Source: an uncultured Spartobacteria bacterium | Lineage (GTDB): Bacteria; Verrucomicrobiota; Verrucomicrobiia; Chthoniobacterales; Chthoniobacteraceae | Direction of reading: 5' to 3' | DNA length: 64,000 nt | NCBI GenBank assembly: GCA_903882875.1 | Contig: CAIRYQ010000023.1 | Span: 3,680-67,679, forward strand | Shown: positions 1 through 64,000 of the stretch, one piece after another | How the letters are laid out: each line of letters opens with the position of its first letter | How positions within the stretch are numbered: position 1 is the stretch's first letter | Translations under genes and position numbers: made by a program | The notes under the pieces: generated by a model | The model's database searches: none | What the model was told of the DNA's origin: nothing | What the model saw: only the letters and a program-made list of their open reading frames with translations

Positions 1-313
1 TCAGGATGTCGGCGCGCGGCACAACCTGCGCATCGGCACCTTCGGCCACATGGGCGACGGCAACCTGCATCCCACTTTCCTCACCGACGAAAAAAACGCC
101 GCCGAGATGACGCGCGTCGAACTCGCGATGCAGGAAATCTTCGACTTCGCCATCTCGCTCGGCGGCACGATCACCGGCGAGCACGGCGTCGGCCTCGCGA
201 AGAAACCCTTCCTCCGCCGCGCCCTCGGAAACGCGAGCCTCGACCTGATGAAGCTGCTCAAGAAATCGCTCGACCCGCTCGGCATTTTGAATCCGGGAAA
301 GATTTTCGATTAA
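1..313 (+). CDS. glcD: FAD-linked oxidase, glycolate oxidase subunit GlcD-like, C-terminal fragment (5' end outside window)
   Basis: The frame is open from nt 2. The C-terminal motif FGHMGDGNLHP...GGTITGEHGVGLAKK...LDPLGILNPGKIF is typical of FAD-binding oxidase C-termini. It is followed by a glcF-like gene. Confidence 0.8.
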   Translation, partial: QDVGARHNLRIGTFGHMGDGNLHPTFLTDEKNAAEMTRVELAMQEIFDFAISLGGTITGEHGVGLAKKPFLRRALGNASLDLMKLLKKSLDPLGILNPGKIFD

Positions 314-353
314 GCCGGCGCAAGCGTGCTCCTTTAAGCAGACGACACCTTTC

Positions 354-1721
354 ATGCACCCACACGCTCCGAAAACTCCGCTGCCGCCCTCGCCCGGCGC
401 GAAGCCATTCTATTTGAAGGATCTCGATTTCGGCGTGCTCGCGCAGTGCATCCATTGCGGCCTGTGCCTGCCGACGTGCCCGACTTACGACGCGACGAAA
501 TTGGAAAAACACAGCCCGCGCGGACGCATCCAGCTCATGCGGAATGTCGCCGAGGGGCGGCTCGATCTCACCGAGGCGTTTGGCGACGAAATGTATTTCT
601 GCCTCGGCTGCCTCGCGTGCGAGACGGCGTGCCCGGCGGGCGTGGACTACACGCGCATGTTTGAGGAGGCGCGCGCAGACATCGAGCGCGCGGGAATCCT
701 GAACACGGAAAAGCGGAACTGGATCCGCAGCATCATGCTGCGCGGAGTCTTCACGCGCCCGTGGCTGCTGCGGCTCATCGGCCGCATGCTGCGCATCTAT
801 CAGGCGAGCGGAATGGAGTGGCTCGTGAAGAAACTCGGCCTGCTCCGGCTGCTGCCGAAAAATCTCCGCGAACTCGAACCGCTCACACCGCGCGTGGAGC
901 GCGATTTTTCCGACGCGCTCATCGCCGAGGTCGAGACTCCGAAGGACGCGGCGCGCAAACGCGTGGGAATGCTCACCGGCTGCGTGCAGGATCTCACATA
1001 TTCCAGCGTGAACCGCGACACTGTGGACGTGCTGCTCGCGAATGGCTGCGAGGTCATCACCCCGCGGATGCAGCACTGCTGCGGTTCGCTGCACGGCCAC
1101 AACGGCGAGGTGGACACCGCACGCGACATGGCGCGGCGGAACATTGACGCCATGGAACGCAGCGCGGGATCGCTCGACGATCTCGACGCCATCATCACGA
1201 ATGCGGGCGGCTGCGGCTCGCACCTGAAGCACTACGATCACCTGCTCCACGACGACCCGCGCTACGCCGCACGCGCGCGCAAGTGGACGGCGAAGGTGAA
1301 GGACGTGCATGAATTTCTCTCCGCCATCGGCACGGTGAAACCAACCGGCGTTGGCACTGAACAAGTCGTGACGTATCACGAGAGCTGCCATCTTTGCCAC
1401 GGGCAGAAGATCACGAAGCAGCCGCGCGAATTGCTGAAGCTGATCCCCGGCCTGAAGCTCGTCGAGTTGCCCGAGTCCTCGTGGTGTTGCGGCAGTGCGG
1501 GCGTTTACAACATCACGCAGCCCGAGATGTCCGCGAAGCTGCTCGACCGCAAGATGGCCAACATCGCGAAGACCGGCGCGAAGTGCGTCGCCAACGGCAA
1601 CCCCGGCTGCAGCGTGCAGCTCGAAGCCGGCGTGCGCACCGCGGGCAGCGATGTGGAAATTGTGCATCCGATCACGCTGCTCGCGCGGGCGTATCGCGGT
1701 GGGCAAGGCGGAGAAAAATAG
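354..1721 (+). CDS. glcF: (Fe-S)-binding protein, glycolate oxidase iron-sulfur subunit GlcF-like
   Basis: Two 4Fe-4S ferredoxin-type motifs (CIHCGLCLPTCP, CLGCLACETACP) plus C-terminal cysteine-rich CCG-type domains. It lies immediately downstream of glcD. Confidence 0.85.
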   Translation: MHPHAPKTPLPPSPGAKPFYLKDLDFGVLAQCIHCGLCLPTCPTYDATKLEKHSPRGRIQLMRNVAEGRLDLTEAFGDEMYFCLGCLACETACPAGVDYTRMFEEARADIERAGILNTEKRNWIRSIMLRGVFTRPWLLRLIGRMLRIYQASGMEWLVKKLGLLRLLPKNLRELEPLTPRVERDFSDALIAEVETPKDAARKRVGMLTGCVQDLTYSSVNRDTVDVLLANGCEVITPRMQHCCGSLHGHNGEVDTARDMARRNIDAMERSAGSLDDLDAIITNAGGCGSHLKHYDHLLHDDPRYAARARKWTAKVKDVHEFLSAIGTVKPTGVGTEQVVTYHESCHLCHGQKITKQPRELLKLIPGLKLVELPESSWCCGSAGVYNITQPEMSAKLLDRKMANIAKTGAKCVANGNPGCSVQLEAGVRTAGSDVEIVHPITLLARAYRGGQGGEK

Positions 1722-1879
1722 CCGTGCCCGCCTCGCGTCCCGGAGGGACAAGAGAAATTAGCCAGTGGTTGATCTACGAAGTTCATCTGCCGGTTCCTTT
1801 CGCCGATGCGCGTTTTGATCCTTCATCCCCGCATGGCTCTGGGAATTTTCACAGAGGTCCCGGTCTGTGAAGTCCGGGA

Positions 1880-3685
1880 CTAAGTTGCGACTGCGACTGC
1901 GGGCTCGACCCACTTGCCGTGCTCGCGGATGAGGTCCTTCAGCCGGTCCACGGCCTCGGCCTCGGGGATGTTGAACTTCACGGCCTGCTTGCCCACGTAG
2001 AGGTTCACCTTGCCCGGCGCGCCGCCGACGTAGCCGAAGTCCGCATCGGCCATTTCGCCGGGCCCGTTCACGATGCAGCCCATGATGGCGATTTTCACGC
2101 CCTTGAGATGCAGCGTGGAGGCTTTGATTTTTGCGGTCGTGCTTTGCAGATCGAACAACGTGCGGCCGCAGCTCGGGCAGGCGACGTAGTCCGTTTTGAA
2201 AATGCGCGCGCCTGCTGCTTGCAGGATGTTGAACGCGAGGCGGAGCGACTGGCCGGGCGCTTCCTCGCCCTGGATGAGGATGGCGTCGCCGATGCCGTCG
2301 CAGAGCAGCGAGCCGATGTTCGCGGAACTCTCCAGCAGCGCGTCGAGGAACGGACGCTGCGCGTCGTGCGACGGAGTGAGCGTGTCCTTCAGCAAAATCG
2401 GATGCTTCGCCGTGAGGCGCGCAGCAAGAAGGCGGAATGCAGCGACAGTGGAAATTGCGAGGCCGTCCTTCACGGTGACGAGGTGCGGCTCGTCGGCGTC
2501 GTTGATTTCGGCGATGGCGCTGTCTTCACGCGGATCGATTTCGACGACGCCGGAAAGTTCGTAGATGAAGTCCGGCTGAAAATCACCGAGCGAGCGGACC
2601 TTGTGGGCGATGAGGTCGAACTTCCCTTGCCGGATGGCGACACGCGGGACTTCCTCGTCGCCGATGCCGACGGTGATGGAGTTGTGTTTGTCGTTCGGAA
2701 CCGCTGGGATCTTGATGCGCAGGCTCTCGCGGTGGCGGTAGGTGAAGGGGTCGAAGGACACGGGCGTCTCCGCCGCGCCGGGCGCGAAAAGCGCGGCGCC
2801 GATGTGGTGCTTCACGCCGGCGAGGGCCTTGGCGACGGGGATTTCGTGGACGCTGTCCTCGGTGAGCGAGACGCGGATGGTGTCGCCGATGCCGTCATTG
2901 AGCAGCGAGCCGATGCCGATGGCGGATTTGATGCGCCCATCTTCGCCGTCGCCGGCCTCGGTGACGCCAAGATGGATCGGATAATTCCAATCGGGCCCTT
3001 CCTCCGCGAGGCGCGCGACCAACAGCCGATACGCCTCGATCATCACCTTCGGGTTCGAGGACTTCATCGAGAAGACGAACTCGTGGTAGTCGAGTTCGCG
3101 GGCGATGCGGGCGAATTCCAGCGCGCTCTCGACCATGCCGAGCGGCGTGTCGCCGTAGCGGTTCATGATGCGGTCGCTGAGCGAGCCGTGGTTCGTGCCG
3201 ATGCGCATGGCGCGGCCGTGCTCCTTGCAAAATTTCACCAGAGGCGAGAAGCGCTCGCGGATGCGCTCCAGCTCGGCGGCATACTGCCCGTCGGTGTATT
3301 CGACGATCTTGAACTTTTTCGAGTCGGCGTAATTACCGGGGTTCACGCGGATTTTCTCGACCCACTTCGCGGCCTCCATCGCGGCCTCGGGCTTGAAATG
3401 GATGTCGGCGACAATCGGCACATTACATCCGCGCGCACGGAGGCCGGCGACGATGTGCTGGAGATTCGCCGCGTCCTTCACGGTTGGGGCGGTGATGCGG
3501 ACGATTTCGCAGCCGACTGCAGCGAGATCCATCGTCTGCCTGATGGAAGCCTCGGTGTCCATCGTGTCGCACGTAATCATGGACTGCACGCGGATCGGAT
3601 TGTCGCCGCCGATGGCGACATTTCCGACATGGACGACGCGCGTGGCGCGACGCCGGTAGTGATAGAGCGAGGAGCAGTGCTGCAT
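1880..3685 (-). CDS. ispG: 4-hydroxy-3-methylbut-2-en-1-yl diphosphate synthase (flavodoxin), long form with inserted domain
   Basis: 601 aa. The N-terminus RRATRVVHVGNVAIGGDNPIRVQSMITCDT and the C-terminus ACPSCGRT...MGCIVNGPGEMADADFGYVG are IspG hallmarks. The length implies the central insert domain of long-form IspG. Confidence 0.95.
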   Translation of the reverse strand: MQHCSSLYHYRRRATRVVHVGNVAIGGDNPIRVQSMITCDTMDTEASIRQTMDLAAVGCEIVRITAPTVKDAANLQHIVAGLRARGCNVPIVADIHFKPEAAMEAAKWVEKIRVNPGNYADSKKFKIVEYTDGQYAAELERIRERFSPLVKFCKEHGRAMRIGTNHGSLSDRIMNRYGDTPLGMVESALEFARIARELDYHEFVFSMKSSNPKVMIEAYRLLVARLAEEGPDWNYPIHLGVTEAGDGEDGRIKSAIGIGSLLNDGIGDTIRVSLTEDSVHEIPVAKALAGVKHHIGAALFAPGAAETPVSFDPFTYRHRESLRIKIPAVPNDKHNSITVGIGDEEVPRVAIRQGKFDLIAHKVRSLGDFQPDFIYELSGVVEIDPREDSAIAEINDADEPHLVTVKDGLAISTVAAFRLLAARLTAKHPILLKDTLTPSHDAQRPFLDALLESSANIGSLLCDGIGDAILIQGEEAPGQSLRLAFNILQAAGARIFKTDYVACPSCGRTLFDLQSTTAKIKASTLHLKGVKIAIMGCIVNGPGEMADADFGYVGGAPGKVNLYVGKQAVKFNIPEAEAVDRLKDLIREHGKWVEPAVAVAT

Positions 3686-3716
3686 GGGAAAATGGAGGCG
3701 GGCGGGCCGGCGGACC

Positions 3717-5423
3717 TTAGCTCGATTTCACAGCCGCGGCGCGTTCCCGGAATCGCATCGGTGGCTTTTCCTTCTCCTTTTTGCCGCCGCCGAAAAGATC
3801 CTGCACATCGAACATCGTGATGAAGAGCATCGTGCCGATGACGAGGAAAGTGCCGGCGATCTGCACATATTCGACGACCTTCGCTGTGCGCGCGCCGGGC
3901 GGCCTGCCGCGGATGAGTTCGACGAGCGCGAGCGTGATGTGACTGCCGTCGAGCGGCGGGATGGGGAGCATGTTCATGAGCGCGAGGTTCACGTTGATGA
4001 TCACGCTGAACCACAGCACGAGCCGCCAATTGTCCGGGTTCTCGAAAAGCATGTAGTAGATGCGCATCATCATCACCGGCCCGCCGAGCTGCTGGATGCC
4101 GATGCCGCTCTTCGACGTGGGCGAGAGTTTTTTCACCGTCTCGAAAATCTGGTTCGCCGCCTGGCTGAGCTGCTCGCCGGGGTGCGGATAAATGGGCGAT
4201 GTGCGCCCACGCTGATCAAAGACGAGGCCGTCGCTGCGTTCCATCAGGATGCCGATGCTGGGCTTCGGTTTCGCAGTTCCTTCCACCTCGACCGGAATCT
4301 CGGGCGTGACCTTCAGCTCCTTCGTCTCAGCGCCGCGCTCTATGCTGAGGGTGACTTCCTTGCCTTCGCGTTCCCAGACGTACGGAGGGAATGCCACGCC
4401 GTACGGCATCACCCGGCCGTCCACGGAGAGGACGCGGTCTCCTTTTTTCAGCCCCGCCACCTGTGCCGGGCTGCCGGGGTAAACTTCGCCCACCGTGAAA
4501 CCGCGCGGCTCGAAAGCAAGGTCCACCGAGGGATAGGTTCCGGCGGCTTTTTTCGCGCCACGCTCGACGGTGATCACGATCGGCTCGCCGGGATGCGCCT
4601 TGATCCAGTCGCCGACGCTGGCGTCGCCGTAAATCGGTTCACCGCCGACGCGGACGAGCACATCATTCGGCTGGAAGCCCGCCTTTTCCGCCGCGCTGTC
4701 CTTCACGATCGAGGCGACCATCGGGTGGCTCGCCGCGGCGATGCCGATCTGCTTCAGGCCCTTGCGCTGATACCATTTCGTCGGCTCGACGATCGGCGTT
4801 ACCGGGATCGTCTCCATCTTGCCTTCACGTTTCACGTCGAGGGTGATTTTTTCCTCCTCGCTGCCGACGATGCTCCACTGGATCGCGTCCTGCGCCTGCC
4901 CGGCCCAGCGTTTCACGCCGTGGCCGTCAATGCGCTGGATGTCATCGCCAGCCTTGAGTCCTGCCTTTGCCGCCGGCGAATCCGGCTGGACGTAGCCGAT
5001 CGTCGTCGTGCGCTCGCCCTCGGCGACCGGCCTGCCGACCTGCCACACGATGACGGCGAACGTCGCCGCGAGCAGGAAGCTGAACAGAGGTCCCGCGAAC
5101 GCGACGATGATTTTGTCGAGCGGCTTGAGCTTCGGCAGATCCTTTGCGGCGAATTCGCCCTGCCCCTCGATGGCGGAATCCATGAGCTGCGGCAGCTTCA
5201 CAAAGCCGCCCGCCGGGATGCTGCCGAGGCTGTAGAGCACCCCGCCGATGCGCTTCTGCCAGATCGGTTTTCCAAACCAGATGCCGAAGCCCTCGATGTG
5301 CAGCCCTCGCCATTTCGCCGCGAAAAAGTGGCCCAGCTCGTGGACGATGATGAGCAGGTTGAAGATGAGGATGACCTCGAGAATGATGCCGATGAATTTC
5401 AGGACGGCGAAAAATGTTTCCAT
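3717..5423 (-). CDS. rseP: RIP metalloprotease RseP (site-2 protease, M50 family) with PDZ domains
   Basis: HELGHFFAAKWRG zinc motif at the N-terminus, repeated PDZ-like segments (PAAKAGLKAGDDI, AAEKAGFQPNDVL, PAQVAGLKKGDRV) and a C-terminal LNMLPIPPLDG motif. Confidence 0.9.
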   Translation of the reverse strand: METFFAVLKFIGIILEVILIFNLLIIVHELGHFFAAKWRGLHIEGFGIWFGKPIWQKRIGGVLYSLGSIPAGGFVKLPQLMDSAIEGQGEFAAKDLPKLKPLDKIIVAFAGPLFSFLLAATFAVIVWQVGRPVAEGERTTTIGYVQPDSPAAKAGLKAGDDIQRIDGHGVKRWAGQAQDAIQWSIVGSEEEKITLDVKREGKMETIPVTPIVEPTKWYQRKGLKQIGIAAASHPMVASIVKDSAAEKAGFQPNDVLVRVGGEPIYGDASVGDWIKAHPGEPIVITVERGAKKAAGTYPSVDLAFEPRGFTVGEVYPGSPAQVAGLKKGDRVLSVDGRVMPYGVAFPPYVWEREGKEVTLSIERGAETKELKVTPEIPVEVEGTAKPKPSIGILMERSDGLVFDQRGRTSPIYPHPGEQLSQAANQIFETVKKLSPTSKSGIGIQQLGGPVMMMRIYYMLFENPDNWRLVLWFSVIINVNLALMNMLPIPPLDGSHITLALVELIRGRPPGARTAKVVEYVQIAGTFLVIGTMLFITMFDVQDLFGGGKKEKEKPPMRFRERAAAVKSS

Positions 5424-5477
5424 GTGAGAGGGTCGGACAGTATTCGGCGCGGGACGTTCAGCAACACGAACCTCGGG

Positions 5478-5879
5478 CTAGCGAAGTTCGTCGAGCGAAT
5501 GCACGACGCGCAGGCCGGGGATGTGGTCGAAATGCCGATCGTACGTGAGCACGACAGCGCCGATGCGCAGCGCGCACGCGGCGATGATGATGTCCTGCGC
5601 TGGCATGTTGTTGCCCTTGCGCGTGACGTGCCAGCCGATCTCGCAGGCGTCTTCCCAGAGCTGGTTGTCAGTCGTCACGTTTTGCATCACGTCGAAAAAT
5701 GCATCCATGCCCTGCCGCGCGCGGGGCGTGGCGAGACCGCGGATCACTTCGAGACGCACCATCCCGCACGTGGCGAGATCGGTGAGATCCAGCCGGCCCA
5801 TGAGTTCCTCGCCCGGATCGCGCCGCGCTTTCAGCAGCGTGATGAAGACGCAGCTATCTACCAGGACGGGGCTTTCCAT
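5478..5879 (-). CDS. vapC: PIN-domain ribonuclease, type II toxin VapC family
   Basis: 133 aa. The N-terminal VLVDSCVFI and C-terminal LTYDRHF motifs are typical of PIN toxins. It overlaps the upstream small antitoxin-like ORF; the start may be an internal GTG at 5861. Confidence 0.8.
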   Translation of the reverse strand: MESPVLVDSCVFITLLKARRDPGEELMGRLDLTDLATCGMVRLEVIRGLATPRARQGMDAFFDVMQNVTTDNQLWEDACEIGWHVTRKGNNMPAQDIIIAACALRIGAVVLTYDRHFDHIPGLRVVHSLDELR

Positions 5880-6117
5880 AGCGCACAGGCGGCGGCGGCT
5901 CGGCGACCCTCAGTGCGAGCGGATCGTAATCCGGCAGGACGGCGTTCGCGAGTTCATCCGGTGTGAGACCGAGGCCGGTCTTGCCGAATTCGCGGAGCTT
6001 CCTCTTCCGGACCAATTCGCGCAGGGCAAAGTCCACTGCGTCGGTCTTGGTGACGCAGCCAAATGTGTCCATCACTTCGTCGAGGAGCTTCTCATCAATG
6101 TGCATGGTCATCTTCAT
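5854..6117 (-). CDS. vapB: Type II antitoxin (VapB/DUF2191-like)
   Basis: 87 aa. MHIDEKLLDEVMDTFGCVTKTDAVDFALRELV resembles the VapB/Arc-like family. It sits directly upstream of the PIN toxin and overlaps it. Confidence 0.65.
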   Translation of the reverse strand: MKMTMHIDEKLLDEVMDTFGCVTKTDAVDFALRELVRKRKLREFGKTGLGLTPDELANAVLPDYDPLALRVAEPPPPVRYGKPRPGR

Positions 6118-6156
6118 GCCATACTATGTATGGCAACCTGCGTGCCGCGTCAAATT

Positions 6157-7314
6157 CTATCTCGCAAATTGTGCGATTTTTTCCGCTGCGATGGCGCGTG
6201 CCCACGAGTCGGCGTCGAGGATTTCTGCGAGCGAGGCGTGGGGCTTGTTCCTGTGTGCGCGCATCACACTTTCGACAGTGCGCCAGATCGCGGGGAAGCT
6301 GCACCGATCGTCGAGGAAAGTGGCGACGGCGACTTCGTTGGCGGCATTCATCACCGAGGGCAGCGTGCCGCCATCGGTGCCGGCCCAGCGGGCGAGATCG
6401 AGTGCGGGGAAATCCTTCGTGCGCGGGGCTTCGAATTCGAGCTTCGCGAGCTTGGTGAAATCGAGCGGCGGCAGGCGGTTCGGCACGCGCTCGGGCCACG
6501 TGACTGCGAATTGGATCGGGAAGCACATGTCCGTCGCGCTGAGTTGCGCGAGCACGGAGTTGTCCACGAATTCCACCATCGAATGCACGATGCTCTGCGG
6601 ATGCACGACCACGTCCACGCGCGCCATTTCCACGTCGAAGAGCCACCGCGCCTCGATCATTTCGAGGCCCTTGTTGAAGAGCGTCGCGGAATCAATCGTG
6701 ATCTTCGCACCCATCACCCACGTCGGATGTTTCAACGCCTGAGCACGCGTGACTTTTTCCAAATCCGCCACGGGCAATGTGCGGAACGGTCCACCGCTCG
6801 CGGTGAGAATGATGCGCCGCACCTGTTCCGGGCTGCGGCCCTCGATGCACTGGAAAATCGCGTTGTGCTCGCTGTCCACGGGGAGCACCTGCACACCCCT
6901 TTTCCGCGCGGCGGTCATCACCGCTTCGCCGGCCATCACGAGGATTTCCTTGCTCGCGACGGCGATGTCCTTCCCCGCCTCGATCGCCGCGAGCGCGGGC
7001 CGCAGGCCTGCTGTGCCGACGATCGCGATGAGCACGAGATCGGCTTCGGGCAATGCGGCGAGTTCGCAGAGCCCTTCATCACCGGCAAGAACGGGGCATT
7101 CGATTGCAGATTGCAGATCGCGGATTGCAGATTGCTCCGCGACCGATACGGCCCTCGGGTGAAATTCCCGCGCCTGCTCGATCAGCCGCGCGGAGTTTTT
7201 CCCGGCGGCGAGGCCGACGACTTCCATGCGCTCGGGGATGTCGCGCGCGACCTTCAGCGCGCTTTCGCCGATGCTCCCGGTGGAGCCGAGGATGACGACG
7301 CGGCGCTTTTTCAT
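6157..7314 (-). CDS. dxr: 1-deoxy-D-xylulose 5-phosphate reductoisomerase
   Basis: 385 aa. VVILGSTGSIGESAL NADPH-binding N-terminus and PVDSEHNAIFQC catalytic motif. ATGA overlap with the cdsA stop. Confidence 0.95.
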   Translation of the reverse strand: MKKRRVVILGSTGSIGESALKVARDIPERMEVVGLAAGKNSARLIEQAREFHPRAVSVAEQSAIRDLQSAIECPVLAGDEGLCELAALPEADLVLIAIVGTAGLRPALAAIEAGKDIAVASKEILVMAGEAVMTAARKRGVQVLPVDSEHNAIFQCIEGRSPEQVRRIILTASGGPFRTLPVADLEKVTRAQALKHPTWVMGAKITIDSATLFNKGLEMIEARWLFDVEMARVDVVVHPQSIVHSMVEFVDNSVLAQLSATDMCFPIQFAVTWPERVPNRLPPLDFTKLAKLEFEAPRTKDFPALDLARWAGTDGGTLPSVMNAANEVAVATFLDDRCSFPAIWRTVESVMRAHRNKPHASLAEILDADSWARAIAAEKIAQFAR

Positions 7315-8201
7315 CGGGACAAGATGAAACGCAGGTAGAAATACATCATCGGCGCGGTGAAGAGGATGCTGTCAATCAGGTCGAGCGCGCCGCCGATGCC
7401 TGGAAGGAAACGCCCGCTGTCCTTCGCGCCGCAGCTCCGTTTCAGCAGCGACTCCGCGAGGTCGCCGACGATGGCCGCGAAGCCGAGGATCAGCCCGAGG
7501 ATCACCGCGTCAGTCTGTTTCAAAAAGTGAAGTTTCTCCGGCATCAGCGCGACCAGCCCGCAGCCGCCGCCCACACTGAATGCGAGCGCGCCGAAAAATC
7601 CCTCCCACGTCTTCTTCGGCGAGATGTGCGGCACGAGCGGGTGTTTGCCGATGAGCGTGCCGGTGAGATACGCGCCCATGTCGCTGAACTTCGTCACCAG
7701 CACGAGGAAGAGCACGTAAAAATGGCCGGTCACAAAACCGTCGGCAGTCCGCGGCGTGAGATACACGATTTTTGCGACGAAGCTGAACGGCCACGGCACG
7801 TAGAACAGCCCGAAGAGCGTCAGCGCCATTGTCTCCAGCGGCACAAGCTCCACCACACGCACGAACATCTGCCGCGCGAAAACCACGAGCATGAAAAGCA
7901 GCAGCGCGCCGATTTCAAAATTGTAGAGCGCGTCCGGATTCAGTCTGCGCCAGCCGAGCAGGTAGAAGCTCCCGCCGAGCATCAGCGCGCCGCAGAACAG
8001 GCCGAACATTTTGAAGTTCGGCAGCTTCTTCGCGTCGAGCATCAGGTAGTACTCCAGCAGGCCGACAAGCCCGAGCCCGGAGATCAGCAGCACGAAGCCC
8101 GTCTCGTTGCCGCTCAGGATCGTCCACAGCGCGAGGCTCCACAGCACGACGGTGCTCGCGAAACGGCGGAGAAAAGTGAGCTTGCGGTCGGTCATCGGCA
8201 T
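7311..8201 (-). CDS. cdsA: Phosphatidate cytidylyltransferase
   Basis: Only the C-terminal ~296 aa of the 1056-aa track ORF look real. This part is multi-TM and carries the CdsA signature SDMGAYLTGTLIGKHPL...ISPKKTWEG...GDLAESLLKR. ATG candidates at 8201 and 8195. Confidence 0.85.
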   Translation of the reverse strand: MPMTDRKLTFLRRFASTVVLWSLALWTILSGNETGFVLLISGLGLVGLLEYYLMLDAKKLPNFKMFGLFCGALMLGGSFYLLGWRRLNPDALYNFEIGALLLFMLVVFARQMFVRVVELVPLETMALTLFGLFYVPWPFSFVAKIVYLTPRTADGFVTGHFYVLFLVLVTKFSDMGAYLTGTLIGKHPLVPHISPKKTWEGFFGALAFSVGGGCGLVALMPEKLHFLKQTDAVILGLILGFAAIVGDLAESLLKRSCGAKDSGRFLPGIGGALDLIDSILFTAPMMYFYLRFILSR

Positions 8202-8351
8202 CGGCGGCGCGGAAGGTGGCGGGCAGGCGCGCATGTGTCGAGTGCGGAGCCATTGAGGAGCCGACAATCGGCCGGCAGATTTGTCGGCCACGCATTCCAC
8301 GCGCGGGCTTGCTACGTGCGCAGCGGAACCGGTAACGTCGCCGGTTCCGCA

Positions 8352-10664
8352 ATGAAACTCCGCACCTTCGCTCTCGCCCTCGCCGCGCTGTGTACCGGCG
8401 CGCACGGCGCTCCGAAGACGCTGCCCGGGGACTCCGATTCGCCAGGGAAATTCAGCGACATCCCGATTGATATTGCCGCGGAGACACTCAACGCCTCGGG
8501 CTCGCTCGCGGTCGCTTCGGGCAATGTGCAGATCTCCTACGGCGCGACGACGATCTACGCCGACGAAGCGCAGTACGACCCGACCACGCGCGACGTGATC
8601 GCCACGGGAAATGTGCGGATCTACCGTGACGGCCAGCTCGTGACGGCCGAACGCGCCGTGTACAATCTCGAAACCAAGGACATCATGTCCGCCTCGGTGA
8701 ACGGCGACCATTTTCCCTACCTCTTTTCGGGAAATTCCTTCCAGAACAACTCGGGCGGCAACGGCTACCTCGTCAAGGGCGGCGTCTTCACCACGAGCGA
8801 TTCGCTCCAGCCGGACTGGTCGCTGCGCGCACGCCGCGTCCGCATGTATCCGAATGACAGCATCATTCTTTACGACGTGGATCTCTACGTCGGCGAGACG
8901 CCCATCCTGCGCCTGCCGTACCTCTACCAGTCGCTGAACCGCGAAAATGCCTTCAGCATCATCCCCGGCTACCGCTCGGTGTGGGGCGGCTACCTGCTGA
9001 CAAATTACACTTTCCCGCTCACCGAAAAACTCGGCGCGACGCTGCGGATGGACTACCTCACAAGCCGCGGATTCGCCGTCGGCCTCGGCACGAAGTGGGC
9101 GCCAAAGGAGGATGGCGGAAGAAATTGGGGCCGCTTCACCGCGTACGGGCTGCACGACGCCGGCGCGGACATCAACAGGACCGCCCTCGCCCGCGAAGCC
9201 GTCCCGTCCGGCCGCTACCGCGTCTCGCTCCAGGCGCGGCAGTATCTCACCGACGACATCTACGCCTCGGTGAACATCAACAAACTCAGCGACACGCGCT
9301 TTCTGCAGGACTTCTACGAGTCGGAATTCATCCACAATCCGCATCCCGACAACTCGGTGAGCCTCACGAAATTCGCCGACGATTACACGATGACGCTGCT
9401 CGCGCGGAAGCAGGTGAACAAATTTTTCGACGCCACGGAACGCCTGCCCGAATTTGCGGTCGATGCGACCCGCCAGCCCCTCCTGGGCAGCAAGATTTTC
9501 TATGAGGGGCAGACATCGGTCGGCAGCTACCGCCGGAATTTTGCAAGCGGCACCGCGCTGCCCGACTACGGCTACACGCGCGTGGATTCGTTCCACCAAT
9601 TCCTTTTCCCGCAGACCTACGGCGGCTGGCTCAGCATTGTCCCGCGCATCGGTGTCCGCGGCACCTGGTATTCCGAGACCGGGAGCACCGTGCAGGCCGC
9701 ACCCGTCACACCCCTCGAACTCAGCGCCGCCACAATCAAGAACGCCGACGGCACGATCAACCGGCTCCTCGAGACCGGTTCCGTTTTTCGTCCGGTCCTC
9801 AACGCGGGTGTCGAGGCGTCCTTCAAGGCATCGCGGGCCTACGAGAGCGTGCAGAGCCGCATGTGGGGACTCGACGGCCTGCGGCACATCATCCAGCCGT
9901 ACGTGAATCTCAGCTACGTCGCGACCGATTCGGACGGCAAACAGCTCTTCCAGATCGACCGCCTCCAGCAATCCTCGCAGTTGCCCGGGATTGATTTCCC
10001 CACGTTCAACAGCATTGACTCCATCACCAACTGGGACATCGCGCGTGTCGGCGTGCGCAACCGCCTCCAGACGCGCCGCGACGACTCCACATTCAACTGG
10101 CTCGAGATGGACAGCTTCATGGACATCCGCTTCCAGAACCCGAACTTTAGCACCCCCGATCCCAATCCCGGCCGCTATTCGAATTTCGTGAACCGCATCC
10201 GCTGGAATCCGCTCCCGTGGGCCGCCGTGGTCGTGGATTCGCAACTCCCGCTCATAGACAAAGGCTTCACCGAGGTGAATACCGACATCTATTTCATGCC
10301 GAACGACCGCATGAACTTCAGCGTCGGCCACCGCTACCTGTGCGGCAACGTGCTCTTCGCGGACAGTTCGCTGCTGAGCTTGAGCACCTACTTCCGTTTC
10401 AACGACGAATGGAGCGTCTCCGCACGCGGCGCTTACGAGCTGCACGATCACATCTTCCAAACCCAAAGCTACGAAATCCACCGCAACCTCACGAGCTGGA
10501 TCGCCAGCCTCGGCTTCACAGCCAACAACAACAGCAGCGCCACCATCTCACAGAAAAACTACGGCGTCATGCTTTCCTTCACACTCAAGGATCTGCCAAA
10601 CATCCGCCTCCCGCTCAACGTGAACCCCGGCTTTGGCAACACCACCAGCAGCACGAACCGGTAG
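8352..10664 (+). CDS. lptD: LPS-assembly outer membrane protein LptD/OstA family
   Basis: The ATG at 8352 gives signal peptide MKLRTFALALAALCTGAHG. An OstA-like N-domain follows (ASGNVQISYGATTIYADEAQYDPTTRDVIATGNVRIY), then a long beta-rich C-terminal region. Confidence 0.8.
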   Translation: MKLRTFALALAALCTGAHGAPKTLPGDSDSPGKFSDIPIDIAAETLNASGSLAVASGNVQISYGATTIYADEAQYDPTTRDVIATGNVRIYRDGQLVTAERAVYNLETKDIMSASVNGDHFPYLFSGNSFQNNSGGNGYLVKGGVFTTSDSLQPDWSLRARRVRMYPNDSIILYDVDLYVGETPILRLPYLYQSLNRENAFSIIPGYRSVWGGYLLTNYTFPLTEKLGATLRMDYLTSRGFAVGLGTKWAPKEDGGRNWGRFTAYGLHDAGADINRTALAREAVPSGRYRVSLQARQYLTDDIYASVNINKLSDTRFLQDFYESEFIHNPHPDNSVSLTKFADDYTMTLLARKQVNKFFDATERLPEFAVDATRQPLLGSKIFYEGQTSVGSYRRNFASGTALPDYGYTRVDSFHQFLFPQTYGGWLSIVPRIGVRGTWYSETGSTVQAAPVTPLELSAATIKNADGTINRLLETGSVFRPVLNAGVEASFKASRAYESVQSRMWGLDGLRHIIQPYVNLSYVATDSDGKQLFQIDRLQQSSQLPGIDFPTFNSIDSITNWDIARVGVRNRLQTRRDDSTFNWLEMDSFMDIRFQNPNFSTPDPNPGRYSNFVNRIRWNPLPWAAVVVDSQLPLIDKGFTEVNTDIYFMPNDRMNFSVGHRYLCGNVLFADSSLLSLSTYFRFNDEWSVSARGAYELHDHIFQTQSYEIHRNLTSWIASLGFTANNNSSATISQKNYGVMLSFTLKDLPNIRLPLNVNPGFGNTTSSTNR

Positions 10665-10880
10665 CCGTCTGGCGGGTGGCGTGGGCGGTCCAGGCGAAGC
10701 GGAAAAGGTGACGCGGACTGCCGGATTTCGCGCCCGGCGGCCGCAGCGCTGATTTTGATTCAGGCGTGCGGACACTGCGCTTCGGAGCACCTTGATCGTG
10801 CCGAGTCACGGGCGCGGGGACTTTCCATTTGCCCTCGCTTGCGGTGCGGGGCATGTTTCGCGCCCTTTGACCCTACGATC

Positions 10881-12254
10881 ATGACACTCACCGAAAAATT
10901 GCTCGCCCGCGCAAGCGGCAAGGCGCGCGTCCAGCCCGGCGAAAATGCCTGGGTGAATGTGGACGTGCTGATGACTCACGATGTGTGCGGCCCTGGCACC
11001 ATCGGCGTCTTCAAGCGCGAATTCGGCAAGGACGCGAAGGTGTGGGACCGCAGCAAGGTGGTCATCATCCCCGACCACTACATCTTCACTGCGGACTCGA
11101 TGAGCAACCGCAACGTGGACATCCTGCGCGACTTCGTGCGCGAGCAGGGGCTGGAGTATTTTTACGACGTGATTGATGACCCGAACGGCTCGTGGCATTT
11201 CGATCCCACGAAGGGGCAGCTCAAGCAGCAGTATGGGAAACATTTTGCCGGCGTGTGCCACACCACGCTGCCGTGGAAGGGGCATCTGCGGCCTGGCGAA
11301 GTGCTCGTGGGCACGGACTCGCACACCTGCATGGCGGGCGCGTTCAACCAGTTTGCGACGGGCATTGGCAACACGGACGCGGGCTTCGTGCTCGGCACCG
11401 GGAAAATCCTGCTGAAGGTGCCGGAGAGCATGCGCTTTTTCTGCGAGGGCGAAATGCAACCGGGCGTGATGGCGAAGGATGTGATCCTGCACGTCATCGG
11501 CGACATCGGCTTCGACGGTGCGACCTATCGCGCGATGCAGTGGGAAGGCCCCGGCGTGAACGCGATGAACATGGACGACCGCATGACGATCGCGAACATG
11601 GCGATCGAGGCGGGCGGCAAGAACGCGATTTTCCCGTACGACGAAAAGACCGGCGCGTACGTGCGCGAGCGCGTTGCGGAGAACGGGACGAAGTCGGACT
11701 TCGAGCCCGTGGAGCCCGACGCGGATCAGCAGTTCGTCTTCGACAAAAAATACGATCTCTCGAAACTCGAGCCGACCGTCGCGTGCCACCCCGATCCCGG
11801 CCAGCGCAAGCTCGCGCGCGAACTTACCGGCGTGAAACTGGATCGTGCTTACATTGGTTCATGCACCGGCGGAAAGACGAGCGACTTCCTTGCCTTCGCT
11901 CGCGTCGTGAACGGACGTAGCGTGAAGATCCACACCTTCGGCGTGCCCGCGACCACGAAGGTCGTGGCCGAGCTGAAGGCCGCGCAAATCGGCGGCAAGA
12001 GCGTGTGGAGCATCCTTGAAAACGCCGGCGTGCAGATGACCGAGAACGCCTCGTGCGCCGCGTGCCTCGGCGGGCCGCAGGACACCTTCGGCCGCATGAA
12101 CGAGAAGGCGCTCAAGTGCATCAGCGCGACGAACCGCAATTTTCCCGGCCGCATGGGCCACAAGGAATCGCAGGTCTTCCTCGCGTCGCCGTACACCGTC
12201 GCGGCGAGCGCGCTCACGGGTCACATCACCGACCCGCGCGAAGTGCTGGCGTAG
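10881..12254 (+). CDS. leuC: 3-isopropylmalate/homoaconitate-type dehydratase large subunit (aconitase family)
   Basis: The ATG at 10881 starts MTLTEKLLARASGK...VDVLMTHDV. Cys ligand contexts GTDSHTCMAG and GSCTGGK...CAACLG match the LeuC/HacA type. Confidence 0.8.
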   Translation: MTLTEKLLARASGKARVQPGENAWVNVDVLMTHDVCGPGTIGVFKREFGKDAKVWDRSKVVIIPDHYIFTADSMSNRNVDILRDFVREQGLEYFYDVIDDPNGSWHFDPTKGQLKQQYGKHFAGVCHTTLPWKGHLRPGEVLVGTDSHTCMAGAFNQFATGIGNTDAGFVLGTGKILLKVPESMRFFCEGEMQPGVMAKDVILHVIGDIGFDGATYRAMQWEGPGVNAMNMDDRMTIANMAIEAGGKNAIFPYDEKTGAYVRERVAENGTKSDFEPVEPDADQQFVFDKKYDLSKLEPTVACHPDPGQRKLARELTGVKLDRAYIGSCTGGKTSDFLAFARVVNGRSVKIHTFGVPATTKVVAELKAAQIGGKSVWSILENAGVQMTENASCAACLGGPQDTFGRMNEKALKCISATNRNFPGRMGHKESQVFLASPYTVAASALTGHITDPREVLA

Positions 12255-12289
12255 GAAAATGTGAGCGTGCCGTGAGTGTGCTGCGGAAC

Positions 12290-12817
12290 ATGCCCGGACT
12301 GCGCCTCGTGCTCGCCTGCGCTGCTGCGCTCGCATTTTCCGCATGTGCGGCTTCGCGGCCGAAAAAGGGCGACGTGTATTACGCCGTGAGTGCGAAGATG
12401 GCGCAGGTGTACCGCTTCGGGCCGTCGCAGCCGACGGGTGCGGACGCTCTGCTCAAGCAGGGCCAGCGCATCATCATGCTCCGCCAGGAATACGGCTACA
12501 GCCGTGTGATGACCGAGGACGGCATGACGGGCTACATCGCGAACGATCTCATCGCGCCCGCGCCGCCGCCGGAAAAGCCGCGCACTTTGCCCGGCGGCCT
12601 CGCGATGGCGGATCTGCCGCCGCTGCCGTCGCGCGGCACGGGCATCCCCGGCGTGAGTTCGGCAAACCGTGCGATCCTCCAGAGTGCGCCGCTCTTTGGC
12701 GACGACAAGCTGCCGCCGCTGCCGGACACCGACACGCACTCGCAAAAAAAATTGCCGGGCTTCCGTTTCAACGTCCACGCGCCGGCTCCGGCAGTTCCTG
12801 AAAAGCAGGAGCAGTGA
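12290..12817 (+). CDS. Lipoprotein with SH3-like domain and proline-rich tail
   Basis: Lipobox LAFSAC after a hydrophobic N-terminus. SH3_3-like segment QGQRIIMLRQEYGYSRVMTEDGMTGYIANDLI. Confidence 0.55.
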   Translation: MPGLRLVLACAAALAFSACAASRPKKGDVYYAVSAKMAQVYRFGPSQPTGADALLKQGQRIIMLRQEYGYSRVMTEDGMTGYIANDLIAPAPPPEKPRTLPGGLAMADLPPLPSRGTGIPGVSSANRAILQSAPLFGDDKLPPLPDTDTHSQKKLPGFRFNVHAPAPAVPEKQEQ

Positions 12818-12912
12818 ACGCGGAAGAAATGCGGGCGAGATCCGGCCGCGCATACCGTTCGACGTTTCACTTGCCCCCGCGCGGTGGCCGGGTATGACTC
12901 GCGGTTCGACCA

Positions 12913-14385
12913 ATGGAACCTACCGCAGACATCGCACTCATCGGACTGGCCGTCATGGGCCAGAATCTCATCCTCAACATGAACGACCACGGCTACACCG
13001 TCGTGGCTTACAATCGCACGACGGAGAAAGTGGATCACTTTCTCGCAAACGAGGCGAAGGGGACGAAAGTGCTCGGCACGCATTCGCTGGAGGAAATGGT
13101 CTCGAAGCTCAAGCGCCCGCGCCGCGTGATGATGCTCGTGAAGGCCGGCAAGCCGGTGGATGAATTCATCGAACACCTGCTGCCGCTGCTCGAACCCGGC
13201 GACATCATCATTGATGGCGGCAATTCGCTTTTCGACGACACCGCGCGGCGCGTGAAACTTTGCGAGAGCAAGGGGCTGCTCTACGTCGGCACCGGCGTCT
13301 CCGGTGGTGAAGAAGGTGCGCGTCGCGGCCCGAGCATCATGCCCGGCGGTTCGCCCGCGGCATGGCCGCACGTGAAGGAAATTTTCCAGGCCATCTCCGC
13401 GAAAGTGGACGGCGGCGTGCCGTGCTGCGACTGGGTCGGCGAGGGCGGTGCGGGCCATTACGTGAAGATGGTTCACAACGGGATCGAATACGGCGACATG
13501 CAGCTCATCTGCGAAGCCTACAACATCATGAAAAACGGCCTCGGCATGTCCGCGGACGAGATGCACGAGGTGCTGAAGGAATGGAACACCGGCGAACTCG
13601 ACAGCTACCTCATCGAGATTTCGCGCGACATCCTCGCGAAGAAGGACGAGGACGGCTCGCCGCTCGTGGACAAGATTCTCGACACCGCAGGCCAGAAGGG
13701 TACGGGCAAGTGGACGGTGATCAATTCGCAGGAACTCGGCATCCCGATCACACTCATGGCGGAGGCGGTGTATTCACGCTGCGTGTCGGCACTCAAAGAC
13801 GAGCGCCATCGCGCCGCGCGGAAGCTCAAGGGTCCGAACCCGCTCCTGCACAGCACCGCGAAGAGCCCGGCGAAGAAGAAGGCGTTCATCGAGGACATCC
13901 GCCTCGCGCTCTACGCGTCGAAAATCATCAGCTACGCGCAGGGCTACATGCTCATGCGCGCCGCCGCGAAGGAGTACAAGTGGAACCTGAACTACGGCGG
14001 CATCGCGCTGATGTGGCGCGGCGGTTGCATCATTCGCTCGCGCTTCCTCGGGAAAATCAAGGAGGCCTACGACAACAACCCGAAGCTCTCGAACCTGCTG
14101 CTCGACGATTTCTTCCGCGGCGAAATCAAGAAGTCGCAGAAGGGCTGGCGCAACGTCGTCGCCACCGCGGCGAAGAAAGGCATCCCGGTGCCCGCCTTCA
14201 GCACCGCGCTCGCGTTCTTCGATCAGTATCGCAGCGCCGTCCTGCCCGCGAACCTGCTCCAGGCGCAGCGCGACTATTTCGGCGCGCACACCTACGAGCG
14301 CGTTGACAAGCCGCGCGGCGAATTCTTCCACACGAACTGGACCGGCCGCGGCGGCGACGTGTCGAGCAGCACCTACACGGTGTAG
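12913..14385 (+). CDS. gnd: 6-phosphogluconate dehydrogenase (decarboxylating)
   Basis: 490 aa. IALIGLAVMGQNLILNM Rossmann N-terminus and MVHNGIEYGDMQLICEAY motif. Confidence 0.95.
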   Translation: MEPTADIALIGLAVMGQNLILNMNDHGYTVVAYNRTTEKVDHFLANEAKGTKVLGTHSLEEMVSKLKRPRRVMMLVKAGKPVDEFIEHLLPLLEPGDIIIDGGNSLFDDTARRVKLCESKGLLYVGTGVSGGEEGARRGPSIMPGGSPAAWPHVKEIFQAISAKVDGGVPCCDWVGEGGAGHYVKMVHNGIEYGDMQLICEAYNIMKNGLGMSADEMHEVLKEWNTGELDSYLIEISRDILAKKDEDGSPLVDKILDTAGQKGTGKWTVINSQELGIPITLMAEAVYSRCVSALKDERHRAARKLKGPNPLLHSTAKSPAKKKAFIEDIRLALYASKIISYAQGYMLMRAAAKEYKWNLNYGGIALMWRGGCIIRSRFLGKIKEAYDNNPKLSNLLLDDFFRGEIKKSQKGWRNVVATAAKKGIPVPAFSTALAFFDQYRSAVLPANLLQAQRDYFGAHTYERVDKPRGEFFHTNWTGRGGDVSSSTYTV

Positions 14386-14413
14386 TCGCGGCAGATTCCG
14401 CAGTTTGAAAAAA

Positions 14414-14448
14414 GGGCGCCGGAGAAAATCCGGCGCCCTTTTGTTTTT
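14414..14448 (+). terminator. Rho-independent terminator downstream of gnd
   Basis: Perfect 9-bp GC stem gggcgccgg / ccggcgccc with a 7-nt loop, followed by ttttgttttt. Confidence 0.7.
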
Positions 14449-14526
14449 GAGGATCGGCGGATTGTCGCGCACACGGTGCTCCTCTTGCACGCAAGCACCG
14501 GCATCTTTTGTCGCGCCATTGCCTGC

Positions 14527-14563
14527 AAAGAAAAAACCGGCACCTGCTTGCACAGGTGCCGGT
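14527..14563 (-). terminator. Rho-independent terminator for the minus-strand gene 14594-15037
   Basis: The minus strand reads accggcacctg-tgcaag-caggtgccggt followed by tttttcttt. Confidence 0.7.
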
Positions 14564-14593
14564 CTTTGAAAATGCGGTGAGTTTCCGCGGAGA

Positions 14594-15037
14594 CTACTTG
14601 GTGTTCGGTTTCGCGGGAGCGTCGGGCTTCTTTTCGCCGCCCGCGGGTTTCGCTGCCTTCGTCTTGGGCGCGCCGATGTAGGTGGTCTTCACCACTTCGT
14701 ATTCGGTGTCGCTCTTTTTCAGACGGCTGCCAGTGACCTCGTCGCCGACTTTGATGTCCTCGAACTTTGCTTCCTTGTCGCCATTCTTGAGTTCGGTCTT
14801 CGCGGTGACGACATTCTTCACCTCTTTGCCGTCCTTGTTTTTGTGGCTGAACGATTTTCCTGAGGCATCAATCGAATCCACGATGCTGTGGAAAGGCAGG
14901 GGCTTTGACGGGTCTGCCTTTGGCTTCTCCGCGGCTGGTGCCGGAGCGTCGGGTTTCTTCTTCGCCTCTGCGAATGTGGACTGGCCGCCGAGCGCGAGCG
15001 CGCAGGCGAGCGTGAATGTGAATACGAACTTTTTCAT
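14594..15037 (-). CDS. Secreted lysine-rich hypothetical protein
   Basis: Signal peptide MKKFVFTFTLACALALGGQSTFA and normal coding composition. It has its own terminator. No family recognised. Confidence 0.6.
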   Translation of the reverse strand: MKKFVFTFTLACALALGGQSTFAEAKKKPDAPAPAAEKPKADPSKPLPFHSIVDSIDASGKSFSHKNKDGKEVKNVVTAKTELKNGDKEAKFEDIKVGDEVTGSRLKKSDTEYEVVKTTYIGAPKTKAAKPAGGEKKPDAPAKPNTK

Positions 15038-15222
15038 GGGGTTGCCTTTCTGAGTTGTTGTTTTGTGGTGGGGAGAACTACGGGATCCGCAGGGGCGGAA
15101 CCGTCGCTCCCTTAGCCCAGATTTGGATGGATCGGATGTCCCGCGTCAAGCCTCGAACGCGGCCGCCCGAACTTGGAGCTTGGAACTTTCGCGGAACTTT
15201 GAGCTTTGATCGCCGCACACCC

Positions 15223-16485
15223 ATGCGAGTCGAAGTCATCAATACCGGCACCGAACTCATGCTCGGCGGCACCGTGAACACGCACCTCGCATTCATCGCA
15301 CGCGAGCTGTTCCCGCTCGGGCTGCGCGTGCAGCGGCAGGTCACCGTGCCCGACGGCGAGGCGATCCGCGACGTCGTGCGCGACACTTTTGGAAAGGCGG
15401 ACATCGTGCTTGTGACCGGCGGGCTTGGCCCGACGACGGACGACATCACGCGCGACATCGTCGCCAATCTGCTCGGCCTGCGGCTCGAACATGACGGGGA
15501 AATCTGGCGCGCGATCGAGGAGCGATTCGCACGGCGCGGCCTGAAGACGAACGATCGCGTGAAGCTCCAGGCGCTGCGCCCGCGCGAGGCCGCCGTGTTG
15601 TGGAATCCGCACGGCACCGCGCCCGGCCTGCATTTTCCCGCGCTCGCGGAAAAGGGGACGCCGCACATTTTCCTGCTCCCCGGCCCGCCGCGCGAGCTGA
15701 TGCCGATGGTGCGCGAAAAGCTCGTGCCGATCCTCGCCGCGCTGCTCCCGCATGGCGTGCGGCACGGGATGCGGACGTTTCGTGTGCTCGGGATCGGCGA
15801 GTCCGTCGTCGAGGAATCCGTCGGCGAGTCGTTGCTCGCGATGGGCCTCGAAGTCGGCTATTGCGCGCGGCCCGGCGAAGTGGACTTGCGGCTCATCGGC
15901 ACGGCGGATGCGCTCGACCGCGCAACGCCGCTCGTGCGCGAGCGGCTGGGAAAGTGGATCTTCACGAGCGACGAACGCGAGCTGCCCGAAGTCATCGTGG
16001 AAAAAATGACCGCGCTCGCGAAGACCCTCGCTGTCGCCGAGAGCTGCACCGGTGGCTTCATCGCGAACCAGCTCACGAACGTGCCCGGAGCATCGGCGGT
16101 TTTCCTTGCGGGCTACGTGGCGTACGCGAACGCCGCCAAGACCGCGGCGCTCGGCGTGGACGCCGTGCTCATCGCGCAGCACGGCGCGGTGAGCGAACCC
16201 GTCGCGCGGCAGATGGCCGAAGGCGCGCTTGAAAAATCCGGCGCTGATTTTTCCCTCGCGACCACCGGCATCGCCGGCCCCGGCGGTGGTAGCACGGAAA
16301 AGCCCGTCGGCACCGTCTTCATCGCACTCGCGGCCCGTGGATCGGCGACGCTCGTGCTGCGCGAGAAATTCCTGACGGACCGCGAGACTTTCAAACACCG
16401 CGTCTCGCAGACCGCGCTTGATCTGCTCCTGCGCCGGCTCGACGGACGCGACCGCGCAGCAGCGGGCGAGGACGCGAAGGTTTGA
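15223..16485 (+). CDS. cinA: Competence/damage-inducible protein CinA (MoCF-binding domain + nicotinamide-nucleotide amidase PncC domain)
   Basis: The ATG at 15223 starts MRVEVINTGTELMLGGTVNTH. GGLGPTTDDITR motif, and C-terminal AVAESCTGG...TGIAGPGGG CinA domain. Confidence 0.85.
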   Translation: MRVEVINTGTELMLGGTVNTHLAFIARELFPLGLRVQRQVTVPDGEAIRDVVRDTFGKADIVLVTGGLGPTTDDITRDIVANLLGLRLEHDGEIWRAIEERFARRGLKTNDRVKLQALRPREAAVLWNPHGTAPGLHFPALAEKGTPHIFLLPGPPRELMPMVREKLVPILAALLPHGVRHGMRTFRVLGIGESVVEESVGESLLAMGLEVGYCARPGEVDLRLIGTADALDRATPLVRERLGKWIFTSDERELPEVIVEKMTALAKTLAVAESCTGGFIANQLTNVPGASAVFLAGYVAYANAAKTAALGVDAVLIAQHGAVSEPVARQMAEGALEKSGADFSLATTGIAGPGGGSTEKPVGTVFIALAARGSATLVLREKFLTDRETFKHRVSQTALDLLLRRLDGRDRAAAGEDAKV

Positions 16486-16556
16486 TGATTCTCCCATGAG
16501 CATCCCCGTCAGCGACCTGAGACCGGAGGCAAACGCTCAACGCCAGCCCTTTTCGC

Positions 16557-18263
16557 TCAGTCCTTCCGCCCCGTGCGGCGGATCGCATCGGACAGCCACG
16601 CGCATTCCTCCTTCCACGGGCTCTGTGTGCGCATCTCGCGGACTGTCACCGGCATCCGGGCGGCCCAGTTTTTTCCGCTCTCGATGCCGGGGACGTTGAA
16701 GCGATCTTCCAGCGCAAAAAGATCCGTGAGCATGAATGCCGCAAAGCGCGCGTTGCTCGCGAGCAGCGCATCGAGGAGCGCGCGGCGGATCGTGTCGTCG
16801 TAGTGCGGCCAGTGGCCCTCCTGCACCGGCAGCCCCGAGAAGGACGCGAGCAGGCGCAGCTCTTTCTGCGCGAGCCAGTGGTCGGGCGCGTCGTGCGTGT
16901 TCGCGTCGCGTCGGCGGTGCTCCCAGTGCGTCTTCATCGGCTCGTGATCATGCGTCGCGTACGTCGTGAAGGCGCAGTTGTCGAAGCTGCTGCCGGGGAT
17001 CACGTTGCCGTGCCAGTCGGATTCCCAGTGCGAGATTTTGAAGCCCGGCACGTCGAGCCCCAGCAGATGCGGGCGCACGTAGTCCGGCACGATGCCGAGA
17101 TCCTCGGCGACGACTTCCTGCGGCGCGGCGGCGGCCACGACCATGCGCAGGTATTTGTCGCCCGCGGCGAGATTCGCGGCGCGGTGTTCCGGCGTGTCGT
17201 CATCATTTGGCTGGAAATGCGGGAGCCTCCCGCCGGTGCGCGCGCGCGCCTCGTCGTGCGAGAGATTCAGGAATTCCGCGTTCAGCTTCGGTCGCCACGG
17301 GAAGCTGTAGATGCGGTAAAATCCCAGCACATGATCGATGCGGAAGATGTCGAAAATTTCCGTGAGCTTGCCCACGCGCCTGCGCCACCACGCGAAGCCG
17401 TCCGCCTCCATCACGTCCCAGCGGTAAAGCGGGATGCCCCAGTTCTGCCCCCATCGCTGCACGAAGAGGTCGTCCTTGAAGTACGTCTCCGGCGGGGCGC
17501 CGCCGCACCATTCGAGATTGAACTGCTCGGGCTGGAAAAAAACATCTGCACTGCACCACGAGATGCCGATCGGTACGTCGCCCATCAGCCGCACGCCGCG
17601 TGCCGCCGCGTGCGCCCGCGCCGCGCGCCACTGGCTGAAGCACAGCCACTGCACATACGCGTGAAACCGCAGCCGCGCATTGATCTTCCGCGCTCCTGTG
17701 CGCCGCTGCCCGGCGAGCCATGCGCGCGCCTTTGCCGCCGTGTTCAGCGAGTCCGGCCAGCTCGTCCAGTCCTCGTGGCCGACTTCCTCCATCAGCACAC
17801 GGAAGAGACAGAAATCCTCCAGCCATCCCGCTTCCGAGGCGCGGAATTTTGCAAACTGTCGTCCCCGCGTCGTCGCCGTGCCCAGCCGCGCGAACGCACG
17901 CCGTAACAGCACATCCTTCAGCTCGCGCACCCGCACGTATTGCACCGCGCCTGTGCGAAGCTGCCCGATGTGAAATTTCGCCAGCGTCTCGTGAAAAAAA
18001 TCCGCGTCCAGCTCCGGGACCGCGCTGGGATTCAGCTCGAGCGTGAGCCAGTCGAGCGCGACGGAGCTGATTGCATTGTACGGGCTGCAGTCGCTCCCCG
18101 TCGCATTGATCGGCAGGAACTGCAAAAAGCCGATCCCCGTGTCCGCCGCCCAGTCCGCGAGTTCGCGCACGCCGCCCGTGTCGCCGATGCCGAGGTCACC
18201 CTCGGTGCGGATTGCAAAGGTCGGAATGAGAACACCAGCACGTCGCGGTCGGATCGTCGCCAT
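16557..18263 (-). CDS. malQ: 4-alpha-glucanotransferase (amylomaltase, GH77)
   Basis: 568 aa. GVLIPTFAIRTEGDLGIGD...FLQFLPIN N-terminus, IFRIDHVLGF and ATHDHEP motifs. Confidence 0.9.
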   Translation of the reverse strand: MATIRPRRAGVLIPTFAIRTEGDLGIGDTGGVRELADWAADTGIGFLQFLPINATGSDCSPYNAISSVALDWLTLELNPSAVPELDADFFHETLAKFHIGQLRTGAVQYVRVRELKDVLLRRAFARLGTATTRGRQFAKFRASEAGWLEDFCLFRVLMEEVGHEDWTSWPDSLNTAAKARAWLAGQRRTGARKINARLRFHAYVQWLCFSQWRAARAHAAARGVRLMGDVPIGISWCSADVFFQPEQFNLEWCGGAPPETYFKDDLFVQRWGQNWGIPLYRWDVMEADGFAWWRRRVGKLTEIFDIFRIDHVLGFYRIYSFPWRPKLNAEFLNLSHDEARARTGGRLPHFQPNDDDTPEHRAANLAAGDKYLRMVVAAAAPQEVVAEDLGIVPDYVRPHLLGLDVPGFKISHWESDWHGNVIPGSSFDNCAFTTYATHDHEPMKTHWEHRRRDANTHDAPDHWLAQKELRLLASFSGLPVQEGHWPHYDDTIRRALLDALLASNARFAAFMLTDLFALEDRFNVPGIESGKNWAARMPVTVREMRTQSPWKEECAWLSDAIRRTGRKD

Positions 18264-18459
18264 CCCCGAGCGTTAAATCGCCGGTGCCCCGCATGGCAAG
18301 AGCGCACGTCGTGCGGAACGAGGATCGCCATGGAAACTCCCACGGCCCGTCGCGCCGCCGCGTGCCCATGCGATCCCGTTGTCTGCGGTGGCTCTCCACC
18401 CATTGGGGCTGCACTGTAACTGAAAATGCCTGGCGCCAATCGCCAGCCACTTTGTCATC

Positions 18460-19452
18460 TCATGAGAGGCAGGCCATCGCTGCTCCGCACTCGCTGTCCG
18501 CAGGATGCTCGCCGCAATATGGCGGCTGTGGCGTGAGGCCGAGTTCGTCGAGCAGCGCGCGGTCGTCGTCCACGCCGGGATTCGCGGCGGTGAGGAGCTT
18601 GTCGCCGTAGAAGATCGAGTTTGCGCCGGCGAAGAAGCACAGCGCCTGTCCTTCGCGCGTGAGCCTCGTGCGGCCCGCGCTGAGGCGCACCTTTGCGCGC
18701 GGCAGCGCGATGCGCGTGGTGGCGATGAGGCGTACGAGCTGGAAGATGTCCACGGGCGGCTGCTCGTCGAGCGGCGTGCCGGGCATGGGCATGAGGCAAT
18801 TGATGGGCACGCTCTCCGGCGCTGGATCGAAATTGGTGAGGACTTCGAGCATCTTCAGGCGATCGAGTTCCGTCTCGCCCATGCCGATGATGCCGCCGCA
18901 GCACACACTCATGCCGGACTTTTGCACATGCCCGATGGTGTCGAGCCGATCTTGGAATGTGTGCGTGGTGACGATGTTCGGGTAATGCTCCGGCGACGTA
19001 TCAATGTTGTGGTTGTAGGCCGTGACGCCCGCGTCCTTGAGCTGCACGGCTTCCTTTTCACCGAGCTGCCCGAGCGTGACGCACACTTCCATGCCGAGCT
19101 TCGCAACGCGACGCACGCTCTCCAGCACGCTCTCAAATCGCGGGTCGCCATTGCGCACGCCCTTCCACGCCGCGCCCATGCAGAAGCGCGTGGAGCCATT
19201 TTCCCTCGCGCGCACGGCGACGGCCTCGATGGCCTCCGGCGACATCAGCGTCTCGCGCTCCACGCCCGTGTTGTAGCGCGCCGACTGCGCGCAGTAGCCG
19301 CAGTCCTCCGAGCAGCCGCCCGTCTTGATCGAGAGCAGCGTGCAGAGCTGCACCTCGCTCTTTTTCCAATGATCGAGATACGCCTTCCGCGAACGCGCGA
19401 TGAGATCGAAGAACGGCGTTTCGTAGATGGCCTGCAGTTCGCGGAGCGTCAT
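18460..19452 (-). CDS. bioB: Biotin synthase (radical SAM)
   Basis: CSEDCGYCAQS radical-SAM motif, length 330 aa, CCGGIIGMGE motif. Confidence 0.95.
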   Translation of the reverse strand: MTLRELQAIYETPFFDLIARSRKAYLDHWKKSEVQLCTLLSIKTGGCSEDCGYCAQSARYNTGVERETLMSPEAIEAVAVRARENGSTRFCMGAAWKGVRNGDPRFESVLESVRRVAKLGMEVCVTLGQLGEKEAVQLKDAGVTAYNHNIDTSPEHYPNIVTTHTFQDRLDTIGHVQKSGMSVCCGGIIGMGETELDRLKMLEVLTNFDPAPESVPINCLMPMPGTPLDEQPPVDIFQLVRLIATTRIALPRAKVRLSAGRTRLTREGQALCFFAGANSIFYGDKLLTAANPGVDDDRALLDELGLTPQPPYCGEHPADSECGAAMACLS

Positions 19453-19470
19453 GCTTTTGAAGAAAGGGGA

Positions 19471-20187
19471 TCAGCGCGTCCAGTGCCCGGCGTCGGTCGC
19501 GGGGATGGGCAGTTCGTCGGTCATGTACTGGCTCTTGCCAGTGAGCCCCCACATCGGGACACCGGTCGCCGAACGGAAACGTCCGGACATGCTCTCGCCC
19601 GTGTGGCAGCCCCAGCTCCGCACGAGCGCATCCTTTGTGAAGATGCCGCGGTTGATTTTCTTCATGTCAGTCTCGTGGAGCCAGACCTTCGATGCGCTGT
19701 CTATGTTGTTCGAGTAGTCAAAGAGCCAGCACGCCTTGTTGCTGTGGCCGAAGTAATCGAGATCGTTGATTTTCACGCGGTCGCGCGGCTGGCCCGCGTT
19801 GATGTAGTTCAGGAGCTGTGCAGTCGTGTCGAACCACATGAGTTTCACATGCAGCGACTCGCGGATTCCGTTGATGGCGCCGACGTAGTCCTGGCTGTCC
19901 TGCCGCCCGCGCGTGATGTAGGCGGGCCGGTACACGAGCCAGGTGATCGGCTGCTGCGGATTAATCTGCTGGATCTGCGCCATGCGGAGCTGCGCGGCGC
20001 GGATGAAATTCAGCCACCACTTGTCGTGAGGCTGCACCTTCCACTTTTCCCAGATGTAAAGTGAGAGGCCGCCGCTGATGATGATGGTCTCGCCGGGCTC
20101 CTTCGGTTCCGTCGGCGTCGCCGCACGCGAAAGCTGCGTACCAAAAAGTGCGAGTGCCGCGAGGAGAATTCTGAGCGCTTTGAACAT
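19471..20187 (-). CDS. Secreted hypothetical protein
   Basis: Signal peptide MFKALRILLAALALFGTQLSRA. Its composition looks like coding sequence, whereas the overlapping 519-aa plus-strand ORF is Arg/Ala/His-rich and looks like a shadow. No family recognised. Confidence 0.6.
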   Translation of the reverse strand: MFKALRILLAALALFGTQLSRAATPTEPKEPGETIIISGGLSLYIWEKWKVQPHDKWWLNFIRAAQLRMAQIQQINPQQPITWLVYRPAYITRGRQDSQDYVGAINGIRESLHVKLMWFDTTAQLLNYINAGQPRDRVKINDLDYFGHSNKACWLFDYSNNIDSASKVWLHETDMKKINRGIFTKDALVRSWGCHTGESMSGRFRSATGVPMWGLTGKSQYMTDELPIPATDAGHWTR

Positions 20188-20252
20188 GGCGCGGGAGTGA
20201 ACTGTGCATGTCCCATTTGCGCCAGTGGAAAATCAAACGGACGCCTGCACGA

Positions 20253-21023
20253 TTAACCGTAGCGGCCCTCGATGTATTCCGAGGTGCGGCTGTCGCGCGG
20301 CGTGAGGAAAAGGTCCTCGGTGCGCGCGTGCTCGATGAGTTCGCCGAGCAGCATGAAGATGGTCTCGTCGCTTGCTCGCCGCGCCTGCGCCATGTTGTGC
20401 GTGACGATGACGATCGTGTAGCGGCCCGCGAGGCTCCACATCAGCTCCTCGATGGCGCGCGTGCCGTCCACGTCGAGCGCCGAGCACGGTTCGTCCATGA
20501 GGATGATTTCCGGTTTCAGCGGCAGCAGACGCGCGATGCAGAGCTTTTGCTGCTGCTCGAGTTGGAGATTGATCGCGCGGTCGTTGAGGCGATCTTTCAA
20601 GTCAGACCACAGGCCGGTTTCCGTGAGCGCCTTTTCGACAGCGTCATCGAGGTCGCCGCGTGAAAGACTTTTCTCCGCGTGAATGCGCAGGCCGAAGACG
20701 ACATTTTCGTAAATGGAAAGCGGCAGCGGATTCGGCCGCTGGAATACCATTCCGACCGCCTTGCGAAGCTCGATGAGCGAGACGTCCGGGTCGTAGATGT
20801 TTTTGCCGAGCAGCTTGATCTCGCCGGTCGTGGTCACGTTGCCGTAGCGCTCGTTCACGCGGTTGAAGCAGCGCAGCAGCGTCGTCTTCCCGCATCCGCT
20901 CGGCCCGATGAGCGACGTGATCTTGCCGTGCTTGATGTCCACGTTGATGCCCTTGAGCGCCTGGAACTTTCCATACCAGAGCTTCACGTCGCGCGTGGTG
21001 ATGCTGAGTCGGGCGTCGCTCAT
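20253..21023 (-). CDS. pstB: Phosphate ABC transporter ATP-binding protein PstB (canonical)
   Basis: Walker A GPSGCGKTT, Q-loop VGMVFQRPNP, signature-region QQQKLCIAR, Walker B ILMDEP, H-loop VIVTHNMAQA, C-terminal TSEYIEGRYG. Confidence 0.95.
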   Translation of the reverse strand: MSDARLSITTRDVKLWYGKFQALKGINVDIKHGKITSLIGPSGCGKTTLLRCFNRVNERYGNVTTTGEIKLLGKNIYDPDVSLIELRKAVGMVFQRPNPLPLSIYENVVFGLRIHAEKSLSRGDLDDAVEKALTETGLWSDLKDRLNDRAINLQLEQQQKLCIARLLPLKPEIILMDEPCSALDVDGTRAIEELMWSLAGRYTIVIVTHNMAQARRASDETIFMLLGELIEHARTEDLFLTPRDSRTSEYIEGRYG

Positions 21024-21778
21024 CCGAAGATTCCGTTCACGTAATCATACGTGCGTTTGTCCTTCGGCTTGTCGCCGAAGAGTTGTTCGGTCGGGCCGAG
21101 TTCGATGATCTCGCCATTCCAGAGGAACATCGTGCGCGCGGCGAGACGGCGCGCCTGCTGCACGAGGTTCGTCACGAGGATGATGGTCACCTCTTTTTTC
21201 AGCACCTTGAGTACATCCTCGATGCGCATCGTCGTCACCGGATCGATCGCGATGCTGAATTCGTCGAGGCACAAAATCTCGGGGCTGTGCGAAAGCGCGC
21301 GGGCGATCGTGAGGCGCTGCTGCTGTCCGCCGGAGAGTTTCGTGCCGAGCGAGTCGAGGCGGTCCTTCACCTCGTCCCACAGCGCGGACTGCGTGAGGCA
21401 TTTCTCCACGAGCGTATCGAGTTCGCCTTTCTTCTTCATGCCCGCGGCACGCGGGGCGAAGGCGACATTGTCGTAGATCGAGAGCGGTAGTCCGACCGGC
21501 AGAGGCGCGACCATGCCGACGCGGCGGCGCAGCTCATACACGTTCCGCATTTCCGAGATATCCTCGCCGTCCACGCGGATCGTGCCGCTCGGCTTCGCGC
21601 CGACGGTGAATTCAATCGTCCGGTTGATGCAGCGCAACAGCGAAGTCTTGCCGCTCTGCGCGGGGCCGATGATGCCGAGGATTTCGTTCGGCTCGATGTC
21701 GAACGAAATGCCGTGGATAACTTCCCTCGGCCCGTAGCTGAGCCGGAGGTTTTCGACCTGGACCTTGGGCTTCACCAT
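21020..21778 (-). CDS. PstB-like ABC ATPase paralog with degenerate Q-loop and H-loop
   Basis: 252 aa from the ATG at 21778. Walker A GPAQSGKTS, signature LSGGQQQR and Walker B ILCLDEF are present. The Q-loop Gln is absent (VGMVAPLP) and the H-loop His is replaced (ILVTNLVQQA). ATGA overlap with the pstB start. Confidence 0.85.
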   Translation of the reverse strand: MVKPKVQVENLRLSYGPREVIHGISFDIEPNEILGIIGPAQSGKTSLLRCINRTIEFTVGAKPSGTIRVDGEDISEMRNVYELRRRVGMVAPLPVGLPLSIYDNVAFAPRAAGMKKKGELDTLVEKCLTQSALWDEVKDRLDSLGTKLSGGQQQRLTIARALSHSPEILCLDEFSIAIDPVTTMRIEDVLKVLKKEVTIILVTNLVQQARRLAARTMFLWNGEIIELGPTEQLFGDKPKDKRTYDYVNGIFG

Positions 21779-22689
21779 TTTTTGCGTCCGCGCAGCCAGG
21801 AGCGGATGAGTATGGCAGTGAGATTTACGAACACCACGAGGCCGAGCAGCACGAGGGCGATGGCGAAGGACAATGCTTCGGGCGCATTCGTGACCTGCGT
21901 CTTCACGGCGAAGAGATGCGTCGAGAGCGCCATGCACTGATCGGTGATGTTGTATGCGAAGAGGTTCCCTTCCTCGATGCGCCGGTAAAACACGGCGCCG
22001 GTGAACATGATCGGCGCGGTCTCGCCGGCGGTGCGACTCACTTGCAAAATCACGCCGGTGAGGATGCCGCTGATCGAATTCGGCAGCACGATGCGCCAGA
22101 TGGTCTGCCACTTCGTCGCGCCGACATTCCAGCACGCCTCGCGGAACTGGCGCGGCACTGCGGCGAGCGCCTCCTTCGTCGAAGCGATGATGACCGGCAT
22201 GGTCATGATCGCGAGCGTGAGCGACGCGGCGAGGATGCTGCGTCCCATGTGCGCGAAGAGCACGAACGCGCCGAGGCCGAAGAGCGCATGCACGATGCTC
22301 GGCACGCCGGCGAGATTTACCACGGCGAGATTCACGACCCGGGTGAACCAATTGTCCTTCGCGTATTCGTTGAGATACACGGCGGCGAGCACGCCGATGG
22401 GCGCGCTGATGCAAAGCGAAACCCCGACGAGCCAGAACGTGCCGAGCAGCGCGCTCCAGATGCCGCCTTCGCGCATGCCGTGCGTCGGATTGGTCGTGAG
22501 AAATTTCCACGAGATCAGCGAGTAGCCCTCCTTCACGAGATAGCCGATGATGACGATGAGCGGGATGACGATGCACGCGACCATCACCGCGAAAATGGCG
22601 CGCGCGATTTTTTCGCTGCGCTGCTTTTTCCGCGTGAATGGCGTCTCGCCAAACTGCGCCACGGGCTGTGCGTCGGCTGGCATGTTCAT
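21772..22689 (-). CDS. pstA: Phosphate ABC transporter permease PstA
   Basis: 305 aa, multi-TM, with an EAA-like region EALAAVPRQFREACWNVGATKWQTIWRIVLP. Position in the pst operon. Confidence 0.9.
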   Translation of the reverse strand: MNMPADAQPVAQFGETPFTRKKQRSEKIARAIFAVMVACIVIPLIVIIGYLVKEGYSLISWKFLTTNPTHGMREGGIWSALLGTFWLVGVSLCISAPIGVLAAVYLNEYAKDNWFTRVVNLAVVNLAGVPSIVHALFGLGAFVLFAHMGRSILAASLTLAIMTMPVIIASTKEALAAVPRQFREACWNVGATKWQTIWRIVLPNSISGILTGVILQVSRTAGETAPIMFTGAVFYRRIEEGNLFAYNITDQCMALSTHLFAVKTQVTNAPEALSFAIALVLLGLVVFVNLTAILIRSWLRGRKKW

Positions 22690-23618
22690 TTCTTGCGGAC
22701 GCCTTTGACCACGAAGTCGGCGATGAGGTTGACGATGAAGGTGATCGTGAAAAGCAGGATGCCGATGAGAAAGAGCACCTGGTAGTGCGGCGAGTGCTCG
22801 CGCGTCTCACCGAGTTCGGCGGCGATGGTCGCGGTGAGCGTGCGGCAACTGTCGAAGATGCTGTGCGGGATTTGCACCGCATGACCGGTGGCCATGAGCA
22901 CGGCCATCGTCTCGCCGACTGCACGACCGACGCCGAGGAGCACGGCGGCGAGCAGGCCGTTCTTTGCCGCAGGCAAAAGGACGCGCCAGATGATCTGCCA
23001 GCGTGTCGCGCCGAGGGCGAGCGCGCCTTCGCGGTAGCTGTCGGGCACGGCCTTCAGCGCGTCTTCGCCGATGCTGACCATCACGGGGATGCTCATGAGC
23101 GCGAGGAGGATTGCGGCGTTGAGCACGTTCAGTCCGACGGGGACGTGGAAAAGGTTTTGGATGATCGGATTCATCACCGTGAGGCCGATGAATCCCCACA
23201 CGATGCTCGGGATCGCGGCGAGCAGTTCGATGACGATCTTCAAAATCTCCCGCACTTTTCCGGTGCAAAACTCGGAGACAAAAATCGCCGCGCCGAGTCC
23301 GAACGGCACAGCGATGAGCATCGCCACGCCGGTCACGCTCAGTGTGCCGGCGAGCAGGGCCAGTGTGCCGAAGCGCACATTGCTCATGGACGTGGGATAC
23401 CACTCGGTGCTGGTGAGGAATTTTCCGAGGCTGAAGTCCTTGCTCGCGAGGATCGGCGCGCCTTCGCGGAAGACGAAGAAGAAGATCGCGAAGACAAAGA
23501 TGATCGCGCTCACGCCGCAGAGGCGGATGAGCAGTTCGATGGCCTTTTCGCCGTAGATGCTGAGTGTGGAGCGGGAGCCTGTCATTTGCGGAAAAGGCGG
23601 GAGGCGCCGTTCAAGCAC
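22686..23618 (-). CDS. pstC: Phosphate ABC transporter permease PstC
   Basis: 310 aa, multi-TM, with DALKAVPDSYREGALALGATRWQIIWRVLLP. ATGA-type overlap with pstA. Confidence 0.9.
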   Translation of the reverse strand: MLERRLPPFPQMTGSRSTLSIYGEKAIELLIRLCGVSAIIFVFAIFFFVFREGAPILASKDFSLGKFLTSTEWYPTSMSNVRFGTLALLAGTLSVTGVAMLIAVPFGLGAAIFVSEFCTGKVREILKIVIELLAAIPSIVWGFIGLTVMNPIIQNLFHVPVGLNVLNAAILLALMSIPVMVSIGEDALKAVPDSYREGALALGATRWQIIWRVLLPAAKNGLLAAVLLGVGRAVGETMAVLMATGHAVQIPHSIFDSCRTLTATIAAELGETREHSPHYQVLFLIGILLFTITFIVNLIADFVVKGVRKK

Positions 23619-23648
23619 CTCCCGCCTGCGATCCGTGTCGCGGTGAGA

Positions 23649-24566
23649 TTATTTTTCTTCCTTCGGTGCGAATTCCGGGAGCGGCACGTAGCCGGTCTCG
23701 ATCACGATTTTCTGTCCCGGCGCGGTGAGGATCCACTGGATGTATTCCTCGGCTTCGGGTTTTGCGTTGGGCGACACATACATGAACATCGGTCGCGCAA
23801 TCGGGTAGGTTTTGTCGAGTGTGGTCTTGATACTCGGGGCGACGCCTGCCTCGCCGGTTTTCTTCGAGACCTTCACGACTTTCACCTTGTCGGTCTTGTA
23901 GCCGATGCCGCTGAAGCCGATGGCCGTCGGCGTGGTGGCGACGAGGTCCACGACTTCCTTCGAGCCGTTCATGTCGCGCGAGCCCTGCTTGAAGTCGTTC
24001 TTCTTCCCGACCACCGCCTCGCGAAAATAGTGATACGTGCCGCTGTTGCTCTGGCGGCTGGCGCGGACGATATCGTCGCCGCCGGGGACGGTCACGCCGA
24101 GCTCGCTCCATTTGTTGATCTTGCCGCCCTCTTTGTAGATCTCGCTGAGCTGCTCGATAGAAATCTCGGTGATCGGGTTGCTCGGATGCACGTAGATGGC
24201 GAGCGCGTCGAAGCCGACGACATGTTCCTTCGGGTGCTTGCCTTCATATTTCGCCGCCGCCTTTTCCTCCTCCTCTTTTTCGAGGCTGCGCGAGCTGTTC
24301 GCGATGTCGCATGTGCCATTGATGAGCGCCGCGATGCCGACGCCGCTGCCGCCGCCGACGACTTCCACTGAGACGCCCTTCTTAACATCGTGGTAAGCCT
24401 CGGCCCATGCCTGCGCGAGGTTCACCATCGTGTCGGAGCCGATGTTTTGCAGGGCGATTTCGCCGCCTTTCTTGCCGCCGTCCGCGGAGCCTTTTTTGTC
24501 GCATCCGGTGAGGAAGAGTAGCGTCGCCGCGAGGGTCGCGAGCGCGAATGTGGATGTTCGTTTCAT
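23649..24566 (-). CDS. pstS: Phosphate-binding lipoprotein PstS (PhoT-type PBP)
   Basis: The ATG at 24566 gives MKRTSTFALATLAATLLFLTGC (lipobox). GSDTMVNLAQAWAEAY...GGGSGVGIAALINGTCDIANSSR is typical of PstS-family binding proteins. Confidence 0.85.
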   Translation of the reverse strand: MKRTSTFALATLAATLLFLTGCDKKGSADGGKKGGEIALQNIGSDTMVNLAQAWAEAYHDVKKGVSVEVVGGGSGVGIAALINGTCDIANSSRSLEKEEEEKAAAKYEGKHPKEHVVGFDALAIYVHPSNPITEISIEQLSEIYKEGGKINKWSELGVTVPGGDDIVRASRQSNSGTYHYFREAVVGKKNDFKQGSRDMNGSKEVVDLVATTPTAIGFSGIGYKTDKVKVVKVSKKTGEAGVAPSIKTTLDKTYPIARPMFMYVSPNAKPEAEEYIQWILTAPGQKIVIETGYVPLPEFAPKEEK

Positions 24567-24588
24567 GTTCTTTGGTTGGTTGGAAAAA

Positions 24589-25686
24589 TCAGCCGATGCT
24601 GTCGCTGAGCACGGCGTCGCAGAGTTCGGAGATGTGTTCGTGGAGAAACTGGTAGGCGGACTCGTAGGCCGCGCGCTTTTCCTCGTCGCTGCCGGTGACC
24701 TCCGAAGGATCCGGCAGGCTCCAGTCGAGGCACACGGCCTTGGTTGGTTTCGGGAAGGCCTTCTTCGCTGCGGGTGTGAGCGCGACGATGATTTGCGCGG
24801 AGTCGAGGTTCGGGAGCTGCCCGACGTTGCGGCTCTGCGCATGAGAGAGGTCCACGTTCTTGCTCCGCATGAATTCCACCGTGCCCGGATCCAGTTCGGT
24901 CGGCGTGAGGCCGGCGCTGGCGAAGACGAATTGCGGGCGATCCAGTGCGGTGCCGATGGCTTCGGCCATCTGGCTGCGGCAACTGTTGCGGTCGTCTATG
25001 AAAACCATGCGCCACGTTTCGCCGCCGAGTTTGCCGGGATATTGGCCGGTCGCCATGTAGATCACGTCCTCGCAGATGTTCGTGGCCTGGTCGGAGACGC
25101 GTTCGAACCGGCGCGCGATGGTCATCAGCGGCGTGAGCGCCTCGAGCGGGATGAGGTTTTCCGAGCGCAGCTTGAACAGCTCGTTGTTGATGACGTTGCG
25201 CAGCGCATCCACCTCGTATTCGCGGCCGAGGACATCGCGCGCGAGCGCCTCGTCGCCCGCGATGAATGCCTTCACCGCGTCGCGCAGCATCGGGATGCTG
25301 AGGCTGCCGATCTGCTGGAAACGCTCGATGGGAATGTGCGCGTTCACCTTCGCGAGCTTCAGCATCTGCCGCGCGACGCTTTCCGCGTAGTCGCCGATGC
25401 GCTCCAGCTCCAGCGTCACGCGGATCGTGATGTACGCAAAGCGCAGGCTGCGCGCGACGGGCTGCTGGCGGATGAGAAATTCCAGGCACAGCCGATCGAG
25501 TTCCTTCTCCAATTCATCAATGCGCCGGTCGCGCAAAATCACCGCATAGGCGAGCTGGCGGTCGCGCGTGGTGAGCGCCTTAATGCACGCCTCCAGCGCA
25601 CCTTCCGCGAGGCGCGCCATCTCGGCGACCTTGTGCTTGATGCGATCAACGTCGTGCTGCAGCGAGTCTTCGTAGTGGGATGGCAT
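24589..25686 (-). CDS. phoU: PhoU-family phosphate signalling protein fused to a cysteine-less ArsC/LMW-PTP-like domain
   Basis: The ATG at 25686 gives 365 aa. Residues ~1-215 carry two PhoU repeats (ELERIGDYAESVA and RRFERVSDQATNICEDV). The C-terminal ~140 aa match Staphylococcus pI258-type ArsC/LMW-PTP (MVFIDDRNSCRSQMAEA vs IYFICTGNSCRSQMAEG). Confidence 0.85.
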   Translation of the reverse strand: MPSHYEDSLQHDVDRIKHKVAEMARLAEGALEACIKALTTRDRQLAYAVILRDRRIDELEKELDRLCLEFLIRQQPVARSLRFAYITIRVTLELERIGDYAESVARQMLKLAKVNAHIPIERFQQIGSLSIPMLRDAVKAFIAGDEALARDVLGREYEVDALRNVINNELFKLRSENLIPLEALTPLMTIARRFERVSDQATNICEDVIYMATGQYPGKLGGETWRMVFIDDRNSCRSQMAEAIGTALDRPQFVFASAGLTPTELDPGTVEFMRSKNVDLSHAQSRNVGQLPNLDSAQIIVALTPAAKKAFPKPTKAVCLDWSLPDPSEVTGSDEEKRAAYESAYQFLHEHISELCDAVLSDSIG

Positions 25687-25878
25687 CAGTGGAGGCAAGG
25701 GTGAGAGGTTGCGTGCGGCATGTGGCGGTTGCGTGGCAGTTGGGAGCCAAAGACGTGACACTGCAATCTTTCGTCCCGGCAATTCAACTGCGGAAAAACC
25801 GGCGGGAAAAATTCATCCGTGGGTTCGGCGGCGCCGGATCGAACGGCGGCCGCGCGAAGTCCACCACAGAACAAGATT

Positions 25879-27054
25879 TTACCAAAACATCCGGAACCCG
25901 ACGAGCGTGGTCCAGCCGCGGTAATTGGCGTTTGCGCCCTTGCCGCCGGTGAGTTCGTCGTACTGCGCGCCGACCATGAGTTTCATTTTCTGTCCGTGGA
26001 TGTAGTAGTTCAGCCCGACGTAGGCGGAGTCGTATTTGCTGCCGGTGAATTTCCCGACGCTGCTCACCTGCCGGTTCAGCATGGTGATGCCGTTGGCCTG
26101 ATCCGAACTGCCGTACTGGTAGCGGGTGATCACCTCCAGCTTCTCCGGGATGATGTAAAATGACGGCATGAGCGTCACGCCGACAACGTCACCCTTCGCG
26201 GTGGTGCCGTTGCCGTAGGCGATCTGCGCCACAAGGCAGAAGCGGCCATTCTGAAAGTCGAAGTAAGTCGCCCCCGCGTTGTGCATCGTGTTGAACACGT
26301 TGCTCTGGCCGTTCAGGTCAATGTGCATGTAGTCCGCCGCCCACAGCGCCTTGTCCACGCCGAACGCCTTTGAGAAGTCGTAGCTCAGCTCGAACAGCTC
26401 GCTCGATCCGCCGTTGAAGGTTCCGAACTCCTTGTTCGCCATGTTCGAGAACATCGCGGCCTGATAGCCGAAGTTGCCGATTTTTCCGAGGACGGACACG
26501 CCGCTCGTGTAGTCGTTGCCCGTGTTGTTAAAGAGCTGATCGTCGAAGAATCCGCGCTCGAAAAACTTCTGCGTGTTGTCCGAGAACTCGCGGTCGTAGC
26601 CGAAGTGCGGCTCGAACTTGCCCACACGGATGTTCAGCGCATCGTTGATGTGGAAGTTAAGATAGAGATCCGTCATCCGGTTGTAGAAGACGGCTTGCTT
26701 GTGGTAGGCGTCCAGCGCGGTGTCCACCGTCGCCTTCAACTCCACATGGCGGTCGAAGAACCACGAATCAATGCCGAGGCGGAAGCGCCGGATTTCCGTG
26801 AAGTCAATGTCGCCCTGCTTGAACGCCTTGGGCTTGTTGTCGGCATTGATGCCGAACCAGTCGAGCTGTAAGCGCCCGGTAAAGTCGAACTCCTCGATGA
26901 TGTGGTTGCTGTCGTTCTTGTAGAGCACCGGCAGCTCCCATAGCCTGTCGAGGGCGGACTCCGGTTTCGGTGTGGCTGCGATGACGTCGGCTGTTCCGGC
27001 AAATGCGGAGGCAGTGACGAGGGCGAGGCTCAGGGTGAGGGTGGTTTTCAACAT
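25879..27054 (-). CDS. Phosphate-selective porin O/P family outer membrane protein
   Basis: The ATG at 27054 gives signal peptide MLKTTLTLSLALVTASAFA. FTGRLQLDWFG motif, beta-rich sequence ending in an aromatic residue (FRMFW). Lies directly upstream of the phoU-pst operon. Confidence 0.75.
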   Translation of the reverse strand: MLKTTLTLSLALVTASAFAGTADVIAATPKPESALDRLWELPVLYKNDSNHIIEEFDFTGRLQLDWFGINADNKPKAFKQGDIDFTEIRRFRLGIDSWFFDRHVELKATVDTALDAYHKQAVFYNRMTDLYLNFHINDALNIRVGKFEPHFGYDREFSDNTQKFFERGFFDDQLFNNTGNDYTSGVSVLGKIGNFGYQAAMFSNMANKEFGTFNGGSSELFELSYDFSKAFGVDKALWAADYMHIDLNGQSNVFNTMHNAGATYFDFQNGRFCLVAQIAYGNGTTAKGDVVGVTLMPSFYIIPEKLEVITRYQYGSSDQANGITMLNRQVSSVGKFTGSKYDSAYVGLNYYIHGQKMKLMVGAQYDELTGGKGANANYRGWTTLVGFRMFW

Positions 27055-27241
27055 GGTGGTGTGTGTCTTGGGTGTTTCGATTGCGGCGCAAAGGTGGCAC
27101 CCAAATGTTACGAACAGATGGCGACTCGGTGCCGTTATCGAAACATCCGCGACGAAATGCCGCATTTATGCGTCAACAGTGACATCCCGGCGTCTCCAGT
27201 CTGCTCTTGTCAAACACGCTTCCCACAGCCCACAAGGCGCA

Positions 27242-27595
27242 ATGAAGAAGAGCCTTTTCTCCCTGCTGGCCCTCACGCTCACGCTCACCCTCCACGCTGA
27301 GGAAAAGCTCACGCTCAAGGGTTCCAATTCGCTCCGGGTGACACTCATGCCGAAGCTCTCCGAAGCCTATCGCGCCACGGGCAAAAGGGTGAAGTTTTCC
27401 ATCTCCGCCGAAGGTTCCTCCACGGCATTTCCGGCGCTGCTGAACGGTAACGCGGACATCGGCATGAGCAGCCGCAAAATCACCGCAGAGGAATCCGCGA
27501 TGTTCCGCATCAAGGGCGCGGTGGTCAGCCAGACGCTCCTTTGCATGTGCATGCTTGCCGCAGTGCATCCGGCAGCCTATTCCGTGCAGGCGTGA
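27242..27595 (+). pseudogene. Truncated PstS-family phosphate-binding protein remnant (N-terminal ~117 aa only)
   Basis: Signal peptide MKKSLFSLLALTLTLTLHA, then LKGSNSL...AEGSSTAFPALLNGNADIGMSSRKITAEE, matching the first lobe of PstS-type PBPs. It stops after ~117 codons, where full-length proteins have ~300. Confidence 0.5.
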
Positions 27596-27999
27596 AAGCA
27601 TTTTTTGCCATCCTCTTCGCCACCGCCCTGACCTGCGCCGTCACCGCGGCACCGGCGGCACCGAAAATCGTCTCTCCGGACGAGGCCGAGGTGCTCATCA
27701 AAGAAACTCCCGCGCTCGTCATCCTCGACGTGCGGACGCCGGACGAATTTGCCGGCGGACACATCCACGGCGCGAAGAACGTGGATTTTTTCGGCGATGA
27801 TTTTGAGAAGCAAATCGCCGCCCTCGATCCCGCGAAGCCGGTGCTCGTGCATTGCGCGGCGGGAGGCCGCAGCTCGCAGGCGGTGGAAAAGCTCGCGGCG
27901 CTGAAAAAGCCCCCGGTCATCTATCACCTCAAGGCCGGATTCAACGGCTGGAAGGCGGCAAAGAAACCCGTGGAAGGCAAACCGGCGGAGGGAAAATAG
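27592..27999 (+). CDS. Secreted single-domain rhodanese-like sulfurtransferase
   Basis: The GTG at 27592 (GTGA overlap with the preceding stop) gives signal-like VKAFFAILFATALTCAVTAAPA. Rhodanese core ILDVRTPDEFAGGHIHGAKNV...VLVHCAAGGRSSQA includes the active-site Cys loop. Confidence 0.75.
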   Translation: MKAFFAILFATALTCAVTAAPAAPKIVSPDEAEVLIKETPALVILDVRTPDEFAGGHIHGAKNVDFFGDDFEKQIAALDPAKPVLVHCAAGGRSSQAVEKLAALKKPPVIYHLKAGFNGWKAAKKPVEGKPAEGK

Positions 28000-28165
28000 C
28001 CGTCTTCTCCACTTCGTTTCGCGCATGAAACTGGCCTGCATCGCACGCACCGAACAGGCCATCAGTCGGCGCGGCAGGCCGGGTGGATGACCTCAGTTTT
28101 CGCGTTCGGGTTGTCGAAAGTTTCATGACTGTATGAATCGGGAAGAGCGTGGGTTTTCTTAAGCG

Positions 28166-29137
28166 TCACGCCACCGGGTGGAGGATGCGCAGCAGCAGCA
28201 CGGTGAGCGCCGCGAGCGCCGCGCCGCACGGGAGCGTGACCAGCCAGCAGAGGGCGATCTGGCCGACGGATTTCCAATGCGCCTTGCGCGTGACGGTGCC
28301 GATGCCGACGAGCGAGCCGACGCTGACGTGCGTGGTGCTCACGGGCAGCGAGTAGAATGTCGCGGCGTTGACGAGCAGCGCGGTGGCGACGTTTGCGGCG
28401 AAGCCTTCGCCGGGATTCATGCCGGTGATCTTTTTGCCGAGGGTCTCGGCGACGTTGCGCGCGTCGAGCAATCCGCCGATGGCCATCGTCACCGCGACGG
28501 CGAGGAAACCCCAGCGGATGTCGAGCGCGTGCGCGACCATGAGCAGCGCGGCCATCTTCGGCGTGTCATTCAGCCCGCGCGCAAAGCTCGCCGCGCCGCC
28601 GCTGAGGAAATGCAGCGTGTCGAGCGTGCGCGTGCGATGATCAGGAAGAAGGCGCGCGGCTTTCAGGATGAAATAGACGAGCGCACCCGCGGCGATGGCC
28701 AGCACCGGGCTGAGCAGCAGTGGATTCACGAATGTCTTGATGAGCGGCGTGAGATGCACCGTGTGATCGCCGCTCGCGAGTCCCGCGCCGACGAGCGCAC
28801 CCACGAGCGCGTGCGTGGTCGAGACGGGAAAGCTCAGCCGCGTGGCGAGAAAACTCGTGATCGCCGCGCCGAGCGCGACAGCGAGCAGGAAGTCCGACGA
28901 CTGCGTGAGCGCATCCGGCACGAGGCCCTTGCCGCTGAACGCCGCGAGCAACCCGCGCGCGGCGAAGAGCGCGGTGATGGCCCCGGCGAAAGTCGTCGCC
29001 GTTCCCCACCAAATCGTCGTGCGCAGGCTCGCGGTGCCGCTGCCGTAAATGGAGGCGACGCCCTTGAAGTTTGCGTTCGCGCCGTTCGTAAACGCGACGA
29101 AGCACGTCGCGATGAAGAGGAGGATGATGAGGATCAC
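28166..29137 (-). CDS. PiT-family (PHO4) inorganic anion transporter
   Basis: 323 aa, multi-TM. N-terminal FTNGANANFKGVASIYG and internal repeat ARGLNDTPK...VSTTHVSVGSLVGIG match PiT-family repeats. Confidence 0.85.
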   Translation of the reverse strand: MILIILLFIATCFVAFTNGANANFKGVASIYGSGTASLRTTIWWGTATTFAGAITALFAARGLLAAFSGKGLVPDALTQSSDFLLAVALGAAITSFLATRLSFPVSTTHALVGALVGAGLASGDHTVHLTPLIKTFVNPLLLSPVLAIAAGALVYFILKAARLLPDHRTRTLDTLHFLSGGAASFARGLNDTPKMAALLMVAHALDIRWGFLAVAVTMAIGGLLDARNVAETLGKKITGMNPGEGFAANVATALLVNAATFYSLPVSTTHVSVGSLVGIGTVTRKAHWKSVGQIALCWLVTLPCGAALAALTVLLLRILHPVA

Positions 29138-29229
29138 GGGGGCGGGAAGTTTTGTTGCAGGCAGTCAAAAGCACAACTGCGCCGCCACCCGAAGGCAGCG
29201 ACGCAGTCGTCCTTTCACACAACGGTGAG

Positions 29230-30171
29230 TTACTTTCCGGCTGGCTCGCCGCCGGTCTCGGCGGGCAGGGACTTGTCCTTGAGCCAGACGTATTCCTTCC
29301 ACGCGCCCTCGTAGAGGCGCACGTTCGGATAGTGGGCAACGTGCTTGAGATAGAAGCGCAGCAGGCTGCCTTCGCGCGACGTGGCGCAGTAGCAGATGAT
29401 GTTTTTGTCGGGCGTGATGCCGGCTTTTTCCAGCTCAGCCTTCGTCTCGGAGAACGGCTTGAACTTATGCGTGTTGTCCTTCTCCATCAGCCGCGCCCAG
29501 TGGAAGCTGATCGCGCCGGGGATGTGGCCCTTGCGCAGCCAGATTTCGTCCTGGCCCTGGAACTCGTTGATCGGGCGCGCATCAATCAGCAGGTTGCCCG
29601 GCTTGCCGACATGCTTCTGCACGTCGGTGACGTTTGCGGCGATTTCGGGGCTCGTCTTTTTCGGCAGATGGCCGGGAGGATTGCCGAAGTAATCCTGCGT
29701 CGGCGCGAAGCCCTGCTTCTTCCACTCGGGCAGGCCGCCGTCCACGATCTTCACGTCCTTGAAGCCGAATTTCTCCAGCACATGCACGACCATCGTGCTG
29801 CTGAGGATTTCGTCGTTCGGAAGCTCCGCTCCGGTGGCATAGACAAGAATCAGGCGATCCTTGTCCGCGCCCGCGCGGATGAGCAGCGCGCGCGTGAGAT
29901 CATCGGGAAGATACTGCACCGGCACGGCGTGGTCGGTGCCGCGCAGTGTGTCGAACTCGAGGTGATGCGCCGTGGGAAGATGGCCGCGGAAGTAGTCCTT
30001 GTAGCCGCCGCGCGTGTCGAGGACGATCGGGCGCTTCTTCGCGTCCGGGTCTTCGATGAGCTTCTTTGCATCGGCGGGCGAGATGACGCCGATGTCCGCT
30101 AGCACGGGCCGCGCGGAGACGGTGAGCAATGCGACGGACGCGAGGAGCGTGAGGATTGGTTTGAGTTTCAT
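29230..30171 (-). CDS. Secreted tandem-rhodanese sulfurtransferase (SseA/thiosulfate sulfurtransferase-like)
   Basis: The ATG at 30171 gives signal peptide MKLKPILTLLASVALLTVSARPVLA. Two rhodanese modules; the second carries an active-site Cys (IICYCATSREGS). Confidence 0.8.
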   Translation of the reverse strand: MKLKPILTLLASVALLTVSARPVLADIGVISPADAKKLIEDPDAKKRPIVLDTRGGYKDYFRGHLPTAHHLEFDTLRGTDHAVPVQYLPDDLTRALLIRAGADKDRLILVYATGAELPNDEILSSTMVVHVLEKFGFKDVKIVDGGLPEWKKQGFAPTQDYFGNPPGHLPKKTSPEIAANVTDVQKHVGKPGNLLIDARPINEFQGQDEIWLRKGHIPGAISFHWARLMEKDNTHKFKPFSETKAELEKAGITPDKNIICYCATSREGSLLRFYLKHVAHYPNVRLYEGAWKEYVWLKDKSLPAETGGEPAGK

Positions 30172-30209
30172 GGTGTGTGGGTTTTTCGGGGTTGGGATGA
30201 ATTGTGCGG

Positions 30210-30938
30210 TTAGAAGTGGATCACGAAATCTCCCTTGATCGTGAGGGATGCCTTGGTGCCGTCGGTGGGGAAATTGCCCCAGGTCTCGAAGACGAAATGC
30301 TTGCACACCGGCACCTTGACGCCGGCGGAGAGAAGCCACGTGTGGTTGAGCTGCTGGATTCCGTCCCCGCACAGCATGAAAAGATCGCGCTCCTTCACCG
30401 TGGTCTTCGGGCCGGATTTCCCGTCCGACTTCCCGTCTTGCGCAGGCACCGTGGATTTGATCTTGAACGTCCTGTCCAAGCCGAAGAACGGCAGCGGTTG
30501 GCTGAACTGCTCGGCGATTCCCGCGTGGACTCGGAACCACTTGAGATCCTGTGTCGCGACGAAATACGGGAACGGGTCGCCCGCACGGCGACGGTCGTGG
30601 TCTGAGAACGAAATGTTTGCCACGCCGGCCGCGATTGTGGGCAGGCCCGTTCCGAGCGGGACGGCGATTTTTGCCTGCGCCACCGCCGGGCCGCCGTTGC
30701 CGGGGCTGATGTGGCTGTCCACGCCGACTTCCAGTTTCAGAACCTTGAGGTCAAAGCCGGTCTTGAAGCCGAGGTTGAAGTCCTGCTTCTGGCCGTAACC
30801 GACGGTGGAATAGGTCTGGATCACGTAGTCGCCCTGCGAAGGCGTGTCCGCGGTGGGGATGTTGTTCAGGCCGGAGGGAGTGGCGTACGCCGCCGAGCCG
30901 GCTGCGAGGAGGATTGCGAGTGTGCGGTGGGGTTTCAT
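30210..30938 (-). CDS. Putative outer-membrane beta-barrel protein (hypothetical)
   Basis: Signal peptide MKPHRTLAILLAAGSAAYA, alternating beta-strand-like pattern, C-terminal Phe (VIHF). No family recognised. Confidence 0.5.
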   Translation of the reverse strand: MKPHRTLAILLAAGSAAYATPSGLNNIPTADTPSQGDYVIQTYSTVGYGQKQDFNLGFKTGFDLKVLKLEVGVDSHISPGNGGPAVAQAKIAVPLGTGLPTIAAGVANISFSDHDRRRAGDPFPYFVATQDLKWFRVHAGIAEQFSQPLPFFGLDRTFKIKSTVPAQDGKSDGKSGPKTTVKERDLFMLCGDGIQQLNHTWLLSAGVKVPVCKHFVFETWGNFPTDGTKASLTIKGDFVIHF

Positions 30939-31157
30939 TGGTGAGCGTGCGCGTATGCGCAGTCAGGCATTTACCGTCAAGCGGGTTCTGTATTAGCCGC
31001 AGTTTTTTCACCCGCTGTTCTCCGAGTGCGAGCGCGTCGGAGCGGACGGCTCCTCACAAGCGGCAGCATTCCAGAGCCAATTTGGGGCGTGTATATTCAT
31101 CCGGAACGCCTGTGAGATTTCTCTTCTTTGGAATCGCTCGCGGCAGGCCATGCACCA

Positions 31158-32939
31158 TCATTGTCTGCTGCGGGATGGCGTCGGGGATGCGGTTGCGCTT
31201 GGTCGTGCTTGGCCGTCCGTCTTGGGAGTTTGGGTGCGGACGAGCAGGGCCTTTTCCTCGGGCAGCATGGGCCAGCCAGCGGAGAGCCCGAGGTATTCTT
31301 CCGCCTTTTCCGATTGGCCGGCGGAGATGAGGAATATGGCATAGTAGAGCGCGACCTGCGGCTGGCGGAGATCCTCCGGCTTGAGCGCGGACATTACCCT
31401 GATGGCCTCCTCCGTCCTGCCTTGCTGGAAGAGGGAAAGCCCGTACGTCGAGGCGATCGTGGGGTTTTCCGGGTTTTCGCGATGGAGGTTCTCCACGAGG
31501 CGCTGAGGATCGCCCTCGTTGCTCCGGGTGAGCAGCGAGAGGAATGCGTAGTTGTTCCGCGAGGCGATGCCTTTCGGATCCATTTTCACAAGGGTGGCGC
31601 TGAGCTTTTGAAGTTGGGCGGTTTCGCCGCGCCGGTAGGCGGTCTGCCAGAGGGAATTCAGCACCCATTGCGGGCATCCCGGCAGCTTCGCGAGCGCCCA
31701 CAGGATCTCCCCTGCACGCGCCTCCCAATTCGCCTGAATGGCCATTCGCGCCAGCCGCTGCAAGGCATCGGGATGCCTGCCCGCCACGGTGACCGCCGCC
31801 TGCCATTCCGTTTCGGATTCCCCGGCTTCACCGGTGTGCTCCAGCGCACGGGCAAGCATGGCCCTGCGCAGGTACTCGGTGTCTCCCCAAGAGGAAAGCA
31901 TGACGATGTTTTCCAATTCTTTCCAAGCCCCGAGATGGAGATGTGCCTCCGCGACCGCGATGCAGACGGGTGGCTTGGCAATCAGATCTTCCGGCATCTG
32001 CTTCACCCATTCGGAGACCATCATGGAAAGGTCGTGGCCATTCATCCACGACAGCAGGGCGGAAAGATCCGCGGGGGCGGTCATCGTCGCATCCCGCAAA
32101 CCGAGGAGATACGGACCCGAACGCGCATCGTGAAGCAAGCGAAGTGAGGTGAGGCGTGAGAGCCTGTCGGCGAACTGCGAGCGTGCATCCGCGACGAGCG
32201 CATCCGCGGCCTCCATCGCCGCGGCCGTTTCGAGATGGCGGACGGCATCGGTGAGCAGAAGTCGCAGTGCTTCGACGCTGGTCGCCGGTTTGTCCCTCAG
32301 TTCCCGCAGCGCATTCAGCCCGGCCTCACGCACGCCGGGAGTCCGCGATTCGAGCCGCACGCTGGCGAGACTCAGTTGGTGCCGGCTCTCCTTTGGCTCC
32401 AGCCGGACTGCCTCCGCCCAGTGCGATTCCGCGGAAGCCATGTCGTGCTTTTCTGTCGCGATGGCCGCGGCTACGGAATGGAACGCCACGCTGTTCCTGT
32501 CCGCCGGATCCAGGCCCTTCACCAGTTCCTCCGCCGTCTCCACGGCGCCGGCTTTCAATGCGGCGCGTGCGCGCGCCAGCGCATTTTCCGCATCATCGGG
32601 CTGCAAGGCATCGAGCCGCGCACGCCATTGCCCCGCCTCGGGCGTGCCGGCGGTCTCCAGCGATTTCGCCATGATGCGCATGGCCCCGACATCAAGCGGG
32701 CTGTGCAGCAGCGCATTTTTCGCACTCAGAATCGCGTGCCGGAGATCGCCCTGCGCGAGGAACTCCGACGCCTGCCGGACATCGCGCTGCGTTCTCCACC
32801 GGTTGTAGCGGTTCTTTGCATGCGGCCATGCGAAGACGGCTGCCGCAAGCCCACCAATGAGAAGAGCCGAAAACCAAAACCAAAAGGCGCTTCGCTTCCG
32901 TGTTCGAGAAGATGGCATGGCGGTCAAAGCGCGATTCAA
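31158..32939 (-). CDS. Membrane-anchored TPR-repeat protein
   Basis: N-terminal TM segment ([20 protein letters not shown]) followed by Ala/Leu-rich helical repeats. ATGA overlap with the upstream pseudopilin gene. Confidence 0.7.
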
Positions 32940-33721
32940 TATGCTGCGTCCGCCTTTTCAAAGACGCCGAGGATCGTGCTGAAGGCCGCATGGAGCTGGC
33001 TGTAATCCTGAAGATCCACGGTGAATCGCTTGTCGTCATTGCTGAAGGACGAGACGTGGCCAGTGCTGTAAAGGACGTTGACCCAGAGGCCGCCGTGGTT
33101 CGTCTTGTTGGACACACCGAAAGTCTTGAACGCGGGCATCGTCAGGAATTCGGAATCGAGCACCAGCGCACGGATGGGCACTCCGCTGCTGTTGTCACCA
33201 AGATTGGTGAGGCGGATGTTTTGCGGCTCGGGAGCCTGGCCGAATGGGTCGAAGAGATTCGTGTTGCCTGCGTGGCGGTAGTAGTAGCTCGACTGCGCCT
33301 GCGCTTTGCCGACCTTCGTGAGTTCGGCATCCATGTCCACGGACTGATCAGCACCGGGGCAGAAGAGCACCTGCGGAGTCTTGGCGAGGTATTGGCCGAG
33401 CAGGAGGCCGAGACCGACGGGGGCGCCGCTTTGCAGGGAGATGAGGCTGGTGGGCGCGCCGGTCGAGGGGTAAAGGTCGCCGGGATTGGTGAAAGGCGGC
33501 GCCTTGGGGCCGTAGGGGATCAGTCCGTCATTGTCCCCGGCATAGGCGAAGATGGCGGCACCGATCTGGCGAAGATTGGAAATGCAGGCTGTGCGCCGTG
33601 CAGAGGCGGTGCCTTGCCGAAGAGCTGTGAGGAGGAGTGCCGCGAGCACTGCGATGATGGCGATGACGACGAGCAGCTCGATGAGCGTGAACCCCCGTCG
33701 CCCCGTCGCCCGCCATTTCAT
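32936..33721 (-). CDS. Prepilin-type N-terminal cleavage/methylation domain protein (pseudopilin-like, H-X9-DG-type)
   Basis: [23 protein letters not shown] prepilin leader/methylation motif. C-terminal [16 protein letters not shown] resembles the H-X9-DG class common in PVC bacteria. Confidence 0.85.
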
Positions 33722-34458
33722 GCGCGGCGAGATCGGCGGGCGAGCACGGCGAGCCCGCCGAAGGCGAGCAACACGGCCGAGGCCGGTTCAGGCACGGGCG
33801 TTGCCGTCAGCCGCACATTGTCCAGATCCCAGTAGCCGCCCTGATTGGCAGAGGTTGCCGTCGAGAGAAACTCGATGCCGATCGGCTGTCCCGCCCACGC
33901 GTCGGACGCCTGCACGGCGGGGATGTCCAGCGTGAAGTCGTAAACGTGCGTATGGTTCGGAAAATTCGTCGCGTTGTGTATGACGACCTGATCGCCGATG
34001 ACGACAGTTGTGGTCGGCGATGTCCGATAGTAAAGCTGGAGATCGATGGTGACGCCTGCCAGCATCCCTCCGCCCTGACCGACAAGGCCGAGCGTAAGAT
34101 GATAGGAATTGCCCACCTGATAGGTGCTGCTGAGTTCCTGGTAGATCCCCAATCCCGGAACCCCAAACATGAGCGCCGCCTGTGTGCCGTCGAGATTATC
34201 AATGTGATCCGGCGAGGACGGCGCAGTGTTGAGGAAGACGCCCGTGAGGACGGACCAAGGGTAGCCGCCATTCGATGCCGGGTCGTAAGACGCCGGCTGC
34301 GCAGTCTGTGTCCAGTTGGTGATGGACGACGTGACAAAGGTCGTCGTCGGATTCTCGAATGAAAAATTCGGGACAGTGACGGACTGGCCGTGCGCCTGCC
34401 CAGCAGTGCAGGCGGAGACAACCGCCACTGCAAGAGCCGCACTGCGAAAAATTTTCAT
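33718..34458 (-). CDS. PEP-CTERM sorting-domain secreted protein (paralog B)
   Basis: Signal peptide. C-terminal [25 protein letters not shown] is a PEP-CTERM anchor. The N-domain is homologous to the upstream paralog. Confidence 0.85.
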
Positions 34459-35249
34459 TAGCGGCGATTCCGGCGGCGCAACTGCATTGCGATCCCACCA
34501 AAGACAAACAGCACTGCTGCGGAAGTGGGTTCTGGCACGGGTGCCAATTCCTCATCCAGCCGCACGTTGTCGACATCCCAGTAGCTGCCGGCGAGGGGAT
34601 AATCCGAGGTTGCCACAAGCTCGATGCCGATCTGCTGCCCGGCCCACGCGTCGCTCGCCTGCACCGTTGCGAGGTTGAGCGTGTAGTCGTAGGCTGTCGT
34701 GTGGTTGGGGAAATTGGTCGCGTTTTCCGTGACGGTCTGGCTGCCGATCACGGTCCGGTTTCCGCCGTTGTTGTAGTAGAGCTGGAGGGCCATGGTCGCA
34801 CCATCCGGCAGTCCCTGGCTATCCCCGATCACGCCCACGGTGAGGCTGTAGTTTTTGCCCGCCTGATAGGTGTTGCTGGTTTGCTGGTAGATTCCATCAC
34901 CGGGAACTGCAAAAAAGAACGCCGACTGGTTGCCGTCGAGGTTGGTGATGTAACCCGGCCCCGGATTGTTGGCGAAGATGCCCGTAGTAACTTGCCACGG
35001 ATAGCCGCCCGTGTACGCAGAATTAAAGTTATTCGGCTGATCTGTCTGCGTCCAGTTCGTGATGGCGTTCGAGACAAAGCCCGTCGTCGGATTCTCGAAG
35101 GAGTAGTTTGCGACGGTGAGCAGTCCGGCTTGCGCCTGCCCGGCGATGCACATGCAGGCGGCCGCCACGGGGAGCGCCACAGAGCGGAAAATGCCCCGCG
35201 CAAAGCGGGACTGGGAGACGGGGGACGAGTGGTTGGGATGGATTTTCAT
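34458..35249 (-). CDS. PEP-CTERM sorting-domain secreted protein (paralog A)
   Basis: C-terminal VPEPTSAAVLFVFGGIAMQLRRRNRR. Shares blocks with paralog B ([41 protein letters not shown]). TAATG overlap with paralog B. Confidence 0.85.
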   Translation of the reverse strand: MKIHPNHSSPVSQSRFARGIFRSVALPVAAACMCIAGQAQAGLLTVANYSFENPTTGFVSNAITNWTQTDQPNNFNSAYTGGYPWQVTTGIFANNPGPGYITNLDGNQSAFFFAVPGDGIYQQTSNTYQAGKNYSLTVGVIGDSQGLPDGATMALQLYYNNGGNRTVIGSQTVTENATNFPNHTTAYDYTLNLATVQASDAWAGQQIGIELVATSDYPLAGSYWDVDNVRLDEELAPVPEPTSAAVLFVFGGIAMQLRRRNRR

Positions 35250-35349
35250 GTGATGAGTGGTGTGTGGCGTGTGCTAATATGCGCAACAAGGCATATTCAC
35301 CGTCAAGTAAAGATTGCCTTAGAGCGAAAAATTCCGCATCCATCGCGTC

Positions 35350-35655
35350 ATGCCTTCCGGTGATTGCACGAGCATCCTCAAAGCCCTCTCCGACCGCACG
35401 CGTATGCGGCTGGTGAAGCGGTTGCTCGCTGGGGATCACGGCGTGAACGATCTCTCCGAGCAGCTCGACCTTTCGCAATACAACGTGTCGAAGCACCTGC
35501 GCGTGCTCAAGCACGCGGGCATCGTGGATGTGCGCGCCGTCGCCCAGCGCCGCGAATATTTCATCGCGAAGCCATTCCGGAAGCGGCTGCAAAAGGAGGG
35601 CTCGGTGCTCGACTTCGGCTGCTGCTCGTTCGACTTCTCGAAGCTGCCGGATTGA
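35350..35655 (+). CDS. ArsR/SmtB-family transcriptional regulator
   Basis: 101 aa. ILKALSDRTRMRLVKRLL...VNDLSEQLDLSQYNVSKHLRVLKHAGIV is a winged HTH of the ArsR family. Divergent from the PEP-CTERM operon. Confidence 0.85.
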   Translation: MPSGDCTSILKALSDRTRMRLVKRLLAGDHGVNDLSEQLDLSQYNVSKHLRVLKHAGIVDVRAVAQRREYFIAKPFRKRLQKEGSVLDFGCCSFDFSKLPD

Positions 35656-35676
35656 GCGCACCCTGTGGGACGCGCG

Positions 35677-36177
35677 CTATTTTTTCTCCGCGGCGGCCGG
35701 CTTGTCCTTTGTGATGATGCCGCTCATCAGGCCGCCGTGATCGCCGCCGCTCCATGTGCCTGCATACGTGCCCTCGTGGATGAGCACGCGCGCCGAGTAT
35801 GCGGCTCCGCCGTAGCCGGGGCCGGGAATGGTCATCTTGTCCACGGTGATCACCGCGGTGTCGCCCGCCCATTTCACCTTCACCGGAATCGGCGCGACGA
35901 TTTCCAACTGCTTGTAGCGCATCCGCGCATTGATGGTCCACATGTCGCCGCTCACCTTCTCGACGCTGACGATCGTGTATTTGTCCTCCTTCTCCGCACC
36001 GAGCACGCCGTCCTTGAGCGGGCACCAGCGGCCCGACATCGTCACCGCAGTCATCGCCTCCTTGAATTTCGCCTCCAGATCCTCCGGCTTCGCCTTCGTG
36101 TCCTCTGCGTGAATGGATGCCGTGAGCAAAAAGCCCGCGGTGGCGGCGATGGAGAAAAGATTCGTTTTCATGGGCAA
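35677..36177 (-). CDS. Secreted hypothetical protein
   Basis: Signal peptide (MPMKTNLFSIAATAGFLLTASIHA) and normal coding composition. No family recognised. Confidence 0.55.
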   Translation of the reverse strand: MPMKTNLFSIAATAGFLLTASIHAEDTKAKPEDLEAKFKEAMTAVTMSGRWCPLKDGVLGAEKEDKYTIVSVEKVSGDMWTINARMRYKQLEIVAPIPVKVKWAGDTAVITVDKMTIPGPGYGGAAYSARVLIHEGTYAGTWSGGDHGGLMSGIITKDKPAAAEKK

Positions 36178-36210
36178 GGGGAGTGTGGACGGGGCAAGAA
36201 CGGCACGCGC

Positions 36211-36924
36211 CTAGCACTCGCCGCCGACCTTGCCAAGCGCCATCACGATCCGCCACTCGCCGGGCGCGAGATTTTCCAACGTGAAATCGCCGAAACGGCT
36301 CCGGTGCAGCCGCACGACCGGGCAGCCTTGGCTCGCGAACATGCGCTTCACCTGATGGTAGCGGCCCTCGATGATTTCCAGCCGCGCCTCGCGTGCGCTC
36401 AAAATCTCGACGCGCGCGGGCAGGCACGGCTTGTCCTCACCTTCGAGTAGCAGCGTGCCGCTGGCAAAAATCTCCGCGAGATTCGCCGGCAGATTTTCGG
36501 CGACCGTCACCTCGTAAATTTTCGCGACTTTGTGCTTCGGCGAAGTCCAGCGGTGGACGAGGTCGCCGTCGTCCGTCACGAGCAGCACGCCCGTCACGTC
36601 CTTGTCGAGCCGGCCGATGCTCGTCACCGGCGGATTGCGCGCGAGCCAGCGCGGCGGGAGCAGATCGTAAATGGTCGGGCCTTCCGCCGAGTCGTGCGAG
36701 CACACGTAGCCCGCGGGTTTGTGCAGCAGCGCGAGGATGCCGTGCGGATGCTCCACCGGCTCGCCGTCCACGAGCACGTTGCCCGGCGCGGCCTTGTCCG
36801 AATGCGATTTTGCAGGTGCCGCACCGACACGCACGCGGCCCGCCTTGATCCACGCGCGCGCCTCGCTGCGCGTGCAGTAGCCAAAGCGCGAGAGCAGCGC
36901 GTCGAGACGGATCGGCGCACTCAC
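36211..36924 (-). CDS. rsuA: Pseudouridine synthase, RsuA/RluB family (S4 domain + catalytic domain)
   Basis: The GTG at 36924 starts VSAPIRLDALLSRFGYCTRSEARAWIKAGRV (S4 domain). GRLDKDVTGVLLVTDDG catalytic Asp motif and EGRYHQVKRM motif. Confidence 0.85.
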   Translation of the reverse strand: MSAPIRLDALLSRFGYCTRSEARAWIKAGRVRVGAAPAKSHSDKAAPGNVLVDGEPVEHPHGILALLHKPAGYVCSHDSAEGPTIYDLLPPRWLARNPPVTSIGRLDKDVTGVLLVTDDGDLVHRWTSPKHKVAKIYEVTVAENLPANLAEIFASGTLLLEGEDKPCLPARVEILSAREARLEIIEGRYHQVKRMFASQGCPVVRLHRSRFGDFTLENLAPGEWRIVMALGKVGGEC

Positions 36925-37580
36925 ACGCGCTCTTTGAACGGCTCGAAGCCGAGCTCGAAAAAGTTCACCGAGTTCTCCATCACATGCACGAGCGAGCCGA
37001 TGAAGGTCTCCCATTCCTGGTCGTTCACGAACTGCGTGTCCCACGCGACAAAGACGCAGTTCGGCGCGGCGTTCGACACTTCGATGAGCACGCGGATGTC
37101 CTTTTCCCAGTCGGGAATTTTCACGTAGCCGAGCGCGCACGGCTTGTGGACGAGCGCATTGTGCGAGAACTGATCGAGCCACTTGTCACGCTCCTCGGGC
37201 GTGTCGAACTTCGCGTGAACGTGCGTCGAGAGATGCGTCACGGTTTTCTTGTCGAACTTCATCAGGTTGAAAAATCGCGTGAGCGTCTGCGCGATGATCG
37301 TCCAGTCGCCCGCCGTGCGAGCGTTGCGCACGCCGAGCTTCACGCGGTCGGCGGTGCGGTTCAGCGAGCCGTTGTCGCCGAAGAAGACGGCCTTCAGCTC
37401 GTAGTCAAAAAGGTCGTCCACTTTCCGCAGGTGGATTTGATCAGGGCGCAGTCCGAGTCCCGTCTGCGGGTCGCAGACCTTCGCGGCAAAATCATCCAGC
37501 TTCGCGCTGCCGTAGCCGAGCGGCGCGGGGAACGGCACATCAACGGCGACGCCAAAAATTTCAATCGGGAGTACTTCCAT
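36921..37580 (-). CDS. Hypothetical protein (219 aa), translationally coupled to rsuA
   Basis: Normal coding composition. Its stop overlaps the rsuA GTG start (GTGA). No family recognised with confidence. Confidence 0.6.
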   Translation of the reverse strand: MEVLPIEIFGVAVDVPFPAPLGYGSAKLDDFAAKVCDPQTGLGLRPDQIHLRKVDDLFDYELKAVFFGDNGSLNRTADRVKLGVRNARTAGDWTIIAQTLTRFFNLMKFDKKTVTHLSTHVHAKFDTPEERDKWLDQFSHNALVHKPCALGYVKIPDWEKDIRVLIEVSNAAPNCVFVAWDTQFVNDQEWETFIGSLVHVMENSVNFFELGFEPFKERV

Positions 37581-37727
37581 GGGGCGCGGAGCCTAGCGGG
37601 AAAGGCGCGGATGCAAATCCTGTTTTTGCGCGCCGGCAGTCCCGCATTGACGGCCACAATTCCCGAGTCGCCCCGCGCAATCCCCGCGCTTCCCATCACG
37701 CCTGCGCTCGCGCATGTTGCGGGCGCG

Positions 37728-38336
37728 ATGACCACTGCGAACAAGATCACCATCGGGCGGATCGTGATGATCCCGTTCTTTGTGCTCATGGCGCTGTACT
37801 ACGGGCGCAGCGTCGCGCACGGGCACCCGCAGGAATGGATGCGCCTCACGGCCATCGCCATTTTCGTCGTCGCCGCGGCGAGCGACGGCATTGATGGCTA
37901 CATCGCGCGCCGCTACAATCAGATGAGCAAGCTCGGCACCGTGCTCGATCCCATCGCGGACAAGGGGCTGCTCCTCGCCGGCGTCATCACGCTCAGCGTG
38001 AGCAACTGGCAGTACGAATTCCCGCTGTGGTTCCCCGTGCTCGTCATCGCGCGCGACGTGGCCATCGTCACGGGCGTCATCGCCGTGCATTTCATCAATG
38101 GCGACACCCGCGTGAGCCCGAGCTGGATGGGAAAGACGGCCACCGTCGCGCAGATGATCGCCATCGGCTGCGCGATGCTTTTCACCGGCAGCGAATGGAA
38201 GGGCTACCTCGACGTGCCGGTCTTCGTCGCCGGATTCTTCACGCTCGTCTCCGGCCTGCTCTACATCCGCGAAGGCATCCGCCAGCTCCACGCGAAAGGA
38301 CACGGCGAACCGCAGCCGCCGGGCAGGCTGCTTTAG
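37728..38336 (+). CDS. pgsA: CDP-alcohol phosphatidyltransferase (PgsA-like)
   Basis: The ATG at 37728 opens the ORF. The motif DGIDGYIARRYNQMSKLGTVLDPIADK matches D(x)2DG(x)2AR...G(x)3D(x)3D. Multi-TM. Confidence 0.85.
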   Translation: MTTANKITIGRIVMIPFFVLMALYYGRSVAHGHPQEWMRLTAIAIFVVAAASDGIDGYIARRYNQMSKLGTVLDPIADKGLLLAGVITLSVSNWQYEFPLWFPVLVIARDVAIVTGVIAVHFINGDTRVSPSWMGKTATVAQMIAIGCAMLFTGSEWKGYLDVPVFVAGFFTLVSGLLYIREGIRQLHAKGHGEPQPPGRLL

Positions 38337-38417
38337 GCGGACGGCAAAATCCGTCCCTTGCGCAGGGTTCCAATTTCAGCGATCCGTGCGCGCATCCGGC
38401 ATCCGGGCTGCGAATCC

Positions 38418-38666
38418 ATGAATGTGAAACCCACCGCCCTCGGCATCATCCTCATTGTCGCGCTCCTCCAGCAGGGATGCATTGTCGCCCGTGTCGTCAC
38501 GTCCCCGATCCGGTACGCCGAGCACCGCGCGGAAATCGCGAGGGCCAAAAAGCGCGGTGAGCGGGAGGCCGAAAAGCGCAGCGAGAAGGAAGCCGAGAAG
38601 AGGGAAGCCCCGCCGGCGCACATCGAGCGGCCCGATGCCCCGCCTCCGGAAGCGCCCGCGAACTAG
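38418..38666 (+). CDS. Small lipoprotein with charged Lys/Glu/Arg-rich tail (hypothetical)
   Basis: MNVKPTALGIILIVALLQQGC lipobox-like N-terminus. Short, no homology recognised. Confidence 0.45.
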   Translation: MNVKPTALGIILIVALLQQGCIVARVVTSPIRYAEHRAEIARAKKRGEREAEKRSEKEAEKREAPPAHIERPDAPPPEAPAN

Positions 38667-38730
38667 CACGCGCCCGGCAGGCTGCGGCAGCGCGTTTCAT
38701 GGACTTCATCGAGGGCCAACGGCCCCGCAC

Positions 38731-38914
38731 AAGCCAGCCCAGGGCAAGTCCGCGTGATGGCTGCATCACGCGGACGCCGCCCTGGGATCTGAATGAAGAA
38801 TGATCAATGCCCTGAAGGGGCGGGACAAACCGTGTGGCGCCCCTTCAGGGCTTTGTCCTTTTTCCACGCTATTCCCAGGGCGGCGCTCGTTCCTCGCTTG
38901 CCCTGGGCTGGCTT
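38731..38914. repeat. 184-nt perfectly nested palindromic element (four perfect helices)
   Basis: P1 38731-38748 pairs with 38897-38914 (18 bp). P2 is a hairpin, 38748-38759 with 38764-38775 (12 bp). P3 38776-38786 pairs with 38874-38884 (11 bp). P4 is a hairpin, 38809-38822 with 38838-38851 (14 bp), followed by a T-rich run. Confidence 0.75.
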
Positions 38915-39101
38915 GTTCCGGGCCTTTGGCCCGCGATGCACCGCGGTTTTCAAAGTGCATGACACGCTGCGGCAACGGCCAAGATCCAACGAACACACCC
39001 TCGCCGGGATTGCCCGTCGCACACTTCACCGCTATTCCCGACACCATGCGTGAGCGGGCGGGAGGAAAACGGATCGGAGCGCGCAACGCGGAGCACGGAT
39101 T

Positions 39102-39156
39102 GTGACTGGTGACTGGTGACTGGTGAATGGATGGGCGCTTCTAGTCACCAGTCACA
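39102..39156. repeat. Inverted heptamer arrays (GTGACTG x3.5 / CAGTCAC x2) forming a hairpin in the 5' leader of the 39197 gene
   Basis: gtgactggtgactggtgactggtga, then a 16-nt spacer, then agtcaccagtcaca. The arms are reverse complements over 13 nt. Confidence 0.8.
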
Positions 39157-39196
39157 GCCTCTTGCCCGCCGCACCTTTCCAATTTATCCACGCACC

Positions 39197-42100
39197 ATGC
39201 GCACGCCCCTCCTCTCCCTCGTCCTCGCACTCGCAGCGATTTTTTCCACGCACGCCGCCGAGCCCTTTGAGATAAAAGACGGCGACCGCGTCCTCTTCCT
39301 CGGGGACACGCTCCTCGAACGCGAGGGCACCTACGGCTACCTCGAGACCCGCATGGCCGAGCAGTTCCCCGACCGGAAGTTCACCGTGCGCAACCTCGCC
39401 TTCAGCGCCGACACGCCGCTCGGCTGGTCGCGCGCGTCGTTCGACCCCGCGGCGAAGGGCTTCGAGCGGCTGAAGGAGCAGCTCGCGCTCGTGCAGCCCA
39501 CGGTCGTCTTCCTCGGCTACGGCATGGCCGCGAGCCTGCAGGAAATGACCGACCGCTCGCAGGACTGGACGCTGAACCGCGACACCGCCCGCTACGGTGC
39601 CGAGCCGATGAGCGCCGGGCGGTTCAAACGCGAGCTTGCACAACTCATGGACGCAATCGTGGAGGGAAACCGGAAACCGGATACCGGATACCGGAAAGGG
39701 GAAGATGGCGACGCTGACGCGTCGAAGCAGAATCTATCCGGTATCCGGTATCCGGTATCCGGTTTCCGTTTCGTCCTGCTCTCGCCGATCCGGCACGAGG
39801 ACTTGCGCGCGACGCGCCCCGGCCTGCCCGACCCGACGGAGCACAACAAGCTGCTGGAGCAATACAGCAAGGCCATCGAGGAACTGGCGAAGGAGCGCGG
39901 GGCGCGGTTTGTCTCGCTGAACTTCCCGTTAATCTACCATCTCACACCCGAGCAAATCGCGACGAATATGGGAGGGCCGAATCCGATTCTCTTGACGGAC
40001 AACGGCATCCATCTCAACGAGGTGGGTTACGTCGGGATGCTGCGCCAAATGTGTGAGGCTCTCAGTTGGGGCAGCTACCTCGGGAAGGGAGTGGCGCTCG
40101 GTGAACCCATTTCCACACCGCCGGGACCCAAATTCACTCAGGAGGATATCGCGGCATCTTTGAAATGGCATGAGCGCAAGGAAGCCCTCCGCGCCGCCAT
40201 CATCCGCAAGAACGCGCTCTTCTTCCACCGCTGGCGGCCGGCGAATGAGACCTACCTCTTCGGCTTCCGCAAACGCGAGCAGGGGCAGAACGCCGTCGAG
40301 ATTCCGAAGTTCGACCCGCTCATCGAAGCCGCCGAGGCCGAGATCGAGAAGCTGAAGCACGCTCCCAAGGGGGCCAGCGTCATGCCCTCCGAAGACGGGG
40401 CCACGGCTGACATTCACGGCGGCGTGTCCCCCGAACTCCCTGCTGTGTCCGCCGAACACCGGTCGGTGTCTGGCGAACACCGATCGGTGTCTGACGAACA
40501 CCGGTCGGTGTCTGGCGAACACCGGTCGGTGTCTGACGAACACCGGTCGGTGTCTGGCGAACACCGGTCGGTGTCTGGCGAACACCGGTCGGTGTCTGAC
40601 GAACACCGGTCAGTGTCTGACGAACACCGGTCGGTGTTTGACGAACACCGGTCGGTGTTTGACGAACACCGGTCGGTGTTTGACGAACACACAGCCGCTT
40701 CCGCGCAGCAAAAGGCCGATTTTCAGCCACAAACGCCCGTTTTCACCTCCGCCGGCCAACTTTACGCAGCCAACGACACCCCGGCGATCGGGAACCAGCC
40801 CCCAGTCACCAGTCACCAGTCACCAGTCACATCCCCCGACCCCGCCCGCCAGACCCCCGCCGAGACGCCCGACCTTTCCAAGCTCCCCGCCTCGCCCTCC
40901 ACCCTCCCGCTCCCCACCTTCACCCTCGCCGACGGCCTCGAAATCTCCCTCTGGGCCGAAAACCCGCTCCTCGCCAAGCCGACCGAGATGAATTGGGACG
41001 CACAGGGCCGCCTGTGGGTGGCGAGCAGCGCACTGTATCCCATGATCGCCCCCGGCCAGGCGGCGGACGACAAAATCCTCATCCTCGAAGACCCCGGCCA
41101 CACGGGGAAGGGGACGAAGAGCACGGTCTTCGTGGACGGGCTGCTGCTGCCGACGGGGGTGGCACCGGTGCTCGTGGAAGACCGGAAAGCGGATACCGGA
41201 AACCGGAAAGGGGAAGATGGCGACGCTGACGCGTCTAAGCAGAATCTATCCGGTATCCGCTCTCCGGTATCCGGTATCGCCCGCTGGGCCTGCTACGTCG
41301 GCCAGTCCACCGAGCTGCTCTACTTCGAGGACACGCAAGGCACCGGCAAGGCGGACAAAAAGCGCATCGTCCTCAGCGGATTCGGCACCGAGGACACGCA
41401 CCACATCGTCCACACCCTGCGCTGGGGGCCGGATGGCCGGCTCTATTTTAACCAAAGCGTGTACATCCACACGCACATGGAGACGCCGTGGGGCGTCGTG
41501 CGGCTGAACAGCGGCGGCGTCTTCGCCTACGACCCGCGCACCGAGCGCGTGGAAGTCGTCACGAAGGGCCTCTGGAACACGTGGGGCCACGCATGGGACC
41601 AATGGGGCCAGAGCTTCCTCTCGGATGGCGCGGGCTTCAGCGGCATCTCGTGGGCATTCCCCGGAGCCGTCTTCAACCCGAGCGAAGGCAGCCGCCGGCA
41701 GATGCCCAGCATCAGCCCCGGCAGCTACCCGAAATTCGCCGGCCTCGAGCTCATCTACAGCCCGCACTTCCCCGCCGAGTGGCAGGGCACGGCGGTGACG
41801 TGCGACTTCCGCGCGCACAAAATCGTGCATTTCAAGATCAACGACCTCGGTTTGGAGCAGTCAGCAAAGAGCGGCTACGTCACCGATCAGCTCCCCGTGC
41901 TTGCGCAGACGAGCGACGCGACCTTCCGCCCGATTGACGTGAAGCTCGGCCCCGACGGCGCGATCTACATCGCCGACTGGAGCAACCCGATCATCAACCA
42001 CGGCGAAGTGGACTTCCGCGACCCGCGCCGCGACCACGAGCACGGCCGCATCTGGCGCCTGAGCATGAAGGGTGGAGCGGCGGTGAAGTGGGAGAGTCTG

Positions 42101-44182
42101 GTGGGGAAAAATAAGGAGGAGCTAATTTCAGCGCGCCGTTCAAAAAGCCAATGGGCACTGGAACAAGCGACTCACTTGCTAATCTACAGACCGCACACCG
42201 AAGCAGAACGCCAAGCCAGCCGCGACAGCTTGCTCGTCCAGATGCTTACCGACCCGGCGGCTCAATTTGAGGTTCCCGCATTACTCATCCTCAATACCAG
42301 GCCTCGCATCCGCATCGGAGCGATGCGAGCACTTGCGCGCTTACCAAAAATCGAAAGCGCCTCGCTCATCCTCGACGCCGCGATCAACGCGCCGAAGGAC
42401 GATCCGTTTTACGAGTTCGCCGCGTGGCTTTCCATCAATGACGTCGCGGAGGTCTGGACGGAGGCGGTGCTCGCCGGGAAATGGAAAATCGAGGGGCGCG
42501 AGAAGCAGTTGGAGTTTGCGCTCGATGCGCTGGATGCGGCCCGCTCCGGCCCCGTCATCGCCGCGCTGCTCAAGGAGCGGCCCATCACCCGCGACGGCGC
42601 GGGCCCGTGGATCGAGCTCATCGGCAAAGGCGGCGGCAAGGCCGAGCTGGAGCAGCTTTTCGAGCGTGTCGCGAAGGGCGACTTCGAGCCGCCCGCATTC
42701 GTCCGCGCGATCAACGCGCTCGCCGACGCCGCCCGCCTCCGCAACCTCCGCCCCGAGGGCAACCTTGCATCCATCAGAATGTGCCTCGTCGATCCTCATG
42801 CGGAGATCGCTTCCGCCGCCGCGCGCCTTGCGGGCCAGTGGCATCTTTCCGAAGTCGTGCCGTATATCGTCAATCTCGCACAGCATCCGGATGAGGGACC
42901 GCGCGCCGCCGCAATCGAGGGATTGCGCAACGTCGGCGGTGCCAAGGCCGTTGACGGGCTGCTATCCCTGACGCGCTCGAGAAGACCGGAGGTTCGGCCC
43001 GCCGCCCTCGCCGCGCTCGCGCAGCTCAAGCCCGCCGCCGCCATTTCCGAAATCCCGACCGTGCTCGGCGCAATCCAGTCCGAGCCCGAGCTGCTCGCCA
43101 CATGGCGCGGCATTTTCCAATCGAAGGAAGCCGCCGACACGCTGGCGAAGAACTTTCCGGCGGACCTCCCGAAGCCCGTCATCACCGCCGCGCTGCACGC
43201 CGCGCGCGAGCTTGGCCGCAAGGGCGAACGTCTCGTCGCGAAACTCGCGCCGCTCGCCGGCGAGAGCCTCGCGAATTTCGTCCCCGCCGATTTCGCCGAC
43301 CTCGCCGCCCGCGCGAAAAAGGACGGCGACCCCGTGGCCGGCGAAGCCCTGTATCGCCGCATGGCCAGCGCCTGCACGACCTGCCACGCCATTGGCGGAG
43401 CCGGCGGCAAGCTCGGCCCCGACCTCACGAGCATCGGCGCGAGCGCACCGGCGGACTACATCATCGAGAGCGTGCTGAACCCCGCCGCGAAAGTGAAGGA
43501 AGGCTACCATGCGTTTTCCTTCGCGATGAAGGACGGCACCGAGGCCATCGGCATCCCGACGCGCGAGACGCCGCAGGAGCAGTTCATCCGCACGATCGCC
43601 GGCGAGCAGGGACTGCCGAAGGCGAACATCGTTTCCAAAAAAATCGCCGAGGGCGGCGCAAGCCTGATGCCCGCCGGCCTCACCGCCGCATGGAGCGACC
43701 GCGAGCGGCTGAACCTCTACGCATTCCTCATGGAGCTGGGCCGCCCCGGCCCCTTCGACGCGAGCAAGAACAACGTGGCGCGCGTGTGGCAGCTCACCGA
43801 CTCCGGCAAAGTGGACGGCGCTCTGAAAGTCGAAGCCGCAGCGTCCACGCCGTCCATCCCGTCCACCTACGCCTACACCCTCGTGGACGGTCGCCTCACC
43901 AAGGACCTCCTCACCGAGAAGCTCGCCATCCTCCAGCCGAAGAACACCGCCGTGCATCTCACCGCGCGCTTCCAAGCCGCGAGCGCCGGCAAGGCCAAGC
44001 TCAACCTCACCGGCATCCGCAAAGCCTGGCTCGACGGCCAGCCCCTCGCCATCGCCAGCGAGCCGAGCCCGAGCGTCGAACTGACCGCAGGCGCGCACAC
44101 TTTCACCGTCGAAGTGGACGCCAAGTCCCCGCCCGAAGTCCTGCGCCTCGAATCGCCCGCGGCGAATTTCCTCGGGGACTGA
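39197..44182 (+). CDS. Giant secreted multidomain protein: SGNH/GDSL-like hydrolase + PVC-type membrane-bound-dehydrogenase beta-propeller + HEAT repeats + CxxCH cytochrome c domain
   Basis: The ATG at 39197 gives signal peptide MRTPLLSLVLALAAIFSTHA. SGNH block DGDRVLFLGDTLLERE. FTLADGLEISLWAENPLLAKPTEMNWDAQGRLWVA matches the Pirellula/Verrucomicrobium dehydrogenase N-domain type. HEAT-like repeats (VRPAALAALAQL). Heme motif CTTCHAIGGAGGKLGPDL. Contains three repeat families, listed separately. Confidence 0.85.
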   Translation: MRTPLLSLVLALAAIFSTHAAEPFEIKDGDRVLFLGDTLLEREGTYGYLETRMAEQFPDRKFTVRNLAFSADTPLGWSRASFDPAAKGFERLKEQLALVQPTVVFLGYGMAASLQEMTDRSQDWTLNRDTARYGAEPMSAGRFKRELAQLMDAIVEGNRKPDTGYRKGEDGDADASKQNLSGIRYPVSGFRFVLLSPIRHEDLRATRPGLPDPTEHNKLLEQYSKAIEELAKERGARFVSLNFPLIYHLTPEQIATNMGGPNPILLTDNGIHLNEVGYVGMLRQMCEALSWGSYLGKGVALGEPISTPPGPKFTQEDIAASLKWHERKEALRAAIIRKNALFFHRWRPANETYLFGFRKREQGQNAVEIPKFDPLIEAAEAEIEKLKHAPKGASVMPSEDGATADIHGGVSPELPAVSAEHRSVSGEHRSVSDEHRSVSGEHRSVSDEHRSVSGEHRSVSGEHRSVSDEHRSVSDEHRSVFDEHRSVFDEHRSVFDEHTAASAQQKADFQPQTPVFTSAGQLYAANDTPAIGNQPPVTSHQSPVTSPDPARQTPAETPDLSKLPASPSTLPLPTFTLADGLEISLWAENPLLAKPTEMNWDAQGRLWVASSALYPMIAPGQAADDKILILEDPGHTGKGTKSTVFVDGLLLPTGVAPVLVEDRKADTGNRKGEDGDADASKQNLSGIRSPVSGIARWACYVGQSTELLYFEDTQGTGKADKKRIVLSGFGTEDTHHIVHTLRWGPDGRLYFNQSVYIHTHMETPWGVVRLNSGGVFAYDPRTERVEVVTKGLWNTWGHAWDQWGQSFLSDGAGFSGISWAFPGAVFNPSEGSRRQMPSISPGSYPKFAGLELIYSPHFPAEWQGTAVTCDFRAHKIVHFKINDLGLEQSAKSGYVTDQLPVLAQTSDATFRPIDVKLGPDGAIYIADWSNPIINHGEVDFRDPRRDHEHGRIWRLSMKGGAAVKWESLVGKNKEELISARRSKSQWALEQATHLLIYRPHTEAERQASRDSLLVQMLTDPAAQFEVPALLILNTRPRIRIGAMRALARLPKIESASLILDAAINAPKDDPFYEFAAWLSINDVAEVWTEAVLAGKWKIEGREKQLEFALDALDAARSGPVIAALLKERPITRDGAGPWIELIGKGGGKAELEQLFERVAKGDFEPPAFVRAINALADAARLRNLRPEGNLASIRMCLVDPHAEIASAAARLAGQWHLSEVVPYIVNLAQHPDEGPRAAAIEGLRNVGGAKAVDGLLSLTRSRRPEVRPAALAALAQLKPAAAISEIPTVLGAIQSEPELLATWRGIFQSKEAADTLAKNFPADLPKPVITAALHAARELGRKGERLVAKLAPLAGESLANFVPADFADLAARAKKDGDPVAGEALYRRMASACTTCHAIGGAGGKLGPDLTSIGASAPADYIIESVLNPAAKVKEGYHAFSFAMKDGTEAIGIPTRETPQEQFIRTIAGEQGLPKANIVSKKIAEGGASLMPAGLTAAWSDRERLNLYAFLMELGRPGPFDASKNNVARVWQLTDSGKVDGALKVEAAASTPSIPSTYAYTLVDGRLTKDLLTEKLAILQPKNTAVHLTARFQAASAGKAKLNLTGIRKAWLDGQPLAIASEPSPSVELTAGAHTFTVEVDAKSPPEVLRLESPAANFLGD
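39665..39771. repeat. Intragenic palindromic element, copy 1 (inverted heptamer-array arms + 43-nt core), in frame
   Basis: Left arm ggaaaccggaaaccggataccggataccgg. Right arm ccggtatccggtatccggtatccggtttccg (reverse complement). The 58-nt core 39690-39747 is 57/58 identical to 41202-41259. Confidence 0.85.
40445..40690 (+). repeat. 21-nt tandem repeat, ~11.7 copies, in frame (VS[G/D/A]EHRS)n
   Basis: The unit gaacaccggtcggtgtctg[g/a]c is repeated head to tail. Each unit contains the palindrome acaccg-gt-cggtgt. The last three units share a variant (ttt, giving VFDEHRS). Confidence 0.9.
40803..40830 (+). repeat. Heptamer array CAGTCAC x4 inside the CDS
   Basis: Exactly four tandem copies. 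It is the same heptamer family as the leader hairpin at 39102-39156. Confidence 0.9.
41181..41280. repeat. Intragenic palindromic element, copy 2, in frame
   Basis: accggaaagcggataccggaaaccgg, then the core, then ccggtatccgctctccggtatccggtatcg. It has the same codon phase as copy 1 and encodes the near-identical peptide RKGEDGDADASKQNLSGIR. Confidence 0.85.
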
Positions 44183-44186
44183 TCCC

Positions 44187-44287
44187 CGTAGCCGCCGGCG
44201 GAAGGAGGCGGGCTGATCTTTCTTTCCGCGTTCCGAGATCCGAACTCCGCACTTCAAGGCACCCGCCTCCTTCCGTCGGCGGCTACG
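44187..44287. repeat. REP-like inverted repeat (27-nt arms, 47-nt spacer) just after the stop of the giant gene
   Basis: cgtagccgccggcggaaggaggcgggc (44187-44213) versus acccgcctccttccgtcggcggctacg (44261-44287), 25/27 complementary. A solo arm copy gccgacggaaggaggcgggc lies at 51794-51813. Confidence 0.8.
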
Positions 44288-44350
44288 ATAATTCTCCGCT
44301 CGCCTTGAGGTCACCTGAACTGCTCTCGTCCCCGGCACTTTTCACAGGCC

Positions 44351-44910
44351 ATGCCGTCACGAACATCCATTACGGATGAAGCCGTCAGCGCCATCCGTTC
44401 GCTGTACGAAAGCGGCGCCTACGTCGCGGCGTGGCAGCGCACGCAGTCGCTGCCGCCATTCCGCGAATGGGCCGGCGCTGCCGCGCTCACGATCGCGGGA
44501 CGGCTGCTGAACAACCTCGAAGCGCCGCGGCTCGCGCACGCGCTACATGCCCGCGCATGGCGGGAGCATCGCGGCGACCCCGATGCAGCGTATTACCGTG
44601 CGAGCACGATCGCCCGGCGCTTCGGTCCGTTGCGTGCGCTGCGCTTCCTCGACTCGCTTCCGCGACTTCGAGCGCGCGGATGCGCTGCTGAAGGAGGCGC
44701 TGGAACTCGACGGCACGAGCGCGTGGCTGTGGGTCGAGCACGCGTGGTGCATGGAGCGTGCGGACCGTTACGCCGCCGCGCTCGAATCCGCCCGGCGCGC
44801 ATTCGATCTGTGACCATGGTACCGGCCTGCGGTGCAGCGCGTCGCGCATCTTCTCACGCTGCTCGGCCGCGATGATGATGCGCTCGCCTTGCTCCGCGAT
44901 GCATCGGCGC
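44351..44910 (+). pseudogene. Decayed helical-repeat (TPR-like) gene: frameshift, in-frame TGA, then IS insertion. A 3' remnant continues at 47333-47512.
   Basis: The reading frame switches near 44657-44664 (FLDSLP / RDFERADALLKEALELDG). There is an in-frame TGA at 44811-44813. Joining 44911 to 47341 restores the frame (...DASARFIIYDWQSIG...). Confidence 0.55.
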
Positions 44911-45286
44911 GACTGGAAAGGGGGATAATATACTTGCGTGCCCAAACCCCCTGAGAGCGCCGCGATCCCGTTGCCTCTCAGTTCTTGCGCGCCTTGCGCT
45001 TCGCGGCCCTGATGTTCCTCTCGTTCGCTAGGGCGCGATCCACTTTAATCTTCGGTGCCGCGAGCACCTGCTTTGCGAACGCCCGGAGCTTGTCAAACGG
45101 GGTCGGCTCCGGTGTGGCTGGCGCAGGTTGGCTCATGTCTTTGGGTAGCAAAGACAGCGAGGAGACGCAATCGTGATCATGATTCGGATTGACATCCTGA
45201 ATCCGATGCAGGACGCGGCAATCTCATGCCTCTGAACGTGAATGACCCGCACGAGTTCCAACCTACTGACCTCCGCACTCGGGAAT

Positions 45287-45622
45287 TTATTCTTCGTCGC
45301 GCTTGGCGTTTGGGTCGGTCGGAAAATAAGCCCGGTATCGATCCTCACCCTTCAGCGAGTTCCGCATGTCCACGGATTCGGCGAGTGATGGGTTTTGCTG
45401 CCTCATTTCTTCGAGCATGTCGTCGTAAACTGTTTGGATGATCTTCCCAAGGCCGGCCCGCTCAACCTCGAACTTCGTGCCGTGCATTTCCGCTGAAACC
45501 GATGATAAATGTGCTGCCAGTGCTTCAAGTTGAGCGGATTGCAAATAGACGAGTTGGCGCAAAAAATCGATCTCCGAATGTATCTCTTTCACGGCCTCTG
45601 CTGGCGTCTGTTCGTCGCTCAT
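45287..45622 (-). CDS. Hypothetical protein (111 aa) inside the IS element
   Basis: Reasonable coding composition and acidic, helical character. Lies downstream of the transposase on the same strand. No family recognised. Confidence 0.5.
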   Translation of the reverse strand: MSDEQTPAEAVKEIHSEIDFLRQLVYLQSAQLEALAAHLSSVSAEMHGTKFEVERAGLGKIIQTVYDDMLEEMRQQNPSLAESVDMRNSLKGEDRYRAYFPTDPNAKRDEE

Positions 45623-45753
45623 GTGACGCGATTAACCACGCCGCATTCAGCGCCGTCAATCACTGGCTTTTCCTCATCGCCTTTGCAGCCCGGAGCGCAT
45701 TCGCGAGCCGCTTGAGGCATCGCGTGTTGCACCGCTTCCCGCGTCCCTCCCGC

Positions 45754-46731
45754 TTATGCAGCGGGTCGAAGCCCGTCATCACCGATCAGCTTCTTGTATG
45801 TCAGCCGCTTGCCGATGATGCCGTTGATTGCTTTCAGGAACCGACCCTGATCGTCGTCCTTCCGTTCGTTGAAACGGAAAACCTGTTCCGTGACGTAGCG
45901 GTGCAAATGGAAGGGCTCAACGCTGATGTACGTTCCTTTGATGGCGCGTTTCAAGAGCGCCCAGAAGTTCTCAAGACCGTTCGTGTGGACGTTGCCTTGC
46001 ACGTAGGCTTTCGCGTGATCCACGACTTTGTGAATGAAATCGCGCTGCACGTCCTCGTAAATCTTGGACGAATCCGTGTGGACTTCCGTGCCCTTCTCAA
46101 CGGTCGCGTGCATGTGGGGCATTGCCGTGCGCTTTGTGGGCACCTTGGGCAGCACGGCGGCAAACACCTTGGAAACGGGATGCGCTTCCGTGGGGCGTTG
46201 CAGAAGGCCGACAACCGCCGTTTTCGCGTACCAGCCGTTGCCCTGCGTGATTCCACGACGGCGCTTGACGTTCTTGTGCATGAACTCGGCGCGCCCGCCG
46301 ACGTAGGTTTCATCGGCTTCAATCGTGCCGGTCATTTTGACAATCGAGCCGTTCTGGATCGCAAGGCGAATGCGGCCCAGCATGAACCAGCCCGTCTTTT
46401 GCGTGACGCCGATCGCGCGGTGGATCTCGTAGCTGCTGATTCCGTTCTTCGCATTCGTGAGAAGCCAGAAGGCCATCATCCATTTGCCGAGCGGCAGAGG
46501 CGAGTCCTGAAAGATTGTGCCGAAGCGCACACCGTATTTGTGCGAGCATCCCTTGCATTTCCACATCCGGCGCGAGGCAAGGAAATACGATTTCTTCGAT
46601 GCACAGCGCGGGCACGTCGCCTCGCCATTCTCCCAGCGGATCGAGCGCACGAATTCAAAGGCCCGCTGCTCATCGGCGAAGAAAACAATCGTCTCTTGCA
46701 GCGTCTCGGGAAATTCGTTTTCTGTTTTCAT
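45754..46731 (-). CDS. IS1595-family transposase (N-terminal zinc ribbon + ISXO2-like DDE domain)
   Basis: CPRCASKKSYFLASRRMWKCKGCSHKY zinc ribbon and IEADETYVGG DDE block. About 325 aa from the ATG at 46731; the track ORF extends to a GTG at 46749. Confidence 0.85.
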   Translation of the reverse strand: MKTENEFPETLQETIVFFADEQRAFEFVRSIRWENGEATCPRCASKKSYFLASRRMWKCKGCSHKYGVRFGTIFQDSPLPLGKWMMAFWLLTNAKNGISSYEIHRAIGVTQKTGWFMLGRIRLAIQNGSIVKMTGTIEADETYVGGRAEFMHKNVKRRRGITQGNGWYAKTAVVGLLQRPTEAHPVSKVFAAVLPKVPTKRTAMPHMHATVEKGTEVHTDSSKIYEDVQRDFIHKVVDHAKAYVQGNVHTNGLENFWALLKRAIKGTYISVEPFHLHRYVTEQVFRFNERKDDDQGRFLKAINGIIGKRLTYKKLIGDDGLRPAA

Positions 46732-46768
46732 CTTGACTAAAAGTAGCACATCAATTCAGATTGAGTCA

Positions 46769-46963
46769 ATGAAAAAAAGTAGCACAAAAAAGAAAGTTTC
46801 TCGTGGGCGGCCAACGGTGCCCGCGAAGAAAAAGCGCAGCCTGACCATCTCGTTTCGCGCCACCGCCGCAGAGCAAGAACGCATTGAGCGGGCCGCATTG
46901 CGGGCCGCCACTCGCGCAACGACGTGGATACGCAACGTGGTGCTCGCCGCTGCCGCTGATTGA
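46769..46963 (+). CDS. Small basic ribbon-helix-helix-like protein (MobC/CopG-like), divergent from the transposase
   Basis: 64 aa. A Lys/Arg-rich N-terminus is followed by RSLTISFRATAAEQERIERAALRAATRATTWIRNVVL, a pattern typical of RHH DNA-binding proteins. The assignment is by pattern only. Confidence 0.5.
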   Translation: MKKSSTKKKVSRGRPTVPAKKKRSLTISFRATAAEQERIERAALRAATRATTWIRNVVLAAAAD

Positions 46964-46973
46964 CAGCGGGGTG

Positions 46974-47046
46974 TACCGAGGGTAGGATTTGAACCTACAA
47001 GCTCCGACCTAGATCATCGGTGTTCGTTCCATCGAACTGCCTCGGC
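46974..47046 (-). tRNA. tRNA-like cloverleaf (anticodon position UCU, Arg-like) with atypical features; possible pseudo-tRNA
   Basis: The minus strand reads GCCGAGG-CA-GTTC-GATGGAAC-GAAC-A-CCGAT-GATCTAG-GTCGG-AGCTT-GTAGG-TTCAAAT-CCTAC-CCTCGGT-A. All four stems pair and the T-loop is canonical. However, positions 8 and 33 are C and A instead of U, and no CCA is encoded. Confidence 0.4.
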
Positions 47047-47558
47047 GGTTCCGGTAATCGTGGGCGCTGCAACGCCCGCGACGCGGAAAGTGGTTGCTGG
47101 GAAAGGGGTCGCATCCCGGTGTGAAAGACTGCGACGACAGCAGCGCCACCGCGGACTCGCGATGACTGCCGGGATGCGATTTGGAAGTTGGCTTCTGCAT
47201 GTGCGTCACGGTCTTTCACAACCGTGATTCGCGGCGTCCTGCATCGGTCTGGAAATGGCAAGAAAAATCTTCAGGACTGACCAAGGCACCCTAATTCATG
47301 GGCATCCAAGTATATTATTCCCCTTTCCAGTCCCGGCGCGTTTCATTATTTACGACTGGCAATCCATCGGCGCGCGCAACGAAGCGTGCCCGCGCTGTCA
47401 CCAGCACGGCAGCGGACGAGCGAGTTTTTTTTTGCCTTGTGAAAAAGCCGTTAAGAAACCTCCGCGTTCCCGATTCTCCAATCAATGCCTCACTTGCAAC
47501 CCTGCCTGCTAGGGCTGCCTCACCGGGCGGTGAGTGTGAGTTTCCTGTCCCCTAATCC

Positions 47559-50426
47559 ATGAAACATTCCCTCCTCCTTCTCGGGCTTCTGCCTGCCGTC
47601 GTCCTCGCAAATGCGATCCGTCCCGCCGAGCCGGCAGCGGACAAAGCATCGAAACTTGCGGGTGCCGCGAAAATCACAAAGACCGCGGGCGAGCGATGGA
47701 AGGACATCGCGAAGGCGGACGATGCGAGTTTCCGCAGGCATGTGATTCCGCTGATGTCGCGCGCAGGTTGCAGCGGGCGCGAGTGCCACGGATCGTTCCA
47801 AGGGCGCGGCGGATTCCAGCTTTCGCTGTTTGGCTACGACTTTGAAAAGGATCACGAGGCGATCACTCAGGGGAAGGGCGGCGCGGAGGAAGTGCGCGTG
47901 GATTTGAAGGATCCGATGAAGAGCCTCATCATCGCGAAGCCGGCGCTCGACGGCGAGGAGCACAAGGGCAAGAAGCGGTTCGAAAAAGGATCGTGGGAAT
48001 ACAATCTGATTCTCAAGTGGATTCAGGCGGGCGCAAAATCGGACGTCGCGGAAACGGGTGATTTTGCGCGTCTCGAAGTGCTGCCGAAGGAACTCGTTTT
48101 CAAGAAGAGCGGCGAGGCGATACAGCTCAAGGTGATCGCTTACTGGAAGGACGGCACGGTCGAGGATGTCACGCAGCTCACACGCTTCCGCACGAATGAC
48201 GAGTCGGTGGCGCTCGTGAATGACACGGGCCTCGTGACCTCGAAGACGCCGGGCGACACGCACATCGTGGCATTTTACGACAATGGCGTGGAGCCGGTGC
48301 CCGCGGTGCTGCCGGTCTCGGACAAGGTCGGCGCAAATTTCCCGAAAGTGCGCACGCCCACGAAGGTGGACGAGATCGTGGTCGCGAAGCTGCGCAAGAC
48401 AGGGATCCTGCCGAGCGAGATCTGCACGGACTCGGAGTTCTTGCGGCGCGCTTCGCTCGATGTCACGGGCACGCTGCCGACGGCGCGCGAGGCGGAGACT
48501 TTTGCAAAGGACACCGCGCCGGACAAGCGCGCGAGAAAGATTGACGAACTGCTCTCGCGCCCGGCCTACGCGGCGTGGTGGACGACAAAGCTGTGCGATT
48601 TTACCGGGAACAATCCGCGGCGCATCCGCCTCGGCGGAAACGTCGGGCGCAACTTGGGCGGTGAGATGTCGAAGCAGTGGTACGACTGGATTTACAAGCG
48701 CATCGCGGAGAACACGCCTTATGACAAGCTCGCGGCAGGCATCGTCCTAGCGACGAGCCGCACTAAGCCGGATCAAAAGTACGGGGAATTCGTGCATGAG
48801 ATGGGCAGCTATTTCCGCAAGGAGAATCCCGCAGACTTTGCGACACGGCCAAATCTGCCGTGGTATTGGATGCGGCAGAATGTGCAGAAGCCGGAGGAAA
48901 AGGCGCTGTCGTTTGCGCACACGTTCCTCGGCGTGCGCATTGAATGCGCGCAGTGCCACAAGCATCCGTTCGACCAGTGGACGAAGACGGACTTCGAGCA
49001 CTTCCAGGCATTTTTCTCCGGCGTCGCGGGCGGATCCAAGGGCGGTGGTGAGAAAATGTCGAAGGGCGATGCAGCCGCAGCGGCGGCGTCGGGCGAGATG
49101 ACGCCTGCGAGCCTGCGCGCGGAGATCAAGGCCACGGTGGACAAGGCGATGGACGGCAAAGTGGAGGACATGAAGAAAGGCAACGAGCGGCAAAAGATCG
49201 AGCAGACGGAGATGGGCCGGCGCATCAGCGCAGGCGAGCCGATTCCGTGGGACGAGCTTTACGTGGACATCAAGCGCGTCGGCCAGCCGATGAAGCAGGA
49301 CAAGAAAGATTTTCAGAACAGTTCGCGAGTGATCACGCCAAAGATCCTCGGCGGCACGGAAGTGATGATGGAGCAATACAATGATCCGCGCGCACCGCTG
49401 ATGGAATGGCTGCGCAGCAAGGAGAACCCGTATTTTGCAAAGGCATTCGTCAACCGCGTGTGGGCGTCTTATTTCAGCCGCGGCATCGTGGAACCCGCGG
49501 ACGACCTGAACCTCGCGAACGCGCCGAGCAATGCGGAGCTGTTCAATTACCTCGCAAACGGATTCATCGCGCACAATTTCGACATCAAGTGGCTGCACCG
49601 CGAAATCCTGAACAGCGACACGTATCAGCGGAGCTGGAAGACGAACCCGACAAACAAGCTCGACGAGAAAAACTTCAGCCATGCGGTGATCCGCCGCCTG
49701 CCCGCCGAGGTGGTCTTTGATGCTATCGCGATGGCCACGGCCTCGACGGAGCGCGCGGAGAAATTCGCGACCGACATCACCGACCGCACCATCGGCCCGA
49801 ACGCGATTTCGGGTACCGTCGGCAAGGGTGGCGGCGGTGGCGACTCCTACGCAATGACCATCTTCGGCAAACCCGCCCGCGAGGTGAACTGCGACTGCGA
49901 ACGCACGACCGATCCGACCTTGCTCCAGACGATCTACACGCGGAACGATCCAAACCTTCTGACCAAGGTCGAAGGCTCCAACCGCTCGGGCTGGATGGAC
50001 GAGGTGCGCAACCAGTTCACTCCGGTGCAGGATCGGAGCCCCGAGGCCATCCGCGGCAAGATCGCGAAGATGGATGCGAAATTCGCGGAAGTGGTGAAGG
50101 AGCCGAAGAAACCCGAACCGGGCAATGCCAAGGCCGATGCCGGTTACCAGGAGCAGATGCGGCAGTATGAAAGCCGCGTCGCCGAAGTGAAGGTGCAGCG
50201 CGCCGAACTCACGAAGCAGCTCGCCGAGGCGGAAAAGCCGAGGCGGAAACTGGATCTCGACACCGCGATTGGCGAAATATTTCTCCGCACCGTGAGCCGT
50301 CCCGCCACCGCCGATGAAGTCGCGCAGGCGAAGACCGACATCGCCGCCGCAAAGACGCCCGTGGACGGCATCCGCGATTTGCTCTGGGCCATGCTGAACA
50401 CGCGCGAATTCATGGTGAACCACTGA
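47559..50426 (+). CDS. DUF1549/DUF1553 domain protein (PSCyt-type) with Ig-like domain
   Basis: Signal peptide. LMSRAGCSGRECHGSFQGRGGFQLSLFGYD matches DUF1549, and ECAQCHKHPFDQWTKTDFEHFQAFF matches DUF1553. It is followed by its usual DUF1501 partner. Confidence 0.9.
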   Translation: MKHSLLLLGLLPAVVLANAIRPAEPAADKASKLAGAAKITKTAGERWKDIAKADDASFRRHVIPLMSRAGCSGRECHGSFQGRGGFQLSLFGYDFEKDHEAITQGKGGAEEVRVDLKDPMKSLIIAKPALDGEEHKGKKRFEKGSWEYNLILKWIQAGAKSDVAETGDFARLEVLPKELVFKKSGEAIQLKVIAYWKDGTVEDVTQLTRFRTNDESVALVNDTGLVTSKTPGDTHIVAFYDNGVEPVPAVLPVSDKVGANFPKVRTPTKVDEIVVAKLRKTGILPSEICTDSEFLRRASLDVTGTLPTAREAETFAKDTAPDKRARKIDELLSRPAYAAWWTTKLCDFTGNNPRRIRLGGNVGRNLGGEMSKQWYDWIYKRIAENTPYDKLAAGIVLATSRTKPDQKYGEFVHEMGSYFRKENPADFATRPNLPWYWMRQNVQKPEEKALSFAHTFLGVRIECAQCHKHPFDQWTKTDFEHFQAFFSGVAGGSKGGGEKMSKGDAAAAAASGEMTPASLRAEIKATVDKAMDGKVEDMKKGNERQKIEQTEMGRRISAGEPIPWDELYVDIKRVGQPMKQDKKDFQNSSRVITPKILGGTEVMMEQYNDPRAPLMEWLRSKENPYFAKAFVNRVWASYFSRGIVEPADDLNLANAPSNAELFNYLANGFIAHNFDIKWLHREILNSDTYQRSWKTNPTNKLDEKNFSHAVIRRLPAEVVFDAIAMATASTERAEKFATDITDRTIGPNAISGTVGKGGGGGDSYAMTIFGKPAREVNCDCERTTDPTLLQTIYTRNDPNLLTKVEGSNRSGWMDEVRNQFTPVQDRSPEAIRGKIAKMDAKFAEVVKEPKKPEPGNAKADAGYQEQMRQYESRVAEVKVQRAELTKQLAEAEKPRRKLDLDTAIGEIFLRTVSRPATADEVAQAKTDIAAAKTPVDGIRDLLWAMLNTREFMVNH

Positions 50427-50475
50427 TTCTTTCGACGACGAAAAACCACCCAAACCTCCAAACAAAAACACCACT

Positions 50476-51780
50476 ATGTCCAACTACATCTGCTGCGACG
50501 GCATCGCCCGCCGCGACTTCATCCGGGTCGGAGCCATCACCGGCTTCAGCCTCGGTTTCGGCCTGCAAAACTTCCTCGCGCACGCCGCGACCGAAGGCAT
50601 CTCACCCAAGGGAAAAGCCAAGGCTGCCATCTTCGTCCGCCTTGGCGGCGGGCCGAGCCACATGGACACCTTTGACCTGAAGCCCGACGCGCCCGACACG
50701 CACCGCGGCGAATTCAAGCCGATCGCCACGAATGTCCCCGGCATGCAAATTTCCGAGCATCTACCGAAGCTCGCGAAATGCGCCGACAAGTTTGCGATCC
50801 TGCGCGGCGTCTCGCACACGCTCGCGGCGCATGAACTCGGCTCGATCTACATGGGCACCGGCAACCGTCCCCTGCCCTCGCTGCAATTCCCGAGCCTCGG
50901 CGCAGTCGTGTCAAAGGAACTCGGCGCGGCCCCCGAACTGCCCGCGTTCGTCGCAGTGCCCTCGCAGGGCAACAACCCGACCGGCTACCTCGGCGTGGAA
51001 TACGGGCCGTTCGACACCGGCTCGGCACCGCAGCCCGGCAAGGCCATGGAAATCCGCGGCCTCGCGCTGCGCGGCGTGACGATGGAAGACGTGGATCGCC
51101 GCCAGAATCTCGTGGGCCGTTACGACAAGGCCTTCGGCGAACTCGCAAAGGAGGACAAAATCCTCGCGGGCATGGATGAGTTCGGACGCAAGGCCTACGC
51201 GATGATGCGCTCCGAGAAAGCGCGCGAGGCATTCGATCTCTCCAAGGAATCCCCGAACATCACGAGCCTCTTCGGCACGGATCAGTTTTCGCAGAGCGCC
51301 CTGCTCGCGACGCGCCTCGTCGAAAGCGGTGTGAAATTTGTGACGCTGAACCTCGGCGGCTGGGACACGCACGCCGACAACTTCAATGCGCTGAAAAACA
51401 AGCAGCTTCCGCCGCTCGACGCCGGCCTCAGCGGTCTCTTCCAGGCGCTCGCGCTCAAGGGCCTGCTCGACTCCACGGTCGTCTATGTCACCGGCGAATT
51501 CGGCCGCACGCCGAAGGTCAACCAGCGCGGCGGACGCGACCATTATCCGCGCGCCATGTTCACGCTGCTCGCGGGCGGCGGAATCAAGATGGGGCAGGTC
51601 GTCGGAGCCAGCGATGAGAAAGGCGAAGGCCCGAAGGATCAAGGCATCTCGCCCGATGACGTCGCTGCGACGTTCTTCACCGCGCTCGGCATCAATCCGC
51701 GCAAGGAATACAACACTCCCAGCGGCCGCCCGGTGATGATCACGCGCTACGGCACGCCGGTCAAGGAACTCATCGGCTAG
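50476..51780 (+). CDS. DUF1501 domain protein (sulfatase-like fold, Tat signal)
   Basis: RRDFIRVGAITGFSLGFG twin-arginine-type leader, GGPSHMDTFDLKPDAP and GGWDTHADNF motifs. Confidence 0.9.
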   Translation: MSNYICCDGIARRDFIRVGAITGFSLGFGLQNFLAHAATEGISPKGKAKAAIFVRLGGGPSHMDTFDLKPDAPDTHRGEFKPIATNVPGMQISEHLPKLAKCADKFAILRGVSHTLAAHELGSIYMGTGNRPLPSLQFPSLGAVVSKELGAAPELPAFVAVPSQGNNPTGYLGVEYGPFDTGSAPQPGKAMEIRGLALRGVTMEDVDRRQNLVGRYDKAFGELAKEDKILAGMDEFGRKAYAMMRSEKAREAFDLSKESPNITSLFGTDQFSQSALLATRLVESGVKFVTLNLGGWDTHADNFNALKNKQLPPLDAGLSGLFQALALKGLLDSTVVYVTGEFGRTPKVNQRGGRDHYPRAMFTLLAGGGIKMGQVVGASDEKGEGPKDQGISPDDVAATFFTALGINPRKEYNTPSGRPVMITRYGTPVKELIG

Positions 51781-51830
51781 CGATCTCGTGCTCGCCGACG
51801 GAAGGAGGCGGGCCGGGCGAAAAATCACGA

Positions 51831-51866
51831 AGGCCGGATGCTGAGAGGCATCCGGCCTTTGTCGTT
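51831..51866. terminator. Possible bidirectional terminator hairpin between convergent genes
   Basis: aggccggatgc-tgagag-gcatccggcct is an 11-bp stem. The T-tracts are weak on both strands. Confidence 0.45.
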
Positions 51867-52017
51867 CCAGGAGCGCGCGAAAGCGGAAAAGATTGCCTGC
51901 CTTGTCACCGGATTGCGCACGCGCAGGATCTTTCTTGTTCGCCTCACTGCGCTCGATCTGGACGCGCGGATTTTCGGGAGCCACACACTCCCGACTGTGC
52001 TCGCGGGACGTGGCGAA

Positions 52018-53853
52018 CTATTCTGAAACGGCGCACATCTCGAAATACGCCGGCGTGAGCGGTGGCATTTCGGCGAGCGTGATTCCATTTGCTAACACTT
52101 CATTCGCGTCGATGCGCAGCGGCACGAGGCCGCTCACGCGATCTTCGAACAGCAACGTGCCGGACATTTTTCCGAAAGCCAAGCATGCCTCGTCGCTGAA
52201 GAGGACTCTCACGTCGCGGAATGTCGTGCTGCGGTGCAAGTTCACGATGACAAGAAACGGGTGTGCATCCGTGACAGGCACTCGCAGGTAAGCGTAGAGC
52301 CAGTGACCGCTCGCGGGCTCGCCTTCGATGCGGCCAAATCCGGGATTTGAAATGTTCGCGCCATTCAGCGGAATGAACGTGCCGTCGCGGAACGCGGGCT
52401 CGCCGCACACCGCGAGCAGCCTGCCGTAAAATGCGCGCAGGCTGCGTTGCAGAGGCGAGAGGCGGGCGCCGTCGTAGCGGTGGCCGTTCACCCATTTCGC
52501 AAACTCGGGCATGGACCAGTAATCAAAGATCGTCGTGCGCCCGTTGCCGCCGCCGAATCCCGCGACGCTATCGGCGGGTTCGCCGACTTCCTGCCCGTGG
52601 TAGAGCAGCAGCGGGCCGCGCGAAATTCCGAAGAGCACGCCGCACACGGCGCGTCCCACTTCCATGCCAATGCCGCCCCATTCGCCGCGCGCGGCGAGCC
52701 GCACTTCGTCGTGATTTTCCGCGTAGCGCAATGCGGTGGAGAAAAATTCCGCAGACTGCGCAGTGAGCGTGCCGTCGAGGTCGTTTGCCCACGCGGGGCC
52801 GTCGTAGATGCGCTTGAGCGTCTTGTAGGACGGGTCGTCGTACACGGCGTCGAAGCCCGCGTGGAGCAGCGCGGTGAGCACGTTGCCGCGCTCCACTTTC
52901 ATCGGATCGTTGTCGTACGCCTCGGCGATGAAAAATGCATGCGGGTCGCGCTCGCGCGCGCGAACGATCGCCCACGCCCAAAATTTCACGGGCACCATGT
53001 GCGCCATGTCGCAGCGGAAGCCGTCCACGCCGAGCGCCTGCCAGCGCGCGAGCACGGCGTCCATCTTCCTCCATGTGCCGGGCACGGGCGCGGCGGGATT
53101 TTCCGCGCAGGGAAAGCGGCGCAGGCCGGTCGTGAACTCATAGCCGTAGTTGAGCTTCACGGTCTCGTACCAGTCGTTCGGCGAAGGCGTCCACGTCGCG
53201 GCATTGTTGCCGGTCGCGCGTGCGTGTTCCATTTCACCGGAAAAAAATCCGTCGCACGTTCCGAGCACGCGGCAGGTCGGGCTGATGCACTCGCCGTTCA
53301 CGATGGTCGGCAGGCGTAGCGGCGGGCCGCCGGGGTGCCAGCCGGGTTGCAGCCAGAAGAAATTGTTTTCCGGCGAGAAAAATTTCCCGCGGTCGTCGTT
53401 CGCGCCGAAATCCACGAGCTTCGAGCGGTGGCTGCGCGCGACGTGGTTGGCGACGAAATCAATGATCACCCGCAGGCTGAGCGCGTGCGCGCGGTCGAGC
53501 AGCGCGCGGAATTCGTCCATGCGCTTTTCCGGATCGATCGCGTAGTCGGGGCAGACGAATGCGTAGTCCTTGATCGCATACGGCGAGCCGGCGAGGCCCT
53601 TGAGCAGATCGGGATCGTCGGCGGGCGCGCCGATGGACGACCAGTCCGTCGCCGTGGCCTGCGCATGGACGCCGGTGAGCCACAGGTGCGTGATGTGCAG
53701 TTCCTCGCGCAGCGCACGCAGCGCGGTGTCGCTGATGTCCGCAAATTTCCCGACACCGTTTTCCGCGAGCGTGCCGTTTGGCTTGCGGGTCTCGTTCGTG
53801 TTTCCGAAGAGGCGGGGAAGTAGCTGGTAGATGCGCGGACGCTCCATGTGCAC
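52018..53853 (-). CDS. Alpha-amylase family glycoside hydrolase (GH13)
   Basis: GH13 conserved regions VIIDFVANHV, GVDGFRCDMAHMVP, FFIAEAY and YAENHDE. Confidence 0.85.
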   Translation of the reverse strand: MHMERPRIYQLLPRLFGNTNETRKPNGTLAENGVGKFADISDTALRALREELHITHLWLTGVHAQATATDWSSIGAPADDPDLLKGLAGSPYAIKDYAFVCPDYAIDPEKRMDEFRALLDRAHALSLRVIIDFVANHVARSHRSKLVDFGANDDRGKFFSPENNFFWLQPGWHPGGPPLRLPTIVNGECISPTCRVLGTCDGFFSGEMEHARATGNNAATWTPSPNDWYETVKLNYGYEFTTGLRRFPCAENPAAPVPGTWRKMDAVLARWQALGVDGFRCDMAHMVPVKFWAWAIVRARERDPHAFFIAEAYDNDPMKVERGNVLTALLHAGFDAVYDDPSYKTLKRIYDGPAWANDLDGTLTAQSAEFFSTALRYAENHDEVRLAARGEWGGIGMEVGRAVCGVLFGISRGPLLLYHGQEVGEPADSVAGFGGGNGRTTIFDYWSMPEFAKWVNGHRYDGARLSPLQRSLRAFYGRLLAVCGEPAFRDGTFIPLNGANISNPGFGRIEGEPASGHWLYAYLRVPVTDAHPFLVIVNLHRSTTFRDVRVLFSDEACLAFGKMSGTLLFEDRVSGLVPLRIDANEVLANGITLAEMPPLTPAYFEMCAVSE

Positions 53854-53865
53854 CTACTTTGAACG

Positions 53866-55221
53866 CTAATCCCAGAGCCGGTCGAGCGCGCGTGCGACGG
53901 CGGCAAAAATGACATCAATCTCTTCGCGCGTGATCGTGAGCGGCGGCGCGATGGCGATGAGGTCGCGGATGCCGCGGACGATCACGCCTTCCTCGCGCAC
54001 AAGCTTCGATCCCCGGATGCCGAGCGCCGACGTGGGCGTGAGCGCGGACTTGCCCCCGCGCGGCACGAGTTCCATCGCTCCGATGAGCTGGCAGCCACGG
54101 ATTTCCGCGACGGCGGGATGCTTCACGAACGACTGGAGCTGCTGTTGAAAATACGGCCCGACATCATCGCGCACTCGCTCGACGAGATGCTCTCTTTCGA
54201 TGAGTGCGATATTCGCAAGCGCGACGCCGCAGGGCACCGGATGCCCGCTGTATGTGAAACCGTGGGCAAGGTAGCCGCCGTGGATTAGGATCTCGGCCAT
54301 TTCGTCGGCGACCATCGTCGCGCCGAGCGGGAGGTAGCCGCTGGTGAGACCTTTCGCGAGGCACATGAGATCGGGATCGAGGTTCCAGATGTCGCTCGCA
54401 AACCACGCGCCGAGCCGACCGAATGCGGTGATGACCTCGTCGGCGACAAACAGGATGCCGTGCTGCCGCGCGAGCGCGCGGAGCTTTGCGAGGTAGCCGG
54501 GCGGCGGGACGATCACTCCGCCCGCGCCCTGAATCGGTTCGGCGAAAATCGCGCCGATGGTGTCCGGCCCTTCGCGTTCGATGAGGCGCGCGGTCTCTGC
54601 GATGCACCAGTCGGCGTGCGCATCGGGATCGGATTCGCGGTTCGCCGCGTATGCGTGCGGCGCGGGCGCGTGGAGGAATCCCGGCAGAGGGAGATCGAAT
54701 GGCGTCTGGCAGCTCGGCAGCCCGGTCATGCTCGTGGTGGCAAGCGTCACTCCGTGGTAGGCAAATTCGCGCGTGATGATCTTCGTCCGGTGCGGCCGGC
54801 CTTTCAGCTTCCAGTAGGCGCGGATCAGTTTCAACGCGGTCTCATTCGCCTCGCTGCCGCTGTTGCTGAACATCGCGTGATTGAGCCGCGCAGGTGCAAG
54901 CTCGGAGAGCTTCGCGGCGAGCTCGATCGCGGGCTCTGTCGTGGTGTTAAAGAATGACGGGTAGTAGCAGAGCCGCTTCATCTGCTGCGTCGCGGCACGG
55001 ATGAGTTCGTCCCGGCCGTAGCCGACATTCACGCACCACAGCCCGGCAAGTGCGTCGAGGAGCCGGCGTCCATTTTGATCCGTCAGCCAGACACCGTTTC
55101 CCTCGCCGATGATGTGGGTGCCTGCCGCGTGCAACTCCTCGTGATTGGTGAACGGATGCAGTTGGTGCTCCGCGTCGAGCCTCTGCAGATGGGACAGCGT
55201 GCTCATGGCATGACTATACAT
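53866..55221 (-). CDS. Class III (omega) aminotransferase, PLP-dependent
   Basis: LWCVNVGYGR, FSNSGSEANE, AEPIQGAGGVIVPP and FVADEVITAFGRLG motifs. Confidence 0.85.
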   Translation of the reverse strand: MYSHAMSTLSHLQRLDAEHQLHPFTNHEELHAAGTHIIGEGNGVWLTDQNGRRLLDALAGLWCVNVGYGRDELIRAATQQMKRLCYYPSFFNTTTEPAIELAAKLSELAPARLNHAMFSNSGSEANETALKLIRAYWKLKGRPHRTKIITREFAYHGVTLATTSMTGLPSCQTPFDLPLPGFLHAPAPHAYAANRESDPDAHADWCIAETARLIEREGPDTIGAIFAEPIQGAGGVIVPPPGYLAKLRALARQHGILFVADEVITAFGRLGAWFASDIWNLDPDLMCLAKGLTSGYLPLGATMVADEMAEILIHGGYLAHGFTYSGHPVPCGVALANIALIEREHLVERVRDDVGPYFQQQLQSFVKHPAVAEIRGCQLIGAMELVPRGGKSALTPTSALGIRGSKLVREEGVIVRGIRDLIAIAPPLTITREEIDVIFAAVARALDRLWD

Positions 55222-55296
55222 GCTACGGATGCCACGTCCAATGCGAGTGCAGTGGTGGCCTTGACGGAAGGTGCGCGCCTCCTACGCTCGCGCGCC

Positions 55297-56907
55297 ATGA
55301 AATTCCTCCCGGTCGCCTTTTTCCTCAGCGCCGCACTGTCGTCCGCGGAGGAACCGGACTCACGTGCGCGCGGCGAGCGCATTTTTCAGCAGACGTGCAT
55401 CGTGTGCCATCAGGCGACCGGTCAGGGTGCGCCGCCGGTGTTTCCGCCGCTCGCGGGATCGGACTGGATCAAGGCGAACCGCGAGCGTGCAATCCGCGCA
55501 CTGTGCGAGGGACTTGGCGGGGCGATTCGCGTGAACGGCGCGGAATACAACAACCAGATGCCCGTGCAGCCGCTCGACGATCCCGGTGTCGCTGATGTGC
55601 TCACGTTCGTCTTTTCCTCGTGGGGAAATGCGGAGAAGGCCGTGACGCCGGCCGAGGTCGCGAAGGTGCGCAAGACCTCGAAGTTTCCGACCTACGAAAA
55701 ACTCGTGCGCGCGCACGCATTCGCGCCGTTGCCCGCCGCGCCGAAAGGCATGAAGGTTCGCGAAGTTGTGCAGCTCACCGATTTCGCCACGCGGCTCGCC
55801 GGGCCGGATCGCGACGGTTCTGTGTACGTCCTCGGGCAGAATGGCACGGTGTGGAAACTTGACGTGACGAACAACCTCCTCGCGCCGCTCGCGCAGCCAC
55901 CCGATCCCGGTGTCACAGCGCTGGGCCTCACACTCGCACCGGATGGGCATCTTTGGATGACGACGAATTGCGGCCGCGTCAGCGCCGGGCCGTACAAGCT
56001 CAACGAAACCGTGATCTGGCGCAGCAACGTCCCGGCGCGCGACGGCGTGGTGAACATGAATCCGTGGTTCACGCACCGGTATCCGTACGGCGTCGGGCCG
56101 TTCAACCACGGCATCTCACATCTTGCGTTCGGGCCGGACGGGATGCTCTACGTGAGCAGCGGCTCGCGCACGGACGGCGGCGAGCCAGGGAATGCGAAGG
56201 ACATTTTCAAAGGCGGCGAAGTCGAGACAACCGCGTGCATCTGGCGGCTCGATCCAAAAAACACGAAGCCGGAGATCGAAGTGTACGCGCACGGCCTGCG
56301 GAACGCGTTCGGCTTCGCGTGGGATTCCTCGGGAAACCTTTTTTCCGTCGTGAACGGCCCCGACATCAACGCGCCGGAGGAGATGGAATTCATCGAGCGC
56401 GGAAAGCACTACGGCTTTCCGTTTCAGTTCAGCAACTGGCCGCTCGAACCGCGCCCGTATCCGCACACGCCCGTGCCGCCGGCCGGGTTGAAATTTGCAG
56501 TGCCCGTGAAAAACCTCGGCCCGGCGGCCGGCGGAAAAAAGGACGGCCTGTGGACATTCGATCCGCACAGCTCGCCTGCGGGCATGACGTGGTGCGGCGA
56601 AGATTTTCCCGAACCGCTGCGGAATGGATTCCTCGTCACGCGCTTCGGAAACCTCCTCGGCGAGAGCCGCACGGGCATCGCGGAGGATGTTGGCTTCGAC
56701 CTGCTCTCCGTGCATCCGCTGCGCGAGGCCGACGGCTCGTGGAGCGCGCGGACGGAGAGCATTTTCTCCAAGCTCGGCAGGCCGATTGATGTGCTGCGCA
56801 CTGGGAAGGATCGCGTGCTGATCCTGGAATACACGCGCACGAGCAGCTTCAAAGACGGCCTCGGCTGGCTGCCGGGCCGCATCCTGGAACTGAGCACGGA
56901 GAAGTGA
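55297..56907 (+). CDS. Secreted cytochrome c domain fused to a sorbosone/glucose-dehydrogenase-like beta-propeller
   Basis: The ATG at 55297 gives signal peptide MKFLPVAFFLSAALSSA. Heme motif CIVCHQATG. The C-terminal region has SGSRTDGGEPG and HGLRNAFGFAWD, typical of soluble sugar-dehydrogenase propellers. Confidence 0.75.
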   Translation: MKFLPVAFFLSAALSSAEEPDSRARGERIFQQTCIVCHQATGQGAPPVFPPLAGSDWIKANRERAIRALCEGLGGAIRVNGAEYNNQMPVQPLDDPGVADVLTFVFSSWGNAEKAVTPAEVAKVRKTSKFPTYEKLVRAHAFAPLPAAPKGMKVREVVQLTDFATRLAGPDRDGSVYVLGQNGTVWKLDVTNNLLAPLAQPPDPGVTALGLTLAPDGHLWMTTNCGRVSAGPYKLNETVIWRSNVPARDGVVNMNPWFTHRYPYGVGPFNHGISHLAFGPDGMLYVSSGSRTDGGEPGNAKDIFKGGEVETTACIWRLDPKNTKPEIEVYAHGLRNAFGFAWDSSGNLFSVVNGPDINAPEEMEFIERGKHYGFPFQFSNWPLEPRPYPHTPVPPAGLKFAVPVKNLGPAAGGKKDGLWTFDPHSSPAGMTWCGEDFPEPLRNGFLVTRFGNLLGESRTGIAEDVGFDLLSVHPLREADGSWSARTESIFSKLGRPIDVLRTGKDRVLILEYTRTSSFKDGLGWLPGRILELSTEK

Positions 56908-56980
56908 GCGCACGCATGGACATAGCGCCCCCGATTCGCCCTTGCATCGCTTTGCACCGCCTGCGGAAAGTGCGCGCCTG

Positions 56981-57661
56981 ATGAATTCCCCGAAGCCATT
57001 TTTCGGCCTGCTGCAACGCCGGCAGTGCATCGTGCCCACATGGCGCGGCTGGCTGCTGCTCCTCCTTGCGTTCGGAACCGCAGGCGTGCTTTTCGTGCGA
57101 AACATCTACGGCTTTCTCGCGGTGAACGATCCGCTGCCGGGCGACATCCTCGTCATCGAGGGATGGTCGTCGGACTACGTCATCGAAAGTGCGGTGGAGG
57201 ATTTCCGCAAATCGCAATACAAGCGCATCTGCCTCACGGGCGGGCCGATTGATTTCGGGAACGTGATGCGCGAGCACAAGACCTTTGCGGAATACGGGAA
57301 GGCGATGTGTTTGAAACTCGGTCTTCCTGCGGACGTGCTCCACACGGTGCCCGCGCCCGCGGTGGAAAAGGATCGCAGCTATGCCTCGGCGCTCGCGCTC
57401 CGGCAGTGGCTGCGCGAGCACGGCGGGACGGATGTGAAAATCAACATCGCAGGCAACGGCGCGCACTCGCGGCGCACCCGGCTCGTCTATGAAAAGGCGC
57501 TCGGGCCGGGCGTGCATGTGGGCATCAGCACCATCGCGGAACAAGGCTTCGATCCGAATCGCTGGTGGAAGACGAGCCAGGGATTCCGCACCGTGGTGGA
57601 CGAGACGATCGCATACGCCTACGCGCGGTTTTTCTTTTCACCGCCAAAGCCGCAACCGTGA
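56981..57661 (+). CDS. DUF218/YdcF (ElyC/SanA-like) membrane-anchored protein
   Basis: N-terminal TM segment, then the ILVIEGW...LTGGP pattern of DUF218 proteins. Confidence 0.6.
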   Translation: MNSPKPFFGLLQRRQCIVPTWRGWLLLLLAFGTAGVLFVRNIYGFLAVNDPLPGDILVIEGWSSDYVIESAVEDFRKSQYKRICLTGGPIDFGNVMREHKTFAEYGKAMCLKLGLPADVLHTVPAPAVEKDRSYASALALRQWLREHGGTDVKINIAGNGAHSRRTRLVYEKALGPGVHVGISTIAEQGFDPNRWWKTSQGFRTVVDETIAYAYARFFFSPPKPQP

Positions 57662-58575
57662 ACCGCGGCTGGATCACTCCCGCGCAGTTCGCAGCCTTCG
57701 GTGCCGCAGGCACGGACGCGCACCGGATGTTTTCCGACACCGAGGGCTGGATCGAGCGGCTCGCTGAGGACGTGCTGCTTTCGCACAAGACCGACGCCGC
57801 ACGCGATGCGATGCACTGCGGCCTCGCGGAATGGGCTGCGGCGAACATCTGGCAGCCGCGGCGCATTTTCGAAAAGCTGCTCCCGAGGCAGAACGAGGAT
57901 CGCGATTCGCCCGTGCTGTTCAGCGGCGATCCCGCGCTGCCGCTCACGGGCGAGGTGCGCGAGAACGGCGTGCGTTACGGGCTGGATTTCGCGGCGGGAT
58001 ATTCGGCGGGACTGTTCCTCGACCAGCGGATGAACCGCGCATTTGTCCGCAATGTCGCGCCGAAGCGGATGCTGAACACGTTCGCATACACCTGTTCGTT
58101 CAGCGTCGCCGCGGCGCTCGCCGGGGCGGAAACCGTGAGCATTGATCTCTCGAAAAAATCGCTCGACCGCGGGCGCGCGAATTTCTTGATGAACGGGCTG
58201 GATCCGAACACCGGACACAAATTCATCGCCGATGACGTGCTCGAAGTGCTGCCGCGGCTTGCACGGCGCGCGGAAAACTTCGACGCCATCGTGCTCGACC
58301 CGCCGACATTTTCCCGCGGCAACAAGGGACGCCGCTGGCAGGTGGAACAACATCTGGAAGATCTCGTAATCGCGGCGATGGAACTCGCCGCGCCGCGGGC
58401 GAGTATCCTCGTGTCCACAAATTGCACGACGATCCAGTTCGCAGATTTGGAGCGCGTCGCGCGGTTCGCGCTGAAGTTCCACCGGCGTCCGGGCGATCTC
58501 CATCGCGAGGCACAGCCTCCGGATTTTCCGCCGGGCCACGGCGCGAGGACGCTGTGGATTTCGCTGCGCGGCTGA
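57658..58575 (+). CDS. Class I SAM-dependent methyltransferase, RlmI/RlmK-like
   Basis: GTG start with GTGA overlap. GLFLDQRMNR, LNTFAYTCSFSVAAALAGA and IVLDPPTFSR motifs of the RlmI-type MTase family. Confidence 0.8.
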   Translation: MNRGWITPAQFAAFGAAGTDAHRMFSDTEGWIERLAEDVLLSHKTDAARDAMHCGLAEWAAANIWQPRRIFEKLLPRQNEDRDSPVLFSGDPALPLTGEVRENGVRYGLDFAAGYSAGLFLDQRMNRAFVRNVAPKRMLNTFAYTCSFSVAAALAGAETVSIDLSKKSLDRGRANFLMNGLDPNTGHKFIADDVLEVLPRLARRAENFDAIVLDPPTFSRGNKGRRWQVEQHLEDLVIAAMELAAPRASILVSTNCTTIQFADLERVARFALKFHRRPGDLHREAQPPDFPPGHGARTLWISLRG

Positions 58576-58577
58576 GG

Positions 58578-59420
58578 TCAGCGCGGGCGCAGGGCGACAT
58601 CGAGGAAAACGGCGGCGACGAAGACCACGCTGACGAATGCATTGCTCTGAAAAAATGCGCGGTTGATTCCGCGGACATCGAGCGAGCGGGCGCTGCGCTG
58701 CTCGAAAATGAGCGCGACGGCGACCAGCGCGAGGCTGCCGAAATACACGCCCCCAAGTGCGGCCAGCCATCCGAATGCCGCGAGCCCGGCGAGCATGAGC
58801 CAGTGCAGCGCGGCGGCGACGACGAGGCTGCGCGCGACGCCCATTTTCACGACGAGCGAATGCAGCCCCTCGGCACGATCGAACTCACGATCCTGCGTGG
58901 CGTAGATGATGTCGAAGCCCGCGACCCACAGCAGCACGGCGAGTGCGAGCGCGAGCGGCGCGAGATCGAAATGGCCGCGCACCGCGAGCCATGCGCCGAC
59001 GGGCGCGACGGAGAGCGCGAGGCCGAGGAAGAAATGGCTGAAGTGCGTGAATCGCTTCGTAAGCGAATAGAGGAACACAATCCCGATCGCCATGGGCGAG
59101 AGCCAAAAGCAGAGCGGATTGATGAACCGCGTCGTGCCGACGAATCCCGTCGAGCTGACTGCGAGCAGTACGATGGCCGCGGGTTTCGGCAGCAGCCTGT
59201 GCCGTCCGGCGGTGCGCGGATTGCGCCGGTCAATTTCCCAATCCGCGAGGCGGTTGAAAACCATCGCCGCGGTGCGCGCGCAGACCATCGCGAGCAGGAT
59301 GAGCGCGCAGATTCTCCACCCGGGGAATCCACCCGCTGCGACGGCCATCGAGCCGAGCGCGAAGGGCAGCGCGAAGATCGTGTGCGAGAAACGGATGAAC
59401 CGAAGCGCGTCGGCGATCAT
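58578..59420 (-). CDS. UbiA-family polyprenyltransferase (4-hydroxybenzoate polyprenyltransferase-like)
   Basis: 280 aa, multi-TM. ARTAAMVFNRLADWEIDRRNPRT and YATQDREFD Asp-rich motifs. Confidence 0.85.
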   Translation of the reverse strand: MIADALRFIRFSHTIFALPFALGSMAVAAGGFPGWRICALILLAMVCARTAAMVFNRLADWEIDRRNPRTAGRHRLLPKPAAIVLLAVSSTGFVGTTRFINPLCFWLSPMAIGIVFLYSLTKRFTHFSHFFLGLALSVAPVGAWLAVRGHFDLAPLALALAVLLWVAGFDIIYATQDREFDRAEGLHSLVVKMGVARSLVVAAALHWLMLAGLAAFGWLAALGGVYFGSLALVAVALIFEQRSARSLDVRGINRAFFQSNAFVSVVFVAAVFLDVALRPR

Positions 59421-59429
59421 CTCACGGAC

Positions 59430-59939
59430 CTATGGGCGCTCCTCGCGGCCGCGTCCTTCGTCGGTCTCGTCGAACATCGCGTTGAGCCGGTCGTCCACGC
59501 GGATATCGATCAGCCTCCAAGTGTCCATCGGCTTGTAGAAATAGAAACGCCAGCGGAGCGGGAATTCCTTGCCAAGCGAGATCAGCGTGTAGCTCACGAG
59601 CCGCGTGCCGACTTTTTTCGTCACCACGGAATCGTAGCCGAGCATCGGGCCGAAGACCGTGATGGCCTCCCTGGTCTTCGACTTCAGCGTGCGCACGTCC
59701 TCGGCGCGCTCGGCGATCTTCGTGCCGCGCGTGAGCTGGTCGTAAGCTTGGTCCACTTCGCGCCGCTCGAGCTGCGTGAAAAAGCGCGCGATGATTTTTT
59801 CCGGGCCGTCCGCGTCCGAACTGGGCGTCTCCACCGCGAGGGTGGCGGTCGGCTTTGCGACGTAAGCCGGGACAGGAGGCTGCGAAAATGCGGCCGTGAC
59901 GAGCGCGCAGGTGAGGAAAAGTGTGAGGGATTTTTTCAT
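59430..59939 (-). CDS. Secreted hypothetical protein
   Basis: Signal peptide MKKSLTLFLTCALVTAAFS and normal composition. ATGA-type overlap with the upstream gene. Confidence 0.5.
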   Translation of the reverse strand: MKKSLTLFLTCALVTAAFSQPPVPAYVAKPTATLAVETPSSDADGPEKIIARFFTQLERREVDQAYDQLTRGTKIAERAEDVRTLKSKTREAITVFGPMLGYDSVVTKKVGTRLVSYTLISLGKEFPLRWRFYFYKPMDTWRLIDIRVDDRLNAMFDETDEGRGREERP

Positions 59940-60532
59940 GCGAGGAGCTGTTGGAGTTTGGTGCGAGGCGAGTCGGTGAGCGGTGCGCCGTGGGCGAAGG
60001 TCATGACTTGGAAATCACAAGACAACAGTTTTCTCAGCGACCGGCGAAGTTGTGCTGGGTCGGCGCAGTATTGGTCGGGGAGAATGCGGAGTCCATGCGG
60101 CGGCAGGTGGATCAGCGCGTCGCCAATGCACGCGATCCCGTTGCCGACGAGTGCGATCTCGCCGGGACCTGCACCGGGCAGCGAGAGAATCCGCATTTGG
60201 CCGAATGCAAGCTGGCCGTCGGCAAGCGTGCCGTCCGGCGTGATTTCGGGGCCCTCCGCACCGGTTGATGCGAAAATTTTAACACCCAGCAGCGCACGGA
60301 ATTTTTCCGCATCGCGCGTGTGGTTGCCGTTCGTGATCACGATGGCACGCGGTTTCCGTCCGTGGATCATTTCCGCAAAGGATGCGTCTGCGAGTTCGAT
60401 GGGATCCACGAGGATGAGGCCTTCTTCGGTGTCGAGCGCGCACGATGAAAGCTCGCACTTCACGGCGGGTTCATACGCATGCCACGAGAAGAGCGCGGGC
60501 GTGACTGTTTGAAAATCTGTCGCGAGAGGCAC
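59936..60532 (-). CDS. MBL-fold metallo-hydrolase-like protein
   Basis: GLILVDPIEL...AIVITNGNHTRDAEKF resembles the MBL-fold core, but the HxHxDH motif is degenerate (NGNHTRD). Confidence 0.55.
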   Translation of the reverse strand: MPLATDFQTVTPALFSWHAYEPAVKCELSSCALDTEEGLILVDPIELADASFAEMIHGRKPRAIVITNGNHTRDAEKFRALLGVKIFASTGAEGPEITPDGTLADGQLAFGQMRILSLPGAGPGEIALVGNGIACIGDALIHLPPHGLRILPDQYCADPAQLRRSLRKLLSCDFQVMTFAHGAPLTDSPRTKLQQLLA

Positions 60533-60572
60533 GGGGAAACCCGGTGGTTTCGGAGCGGGAGACGCGGCGCGC

Positions 60573-61058
60573 TCAGTCCTCCTCGCCGATGAATTCCTTG
60601 TTCAGCAGCAAGCCGTCGGCATCCACCTCGATGCGGTACTTGCGCTTCCCGAGCTTTGTCTGGCCGACGTAGTAGGTCTTGCGCTCGATGTGCTCGATTT
60701 CCGTGATGACTCCGGCCCCTGCCTCGCGCTGCATTGTGTCGCGGACGACAGCGGGGAGCGCCTCGATTCGCACCATGTGCGGGCCGCCTTCGCCGGTGTC
60801 GAGGCGCTTGCGCATCACGCGGCCCGACGCATCGAGGGAAAGTTCCCACGCCTTGTCGCCGACGAGGATGCCGACGATGTAGGCCGTGCCGTCGGATTCG
60901 TTGACCCTGCGGAATTCACGCACGGTGCCAGCGCCCCCTTTTTCGCGCGCGATGGTCGCCTGCACGGAGGACGGGATCGGGATGGTAAGCTTGCCGTCCT
61001 CCTCGGCAGACGCCGCCACGACGAAAGTGAGCGAGAGAAAGAGGGGGATGATTTTCAT
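60573..61058 (-). CDS. Secreted hypothetical protein with two PepSY-like repeats
   Basis: The ATG at 61058 gives signal peptide MKIIPLFLSLTFVVAASA. There is an internal duplication pattern (...V..FRRV.ESDGTAYIVG / ...ITEIEHIERKTYYVG). Confidence 0.5.
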   Translation of the reverse strand: MKIIPLFLSLTFVVAASAEEDGKLTIPIPSSVQATIAREKGGAGTVREFRRVNESDGTAYIVGILVGDKAWELSLDASGRVMRKRLDTGEGGPHMVRIEALPAVVRDTMQREAGAGVITEIEHIERKTYYVGQTKLGKRKYRIEVDADGLLLNKEFIGEED

Positions 61059-61107
61059 GACGGTGAATTGCCAGCGGATGCGCTGGGCGTCAATCGAGTG
61101 GATGGCG

Positions 61108-61944
61108 CTACTTCGTCTTCTCCGGCTCGATCCCTTTCCCTTCGTCGAGAAATGCAAGTCCCTGTTCGAGCCACGTCGCCGCTGGCAGATTGTGCCCGAC
61201 TCCCGGCGCTTCGAGATAGCGCACGTTCGCGAAGCCTTCCTTCCGGTAGCCGTCCTCAAATGCCGACTTCGTCCCCGGACGGTTGAAGTCCTTCTCGCCG
61301 GTCACGAGCACATAGCGGCACGCTTTTTTTGCGATCGCGAGCACCTCCGCGTCCGGGATGAAACTTGCGCCCAGCGTGCGCTTGCCGTCGCCCGCCGGGA
61401 TGTCCTCGTAAAAATTCACGCCCATGAACGGCATCGCGCCGCTGAACATGTCCGCGTACGCCACGCCGAGCATGCTCGCCACGCGCCCGCCGCCGGAGAA
61501 CCCGCTCACATACACGCGCCTGCCATCCACATTGAACCGCTCACGCATTCCGACGTTTGCGGCGAGTGCGAGACGGAAGCGGTCGAAGACATTGCGCGGA
61601 TTTCCCGACTTGTATGCGCCGACGAAGATGAGTTTCCGCGCTGCGAGCACCGGCTCCCAGTCCGCAGGAATCCCCGGCGCGTCGCCCGGCGAAATCCAGA
61701 TGAACACGCCCCATCGCTCGGAATGTTTGTAAGCCGCCGGCACGATGATCTGGAATTTTTCCTTCGCCAAATCGAGCGCCGCCGCGTCCTCGATCGAGTG
61801 CAGCCGCATCTTCATCTCCGTGGCATCCGCCTGCGGTGGGAGCTTCGCAAATTCCACGGTGCTCTTGCCGACGGTGAATAGCGGAAGCTCGGCACCCTGG
61901 AGGCAGCACGAGGACAATGCGAGGAGGGCGGACAACATTTTCAT
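61108..61944 (-). CDS. Secreted alpha/beta-hydrolase-fold esterase-like protein
   Basis: The ATG at 61944 gives signal peptide MKMLSALLALSSCCLQGA. GFSGGG nucleophile-elbow motif (GxSxG). Confidence 0.6.
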   Translation of the reverse strand: MKMLSALLALSSCCLQGAELPLFTVGKSTVEFAKLPPQADATEMKMRLHSIEDAAALDLAKEKFQIIVPAAYKHSERWGVFIWISPGDAPGIPADWEPVLAARKLIFVGAYKSGNPRNVFDRFRLALAANVGMRERFNVDGRRVYVSGFSGGGRVASMLGVAYADMFSGAMPFMGVNFYEDIPAGDGKRTLGASFIPDAEVLAIAKKACRYVLVTGEKDFNRPGTKSAFEDGYRKEGFANVRYLEAPGVGHNLPAATWLEQGLAFLDEGKGIEPEKTK

Positions 61945-62179
61945 ACGGTGCAAAGAAAACGATCTGCCGACGGCAGACACGAACTTTTCCGACAGCGTCT
62001 CACGCACAAAAAGCACGTCCGTCGCCTTGGGATGCCCTTTCGTCAATCCCCGTCGGAGAAGTCCGGATGCTCCGATTCACCGCATTGCGCTCTGACGCGC
62101 CCATCGGCCAGTTGACGCCCCTCCTGCTGCGCTGCACCGTCCCGCCCGCGTCCCGCTGCGGGCGCGAAGTGCACACCAC

Positions 62180-63487
62180 ATGAACGGAACCGATACTCTC
62201 GCACGCCTGCGCGCCGCGATCCCCGAGGGGGGATTGTTTGCGGAAAAGGACTGGCTGCTCTCGCCCGAGCCGCTGCGCATTGACGCCGCATTCGCCGAGG
62301 AACTCCAAAAGCTCGGCCGCCGCCTCACGATCTTCCAGCGCGCGCAGAACGAACTCTACCAGCGCAGCGCGAACGGCAAGGCACCCGCATGGATCGCCGA
62401 CTGCCTCGATCGCGGAAAGCCGGTGGAACTCATCGGGTTCGCGCGGCGCAAGCAGTTCCGCGCCGACGTGCCGCAGGTCATCCGTCCCGATCTGCTGCTC
62501 ACTGCGGAAGGCTTCGCGATCACCGAGCTGGACAGCGTCCCCGGCGGTATCGGCCTCACCGCGTGGCTCGCAAAAAATTACAGCGAACTCGGATTCGACC
62601 TCCTCGGCGGCGCTGACGGAATGCCCGCCGGCTTCCGCTCCATCCTCGGCGACAGCGCGGACATCCTCGTCTCCGACGAATCCGCCACCTACCGCCCCGA
62701 GATGCAATGGCTCGCCGAACGTGCGAACGAAACCGGCGCACAGTGGACCGTTCAGCGCGCGGAGGACTTCACTCCGCACTCCGCACTTCGCACTCCGCAT
62801 TCGCTCTACCGTTTCTTCGAGCTATTCGATCTCCCGAACATCCCCGCCGCACGCGCCATCATGGACGCCGCGGCGAATGGCGCGCGCATCACGCCGCCCT
62901 TCAAGCCGTGGCTCGAAGAAAAAATATGGCTCGCACTTTTCTGGTCGCGCCCCCTCCGCGAATTCTGGCGACGCGAACTCACTGAGCGCAACTGGCTCAT
63001 CCTCCAAAAGCACATCCCGCAGTCGTGGATTCTCGATCCCGCACCGCTGCCGCATCACGCCGTTCTGCCGTGGCTGAACATCTCCTCGTGGGACGAGCTG
63101 AAGACCTTCTCGCAAAAGGAACGCGACTTCGTTTTGAAGGTCAGCGGCTTCTCGCCCGAGTCGTGGGGCAGTCGCGGCGTCACCGTCGGCGCCGATGTCC
63201 CGCAGGCCGAATGGGCCGCCGCGATTGACCGCGCCGTCGCCGCCTTCCCGCATCACCCGCACGTCCTCATGCGCTTCGCCCGCTCACGCATCGTCGAGCA
63301 TCCGTATTTCGATCCCGCGACCGGCGAAATCCGCACCATGCGCGGCCGCGTGCGCCTTTGCCCGTACTACTTCGTCGCCGACGGCGAAACCAAGCTCGGT
63401 GGCATCCTCGCCACCATCGTCCCCGCGGACAAGAAGCTCATCCACGGAATGAGCGACGCGATTCTGGTGCCGGTGGCGGTGAAGTAA
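62180..63487 (+). CDS. Hypothetical protein (435 aa), possibly ATP-grasp-like
   Basis: Good coding composition. VIRPDLLLTAEGFAITELDSVPGGIG and LMRFARSRIVEHPYF are reminiscent of ATP-grasp-type ligases, but the assignment is weak. Contains a heptamer array at 62771-62804. Confidence 0.6.
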   Translation: MNGTDTLARLRAAIPEGGLFAEKDWLLSPEPLRIDAAFAEELQKLGRRLTIFQRAQNELYQRSANGKAPAWIADCLDRGKPVELIGFARRKQFRADVPQVIRPDLLLTAEGFAITELDSVPGGIGLTAWLAKNYSELGFDLLGGADGMPAGFRSILGDSADILVSDESATYRPEMQWLAERANETGAQWTVQRAEDFTPHSALRTPHSLYRFFELFDLPNIPAARAIMDAAANGARITPPFKPWLEEKIWLALFWSRPLREFWRRELTERNWLILQKHIPQSWILDPAPLPHHAVLPWLNISSWDELKTFSQKERDFVLKVSGFSPESWGSRGVTVGADVPQAEWAAAIDRAVAAFPHHPHVLMRFARSRIVEHPYFDPATGEIRTMRGRVRLCPYYFVADGETKLGGILATIVPADKKLIHGMSDAILVPVAVK

Positions 63488-63510
63488 CCGAGGCCGCGCA
63501 GCAGGGCCGC

Positions 63511-64000
63511 TCAGTCCCCCTCCGCAATAAACTGCACGAGATCGCGGATCGCACGCTTGCTGAGCACCTGACCGAATGCGGGCGTCATCGGGCTCGGCAG
63601 CGGCGTGCGCTCGACGACCTTCGCGAGTTTCACCGTGCTGCGCTTGCCGTCCGTGAATGACGCGAGCGTGATGTCCACCGCCGACTCGCCGCGCACGACG
63701 CCTGCGACAGTCTCGCCGTTTTTCAGCTTCAGCGCGACGCTGTTGAAGCCGGTCGCGATGGTCGCGTTCGGCAGGAGGATGGACTCGAGAATGTGCGCGC
63801 GCTCGGTGTTGTGCCGGAGCCACGCGAGATCCGGGCCGACCTGCCCGCCCTTGCCGTCCATCGAGTGACAGCGGACACATCCCGCCTCGGGCTTTTTTTC
63901 AAAAACGGCGCGGCCCTGCTCGCCATCGCCGCCCTCGAGGCATTCCTCGAAACGCCGCAGCGGATCAGGCGACTTCGCCAGGCGCTCCTCGCGTTCTGCG
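63511..64000 (-). CDS. C-terminal part of a PVC-type CxxCH heme-binding protein (5' end outside window)
   Basis: The frame is open to the window edge. GRAVFEKKPEAGCVRCHSMDGKGGQVGPDL heme motif, plus the downstream beta-rich tail typical of the Pirellula/Verrucomicrobium heme-binding domain. Confidence 0.75.
   Translation of the reverse strand, partial: AEREERLAKSPDPLRRFEECLEGGDGEQGRAVFEKKPEAGCVRCHSMDGKGGQVGPDLAWLRHNTERAHILESILLPNATIATGFNSVALKLKNGETVAGVVRGESAVDITLASFTDGKRSTVKLAKVVERTPLPSPMTPAFGQVLSKRAIRDLVQFIAEGD

What the first reader, a model, noticed from the sequence alone, without database searches (positions are those of the whole stretch)
24589..25686. PhoU fused to an ArsC/LMW-PTP domain that has lost all three catalytic cysteines but keeps the anion-binding P-loop
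The C-terminal ~140 aa align well with pI258-type ArsC: MVFIDDRNSCRSQMAEA vs IYFICTGNSCRSQMAEG, and DWSLPDP vs HWGFDDP. The nucleophile Cys10 is Asp. The Cys82/Cys89 equivalents are Thr and Phe (IVALTPAAKKAFP vs VVTLCSDADNNCP). The oxyanion-binding residues of the P-loop (RNSCRS) are retained. A catalytically dead phosphate/arsenate-binding fold fused to the Pho-regulon modulator PhoU, as the first gene of the pstSCAB operon, suggests a built-in phosphate-sensing module.
Basis: partly seen in the sequence, partly recalled or inferred. Interest (0 to 1): 0.65.

Follow-up and report, generated by a model that had tools for sequence, protein, structure and literature searches.

The report
PhoU fused to dead arsenate-reductase domain
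The regulator of a bacterial phosphate-uptake pump carries a conserved extra domain, a former arsenate-reductase enzyme that has lost its catalytic cysteines, and it always travels with a pump whose two ATP motors are unequal; what the extra domain does is untested.

Summary
Window 24589-25686 (-) encodes a 365-aa protein made of a full PhoU (residues 1-215) and an ArsC/LMW-PTP-fold domain (225-365). Asp231 replaces the nucleophile Cys10, Thr304 replaces Cys82, and Ala310/Phe311 replaces Cys89. Asn234, Arg237, Ser238 and Asp326-Pro327 are kept. Pfam, NCBIfam, PDB sequence alignments and an AlphaFold model searched with Foldseek all agree.

The fusion is widespread: at least 470 species genomes in Verrucomicrobiota, Myxococcota and Acidobacteriota. 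In all 80 loci examined it heads the cassette phoU*-pstS-pstC-pstA-pstB1-pstB2. PstB1/PstB2 are a conserved asymmetric pair with one consensus and one degenerate ATP site.

The "built-in phosphate sensor" reading is only partly supported. Across diverse fusion representatives the P-loop Arg is usually lost (Leu 20, Arg 17 of 48). A carboxylate at position 231 or 232 is nearly universal.

My best reading is a pseudoenzyme module under purifying selection that serves this PhoU in controlling the asymmetric Pst ATPase. I infer that Asp231 replaces the thiolate as the internal anion of the P-loop. Oxyanion sensing remains possible in this clade. I found no literature on the fusion. It is a new variant of a known kind, of moderate interest.

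The parts
24589..25686 (-). Whole gene: PhoU fused to an ArsC-like pseudoenzyme domain (365 aa plus stop)
   Evidence: ORF and translation. Homologues are 365 aa with 100% coverage.
25042..25686 (-). PhoU domain, residues 1-215. Two PhoU repeats; the E95-R-I-G-D99 and E195-R-V-S-D199 motifs are invariant.
   Evidence: Pfam PF01895 with two stretches. TIGR02135 at 165 bits, above cut-off. Foldseek 1t72/4q25 TMt 0.95. Invariant columns.
25015..25041 (-). Interdomain linker, residues 216-224 (YPGKLGGET)
   Evidence: Residues 218-222 have pLDDT below 50, flanked by high-confidence domains.
24592..25014 (-). ArsC/LMW-PTP-fold domain, residues 225-365, lacking catalytic cysteines
   Evidence: Pfam LMWPc 32.6 bits against cut-off 23.2. 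PDB 1jl3 E 2.5e-10. Foldseek ArsC TMt 0.85-0.87.
24973..24996 (-). Degenerate P-loop D231-D-R-N-S-C-R-S238. Asp231 (24994-24996) is in place of the nucleophile Cys10. Asn13, Cys15, Arg16 and Ser17 equivalents are kept.
   Evidence: Read directly from the sequence. Alignments. DSSP shows beta1 ending at 231 and the helix starting at 237. Conservation: D 121/121, N 118, C 119, R 102, S 120.
24754..24777 (-). T304...A310-F311: the positions of the redox pair Cys82/Cys89 of thioredoxin-type ArsC, neither of which is Cys here
24706..24732 (-). C319-L-D-W-S-L-P-D326-P327: beta4 plus the Asp-Pro loop (equivalent of general acid Asp105). Cys319 is clade-specific.
   Evidence: alignment. Conservation: C319 115/121, W322 120, D326 118, P327 119. 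C319 is replaced by F/G/Y/T/L in other clades.
25687..25878 (-). Intergenic region between the porin gene and phoU. It contains a conserved block (about 25700-25770) with TTGCAGTGTCAC and TGTCAC/TGCCAC/CGCCAC repeats at 22- and 11-nt spacing.
   Evidence: Alignment with 7 related loci. No sigma-70 or terminator consensus was found. The motif is unique in the window.
23649..24566 (-). pstS (lipoprotein, PstS family), starting 22 nt after the phoU stop
   Evidence: PF12849. TIGR02136 at 239 bits, above cut-off. Start codon read.
22686..23618 (-). pstC
   Evidence: TIGR02138 at 295 bits, above cut-off.
21772..22689 (-). pstA
   Evidence: TIGR00974 at 268 bits, above cut-off.
21020..21778 (-). pstB1, a degenerate ATPase subunit. 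The Q-loop Gln is lost (VAPLPVG), Walker B is LCLDEFSIAID, and the H-loop His is Asn (VTNLV). The signature LSGGQQQR is canonical.
   Evidence: Motifs tabulated across loci. TIGR00972 at 273.6 bits, below cut-off 343.
20253..21023 (-). pstB2, with canonical Walker A/B, Q-loop and H-loop but a degenerate signature, LQLEQQQK
   Evidence: TIGR00972 at 328.6 bits, below cut-off 343.
25879..27165 (-). Phosphate-selective porin O/P family gene upstream on the same strand
   Evidence: PF07396 at 38.8 bits. It is present upstream in the closest loci L001-L007.

Best explanation
SHOWN: The protein is a genuine PhoU. Its C-terminus carries a roughly 140-aa domain of the LMW-PTP/ArsC fold whose closest relatives are thioredoxin-type arsenate reductases. 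The domain lacks the nucleophile Cys (Asp231 instead) and both resolving cysteines, so it cannot perform the ArsC thiol cascade or Cys-based phosphatase chemistry.

The domain evolves about as slowly as the PhoU part. It heads a cassette, phoU*-pstS-pstC-pstA-pstB1-pstB2, that is conserved across three phyla. In that cassette PstB1 (degenerate Q-loop and H-loop) and PstB2 (degenerate signature) together make one consensus and one degenerate ATP site.

INFERRED: The domain is a pseudoenzyme, a non-catalytic regulatory or docking module. Through it this PhoU is matched to, and modulates, the asymmetric PstB1/PstB2 ATPase and possibly PhoR. The near-universal carboxylate at the end of beta1 (Asp231, or Gly-Glu in Acidobacteriota) takes the place of the thiolate as the internal anion that satisfies the P-loop amides and the helix dipole. 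This explains why Arg16 becomes dispensable in most lineages.

In the window's clade the P-loop is still complete (Asn, Arg, Ser, Asp-Pro). Pi or arsenate binding could therefore be an added, clade-level input, but it is not what maintains the fusion.
For: - Domain identity and dead active site.
- Purifying selection: over 69 complete cassettes, mean identity to the window is 58% for the LMWPc domain, 63% for PhoU and 62% for PstS.
- Wide distribution: at least 470 species genomes, and more than 120 clusters at 90% identity that are all 365-aa fusions.
- Synteny: the order is invariant in 80/80 loci and also holds in the Arg-less class (L082).
- Asymmetric PstB pair conserved: VTNLx H-loop in 67 of 71 PstB1 and LxLEQQQK signature in 60 of 61 PstB2.
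- Reverse test: 15 of about 19 informative metagenome loci with a VTNL-type PstB1 have a PhoU with this extension, including very degenerate ones.
- Family-wide pattern: the nucleophile position is D36/S6/C2/G2/Y1/E1 and the Arg position is L20/R17/A5/other 6 among 48 PhoU-linked representatives. An acidic residue sits at 231/232 in 121/121, 80/80 and 41/48, against 1/52 stand-alone ArsCs.
- Active-site residues relax while core residues stay conserved.
- 40 of 41 PhoU-linked domains form one clade in an NJ tree.
Against: - No binding partner or interface was tested. The AF2 pTM of 0.61 shows that the relative orientation of the two domains is not defined.
- In the window's own clade Asn234, Cys236, Ser238, Asp326 and Pro327 are 98-99% conserved and Arg237 84%. 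This is what a still-used ligand pocket would look like.
- The link to the asymmetric PstB is not exclusive. L104, L106 and L119 have a VTNL-type PstB1 with a plain PhoU or none, and more distant asymmetric pairs use a plain PhoU.
- The 'carboxylate plug' idea is chemical inference, not measurement.
Confidence: 0.55

Rival explanations
1. First reader's model. The dead ArsC domain is a cytoplasmic oxyanion (Pi, perhaps arsenate) receptor. Pi sits in the retained P-loop (backbone amides plus Arg237, Ser238, Asn234, capped by Asp326). Occupancy is passed through the linker to PhoU, which then throttles PstB ATPase and/or switches PhoR.
For: All non-cysteine active-site residues are present in this protein and are among the best-conserved columns of its clade. 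In the 80 best genome loci Arg is present in about 70. Fusion to the Pi-signalling protein at the head of a Pi-uptake operon is a sensible place for a sensor. A thiolate-bearing P-loop binds oxyanions, so a carboxylate there is not necessarily prohibitive. From my own knowledge, the PTP1B C215D mutant still binds substrate (Romsicki 2003); I only confirmed that this reference exists.
Against: Arg is lost in 31 of 48 diverse PhoU-linked representatives, mostly to Leu, and in 16 of 121 close homologues. Asn, Ser and the Asp-Pro loop also decay, yet the cassette is unchanged. A carboxylate in the centre of the anion hole should disfavour a dianion at neutral pH (inference). No binding data exist.
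Confidence: 0.25
2. The domain is still an enzyme. It would be either a phosphatase using Asp231 as nucleophile (acyl-phosphate intermediate), or an arsenate reductase using Cys236/Cys319 with an external thiol.
For: Asp231 is invariant in the clade and is usually followed by a second acidic residue. Arg237, Ser238 and the general-acid Asp326 are retained. Two cysteines (236, 319) are 95-98% conserved in the clade. A PhoU fused to an ArsC with an intact Cys10/Cys82/Cys89 triad exists (P0185).
Against: From my own knowledge, no member of PF01451 is known to use Asp. Acidobacterial members have Gly at position 231. Arg is lost in most lineages. Cys236 is the non-essential Cys15 position, and many stand-alone ArsCs have Ala there. 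Cys319 is F/G/Y/T/L in other clades. TIGR02691 scores 62 bits against a cut-off of 174.
Confidence: 0.07
3. Redox switch. Cys236 and Cys319 (or Cys205/Cys356) form a reversible disulfide that tunes PhoU activity.
For: Cys236 is present in 119/121 and Cys319 in 115/121 of the clade. The parent enzyme family works by disulfide cascades.
Against: The two cysteines do not co-vary outside the clade. Examples are P0121 (A, C), P0123 (C, A) and P0124 (C, L). Their distance in the model could not be measured with the tools available.
Confidence: 0.05
4. Evolutionary relic. A once-active PhoU-ArsC fusion (arsenate enters through Pst) decayed, and the domain now has no function beyond folding.
For: Active-site decay is seen across the family. 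A fusion with an intact triad exists.
Against: The domain is retained in at least 470 species genomes from three phyla and diverges at about the same rate as PhoU and PstS. No truncated or deleted versions were seen among the 80 loci. P0185 groups with stand-alone ArsCs and may be an independent fusion.
Confidence: 0.05

Closest known systems
Canonical PhoU (E. coli PhoU; structures 1T72 Aquifex, 4Q25 Pseudomonas, 2I0M S. pneumoniae)
   Same: Residues 1-215 have two PhoU repeats, a six-helix-bundle fold (TMt 0.95) and both ExxxD motifs, score above the TIGR02135 equivalog cut-off, and are encoded in a pst operon.
   Different: It carries a 140-aa C-terminal domain. It is the first rather than the last gene of the operon. 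It is paired with two non-equivalent PstB subunits.
Thioredoxin-coupled arsenate reductase ArsC (pI258 1LJL, B. subtilis 1JL3; TIGR02691) and the Synechocystis hybrid ArsC (2L17, P-loop CKRNSCRS)
   Same: Same fold (TMt 0.85-0.87). P-loop xxRNSCRSQMAE, SAG motif and the DW..DP loop. About 25% identity, E 2.5e-10.
   Different: Cys10 is Asp, Cys82 is Thr and Cys89 is Ala/Phe. It scores well below the equivalog cut-off (62 against 174 bits). It is fused to PhoU.
Pseudophosphatases such as STYX (Cys to Gly), and the engineered PTP1B C215D (own knowledge; the reference is listed in PMC3172300)
   Same: A PTP-type P-loop fold is retained with the nucleophile Cys replaced, kept under selection for a non-catalytic role.
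   Different: Different PTP class (LMW/ArsC), bacterial, a natural Cys-to-Asp change, and a covalent fusion to a transport regulator. No phospho-ligand is known.
Heterodimeric ABC ATPases with one degenerate site (TM287/288, TAP1/2, CFTR; reviewed by Stockner 2020, cited in PMC11466899)
   Same: PstB1 contributes degenerate Q-loop and H-loop, and PstB2 contributes the degenerate signature to the same composite site. The other site is fully consensus.
   Different: This is a type I importer for phosphate. My searches found no description of such asymmetry in a Pst system.
PhoU fused to an ArsC with an intact catalytic triad (P0185, groundwater MAG GCA_016205125.1)
   Same: Same two-domain order and length (366 aa).
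   Different: It keeps Cys10, Arg16, Cys82, Cys89 and Asp105. It follows a canonical single pstB. It groups with stand-alone ArsCs in the NJ tree, so it may be an independent fusion.

Membership tests
PhoU (TIGR02135 / PF01895) | Two PhoU repeats scoring above the curated cut-offs | tested here: met
   PF01895 at 133 bits with two stretches. TIGR02135 at 165.3 bits against cut-off 130.25.
PhoU (TIGR02135 / PF01895) | Six-helix bundle made of two three-helix repeats | tested here: met
   AF2 model helices span 4-213. Foldseek 1t72_A TMt 0.95, rmsd 1.8.
PhoU (TIGR02135 / PF01895) | Conserved E(D)xxxD metal-binding motifs in both repeats | tested here: met
   E95, D99, E195 and D199 are invariant in 52 aligned homologues.
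PhoU (TIGR02135 / PF01895) | Encoded with pstSCAB | tested here: met
   The gene order is atypical, with phoU first.
PhoU (TIGR02135 / PF01895) | Binds PstB/PhoR and represses Pho signalling or Pst transport | not testable with these tools
   Needs genetics or biochemistry.
LMW-PTP / ArsC superfamily (PF01451) | Four-stranded parallel sheet alpha/beta fold with the P-loop between beta1 and alpha1 | tested here: met
   PF01451 at 32.6 bits against cut-off 23.2. Foldseek 8p6m/1jl3 TMt 0.85-0.87. beta1 spans 225-231 and the helix starts at 237.
LMW-PTP / ArsC superfamily (PF01451) | C-X5-R-(S/T) motif with a nucleophilic Cys | tested here: not met
   The motif is D231-DRNSC-R237-S238. Asp is at the Cys position in 121/121 close homologues.
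LMW-PTP / ArsC superfamily (PF01451) | P-loop Arg and Ser/Thr, plus the general-acid Asp in the DP loop | tested here: met
   R237, S238 and D326-P327 are present. They are not conserved across the wider fusion family.
Thioredoxin-type arsenate reductase (TIGR02691) | Cys10-Cys82-Cys89 disulfide cascade | tested here: not met
   The three positions are Asp231, Thr304 and Ala310/Phe311.
Thioredoxin-type arsenate reductase (TIGR02691) | Score above the equivalog cut-off | tested here: not met
   62.2 bits against 174.3.
Pseudoenzyme (pseudo-phosphatase/reductase) domain | Fold retained, catalytic residues lost, and sequence kept under purifying selection | tested here: met
   The domain shows 58% mean identity across three phyla, similar to PhoU (63%) and PstS (62%).
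Pseudoenzyme (pseudo-phosphatase/reductase) domain | Absence of catalytic activity shown experimentally | not testable with these tools
   Needs enzyme assays.
Asymmetric (one degenerate site) ABC ATPase pair, for PstB1/PstB2 | Degenerate Walker-side motifs in one subunit and a degenerate signature in the partner, converging on one composite site | tested here: met
   PstB1 has VAPLPVG (no Q-loop Gln) and VTNLV (H-loop Asn) with LSGGQQQR. PstB2 has canonical A/Q/B/H motifs with LQLEQQQK. This is conserved in 60-67 loci.

The most novel reading that the evidence does not exclude
The dead ArsC domain is the missing cytoplasmic phosphate (or arsenate) receptor of the Pho system in these bacteria. 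Oxyanion occupancy of its Asp/Arg P-loop is relayed through PhoU to the single catalytic ATP site of an asymmetric PstB1/PstB2 motor. This would be a one-polypeptide feedback sensor that gates uptake. In other lineages the pocket would have been rewired, or replaced by reading the nucleotide state of the degenerate site.
Probability: 0.2. Interest if true: 0.8.

Novelty: new variant of a known kind. Interest (0 to 1): 0.55.

Why it matters
How PhoU and the Pst transporter report phosphate status is a long-standing open question. No ligand-binding input to PhoU is established.

Here there is a large natural family, covering at least 470 species genomes in three phyla. In it PhoU is welded to a former oxyanion-handling enzyme and is always encoded with a Pst motor that has one dead ATP site. 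That gives two concrete handles:
- an isolable 140-aa domain that can be tested for Pi or arsenate binding and for contacts with PstB1, PstB2 or PhoR;
- an ATPase pair in which the regulatory and catalytic sites are physically separated.

It is also a clean bacterial example of an enzyme becoming a pseudoenzyme. The family shows a graded series, from an intact triad to Asp/Arg, then Asp/Leu, then an unrecognisable P-loop.

Annotation pipelines currently name these proteins plain PhoU and ignore the extra domain.

Tried and rejected
- **Shifted nucleophile.** Rejected. The only P-loop Cys (236) aligns with the non-catalytic Cys15, and the model's beta1 ends at Asp231.
- **Chance similarity.** Rejected, on Pfam above cut-off, PDB E 2.5e-10 and Foldseek TMt 0.86.
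- **Single-genome oddity or assembly artefact.** Rejected, given more than 120 clusters and at least 470 genome loci.
- **Literature.** Four searches returned no paper on a PhoU-LMWPc/ArsC fusion, on bacterial LMW pseudophosphatases, or on a degenerate PstB site.
- **Promoter and terminator scan of 24400-26000.** Nothing was found. Sigma-70 consensus may not apply to this phylum.
- **Second PhoU or ArsC in the window.** None was found. No phoB/phoR was found among the 20 neighbouring ORFs scanned.
- **P0185 as ancestor of the fusion.** I first thought the shared junction (NICEEVIY..TG) proved a single origin. That motif is the normal PhoU C-terminus, and the NJ tree places the P0185 domain among stand-alone ArsCs. 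Common origin is therefore unproven.
- **Strict one-to-one coupling of the domain with the degenerate PstB1.** Rejected by the reverse test, with exceptions L104, L106 and L119 and plain-PhoU asymmetric cassettes.
- **Cys236-Cys319 distance and pocket geometry.** These could not be measured because model coordinates are not exposed.
- **Complex prediction with PstB1/B2.** This is not possible with the single-chain tool.
Full report
**1. What is at the coordinates**

Window 24589-25686 on the minus strand is one ORF. It starts at the ATG at 25686 and encodes 365 aa. A longer TTG-initiated version (to 25782) is unlikely, because more than 100 homologues are exactly 364-366 aa and align end to end.

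Pfam finds PhoU (two stretches, 133 bits). It also finds LMWPc PF01451 at 32.6 bits against a gathering score of 23.2, covering residues 228-348. NCBIfam places the N-terminal 215 residues in the PhoU equivalog TIGR02135 (165 bits, cut-off 130). The C-terminus hits arsC_pI258_fam TIGR02691 at only 62 bits against a cut-off of 174.

A PDB sequence search with the C-terminal 148 aa gives B. subtilis ArsC 1jl3 (E 2.5e-10), followed by Synechocystis, Deinococcus and pI258 ArsCs.

An AlphaFold2 model built on 52 homologues has pLDDT 91.4, with a disordered linker at 218-222. Foldseek matches residues 1-215 to PhoU structures (1t72 TMt 0.95). It matches the rest to ArsC (8p6m, 1jl3; TMt 0.85-0.87), ahead of the protein phosphatases YwlE and Wzb.

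**2. The cysteines**

The HMMER alignments put Asp231 on Cys10, Thr304 on Cys82, and Ala310 (gapped) or Phe311 (ungapped or profile) on Cys89.

In the model beta1 ends at Asp231 and helix alpha1 begins at Arg237, which is the CX5R geometry. Cys236 is the equivalent of Cys15, which many real ArsCs replace by Ala. It is therefore not a displaced nucleophile.

Asn234, Arg237, Ser238, Glu242 and Asp326-Pro327 correspond to Asn13, Arg16, Ser17, Glu21 and Asp105-Pro106.

**3. Surroundings**

All the following genes lie on the minus strand:
- a phosphate-selective porin O/P gene (27165-25879);
- 190 bp of intergenic DNA;
- phoU*;
- after 22 nt, pstS (24566-23649), then pstC, pstA, pstB1 (21778-21020) and pstB2 (21023-20253).

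PstS, PstC and PstA pass their NCBIfam cut-offs. Both PstBs hit TIGR00972 best but fall below its cut-off.

A PHO4/PiT-family transporter and two rhodanese genes lie just upstream. No phoB/phoR, second PhoU or ArsC is present in the 64 kb.

The intergenic DNA upstream of phoU contains a block conserved in seven related loci. It carries TGTCAC-like hexamers at 22- and 11-nt spacing. This resembles the periodicity of Pho boxes, but I did not test it.

**4. Distribution**

The fusion is common.
- All 120 best cluster representatives (58-92% identity) are about 365 aa, and nearly all carry both Pfam domains. Sources name them only 'phosphate signaling complex protein PhoU'.
- A scan of one genome per species found at least 470 loci. 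The best 80 carry titles of Verrucomicrobiota (54), Myxococcota/'delta' (12), Acidobacteriota (9) and 5 evidently mislabelled MAGs.
- The closest relatives (88% over the domain) are Chthoniobacterales MAGs, which places the window.

**5. Synteny and the asymmetric motor**

In 80/80 loci the order is phoU*-pstS-pstC-pstA-pstB1-pstB2 wherever the contig reaches. The two PstBs are not equivalent.
- PstB1 lacks the Q-loop Gln (VAPLPVG), has Walker B LCLDEFSIAID and an H-loop Asn (VTNLV), but keeps LSGGQQQR.
- PstB2 has canonical Walker A, Q-loop, Walker B and H-loop, but the signature LQLEQQQK.

These states hold in 60-67 loci. Each ATP site is built from the Walker side of one subunit and the signature of the other. 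The pair therefore has one fully consensus site and one doubly degenerate site.

PstB1 is as conserved as PstB2 (78% and 79% mean identity). The ArsC-like domain (58%) diverges about as fast as PhoU (63%) and PstS (62%). The domain is therefore under purifying selection.

**6. Reverse test**

I scanned metagenome contigs with a PstB1 alignment. Of about 19 informative loci with a VTNL-type PstB1, 15 have a PhoU with the extension.
- Eight are in the window's gene order.
- Seven are in the order pstS-phoU*-pstC-pstA-pstB1-pstB2.
- Six of the seven still match my domain HMM (E 1e-16 to 1.6e-9). Their P-loops are badly degenerate, for example LFLDQPGSDLGQ and LFLDEGNNTLSL.
- The seventh, L108 (ILSTGSDQLGP), gave no HMM match. 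I count it on its 138-aa extension and SAG motif only.

Exceptions exist: L104 has no PhoU, L106 has two plain PhoUs, and L119 has a plain PhoU after pstB2. More distant asymmetric pairs (PstB1 about 47% identical, PstB2 signature LSLEQQQR) use a plain PhoU at the operon end.

So every fusion I saw in its clade comes with an asymmetric motor, but the reverse is not true.

**7. What the family says about the pocket**

Close clade (121 sequences):
- D231 121/121
- N234 118/121
- C236 119/121
- R237 102/121 (Thr 10, Ala 6)
- S238 120/121
- C319 115/121
- D326 118/121

An exhaustive HMMER search of 1.84 billion cluster representatives with the domain alone gave 1466 hits. I classified the best 150 by a PhoU HMM and by P-loop state. 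Among 48 PhoU-linked representatives:
- the nucleophile position is D 36, S 6, C 2, G 2, Y 1, E 1;
- the Arg position is L 20, R 17, A 5, other 6.

Asn, Ser and the Asp-Pro loop drop to 59-72%, whereas core residues stay at 79% or higher (L228, F229, M240, A241, E242, S257-A258-G259, G277, W322).

A carboxylate at 231 or 232 is found in 121/121, 80/80 and 41/48 fusions. Acidobacteria use Gly-Glu. Only 1/52 stand-alone Cys-ArsCs has an acidic residue at the +1 position.

The Arg-less class sits in the same cassette with the same asymmetric PstBs (L082). Canonical oxyanion binding by Arg16 therefore cannot be the function that maintains the fusion. The conserved feature is the carboxylate.

My inference is that the carboxylate replaces the thiolate as the internal anion of the P-loop 'nest'. 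This makes Arg dispensable. It is chemical reasoning, not a measurement.

**8. Origin**

One representative, P0185 (366 aa), is a PhoU fused to an ArsC with Cys10, Arg16, Cys82, Cys89 and Asp105 all intact. It is encoded directly after a canonical pstB.

In a rough NJ tree 40 of 41 PhoU-linked domains form one clade. That clade also contains six short, probably truncated, 'stand-alone' Asp/Ser sequences. P0185 falls among the stand-alone ArsCs.

P0185 is therefore either an independent fusion or a slowly evolving survivor. I cannot tell which. Either way PhoU and ArsC-type domains have been joined at least once and perhaps twice. This fits the fact, from established knowledge, that arsenate enters cells through phosphate transporters.

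**9. Mechanism**

Shown:
- the protein's identity;
- the dead active site;
- purifying selection on the domain;
- the conserved cassette;
- the asymmetric ATPase pair.

Inferred, best reading (0.55): a non-catalytic pseudoenzyme module by which this PhoU is fitted to, and regulates, the asymmetric PstB1/PstB2 motor and possibly PhoR.

Rivals:
- Oxyanion sensor (0.25). It is still viable for this clade, whose pocket is complete.
- Residual catalysis via Asp231 or Cys236/Cys319 (0.07).
- Redox switch (0.05).
- Functionless relic (0.05).

None could be tested directly.

**10. Known or new**

Database pipelines record both Pfam domains but name the protein plain PhoU. Full-text searches found no paper on the fusion, on bacterial LMW-type pseudophosphatases, or on a degenerate ATP site in Pst.

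I rate it a new variant of a known kind. The functional label should be softened from 'phosphate sensor' to 'conserved pseudo-ArsC regulatory domain, ligand unknown'.

Interest is 0.55. The finding is a widespread, unstudied and experimentally tractable handle on PhoU/Pst signalling, but no mechanism has been demonstrated.

Noticed in passing
window 20253-21778 (-), and L001-L082, L086-L126: The tandem pstB genes form a conserved asymmetric pair. PstB1 has lost the Q-loop Gln and the H-loop His (VAPLPVG, VTNLV). PstB2 has the degenerate signature LQLEQQQK. Together they give one consensus and one degenerate ATP site in a phosphate importer. My searches found no description of this.
   Followed up: yes
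L081 (GCA_016205125.1, contig JACQJE010000206.1) 2977-4077: P0185 is a PhoU fused to an ArsC domain with all catalytic residues intact (Cys10, Arg16, Cys82, Cys89, Asp105). It is encoded right after a canonical pstB. It groups with stand-alone ArsCs in an NJ tree.
   Followed up: partly
L108, L111, L115, L118, L120, L126, L132 (metagenome contigs): A second cassette layout, pstS-phoU*-pstC-pstA-pstB1-pstB2. The PhoU extension is a far more degenerate version of the same domain, with the P-loop Asn, Arg and Ser lost.
   Followed up: partly
window 25700-25770 (-): A conserved non-coding block upstream of phoU (TTGCAGTGTCAC ... CTGCCAC ... CGCCACA). Its hexamers are spaced 22 and 11 nt apart, and in relatives it forms a TGTTACG/CGTAACA inverted pair. 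It is a possible Pho box or operator. No sigma-70 consensus was found.
   Followed up: partly
window 27242-27595 (+): A 117-aa ORF with a signal peptide that matches only positions 24-88 of the 267-position PstS-type PBP_like_2 profile. It looks like a truncated or remnant pstS-like gene between the porin and a rhodanese gene.
   Followed up: partly
window 27541-30138: A PHO4/PiT-family transporter (28166-29137, -) is flanked by a single-domain rhodanese (27541-27999, +) and a double-domain rhodanese (29230-30138, -). NCBIfam's best hit for the transporter is a CysP-type sulfate permease, well below cut-off, so its substrate (Pi or sulfate) is unclear.
   Followed up: no
window 19471-20187 (-): A 238-aa ORF with an N-terminal signal-like sequence lies directly downstream of pstB2. 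It has no Pfam match.
   Followed up: no
L001-L080: Cassette proteins are 58-79% identical on average between Verrucomicrobiota, Myxococcota and Acidobacteriota. This suggests horizontal transfer of the whole six-gene unit. Several MAG titles (Bifidobacterium, Akkermansia muciniphila, Prosthecobacter debontii from lake samples) look mis-assigned.
   Followed up: no
L082 11296-13403: In one Arg-less-class locus the cassette is followed by two response regulators and a PAS-HisKA-HATPase kinase, a candidate PhoBR-like partner. Nothing comparable lies near the cassette in the window.
   Followed up: no

What the first reader, a model, noticed from the sequence alone, without database searches (positions are those of the whole stretch)
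38731..38914. 184-nt perfectly nested four-helix palindrome between the small lipoprotein gene and the giant gene
Four perfect helices of 18, 12, 11 and 14 bp are nested as P1[P2 hairpin][P3[P4 hairpin]]. P1 and P3 share the core cccagggc. P4 is followed by a T-rich run and could double as the terminator of the upstream operon. The helices have zero mismatches, which is more typical of a young composite REP/MITE-like element, or a nested insertion of one palindrome into another, than of a conserved ncRNA. Its translations (ALKGR..., PFRAL...IPRAAL...LPWAGL.RAFGP) resemble spurious peptides that I recall seeing annotated in many PVC and Acidobacteria genomes. If that recollection is right, this is a widespread repeat family.
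Basis: partly seen in the sequence, partly recalled or inferred. Interest (0 to 1): 0.6.

Follow-up and report, generated by a model that had tools for sequence, protein, structure and literature searches.

The report
Gene-less hairpin repeat of Y1 transposase
The nested palindrome is one of about 30 gene-less copies of the hairpin cassette that elsewhere in this Verrucomicrobiota genome surrounds a small single-strand-DNA (Y1) transposase gene, and its end units are the motif that Rfam lists as the unexplained "Acido-Lenti-1" small RNA.

Summary
The four helices are real: P1 18 bp, P2 12 bp, P3 13 bp (not 11) and P4 14 bp; fold -131 kcal/mol, z = -11.8. The element is larger than reported, about 38690-38967.

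It is not single-copy. The genome holds about 37 loci of this family, 18-19 of them near-complete, and 24 of 24 sister species searched have matches. In five sister species a 151-aa Y1 (HUH) transposase gene sits inside the loop of P4. That gene is flanked by the same two mirror-image, two-hairpin end units. The window element therefore has the same layout as that cassette, minus the gene. This explains why P1 and P3 share CCCAGGGC.

The end unit has the architecture of Rfam RF01687 (Acido-Lenti-1). Bona fide RF01687 hits bracket related Y1 genes in Planctomycetota, Acidobacteriota and Verrucomicrobiota.

The copy is absent from the orthologous site in sister species and lies between genes. 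The family shows no consistent target duplication.

Not supported:
- "young": the nearest copy is 84% identical;
- the canonical-terminator idea;
- the "spurious peptides" recollection.

Best reading: a REPIN-like repeat, probably mobilised in trans by a subclass-1.2 Y1 transposase.

Earlier agents of this scan reached the same Acido-Lenti-1/Y1 link on other genomes. I found no paper that makes it.

The parts
38690..38712 (.). Left outer terminal block. It is a degenerate, partly deleted copy of the family's TGTCATGCACTTTG... block.
   Evidence: Flank alignment of 19 copies. The block, with at most 1 mismatch, occurs essentially only at family-1 loci, + on the left and - on the right.
38713..38725 (-). 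Left hp2: 5-bp hairpin GGGCC-AAC-GGCCC. It is the outer hairpin of the left end unit, which is in inverted orientation.
   Evidence: All 5 pairs show compensatory changes across 102 units.
38726..38737 (-). Left linker, the mirror image of CTGGCTTGT..; it contributes to P1.
   Evidence: It belongs to the most conserved block, AAGCCAGCCCAGGGC.
38738..38786 (-). Left hp1: 8-bp stem CCCAGGGC / GCCCTGGG. Its loop carries the P2 hairpin (38748-38775). The outer arm is the 5' half of P1 and the inner arm is the 5' half of P3.
   Evidence: I12 and I5. Loop variants are seen.
38809..38851 (.). P4: 14-bp central hairpin with a 15-nt loop. The arms correspond to the sequences that bracket the Y1 gene in sister species.
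   Evidence: In L045-L049 the gene lies between GCCCCAACGGGGCG and CGCCCCGTTGGGGC. Arm variants between copies are compensatory.
38874..38907 (+). Right hp1: 8-bp stem with the family's standard 18-nt loop. The inner arm is the 3' half of P3 and the outer arm is the 3' half of P1.
   Evidence: I13.
38908..38919 (+). Right linker CTGGCTTGTTCC. Its first two bases, CT (38908-38909), are the only invariant columns among 102 units.
   Evidence: invariant C39 and T40. This resembles the C|T cleavage requirement of E. coli TnpA-REP (PMC3333891); a cleavage role here is inference only.
38920..38932 (+). Right hp2: GGGCC-TTT-GGCCC. Together with the right hp1 and linker it forms the Acido-Lenti-1-like unit.
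   Evidence: RF01687 gives 18.8 bits at 38901-38933. Sister copies score up to 36.1 bits against a gathering score of 37.
38933..38967 (.). Right outer terminal block (...CAAAGTGCATGACAC), well preserved.
38681..38689 (+). 9-nt direct repeat GCTGCGGCA, repeated at 38966-38974, flanking this copy. Probably not a target-site duplication.
   Evidence: P(>=9) is about 0.0075 for random flank pairs, but 6 other complete copies show only 3-6 nt, which is chance level. Sister species already have a near-repeat at this site.

Best explanation
The palindrome is the core of a roughly 278-nt, gene-less, REPIN-like repeat.

The family's gene-bearing form is a cassette with this layout: [hp2 - linker - hp1] - spacer - P4 left arm - 151-aa Y1 (HUH, IS200-like, subclass 1.2) transposase gene - P4 right arm - spacer - [hp1 - linker - hp2]. 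The two end units are mirror images of each other. The window element has the same layout without the gene, so the P4 arms close into a hairpin.

Because each end unit is itself a hairpin (CCCAGGGC...GCCCTGGG), the two inverted units can pair in two ways. They can pair locally, giving two hairpins. Or they can pair with each other, outer arms giving P1 and inner arms giving P3. P2 is an optional hairpin module in the loop of the left hp1.

Inferred mechanism: when the DNA is single-stranded, for example at replication forks, the single-copy Y1 enzyme (P0001, on contig C120) recognises the two-hairpin end unit. It then cuts and rejoins nearby, possibly at the invariant CT. In this way it moves or copies gene-less elements into intergenic DNA without a target duplication.

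Shown here: the architecture, the homology to the cassette, multi-copy status, lineage-specific presence at this site, extragenic bias and structural covariation. Inferred: that P0001 is the mobilising enzyme, that the substrate is ssDNA, and where it cuts.
For: - Repeat family. There are about 37 loci and 18-19 near-complete copies in the genome. Matches occur in 24 of 24 sister species searched.
- Y1 gene next to the repeat in the window's own genome. The gene at C120:118177-118629 lies between a full copy (117879-118108) and a half copy (118644-118754).
- Same cassette in other species. Orthologues at 76-89% amino-acid identity in five further species (G003, G004, G005, G042, G043) show the P4 arms on either side of the gene. 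In G003, G004 and G042 both inverted end units were also found by a strict scan. A broken sixth orthologue in G010 is likewise flanked by inverted units.
- One orthologue per genome.
- Two further Y1 paralogues (C92, C3) each sit in an analogous cassette with their own dispersed repeat family.
- Link to Rfam. RF01687 hits at or above the gathering score bracket related Y1 genes in (-) gene (+) order. Examples are a Pirellulaceae MAG (48.3 / 48.1 bits), a Blastocatellia MAG (43.8 / 43.8 bits) and G165 (41 / 32.8 bits).
- Lineage-specific insertion. At the orthologous site G042 has a 32-nt spacer. G045 carries a different (family-2) doublet. G005 and G015 carry unrelated repeats.
- Extragenic. 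1 of 18 copies overlaps a coding-like ORF, against 44% of random windows, P = 4.6e-4.
- No consistent TSD, as expected for Y1 enzymes (PMC3333891).
- Structure is constrained. 97.3% of cells are paired, 11 of 13 pairs have double changes, and there are 68 compensatory cells against 11.7 +/- 2.8 in shuffles.
- Repeat behaviour in assemblies. Metagenome contigs break inside the element, and summed depth rises about 30-fold over the right unit.
Against: - No enzymatic or in vivo evidence of mobilisation exists. The complex prediction of the P0001 dimer with the ssDNA unit scored no better than shuffled DNA (0.05).
- In the window's own genome the cassette is rearranged. A whole gene-less copy replaces the expected left unit.
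- Copies are old: median identity is 73% and the closest pair is 94%. Recent activity is therefore not shown.
- The window copy scores only 18.8 bits on RF01687.
- Three of five genomes with bona fide RF01687 hits showed no clear hit next to their Y1 genes; one had only a weak 25-bit hit.
- Some sister species have the repeats but no close orthologue of P0001 in their incomplete assemblies.
- No RNA data exist, so an RNA-level role is not excluded.
Confidence: 0.8

Rival explanations
1. It is, or encodes, a structured small RNA, as Rfam classifies Acido-Lenti-1. On this view the hairpins are conserved because the RNA needs them, and the association with Y1 genes is incidental or regulatory.
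For: Covariation in hp1 and hp2 is equally compatible with an RNA structure. Weinberg et al. rated the motif 'probably' an RNA (PMC2864571). No RNA-seq is available to exclude transcription.
Against: Units occur as mirror-image pairs, so both strands carry the motif. They bracket a transposase gene in the same geometry in several phyla. Copy number is about 37 loci, with contig breaks and depth pile-ups. Occupancy of the orthologous site differs between species. No promoter-like site lies nearby.
Confidence: 0.07
2. It is a classical MITE: a deletion derivative of a DDE-transposase insertion sequence, moved by cut-and-paste through its terminal inverted repeats, with a target-site duplication.
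For: It has long terminal inverted repeats, a size of 200-330 nt, intergenic location and many copies. The window copy has a 9-nt flanking direct repeat.
Against: Six other complete copies have no duplication beyond chance. The conserved core words are never found 0.5-3 kb apart, as they would be around a full IS. The only gene found inside this architecture is a Y1 transposase, whose family makes no target duplication (PMC3333891).
Confidence: 0.03
3. Its main role is regulatory. P4, with A-rich and T-rich flanks, would act as a possibly bidirectional transcription terminator or mRNA-stabilising hairpin between the lipoprotein gene and the giant gene. The repeat would then have been recruited for that role. 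This could coexist with the best explanation.
For: P4 is a GC-rich 14-bp stem followed by TTTGTCCTTTTT. The two genes are co-directional and only 32 nt apart in G042, which lacks any insert. An insert could therefore uncouple them. REPs in E. coli are known to affect mRNA stability and termination (background in PMC3733652).
Against: The consensus terminator scan finds nothing here, because the loop is 15 nt against the 3-8 allowed. Sister species tolerate quite different inserts, or none, at the same site. There are no transcript data.
Confidence: 0.1

Closest known systems
REPIN-RAYT systems / REPtrons (Nunvar 2010; Bertels & Rainey 2011, PMC3116915; Ton-Hoang 2012, PMC3333891)
   Same: A single-copy Y1 HUH transposase gene is flanked by inverted palindromic repeats. 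The same repeats are dispersed in extragenic DNA as inverted doublets that fold into long hairpins. Each Y1 paralogue has its own repeat family, and there is no target duplication. A CT next to the hairpin is conserved; in E. coli CT is the cleavage requirement.
   Different: The protein is not in the RAYT (class 2) clade. It carries the subclass-1.2 signature. The repeat unit is a 45-67-nt two-hairpin module without a GTAG or CGTC tag, rather than a single 20-40-nt palindrome. The doublet is 200-330 nt long and has an extra central hairpin, whose loop is where the gene sits.
TIRtrons / TIRYTs (Di Nocera et al. 2013, PMC3733652)
   Same: Y1 transposase genes are flanked by long, sometimes doubly palindromic terminal inverted repeats. 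These repeats also form moderately abundant families arranged as dimers or clusters. One group is specific to Acidobacteria.
   Different: That paper does not connect the TIRs to Rfam RF01687 and does not describe the gene-in-hairpin-loop layout. I could not compare sequences with their figures, so identity with any of their four groups is untested.
TnpA-Y1 subclass 1.2 (Quentin et al. 2018, PMC6006769)
   Same: P0001 has the Y---Q--HH motif (Y116, Q120, H123, H124), a short core, a conserved C-terminal tail and a low copy number.
   Different: The subclass was described as generally lacking terminal secondary structures, as not having IS properties, and as occurring mostly in Cyanobacteria and Bacteroidetes. 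Here it is bracketed by structured inverted repeats with dispersed gene-less copies, in Verrucomicrobiota, Planctomycetota and Acidobacteriota.
Rfam RF01687, Acido-Lenti-1 RNA motif (Weinberg et al. 2010, PMC2864571)
   Same: The architecture is the same: an 8-bp hairpin starting CCyAG, then CU, a roughly 10-nt linker, and a 5-bp hairpin with a UUY loop. Copies in this genome score up to 36.1 bits.
   Different: No copy in this genome reaches the gathering score of 37, and the window copy scores 18.8. hp1 loops here are 3-67 nt, against about 4 in the model. Rfam lists the motif as an sRNA of unknown function; here it behaves as a DNA repeat end.
IS200/IS605 insertion sequences (IS608, ISDra2)
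   Same: Y1 HUH enzyme (Pfam Y1_Tnp 82.9 bits; NCBIfam IS200 58.4 bits against a cut-off of 55), subterminal hairpins, and no target duplication.
   Different: IS200/IS605 ends are not inverted repeats, and both hairpins lie on one strand. Those ISs are multi-copy as whole elements. Here the gene is single-copy and only the gene-less form is multi-copy.

Membership tests
REPIN-RAYT / REPtron | Y1 (HUH) transposase gene present, about one copy per genome | tested here: met
   Pfam Y1_Tnp scores 82.9 bits. There is one orthologue of P0001 per genome in the own genome and in five further species. The other Y1 genes are paralogues at 57% amino-acid identity or less.
REPIN-RAYT / REPtron | Gene flanked by the repeat in inverted orientation | tested here: met
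   Both inverted units were found in L046, L047, L048 and L058, and in the named MAG loci L095 and L096. In the window's own genome the left unit is replaced by a whole gene-less copy.
REPIN-RAYT / REPtron | The same repeat is dispersed, extragenic, multi-copy, and commonly found as inverted doublets | tested here: met
   About 37 loci; 19 core pairs lie 137-202 nt apart. 1 of 18 copies overlaps a coding-like ORF against 44% of random windows.
REPIN-RAYT / REPtron | REP is a single 20-40-nt imperfect palindrome with a conserved 5' tetranucleotide (GTAG) | tested here: not met
   The unit has two hairpins, spans 45-67 nt, and has no GTAG or CGTC tag. The invariant bases are CT, 3' of hp1.
REPIN-RAYT / REPtron | Protein belongs to the RAYT / TnpA-REP clade (class 2 of Quentin 2018) | tested here: not met
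   The Y motif is Y---Q--HH, the subclass-1.2 signature (PMC6006769). NCBIfam names the protein only as IS200-type.
REPIN-RAYT / REPtron | The enzyme binds and cleaves the repeat as ssDNA | not testable with these tools
   The complex prediction was uninformative: 0.05, the same as shuffled DNA.
TnpA-Y1 subclass 1.2 | Y---Q--HH motif, low copy number, conserved C-terminal domain | tested here: met
   Y116, Q120, H123 and H124 are invariant in 12 sequences. The C-terminal ...FQ-E...DERYVWD is conserved. I could not compare the C-terminal domain with the paper's figure.
TnpA-Y1 subclass 1.2 | Generally without terminal secondary structures or IS-like properties | tested here: not met
   Structured inverted ends flank the gene in several phyla.
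Rfam RF01687 Acido-Lenti-1 | Score at or above the gathering threshold (37 bits) | tested here: not met
   The window copy scores 18.8 bits. The best score in this genome is 36.1. Relatives beside Y1 genes in other phyla score 38-48 bits.
Rfam RF01687 Acido-Lenti-1 | Two-hairpin architecture: 8-bp stem, CU, linker, then a 5-bp stem with a UUY loop | tested here: met
   cmscan alignment. Covariation supports both stems.
MITE of a DDE transposon | Fixed-length target-site duplication | tested here: not met
   Six complete copies have 3-6-nt flanking repeats, which is chance level. Only the window copy has 9 nt.
MITE of a DDE transposon | A full-length autonomous element with the same ends and a DDE transposase | tested here: not met
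   The core words are never 0.5-3 kb apart. The only gene inside these ends is a Y1 gene. Repeat-broken contig ends leave some room for a missed element.
Intrinsic terminator | GC-rich stem, 3-8-nt loop, then a U-run | tested here: not met
   There are no terminator-like sites in 38300-39300. The P4 loop is 15 nt.

The most novel reading that the evidence does not exclude
Acido-Lenti-1, an orphan Rfam 'sRNA' since 2010, is not an RNA gene. It is the DNA end recognised by subclass-1.2 Y1 transposases. These enzymes, described as lacking IS or REP features, would then run REPIN-like populations of gene-less hairpin cassettes across at least Verrucomicrobiota, Planctomycetota and Acidobacteriota. 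A bolder extension: the whole four-helix fold is the single-stranded transposition intermediate. One arm would be corrected against the other, which would explain perfect helices despite 73% median identity between copies.
Probability: 0.6. Interest if true: 0.65.

Novelty: new variant of a known kind. Interest (0 to 1): 0.5.

Why it matters
It turns an odd palindrome into an interpretable mobile-repeat system, and it links three loose ends:
- a Y1 transposase subclass published as having no associated repeats;
- the 'TIRtron' observation of 2013.

Practical consequences:
- RF01687 hits should be annotated as repeat ends rather than as sRNA genes.
- These repeats break assemblies of PVC and Acidobacteria MAGs.
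- They mark hot intergenic sites where different species carry different inserts, which may uncouple neighbouring genes.

The enzyme-substrate pair (a 151-aa protein and a roughly 60-nt ssDNA unit with an invariant CT) can be tested directly in vitro.

Tried and rejected
- Rfam at permissive thresholds on the window gave nothing above gathering. The miRNA and frameshift-element hits are generic hairpin matches.
- Counting open frames across the element as a test of extragenic location was uninformative at 62.5% GC. Random windows have 2.2 open frames. I replaced it with a GC3-based gene call plus a random control.
- The complex prediction of the P0001 dimer with the 69-nt ssDNA unit scored 0.05, the same as shuffled DNA and below an unrelated-protein control (0.31). 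It counts neither for nor against binding.
- RNA evidence: only DNA metagenome runs (lake water) hold the stretch.
- Laying contigs showed repeat behaviour but no empty-site variant, and no contig spans the element.
- The protein search with the translated repeat found only 4 weak hits.
- Synteny of the Y1 cassette between species: only short repeat-like segments match within 1.2-1.5-kb flanks, which is inconclusive for vertical inheritance versus mobility.
- Target-site duplication is rejected as a family property.
- A DDE-type MITE and a unique ncRNA are rejected, for the reasons given under the rival explanations.

Full report
OBSERVATION.
The four perfect helices are in the sequence.
- P1 is 38731-48 / 38897-914 (18 bp).
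- P2 is 38748-59 / 38764-75 (12 bp).
- P4 is 38809-22 / 38838-51 (14 bp).

The fold energy is -131.2 kcal/mol against -73.9 +/- 4.9 for shuffles, z = -11.8. The reported limits are too narrow. The outer pairing runs on at 90% complementarity to 38707 / 38938. A further conserved terminal block brings the element to about 38690-38967. CCCAGGGC / GCCCTGGG also pair locally on each side (I12 and I13), so the nest has an alternative fold with two local hairpins.

IT IS A REPEAT FAMILY.
The window's genome is a 5.78-Mb assembly in 129 contigs, from a lake-water metagenome. Its nearest named relatives are MAGs labelled Chthoniobacter sp. or Verrucomicrobiaceae.

BLAST and an iterated nhmmer search find about 37 loci of the family in this genome. 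Nineteen loci have the conserved core words 137-202 nt apart, and never kilobases apart. Several copies lie at contig ends. Both strands match almost equally, because the element is globally palindromic.

Copies are old. Median pairwise identity is 73%, the closest pair is 94%, and the window copy's nearest relative is 83.9% identical. All 24 sister species searched have matches, as do 2 of 15 other families in the order.

The family is modular.
- Each end carries a 5-bp hairpin (hp2), a linker and an 8-bp hairpin (hp1).
- The hp1 loop comes in several interchangeable forms: 3 nt, an 18-nt standard loop, or a P2-type hairpin.
- The centre is P4, sometimes with an extra insert in its loop.
- In this genome an additional outer block (TGTCATGCACTTTG...) extends both ends.

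THE ASSOCIATED GENE.
Three Pfam Y1_Tnp genes exist in the genome. One of them, at C120:118177-118629, encodes P0001 (151 aa; Y1_Tnp 82.9 bits; NCBIfam IS200 58.4 bits against a cut-off of 55). It lies between a full copy of the repeat and a half copy.

Orthologues at 76-89% identity occur once per genome in five further species, plus a broken one in G010. In G003, G004, G005, G042 and G043 the gene sits between the two arms of P4, GCCCCAACGGGGCG and CGCCCCGTTGGGGC. Where both ends were found, the two inverted hp1-linker-hp2 units lie outside those arms.

The window element therefore has the layout of this cassette without the gene. This explains all four helices, and it explains why P1 and P3 share CCCAGGGC: they are the outer and inner arms of two mirror-image hp1 hairpins.

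The other two Y1 genes (C92, C3) sit in cassettes of the same design but with different sequences. Each has its own dispersed gene-less family. Family 2 has about 20 inverted doublets roughly 130 nt apart, and family 3 has a handful of copies.

LINK TO RFAM ACIDO-LENTI-1.
The end unit aligns to RF01687 over its full length with the same architecture: an 8-bp stem, CU, a linker, and a 5-bp stem with a UUY loop. Scores reach 36.1 bits in this genome, against a gathering score of 37. The window copy scores only 18.8.

- In a 151-genome sample of the phylum, 8 genomes have hits above the gathering score.
- In two of the five strongest, the best Y1 gene is directly flanked by hits (G165: 41 and 32.8 bits in (-) gene (+) order; G051: inside an array).
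- Scanning named genomes with a Y1 protein alignment found at least 596 loci of this clade.
- I scanned 20 of those loci with Rfam, and 9 have RF01687 hits within 700 nt.
- Four of the 9 show the bracket geometry: Pirellulaceae (48.3 / 48.1 bits), Blastocatellia (43.8 / 43.8), Planctomycetales and Verrucomicrobiae.
- Fourteen control genomes gave no hit at the same threshold.

LITERATURE.
Weinberg 2010 lists the motif as a probable non-cis-regulatory RNA of Acidobacteria and Lentisphaerae (PMC2864571). [quoted passage not shown]

Di Nocera 2013 describes 'TIRtrons'. These are Y1 genes flanked by long, sometimes doubly palindromic inverted repeats that form repeat families, and one group is acidobacterial (PMC3733652).

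Quentin 2018 defines TnpA-Y1 subclass 1.2 by Y---Q--HH, low copy number and a general lack of terminal structures (PMC6006769). P0001 has that motif.

None of the six papers that mention Acido-Lenti-1 connects it to a transposase.

Earlier agents of this scan reached the same link on other genomes: 31 notes hold all the search words I used. I had formed my reading before that look-up. Their lead to Quentin 2018 was checked here.

BEHAVIOUR AS MOBILE DNA.
The orthologous spacer between the lipoprotein gene and the giant gene differs between species.
- It is 32 nt in G042.
- It carries a family-2 doublet in G045.
- It carries unrelated palindromic repeats in G005 and G015.
- Only the window genome has the family-1 element there.

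The window copy is therefore a lineage-specific insertion at a hot site.

Copies avoid coding sequence. One of 18 overlaps a coding-like ORF, against 44% of random windows (P = 4.6e-4).

Six other complete copies have no flanking duplication beyond chance. The window copy's 9-nt repeat coincides with a pre-existing near-repeat in sister species.

Metagenome contigs break inside the element, and summed depth rises about 30-fold over the right unit, even in an unrelated sediment run.

STRUCTURAL CONSTRAINT.
I collected 102 distinct end units by sequence similarity alone.
- 97.3% of cells pair.
- 11 of 13 pairs show changes on both sides.
- There are 68 compensatory cells against 11.7 +/- 2.8 in shuffles.
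- Sliding the partners by 1-3 columns drops pairing to 20-57%.
- All five hp2 pairs covary.
- The only invariant columns are the CT just 3' of hp1.

In E. coli, TnpA-REP acts only on ssDNA, needs the REP hairpin, and cleaves at an indispensable C|T (PMC3333891). A similar role for the CT here is an inference.

The P4 arms also differ between copies in a compensatory way, although some copies are mismatched.

WHAT IS NOT SUPPORTED.
- 'Young element': see the copy identities above.
- A canonical terminator: none was found, and the P4 loop is 15 nt.
- Widely annotated spurious peptides: 4 weak hits.

Transcription could not be assessed, because only DNA runs hold the stretch. The complex prediction was uninformative. 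Synteny of the cassette was inconclusive.

VERDICT.
This is a real, well-explained feature. It is a gene-less, REPIN-like member of a hairpin-cassette family tied to a subclass-1.2 Y1 transposase.

It works like a REPIN-RAYT or TIRtron system but fails two membership criteria of classical REP/RAYT, namely the unit type and the protein clade. I therefore file it as a new variant of a known kind.

Mobilisation by P0001, the ssDNA substrate and the cleavage site are all inferred, not shown.

Noticed in passing
window 39092-39165: A separate hairpin built from GTGACTGG repeats lies just upstream of the giant gene's ATG (39197). Summed metagenome-contig depth piles up here too (683 in an unrelated sediment run, against about 10 in the flanks), so it is probably another widespread repeat. 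The Rfam hits here are generic miRNA-like hairpin matches.
   Followed up: partly
window 36984-38336: The 450-aa ORF upstream looks composite. In 10 or more sister species, residues 1-230 and 232-450 match genes on different contigs, several of them at over 70% identity. This points to a fusion or a juxtaposition specific to this genome.
   Followed up: no
window 38667-39196 and orthologous loci L175-L181: This intergenic site is a hot spot. Sister species carry no insert (G042, 32-nt spacer), a family-2 doublet (G045), or unrelated palindromic repeats (G005, G015). The two genes may be co-transcribed only where the site is empty.
   Followed up: partly
G000:C92:13349-13965 (L041) and about 20 loci, e.g. 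G000:C59:93870-94033: A second repeat family occurs as inverted doublets about 130 nt apart. Its units are of the form CCCAGCGCTGAAGCGCTGGGCTATTTT and score 30-32 bits on RF01687. It brackets its own Y1 gene.
   Followed up: partly
G000:C3:8413-9562 (L043): The third Y1 gene has no obvious ATG start (..AIAQSLAK..). It sits in a cassette of the same design with different sequences. Dispersed copies occur at C19:10990-11181, C128:16422-16634 and a few other sites.
   Followed up: partly
L042 1182-2057 (G000:C120:117879-118754): In the window's own genome the Y1 cassette is rearranged. A whole gene-less copy stands where the left end unit should be, and the left arm of P4 is degenerate. This suggests a nested or tandem insertion at the cassette itself.
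   Followed up: partly
G051:C8:54658-58796 (L077): A same-strand tandem array of Acido-Lenti-1 units, with stretches at a 153-nt period, surrounds a Y1 gene. This layout is BIME-like amplification rather than a simple inverted pair.
   Followed up: no
L044 2100-2334, compared with L047 2375-2608 and L096 1554-1726: A segment of about 230 nt downstream of the Y1 cassette is 89-92% identical between species, while the rest of the flanks do not match. It may be a further module that travels with the cassette.
   Followed up: no

What the first reader, a model, noticed from the sequence alone, without database searches (positions are those of the whole stretch)
39665..39771. Palindromic ~105-nt element inserted in frame in a protein-coding gene (copy 1 of 2), analogous to Rickettsia palindromic elements
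The element has arms made of inverted heptamer arrays: GGAAACC/GGATACC x4 on the left and GGTATCC/GGTTTCC x4 on the right. The arms flank a 43-nt core. It sits inside the SGNH-hydrolase domain of the 1661-aa gene without breaking the frame and adds the peptide NRKPDTGYRKGEDGDADASKQNLSGIRYPVSGFRF. A second copy lies 1.5 kb downstream in the same gene, with a 58-nt core 57/58 identical, in the same codon phase. The element is also free of stop codons in at least one antisense frame of the ORF track. In-frame, hairpin-forming mobile repeats that are tolerated inside proteins are well described for Rickettsia RPEs. I am not aware of a description for Verrucomicrobia-like genomes.
Basis: partly seen in the sequence, partly recalled or inferred. 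Interest (0 to 1): 0.78.

Follow-up and report, generated by a model that had tools for sequence, protein, structure and literature searches.

The report
Heptamer-armed palindromic repeat inside a gene
A hairpin-forming DNA repeat of about 100 bases, with arms made of runs of the 7-base unit CCGGANA, sits twice in frame in surface loops of one large Verrucomicrobial protein; it belongs to a widespread repeat family of soil Verrucomicrobia, found in no paper searched, that is tolerated inside many unrelated genes.

Summary
Two palindromic elements (39665-39766 and 41180-41278) lie in frame in one 1661-aa gene. They are 92% identical, with a 58-nt centre identical at 57 positions.

They are not RPE-like whole-element copies. 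What the family shares is convergent arrays of the heptad [C/G]CGGANA. These arrays have no stop codon in any of the six frames.

Hosts include the uvrA of Candidatus Udaeobacter, a VWA/YfbK protein, BatD, a DEAD_2 helicase and an E1 dehydrogenase. At least 19% of sampled elements are in frame inside genes.

I found no target-site duplication, flank motif, recurrent transposase or known RNA family. At orthologous sites the arms stay in family while the cores randomise.

Both loops of the window gene are indel hotspots, and related orthologs carry unrelated palindromes there. Copy 2 occupies the slot where two orthologs from both subclades share another heptamer palindrome, so it probably replaced that one recently. 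The insert is predicted to be a disordered loop.

The closest known analogue is the convergent GGGAATC heptamer pairs of Xanthomonas. My best reading is a selfish or neutral foldback heptamer satellite, a new variant of a known kind.

The parts
39665..39766 (+). Copy 1 of the heptad-armed palindrome: 102 nt, 34 codons (GNRKPDTGYRKGEDGDADASKQNLSGIRYPVSGF). It lies in the loop between a helix and a strand of the SGNH domain.
   Evidence: Boundaries come from orthologs with a short loop. Palindrome and fold. AF2 gives pLDDT 51-58 coil between helix 140-158 and strand 191-195.
39665..39697 (+). Left arm of copy 1: (GGAAACC)2(GGATACC)2GGAAA, i.e. CCGGANA heptads.
   Evidence: TRF period 7, 4.7 copies; search for CCGGANACCGGANA.
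39698..39734 (+). Core of copy 1, with an inner 6-bp hairpin CGACGC-TGAC-GCGTCG.
   Evidence: The 42-nt core is identical in the ortholog locus L022.
39735..39768 (+). Right arm of copy 1: (TATCCGG)4 and one TTTCCG unit, the inverted complement of the left arm.
   Evidence: TRF period 7, 4.9 copies; inverted repeat I3.
41180..41278 (+). Copy 2: 99 nt, 33 codons (DRKADTGNRKGEDGDADASKQNLSGIRSPVSGI). It lies in a loop of the DUF7133 region, in the same codon phase as copy 1.
   Evidence: It sits between the same flanks (GTGGAN | GCCCGCTGGGCC) that hold a (GGAGTCA)n palindrome in L022 and L145.
39197..44182 (+). Host gene, 1661 aa: signal peptide, SGNH/GDSL hydrolase, repeat-rich linker, DUF7133, HEAT repeats and a CxxCH cytochrome c domain. 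Sources name homologs 'PVC-type heme-binding CxxCH protein'.
39101..39157 (+). A related hairpin built from a different heptamer, (GTGACTG)4 ... AGTCACCAGTCAC, in the 5' leader about 40 nt upstream of the start codon.
   Evidence: -35.2 kcal/mol, z -5.9.
40794..40830 (+). In-frame (CCAGTCA)5 array (PVTSHQSPVTS) in the linker. It is the inverted complement of the leader array 1.67 kb upstream.
   Evidence: (I5, 30 nt, 97% complementary).
40445..40690 (+). In-frame 21-nt (3 x 7) tandem repeat, 11.7 copies (HRSVSGE/D). Copy number differs between samples.
   Evidence: P0001 lacks one unit.

Best explanation
The feature is one member, present here in two recently related copies, of a family of foldback heptamer repeats of Chthoniobacterales (Chthoniobacter and Candidatus Udaeobacter). 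Two arrays of 2-5 units of the heptad [C/G]CGGANA converge on a short core that evolves quickly.

I read it as selfish or neutral DNA, not as a protein motif. It survives inside genes for two reasons. The heptads contain no stop codon in any of the six frames. And the surviving copies sit in surface loops or linkers, where the extra 30-35 residues (ETGNRKP... / ...SGIRYPVSG) are disordered.

Inferred steps:
- The arrays persist through the slippage dynamics known for heptameric simple repeats.
- The palindrome centre is broken and repaired imprecisely, which would explain the hypervariable cores.
- Whole elements are occasionally copied or replaced by recombinational or templated repair at these fragile hairpin sites, rather than by a transposase that duplicates its target.

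In the window gene, the site-1 element is shared with one ortholog (P0002, 83.7% identical over ungapped columns). Copy 2 is a recent copy of a site-1-type element into a second permissive loop. There it probably replaced an older, unrelated (GGAGTCA)n palindrome.
For: Shown:
- The palindrome and the second copy are real.
- The family is large.
- Real host genes come from unrelated families: uvrA, YfbK/VWA (inside the YfbK_C domain), BatD, a DEAD_2 helicase (two elements) and the linker of an E1 dehydrogenase fusion.
- At least 22 of 115 unique elements are in frame, with coding GC3 periodicity on both flanks.
- The uvrA host has orthologs at 79-100% identity, and six of the eight that carry an NCBI name are called Candidatus Udaeobacter or Verrucomicrobia. 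Homologs of the window protein are named Chthoniobacter.
- The arms are stop-free in all frames, which follows directly from the sequence; copy 1 is open in 4 of 6 frames.
- Five of the six fixed heptad positions are complementary between arms in 92-97% of unit pairs. The first position is C/G-variable (73%). The N position is complementary in only 42%, against 33% by chance.
- There is no target-site duplication and no flank motif, no recurrent transposase-like neighbour and no Rfam family.
- In orthologous pairs the arms stay in family while the cores fall to random-level identity and change length.
- Both loops are indel hotspots that carry different palindromes in different orthologs. L022 and L145 share a (GGAGTCA)n palindrome in exactly the slot that holds copy 2 in the window, and they lie in different subclades.
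- AF2 gives a confident SGNH fold, with the insert as coil at pLDDT 51-58.

Precedent: convergent heptamer pairs, conserved in type but variable in length, occur in Xanthomonas, and a slippage explanation has been proposed for heptamers (PMC4692102).
Against: - No complete genome of the source was available, so copy number, same-core copies elsewhere and unbiased orientation statistics are unknown.
- The metagenome sample was selected by my own pattern. That pattern requires two perfect units per arm and a gap of 15-45 nt between the matched blocks.
- Retention of the heptad consensus at orthologous sites while the cores randomise could mean selection on the arms, that is a function, rather than repeat dynamics.
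- The repair-based copying step is inferred from one replacement event and from the absence of transposition signatures. It has not been observed.
- Fuzzy element ends weaken the test for target-site duplication.
- Translation of the insert is assumed from the intact frame, not shown.
Confidence: 0.58

Rival explanations
1. It is a true non-autonomous transposable element (MITE or RPE-like), moved in trans by a transposase or recombinase that recognises the heptad arrays as terminal inverted repeats. The variable core would be dispensable cargo.
For: - The family is dispersed across many unrelated genes and intergenic sites.
- The arms are conserved by sequence rather than by pairing, as expected for protein-binding ends.
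- Only the convergent arrangement was seen.
- The same loops received different palindromes in related orthologs.
- Two same-core copies lie 1.5 kb apart, which could be local hopping.
Against: - No target-site duplication beyond the shuffled expectation and no conserved flank.
- Cores differ even between two elements in one gene (L043, L074, L024).
- No transposase-like gene recurs near the elements.
- The exact core is absent from Verrucomicrobia among the GTDB representative genomes.
- Insertion replaced native loop nucleotides instead of adding cleanly.
- Array ends fade into variant heptads rather than ending at defined termini.
Confidence: 0.2
2. It is a functional cis-element. The heptad arrays might be cooperative binding sites for a DNA-binding protein, as with heptad operators or centromere-like sites. 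Alternatively, the long hairpin might act in the mRNA, through RNase III processing, ribosome pausing between folding units, or translational control when it lies in a 5' leader.
For: - The arms remain in family at orthologous sites while the cores randomise.
- The N position is free, so the sequence is conserved more than the pairing.
- Several elements lie just upstream of start codons (the L026 group; L148; the leader hairpin).
- The folds are very stable.
Against: - Locations have no consistent relation to genes: inside enzyme domains, in linkers, and in intergenic DNA.
- The same loop of Udaeobacter uvrA holds several different heptamer types across 80-85% identical orthologs, which looks like turnover and not constraint.
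- Orthologs of the window gene do well with other inserts or none.
- No Rfam family matches.
Confidence: 0.12
3. It is a simple internal duplication of a protein segment selected for a role in the protein, with the DNA palindrome being incidental.
For: The two copies have the same phase and nearly the same peptide, and the repeat is in frame.
Against: - The symmetry is at the DNA level, with heptads on both strands.
- The same arms occur in non-coding DNA and in unrelated proteins.
- The insert is predicted to be disordered.
- Orthologs lack it or carry unrelated inserts.
Confidence: 0.03

Closest known systems
Convergent pairs of heptameric simple repeats, (GGGAATC)n, in Xanthomonas campestris and X. 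axonopodis (Rehm et al. 2015, PMC4692102)
   Same: Two short arrays of a 7-nt unit always face each other around a spacer, giving a potential stem-loop. They are dispersed over the genome. The type (single or paired) is kept at orthologous loci while the lengths vary. No transposition signature is reported.
   Different: The unit is [C/G]CGGANA, which has no G-quadruplex potential. The host is Verrucomicrobia. The Xanthomonas repeats are 89-93% intergenic and under-represented in genes. Here at least 19% of those sampled are in frame inside genes, including enzyme domains, and whole elements with one core can be copied.
Rickettsia palindromic elements, RPE (Ogata et al. 2000, as summarised in PMC10969869)
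   Same: Palindromic repeats of about 100-150 bp inserted in frame in many unrelated genes. They add a peptide at positions compatible with the fold and are regarded as selfish DNA.
   Different: RPE families have a conserved full-length consensus, and each encodes a conserved peptide. Here only the heptad arms are shared and the cores differ. The arms are tandem heptamers. The taxon is not Rickettsia.
Bacterial MITEs (Correia, ERIC, BOX, Nezha and others; review PMC10969869)
   Same: Small, non-coding, inverted-repeat-ended and dispersed. They are sometimes intragenic and give in-frame fusions.
   Different: MITEs have defined terminal inverted repeats, target-site duplications and a parent IS. 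None of these was found.
REP/BIME elements and their RAYT transposases (PMC3733652; the details are my own knowledge)
   Same: Short dispersed imperfect palindromes, often in inverted pairs with variable linkers. They are conserved as a family rather than as whole copies.
   Different: REPs are extragenic, 20-40 nt, carry a GTAG or CGTC head and are linked to RAYT genes. Here the arms are heptamer arrays, none of the sequences I read shows such a head, many copies are intragenic, and no associated gene was seen.
Cyanobacterial heptameric tandem repeats (STRR; Calothrix and Nostoc, cited in PMC4692102) and the Chloroflexus (GATAGRA)n satellites (PMC6749651)
   Same: Genome-wide over-representation of one or a few heptamer units in short arrays. 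About a third of the Nostoc repeats are intragenic.
   Different: They are mostly single arrays, and few pairs could form inverted repeats in Nostoc. The units and the taxa also differ.
Foldback transposons of Drosophila (my own knowledge; not checked here)
   Same: Long inverted arms built from tandem short sub-repeats around a variable or absent centre.
   Different: They are eukaryotic, kilobase-sized and transposase-associated. There is no in-frame tolerance.

Membership tests
Rickettsia palindromic elements (RPE) | A palindromic element of about 100-150 bp inserted in frame in unrelated protein-coding genes. | tested here: met
   Searches show in-frame hairpin elements in at least six unrelated host families.
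Rickettsia palindromic elements (RPE) | Copies of a family share a full-length consensus and encode a conserved peptide. | tested here: not met
   No core recurred among the 123 elements outside near-identical or orthologous contigs; only the heptad arms are shared. The same core was seen only in this gene and in the ortholog L022.
Rickettsia palindromic elements (RPE) | The insert lies at a surface position compatible with the protein fold. | tested here: met
   AF2 places the insert as low-confidence coil between a confident helix and strand. The position is rich in indels among orthologs.
MITE | A target-site duplication flanks the element. | tested here: not met
   The distribution of direct repeats at the flanks equals the shuffled control in 109 elements. 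Boundaries are fuzzy, so short duplications could be missed.
MITE | Terminal inverted repeats related to an autonomous IS or transposase in the same genomes. | tested here: inconclusive
   No transposase-like ORF recurs in 0.86 Mb around the elements. Whole genomes were not available.
REP/BIME | Extragenic 20-40-nt palindromes with a conserved GTAG or CGTC head, linked to RAYT. | tested here: not met
   Arms are arrays of 14-35 nt of [C/G]CGGANA. None of the sequences I read shows a GTAG or CGTC head (no formal scan was run). At least 19% are intragenic.
Convergent heptameric SSR pairs (Xanthomonas type) | Two arrays of one heptamer on opposite strands, in convergent orientation and close together. 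| tested here: met
   Counts are 92 convergent versus 0 divergent in the fetched loci (a biased sample) and 2 versus 0 in viral contigs (unbiased but tiny).
Convergent heptameric SSR pairs (Xanthomonas type) | At orthologous loci the type is conserved while the unit number and the spacer vary. | tested here: met
   Orthologous pairs keep the arms, whereas the cores change in sequence and length. The uvrA loop varies from 23 to 54 aa.
Convergent heptameric SSR pairs (Xanthomonas type) | Predominantly intergenic and under-represented in coding regions. | tested here: not met
   At least 22 of 115 are in frame in genes by a strict test, and 71 of 127 lie in long open frames.
Structured RNA family (Rfam) | A match to a curated covariance model. 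| tested here: not met
   Only sub-threshold matches to eukaryotic miRNA hairpins, at most 32 bits against gathering scores of 59-200.

The most novel reading that the evidence does not exclude
Each element could be the scar of a healed DNA double-strand break. In this reading a templated or slippage-prone polymerase (telomerase-like, reverse-transcriptase-like or primase-polymerase-like) adds CCGGANA heptads to the 3' end on both sides of a break. The two extended ends are then joined through filler DNA.

This single mechanism would account for:
- the exclusively convergent orientation;
- the N positions and unit numbers of the two arms being nearly independent;
- the absence of target-site duplications;
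- the loss of native loop nucleotides at the site;
- the unrelated, hypervariable cores.

It does not explain the same-core pair in this gene without a second copying step.
Probability: 0.07. Interest if true: 0.9.

Novelty: new variant of a known kind. Interest (0 to 1): 0.6.

Why it matters
Chthoniobacterales, and Candidatus Udaeobacter in particular, are (from my own knowledge) among the most abundant soil bacteria.

A repeat family that writes 30-35 extra residues into surface loops of core proteins (UvrA, Dxr-type enzymes, dehydrogenases, secreted haem proteins) would have several consequences:
- It would be a major and unrecognised source of protein-length variation in these organisms.
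- It would be a source of assembly and annotation artefacts.
- It could serve as a strain-level marker.

It also widens the RPE idea, selfish DNA that lives inside proteins, to a free-living phylum. Here the architecture is different: conserved heptad arms around a disposable core. That raises a mechanistic question that can be tested: what keeps a 7-nt unit constant when neither base pairing nor coding constrains it?

Tried and rejected
- **Core scan of GTDB genomes.** The exact 20-nt core gave only chance hits in Enterobacterales, Actinomycetes and others.
- **Peptide search.** I searched the four open frames of copy 1 against 5.8 billion proteins. It returned only spurious short ORFs over long (GGTATCC)n arrays. 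It did not even recover the host protein, so it is a weak negative.
- **Orthology of copy 2 with L023.** I first took window copy 2 and the L023 site-2 element for orthologs because they share the odd unit CCGCTCTCCGG. I dropped this because that unit is common across the family, core identity is at random level, and the boundaries differ by 1-3 codons.
- **Identity threshold.** My first flank-identity threshold of 0.6 admitted random pairs. I used only pairs with clearly orthologous flanks.
- **Transposition signatures.** The test for target-site duplication and flank motif was negative. Guilt by association for a transposase was negative.
- **Known RNA families.** The Rfam scan was negative.
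- **Leader region.** The promoter and terminator scan of the leader found nothing.
- **Plasmids and phages.** Plasmids gave only solo heptamer arrays in Burkholderia and Ralstonia and an uninspected short hit in Natrialba; phages gave none.
- **Symmetry of the arms.** The correlation of arm lengths is weak (r = 0.30) and does not settle whether the arms are symmetric or independent.
Full report
**1.
- At 39665-39768, TRF finds two period-7 arrays: 4.7 copies of GGAAACC/GGATACC and 4.9 copies of TATCCGG.
- They form 34-nt arms that are 94% complementary and 35 nt apart.
- As RNA, the 116-nt stretch folds at -75.7 kcal/mol (z = -9.9; 0 of 200 shuffles fold as well). The opposite strand folds about as well.
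- A second copy lies exactly 1512 nt downstream. It is 92% identical over 103 nt, and 57 of 58 identical across the centre, in the same codon phase.
- The 42-nt core occurs nowhere else in the 64-kb window.
- Heptad doublets outside the two elements are at chance level: 7 found against 6.2 expected.
- Both copies lie in ORF 39197-44182. This is a 1661-aa secreted protein with a GDSL/SGNH domain (aa 43-278), DUF7133, HEAT repeats and a CxxCH haem site. Its homologs are named Chthoniobacter or Chthoniobacteraceae 'PVC-type heme-binding CxxCH protein'.
- Copy 1 is open in four of six frames.

**2. The inserts sit in hypervariable loops.** I aligned the protein with 19 orthologs.
- Both positions are indel hotspots between highly conserved blocks.
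- Distant orthologs (P0031, P0038, P0044) and one closer one (P0005) have only 4-10 residues at site 1.
- DNA of those short-loop alleles fixes the inserted stretches at 39665-39766 (34 codons) and 41180-41278 (33 codons). The native 12-24 nt of loop is missing, so this is not a clean insertion.
- An AlphaFold model of the first 348 residues (pTM 0.81) gives a confident SGNH-like fold. The insert is coil at pLDDT 51-58, between helix 140-158 and strand 191-195.

**3. The same loops hold other palindromes in relatives.**
- P0002 (locus L022) carries the same element at site 1 with an identical 42-nt core.
- At site 2, L022 has a decayed (GGTCAGG/CCTGACC) palindrome. It is homologous to the clean (GGAGTCA)n/(CTGACTC)n palindrome of L145 (P0006). 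Both lie between exactly the flanks (GTGGAN | GCCCGCTGGGCC) that enclose copy 2 in the window.
- Pairwise identities place the window with P0002-P0004, and P0005 with P0006. The (GGAGTCA)n element at site 2 is therefore probably ancestral.
- It follows that window copy 2 is a later replacement, derived from a site-1-type element. Its left arm matches site 1 of L022 better than it matches window copy 1.
- P0004 and P0006 share yet another palindrome at site 1. P0006 and P0038 each carry their own element twice in the gene.

**4. It belongs to a large family defined by its arms.**
- The exact 20-nt core gave only chance hits in 185,579 representative genomes.
- No core recurred among the 123 elements outside near-identical or orthologous contigs, and cores differ even between two elements in one gene.
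- Five of the six fixed heptad positions are complementary between arms in 92-97% of 384 unit pairs. The first position varies C/G (73%). The N position is complementary in 42%, against 33% expected. Sequence is therefore conserved more than pairing.
- Arms have mostly 2-5 units, and their lengths correlate only weakly (r = 0.30).
- Cores are modestly self-complementary (mean z -0.68; 20% fall below -1.64).

**5. Many members are in frame in real genes.**
- 71 of 127 elements lie in long open frames.
- By a strict test (at least 240 nt open on both sides, with coding GC3 periodicity in the same frame), 22 of 115 unique elements are intragenic.
- Pfam confirms the following hosts: double-ABC UvrA, YfbK/VWA (inside the YfbK_C domain), BatD, a DEAD_2 helicase with two elements, and the linker of an E1 dehydrogenase alpha-beta fusion.
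- Orthologs of the uvrA host are 79-100% identical, and six of the eight that carry an NCBI name are called Candidatus Udaeobacter or Verrucomicrobia.
- In 98 of those orthologs the same loop holds a segment of 23-54 aa in several types. At least three types read as translated heptamer arrays (ETGNRKP.../...SGIRYPVS; DCGMRNAE.../...SEIRNPQSA; NAQRPTP.../DHRSPIT). No empty allele was found.
- The heptads cannot encode a stop in any frame on either strand. This follows directly from the sequence.

**6. There is no sign of classical transposition or of a known RNA.**
- Flanking direct repeats match the shuffled expectation, and flank information content is at most 0.15 bit.
- No transposase-like ORF recurs in 0.86 Mb around the elements.
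- Rfam gives only sub-threshold hairpin noise.
- Phages have no match. Plasmid-collection hits are solo heptamer arrays in Burkholderia and Ralstonia, plus one short uninspected hit in Natrialba.
- Where flanks are 70-93% identical between orthologous loci, the arms remain in family, but the cores drop to random-level identity and change length.
- Only the convergent arrangement was seen: 92 versus 0 in the selected loci, and 2 versus 0 in an unbiased but tiny viral scan.

**7. Comparison with what is known.**
- In-frame tolerance resembles RPEs. But RPE families share a full-length consensus and a conserved peptide, and that feature fails here.
- The defining features of MITEs and of REP/BIME elements also fail or are inconclusive.
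- The nearest described pattern is the convergent pairs of (GGGAATC)n in Xanthomonas. There are 70-75 pairs per genome, the type is conserved and the length variable between species, and they are mostly intergenic.
- That sits alongside the general over-representation of heptameric repeats, which has been attributed to polymerase slippage.
- No paper found describes such elements in Verrucomicrobia.

**8. Interpretation.**
- The best-supported reading is a selfish or neutral foldback heptamer satellite. It is tolerated in proteins because it has no stop codons and survives only in loops.
- I infer that slippage maintains the arrays, that breakage and imprecise repair at the hairpin centre randomise the cores, and that occasional repair-templated copying explains the same-core pair and the replacement at site 2.
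- A transposase-driven MITE, a functional heptad-binding or RNA element, and break healing by heptad addition all remain possible at lower probability.

Noticed in passing
window 39101-39157: A third hairpin is built from a different heptamer, (GTGACTG)4 ... AGTCACCAGTCAC. It lies in the 5' leader about 40 nt upstream of the start codon (-35.2 kcal/mol, z -5.9). It could affect translation initiation.
   Followed up: partly
window 39101-39130 and 40802-40831: The leader (GTGACTG)n array and the in-frame (CCAGTCA)5 array (PVTSHQSPVTS, conserved in P0002-P0005) are 30-nt inverted repeats, 97% complementary and 1.67 kb apart. They bracket the start codon, the SGNH domain and the 21-nt repeat. Whether this segment can invert was not tested.
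   Followed up: no
window 40445-40690: An in-frame 21-nt (3 x 7) tandem repeat of 11.7 units (HRSVSGE/D). Each unit holds an ACACCGG/CCGGTGT mini-palindrome. An otherwise identical protein from another assembly (P0001) has one unit fewer, so the copy number is polymorphic.
   Followed up: partly
window 7102-7135: A (GATTGCA)x4.9 heptamer array lies in frame inside dxr (minus strand, AEQSAIRDLQSAIE). Its unit GGATTGC/GCAATCC is the variant seen on the outer arms of many family members and in one type of the Udaeobacter uvrA loop.
   Followed up: partly
window 62770-62799: A (CACTCCG)x4.3 array lies inside ORF 62180-63487 (+), which has no Pfam match. Its coding status was not established.
   Followed up: no
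window 38707-38938: Nested long inverted repeats lie in the intergenic region upstream of the gene: 42-nt arms at 90% complementarity 148 nt apart, enclosing 53-nt arms at 75%. Their nature is unknown.
   Followed up: no
L145 (P0006) and P0038: Other orthologs also carry two copies of their own palindromic element within this same gene. P0006 has the (GGAGTCA)n element in the linker and at site 2. P0038 has a GRVGVPPA...GGTPTLP element twice. Intragenic doubling therefore recurs with different element families.
   Followed up: partly
P0137-P0256 (Udaeobacter UvrA orthologs), loop after 'ALRFGKG': One loop of an essential repair protein is hypervariable (23-54 aa) across 80-85% identical orthologs. 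It switches between several heptamer-array types and could serve as a strain marker.
   Followed up: partly
L146 (Burkholderia stagnalis, 3.2-Mb replicon) 270-340; L147 (Ralstonia) 301-326: Solo arrays of the same heptad occur outside Verrucomicrobia. (CCGGACA)3(CCGGAAA)4(CCGGACA)4 lies directly upstream of a ribosome-binding site and start codon, and Ralstonia has (CCGGTAT)3. Neither has an inverted partner.
   Followed up: partly
L148 2698-2769; L149 1316-1389 (IMG/VR contigs): Two family members occur on contigs classified as viral. They are intergenic, and one lies about 10 nt upstream of a start codon. The hosts were not identified.
   Followed up: no
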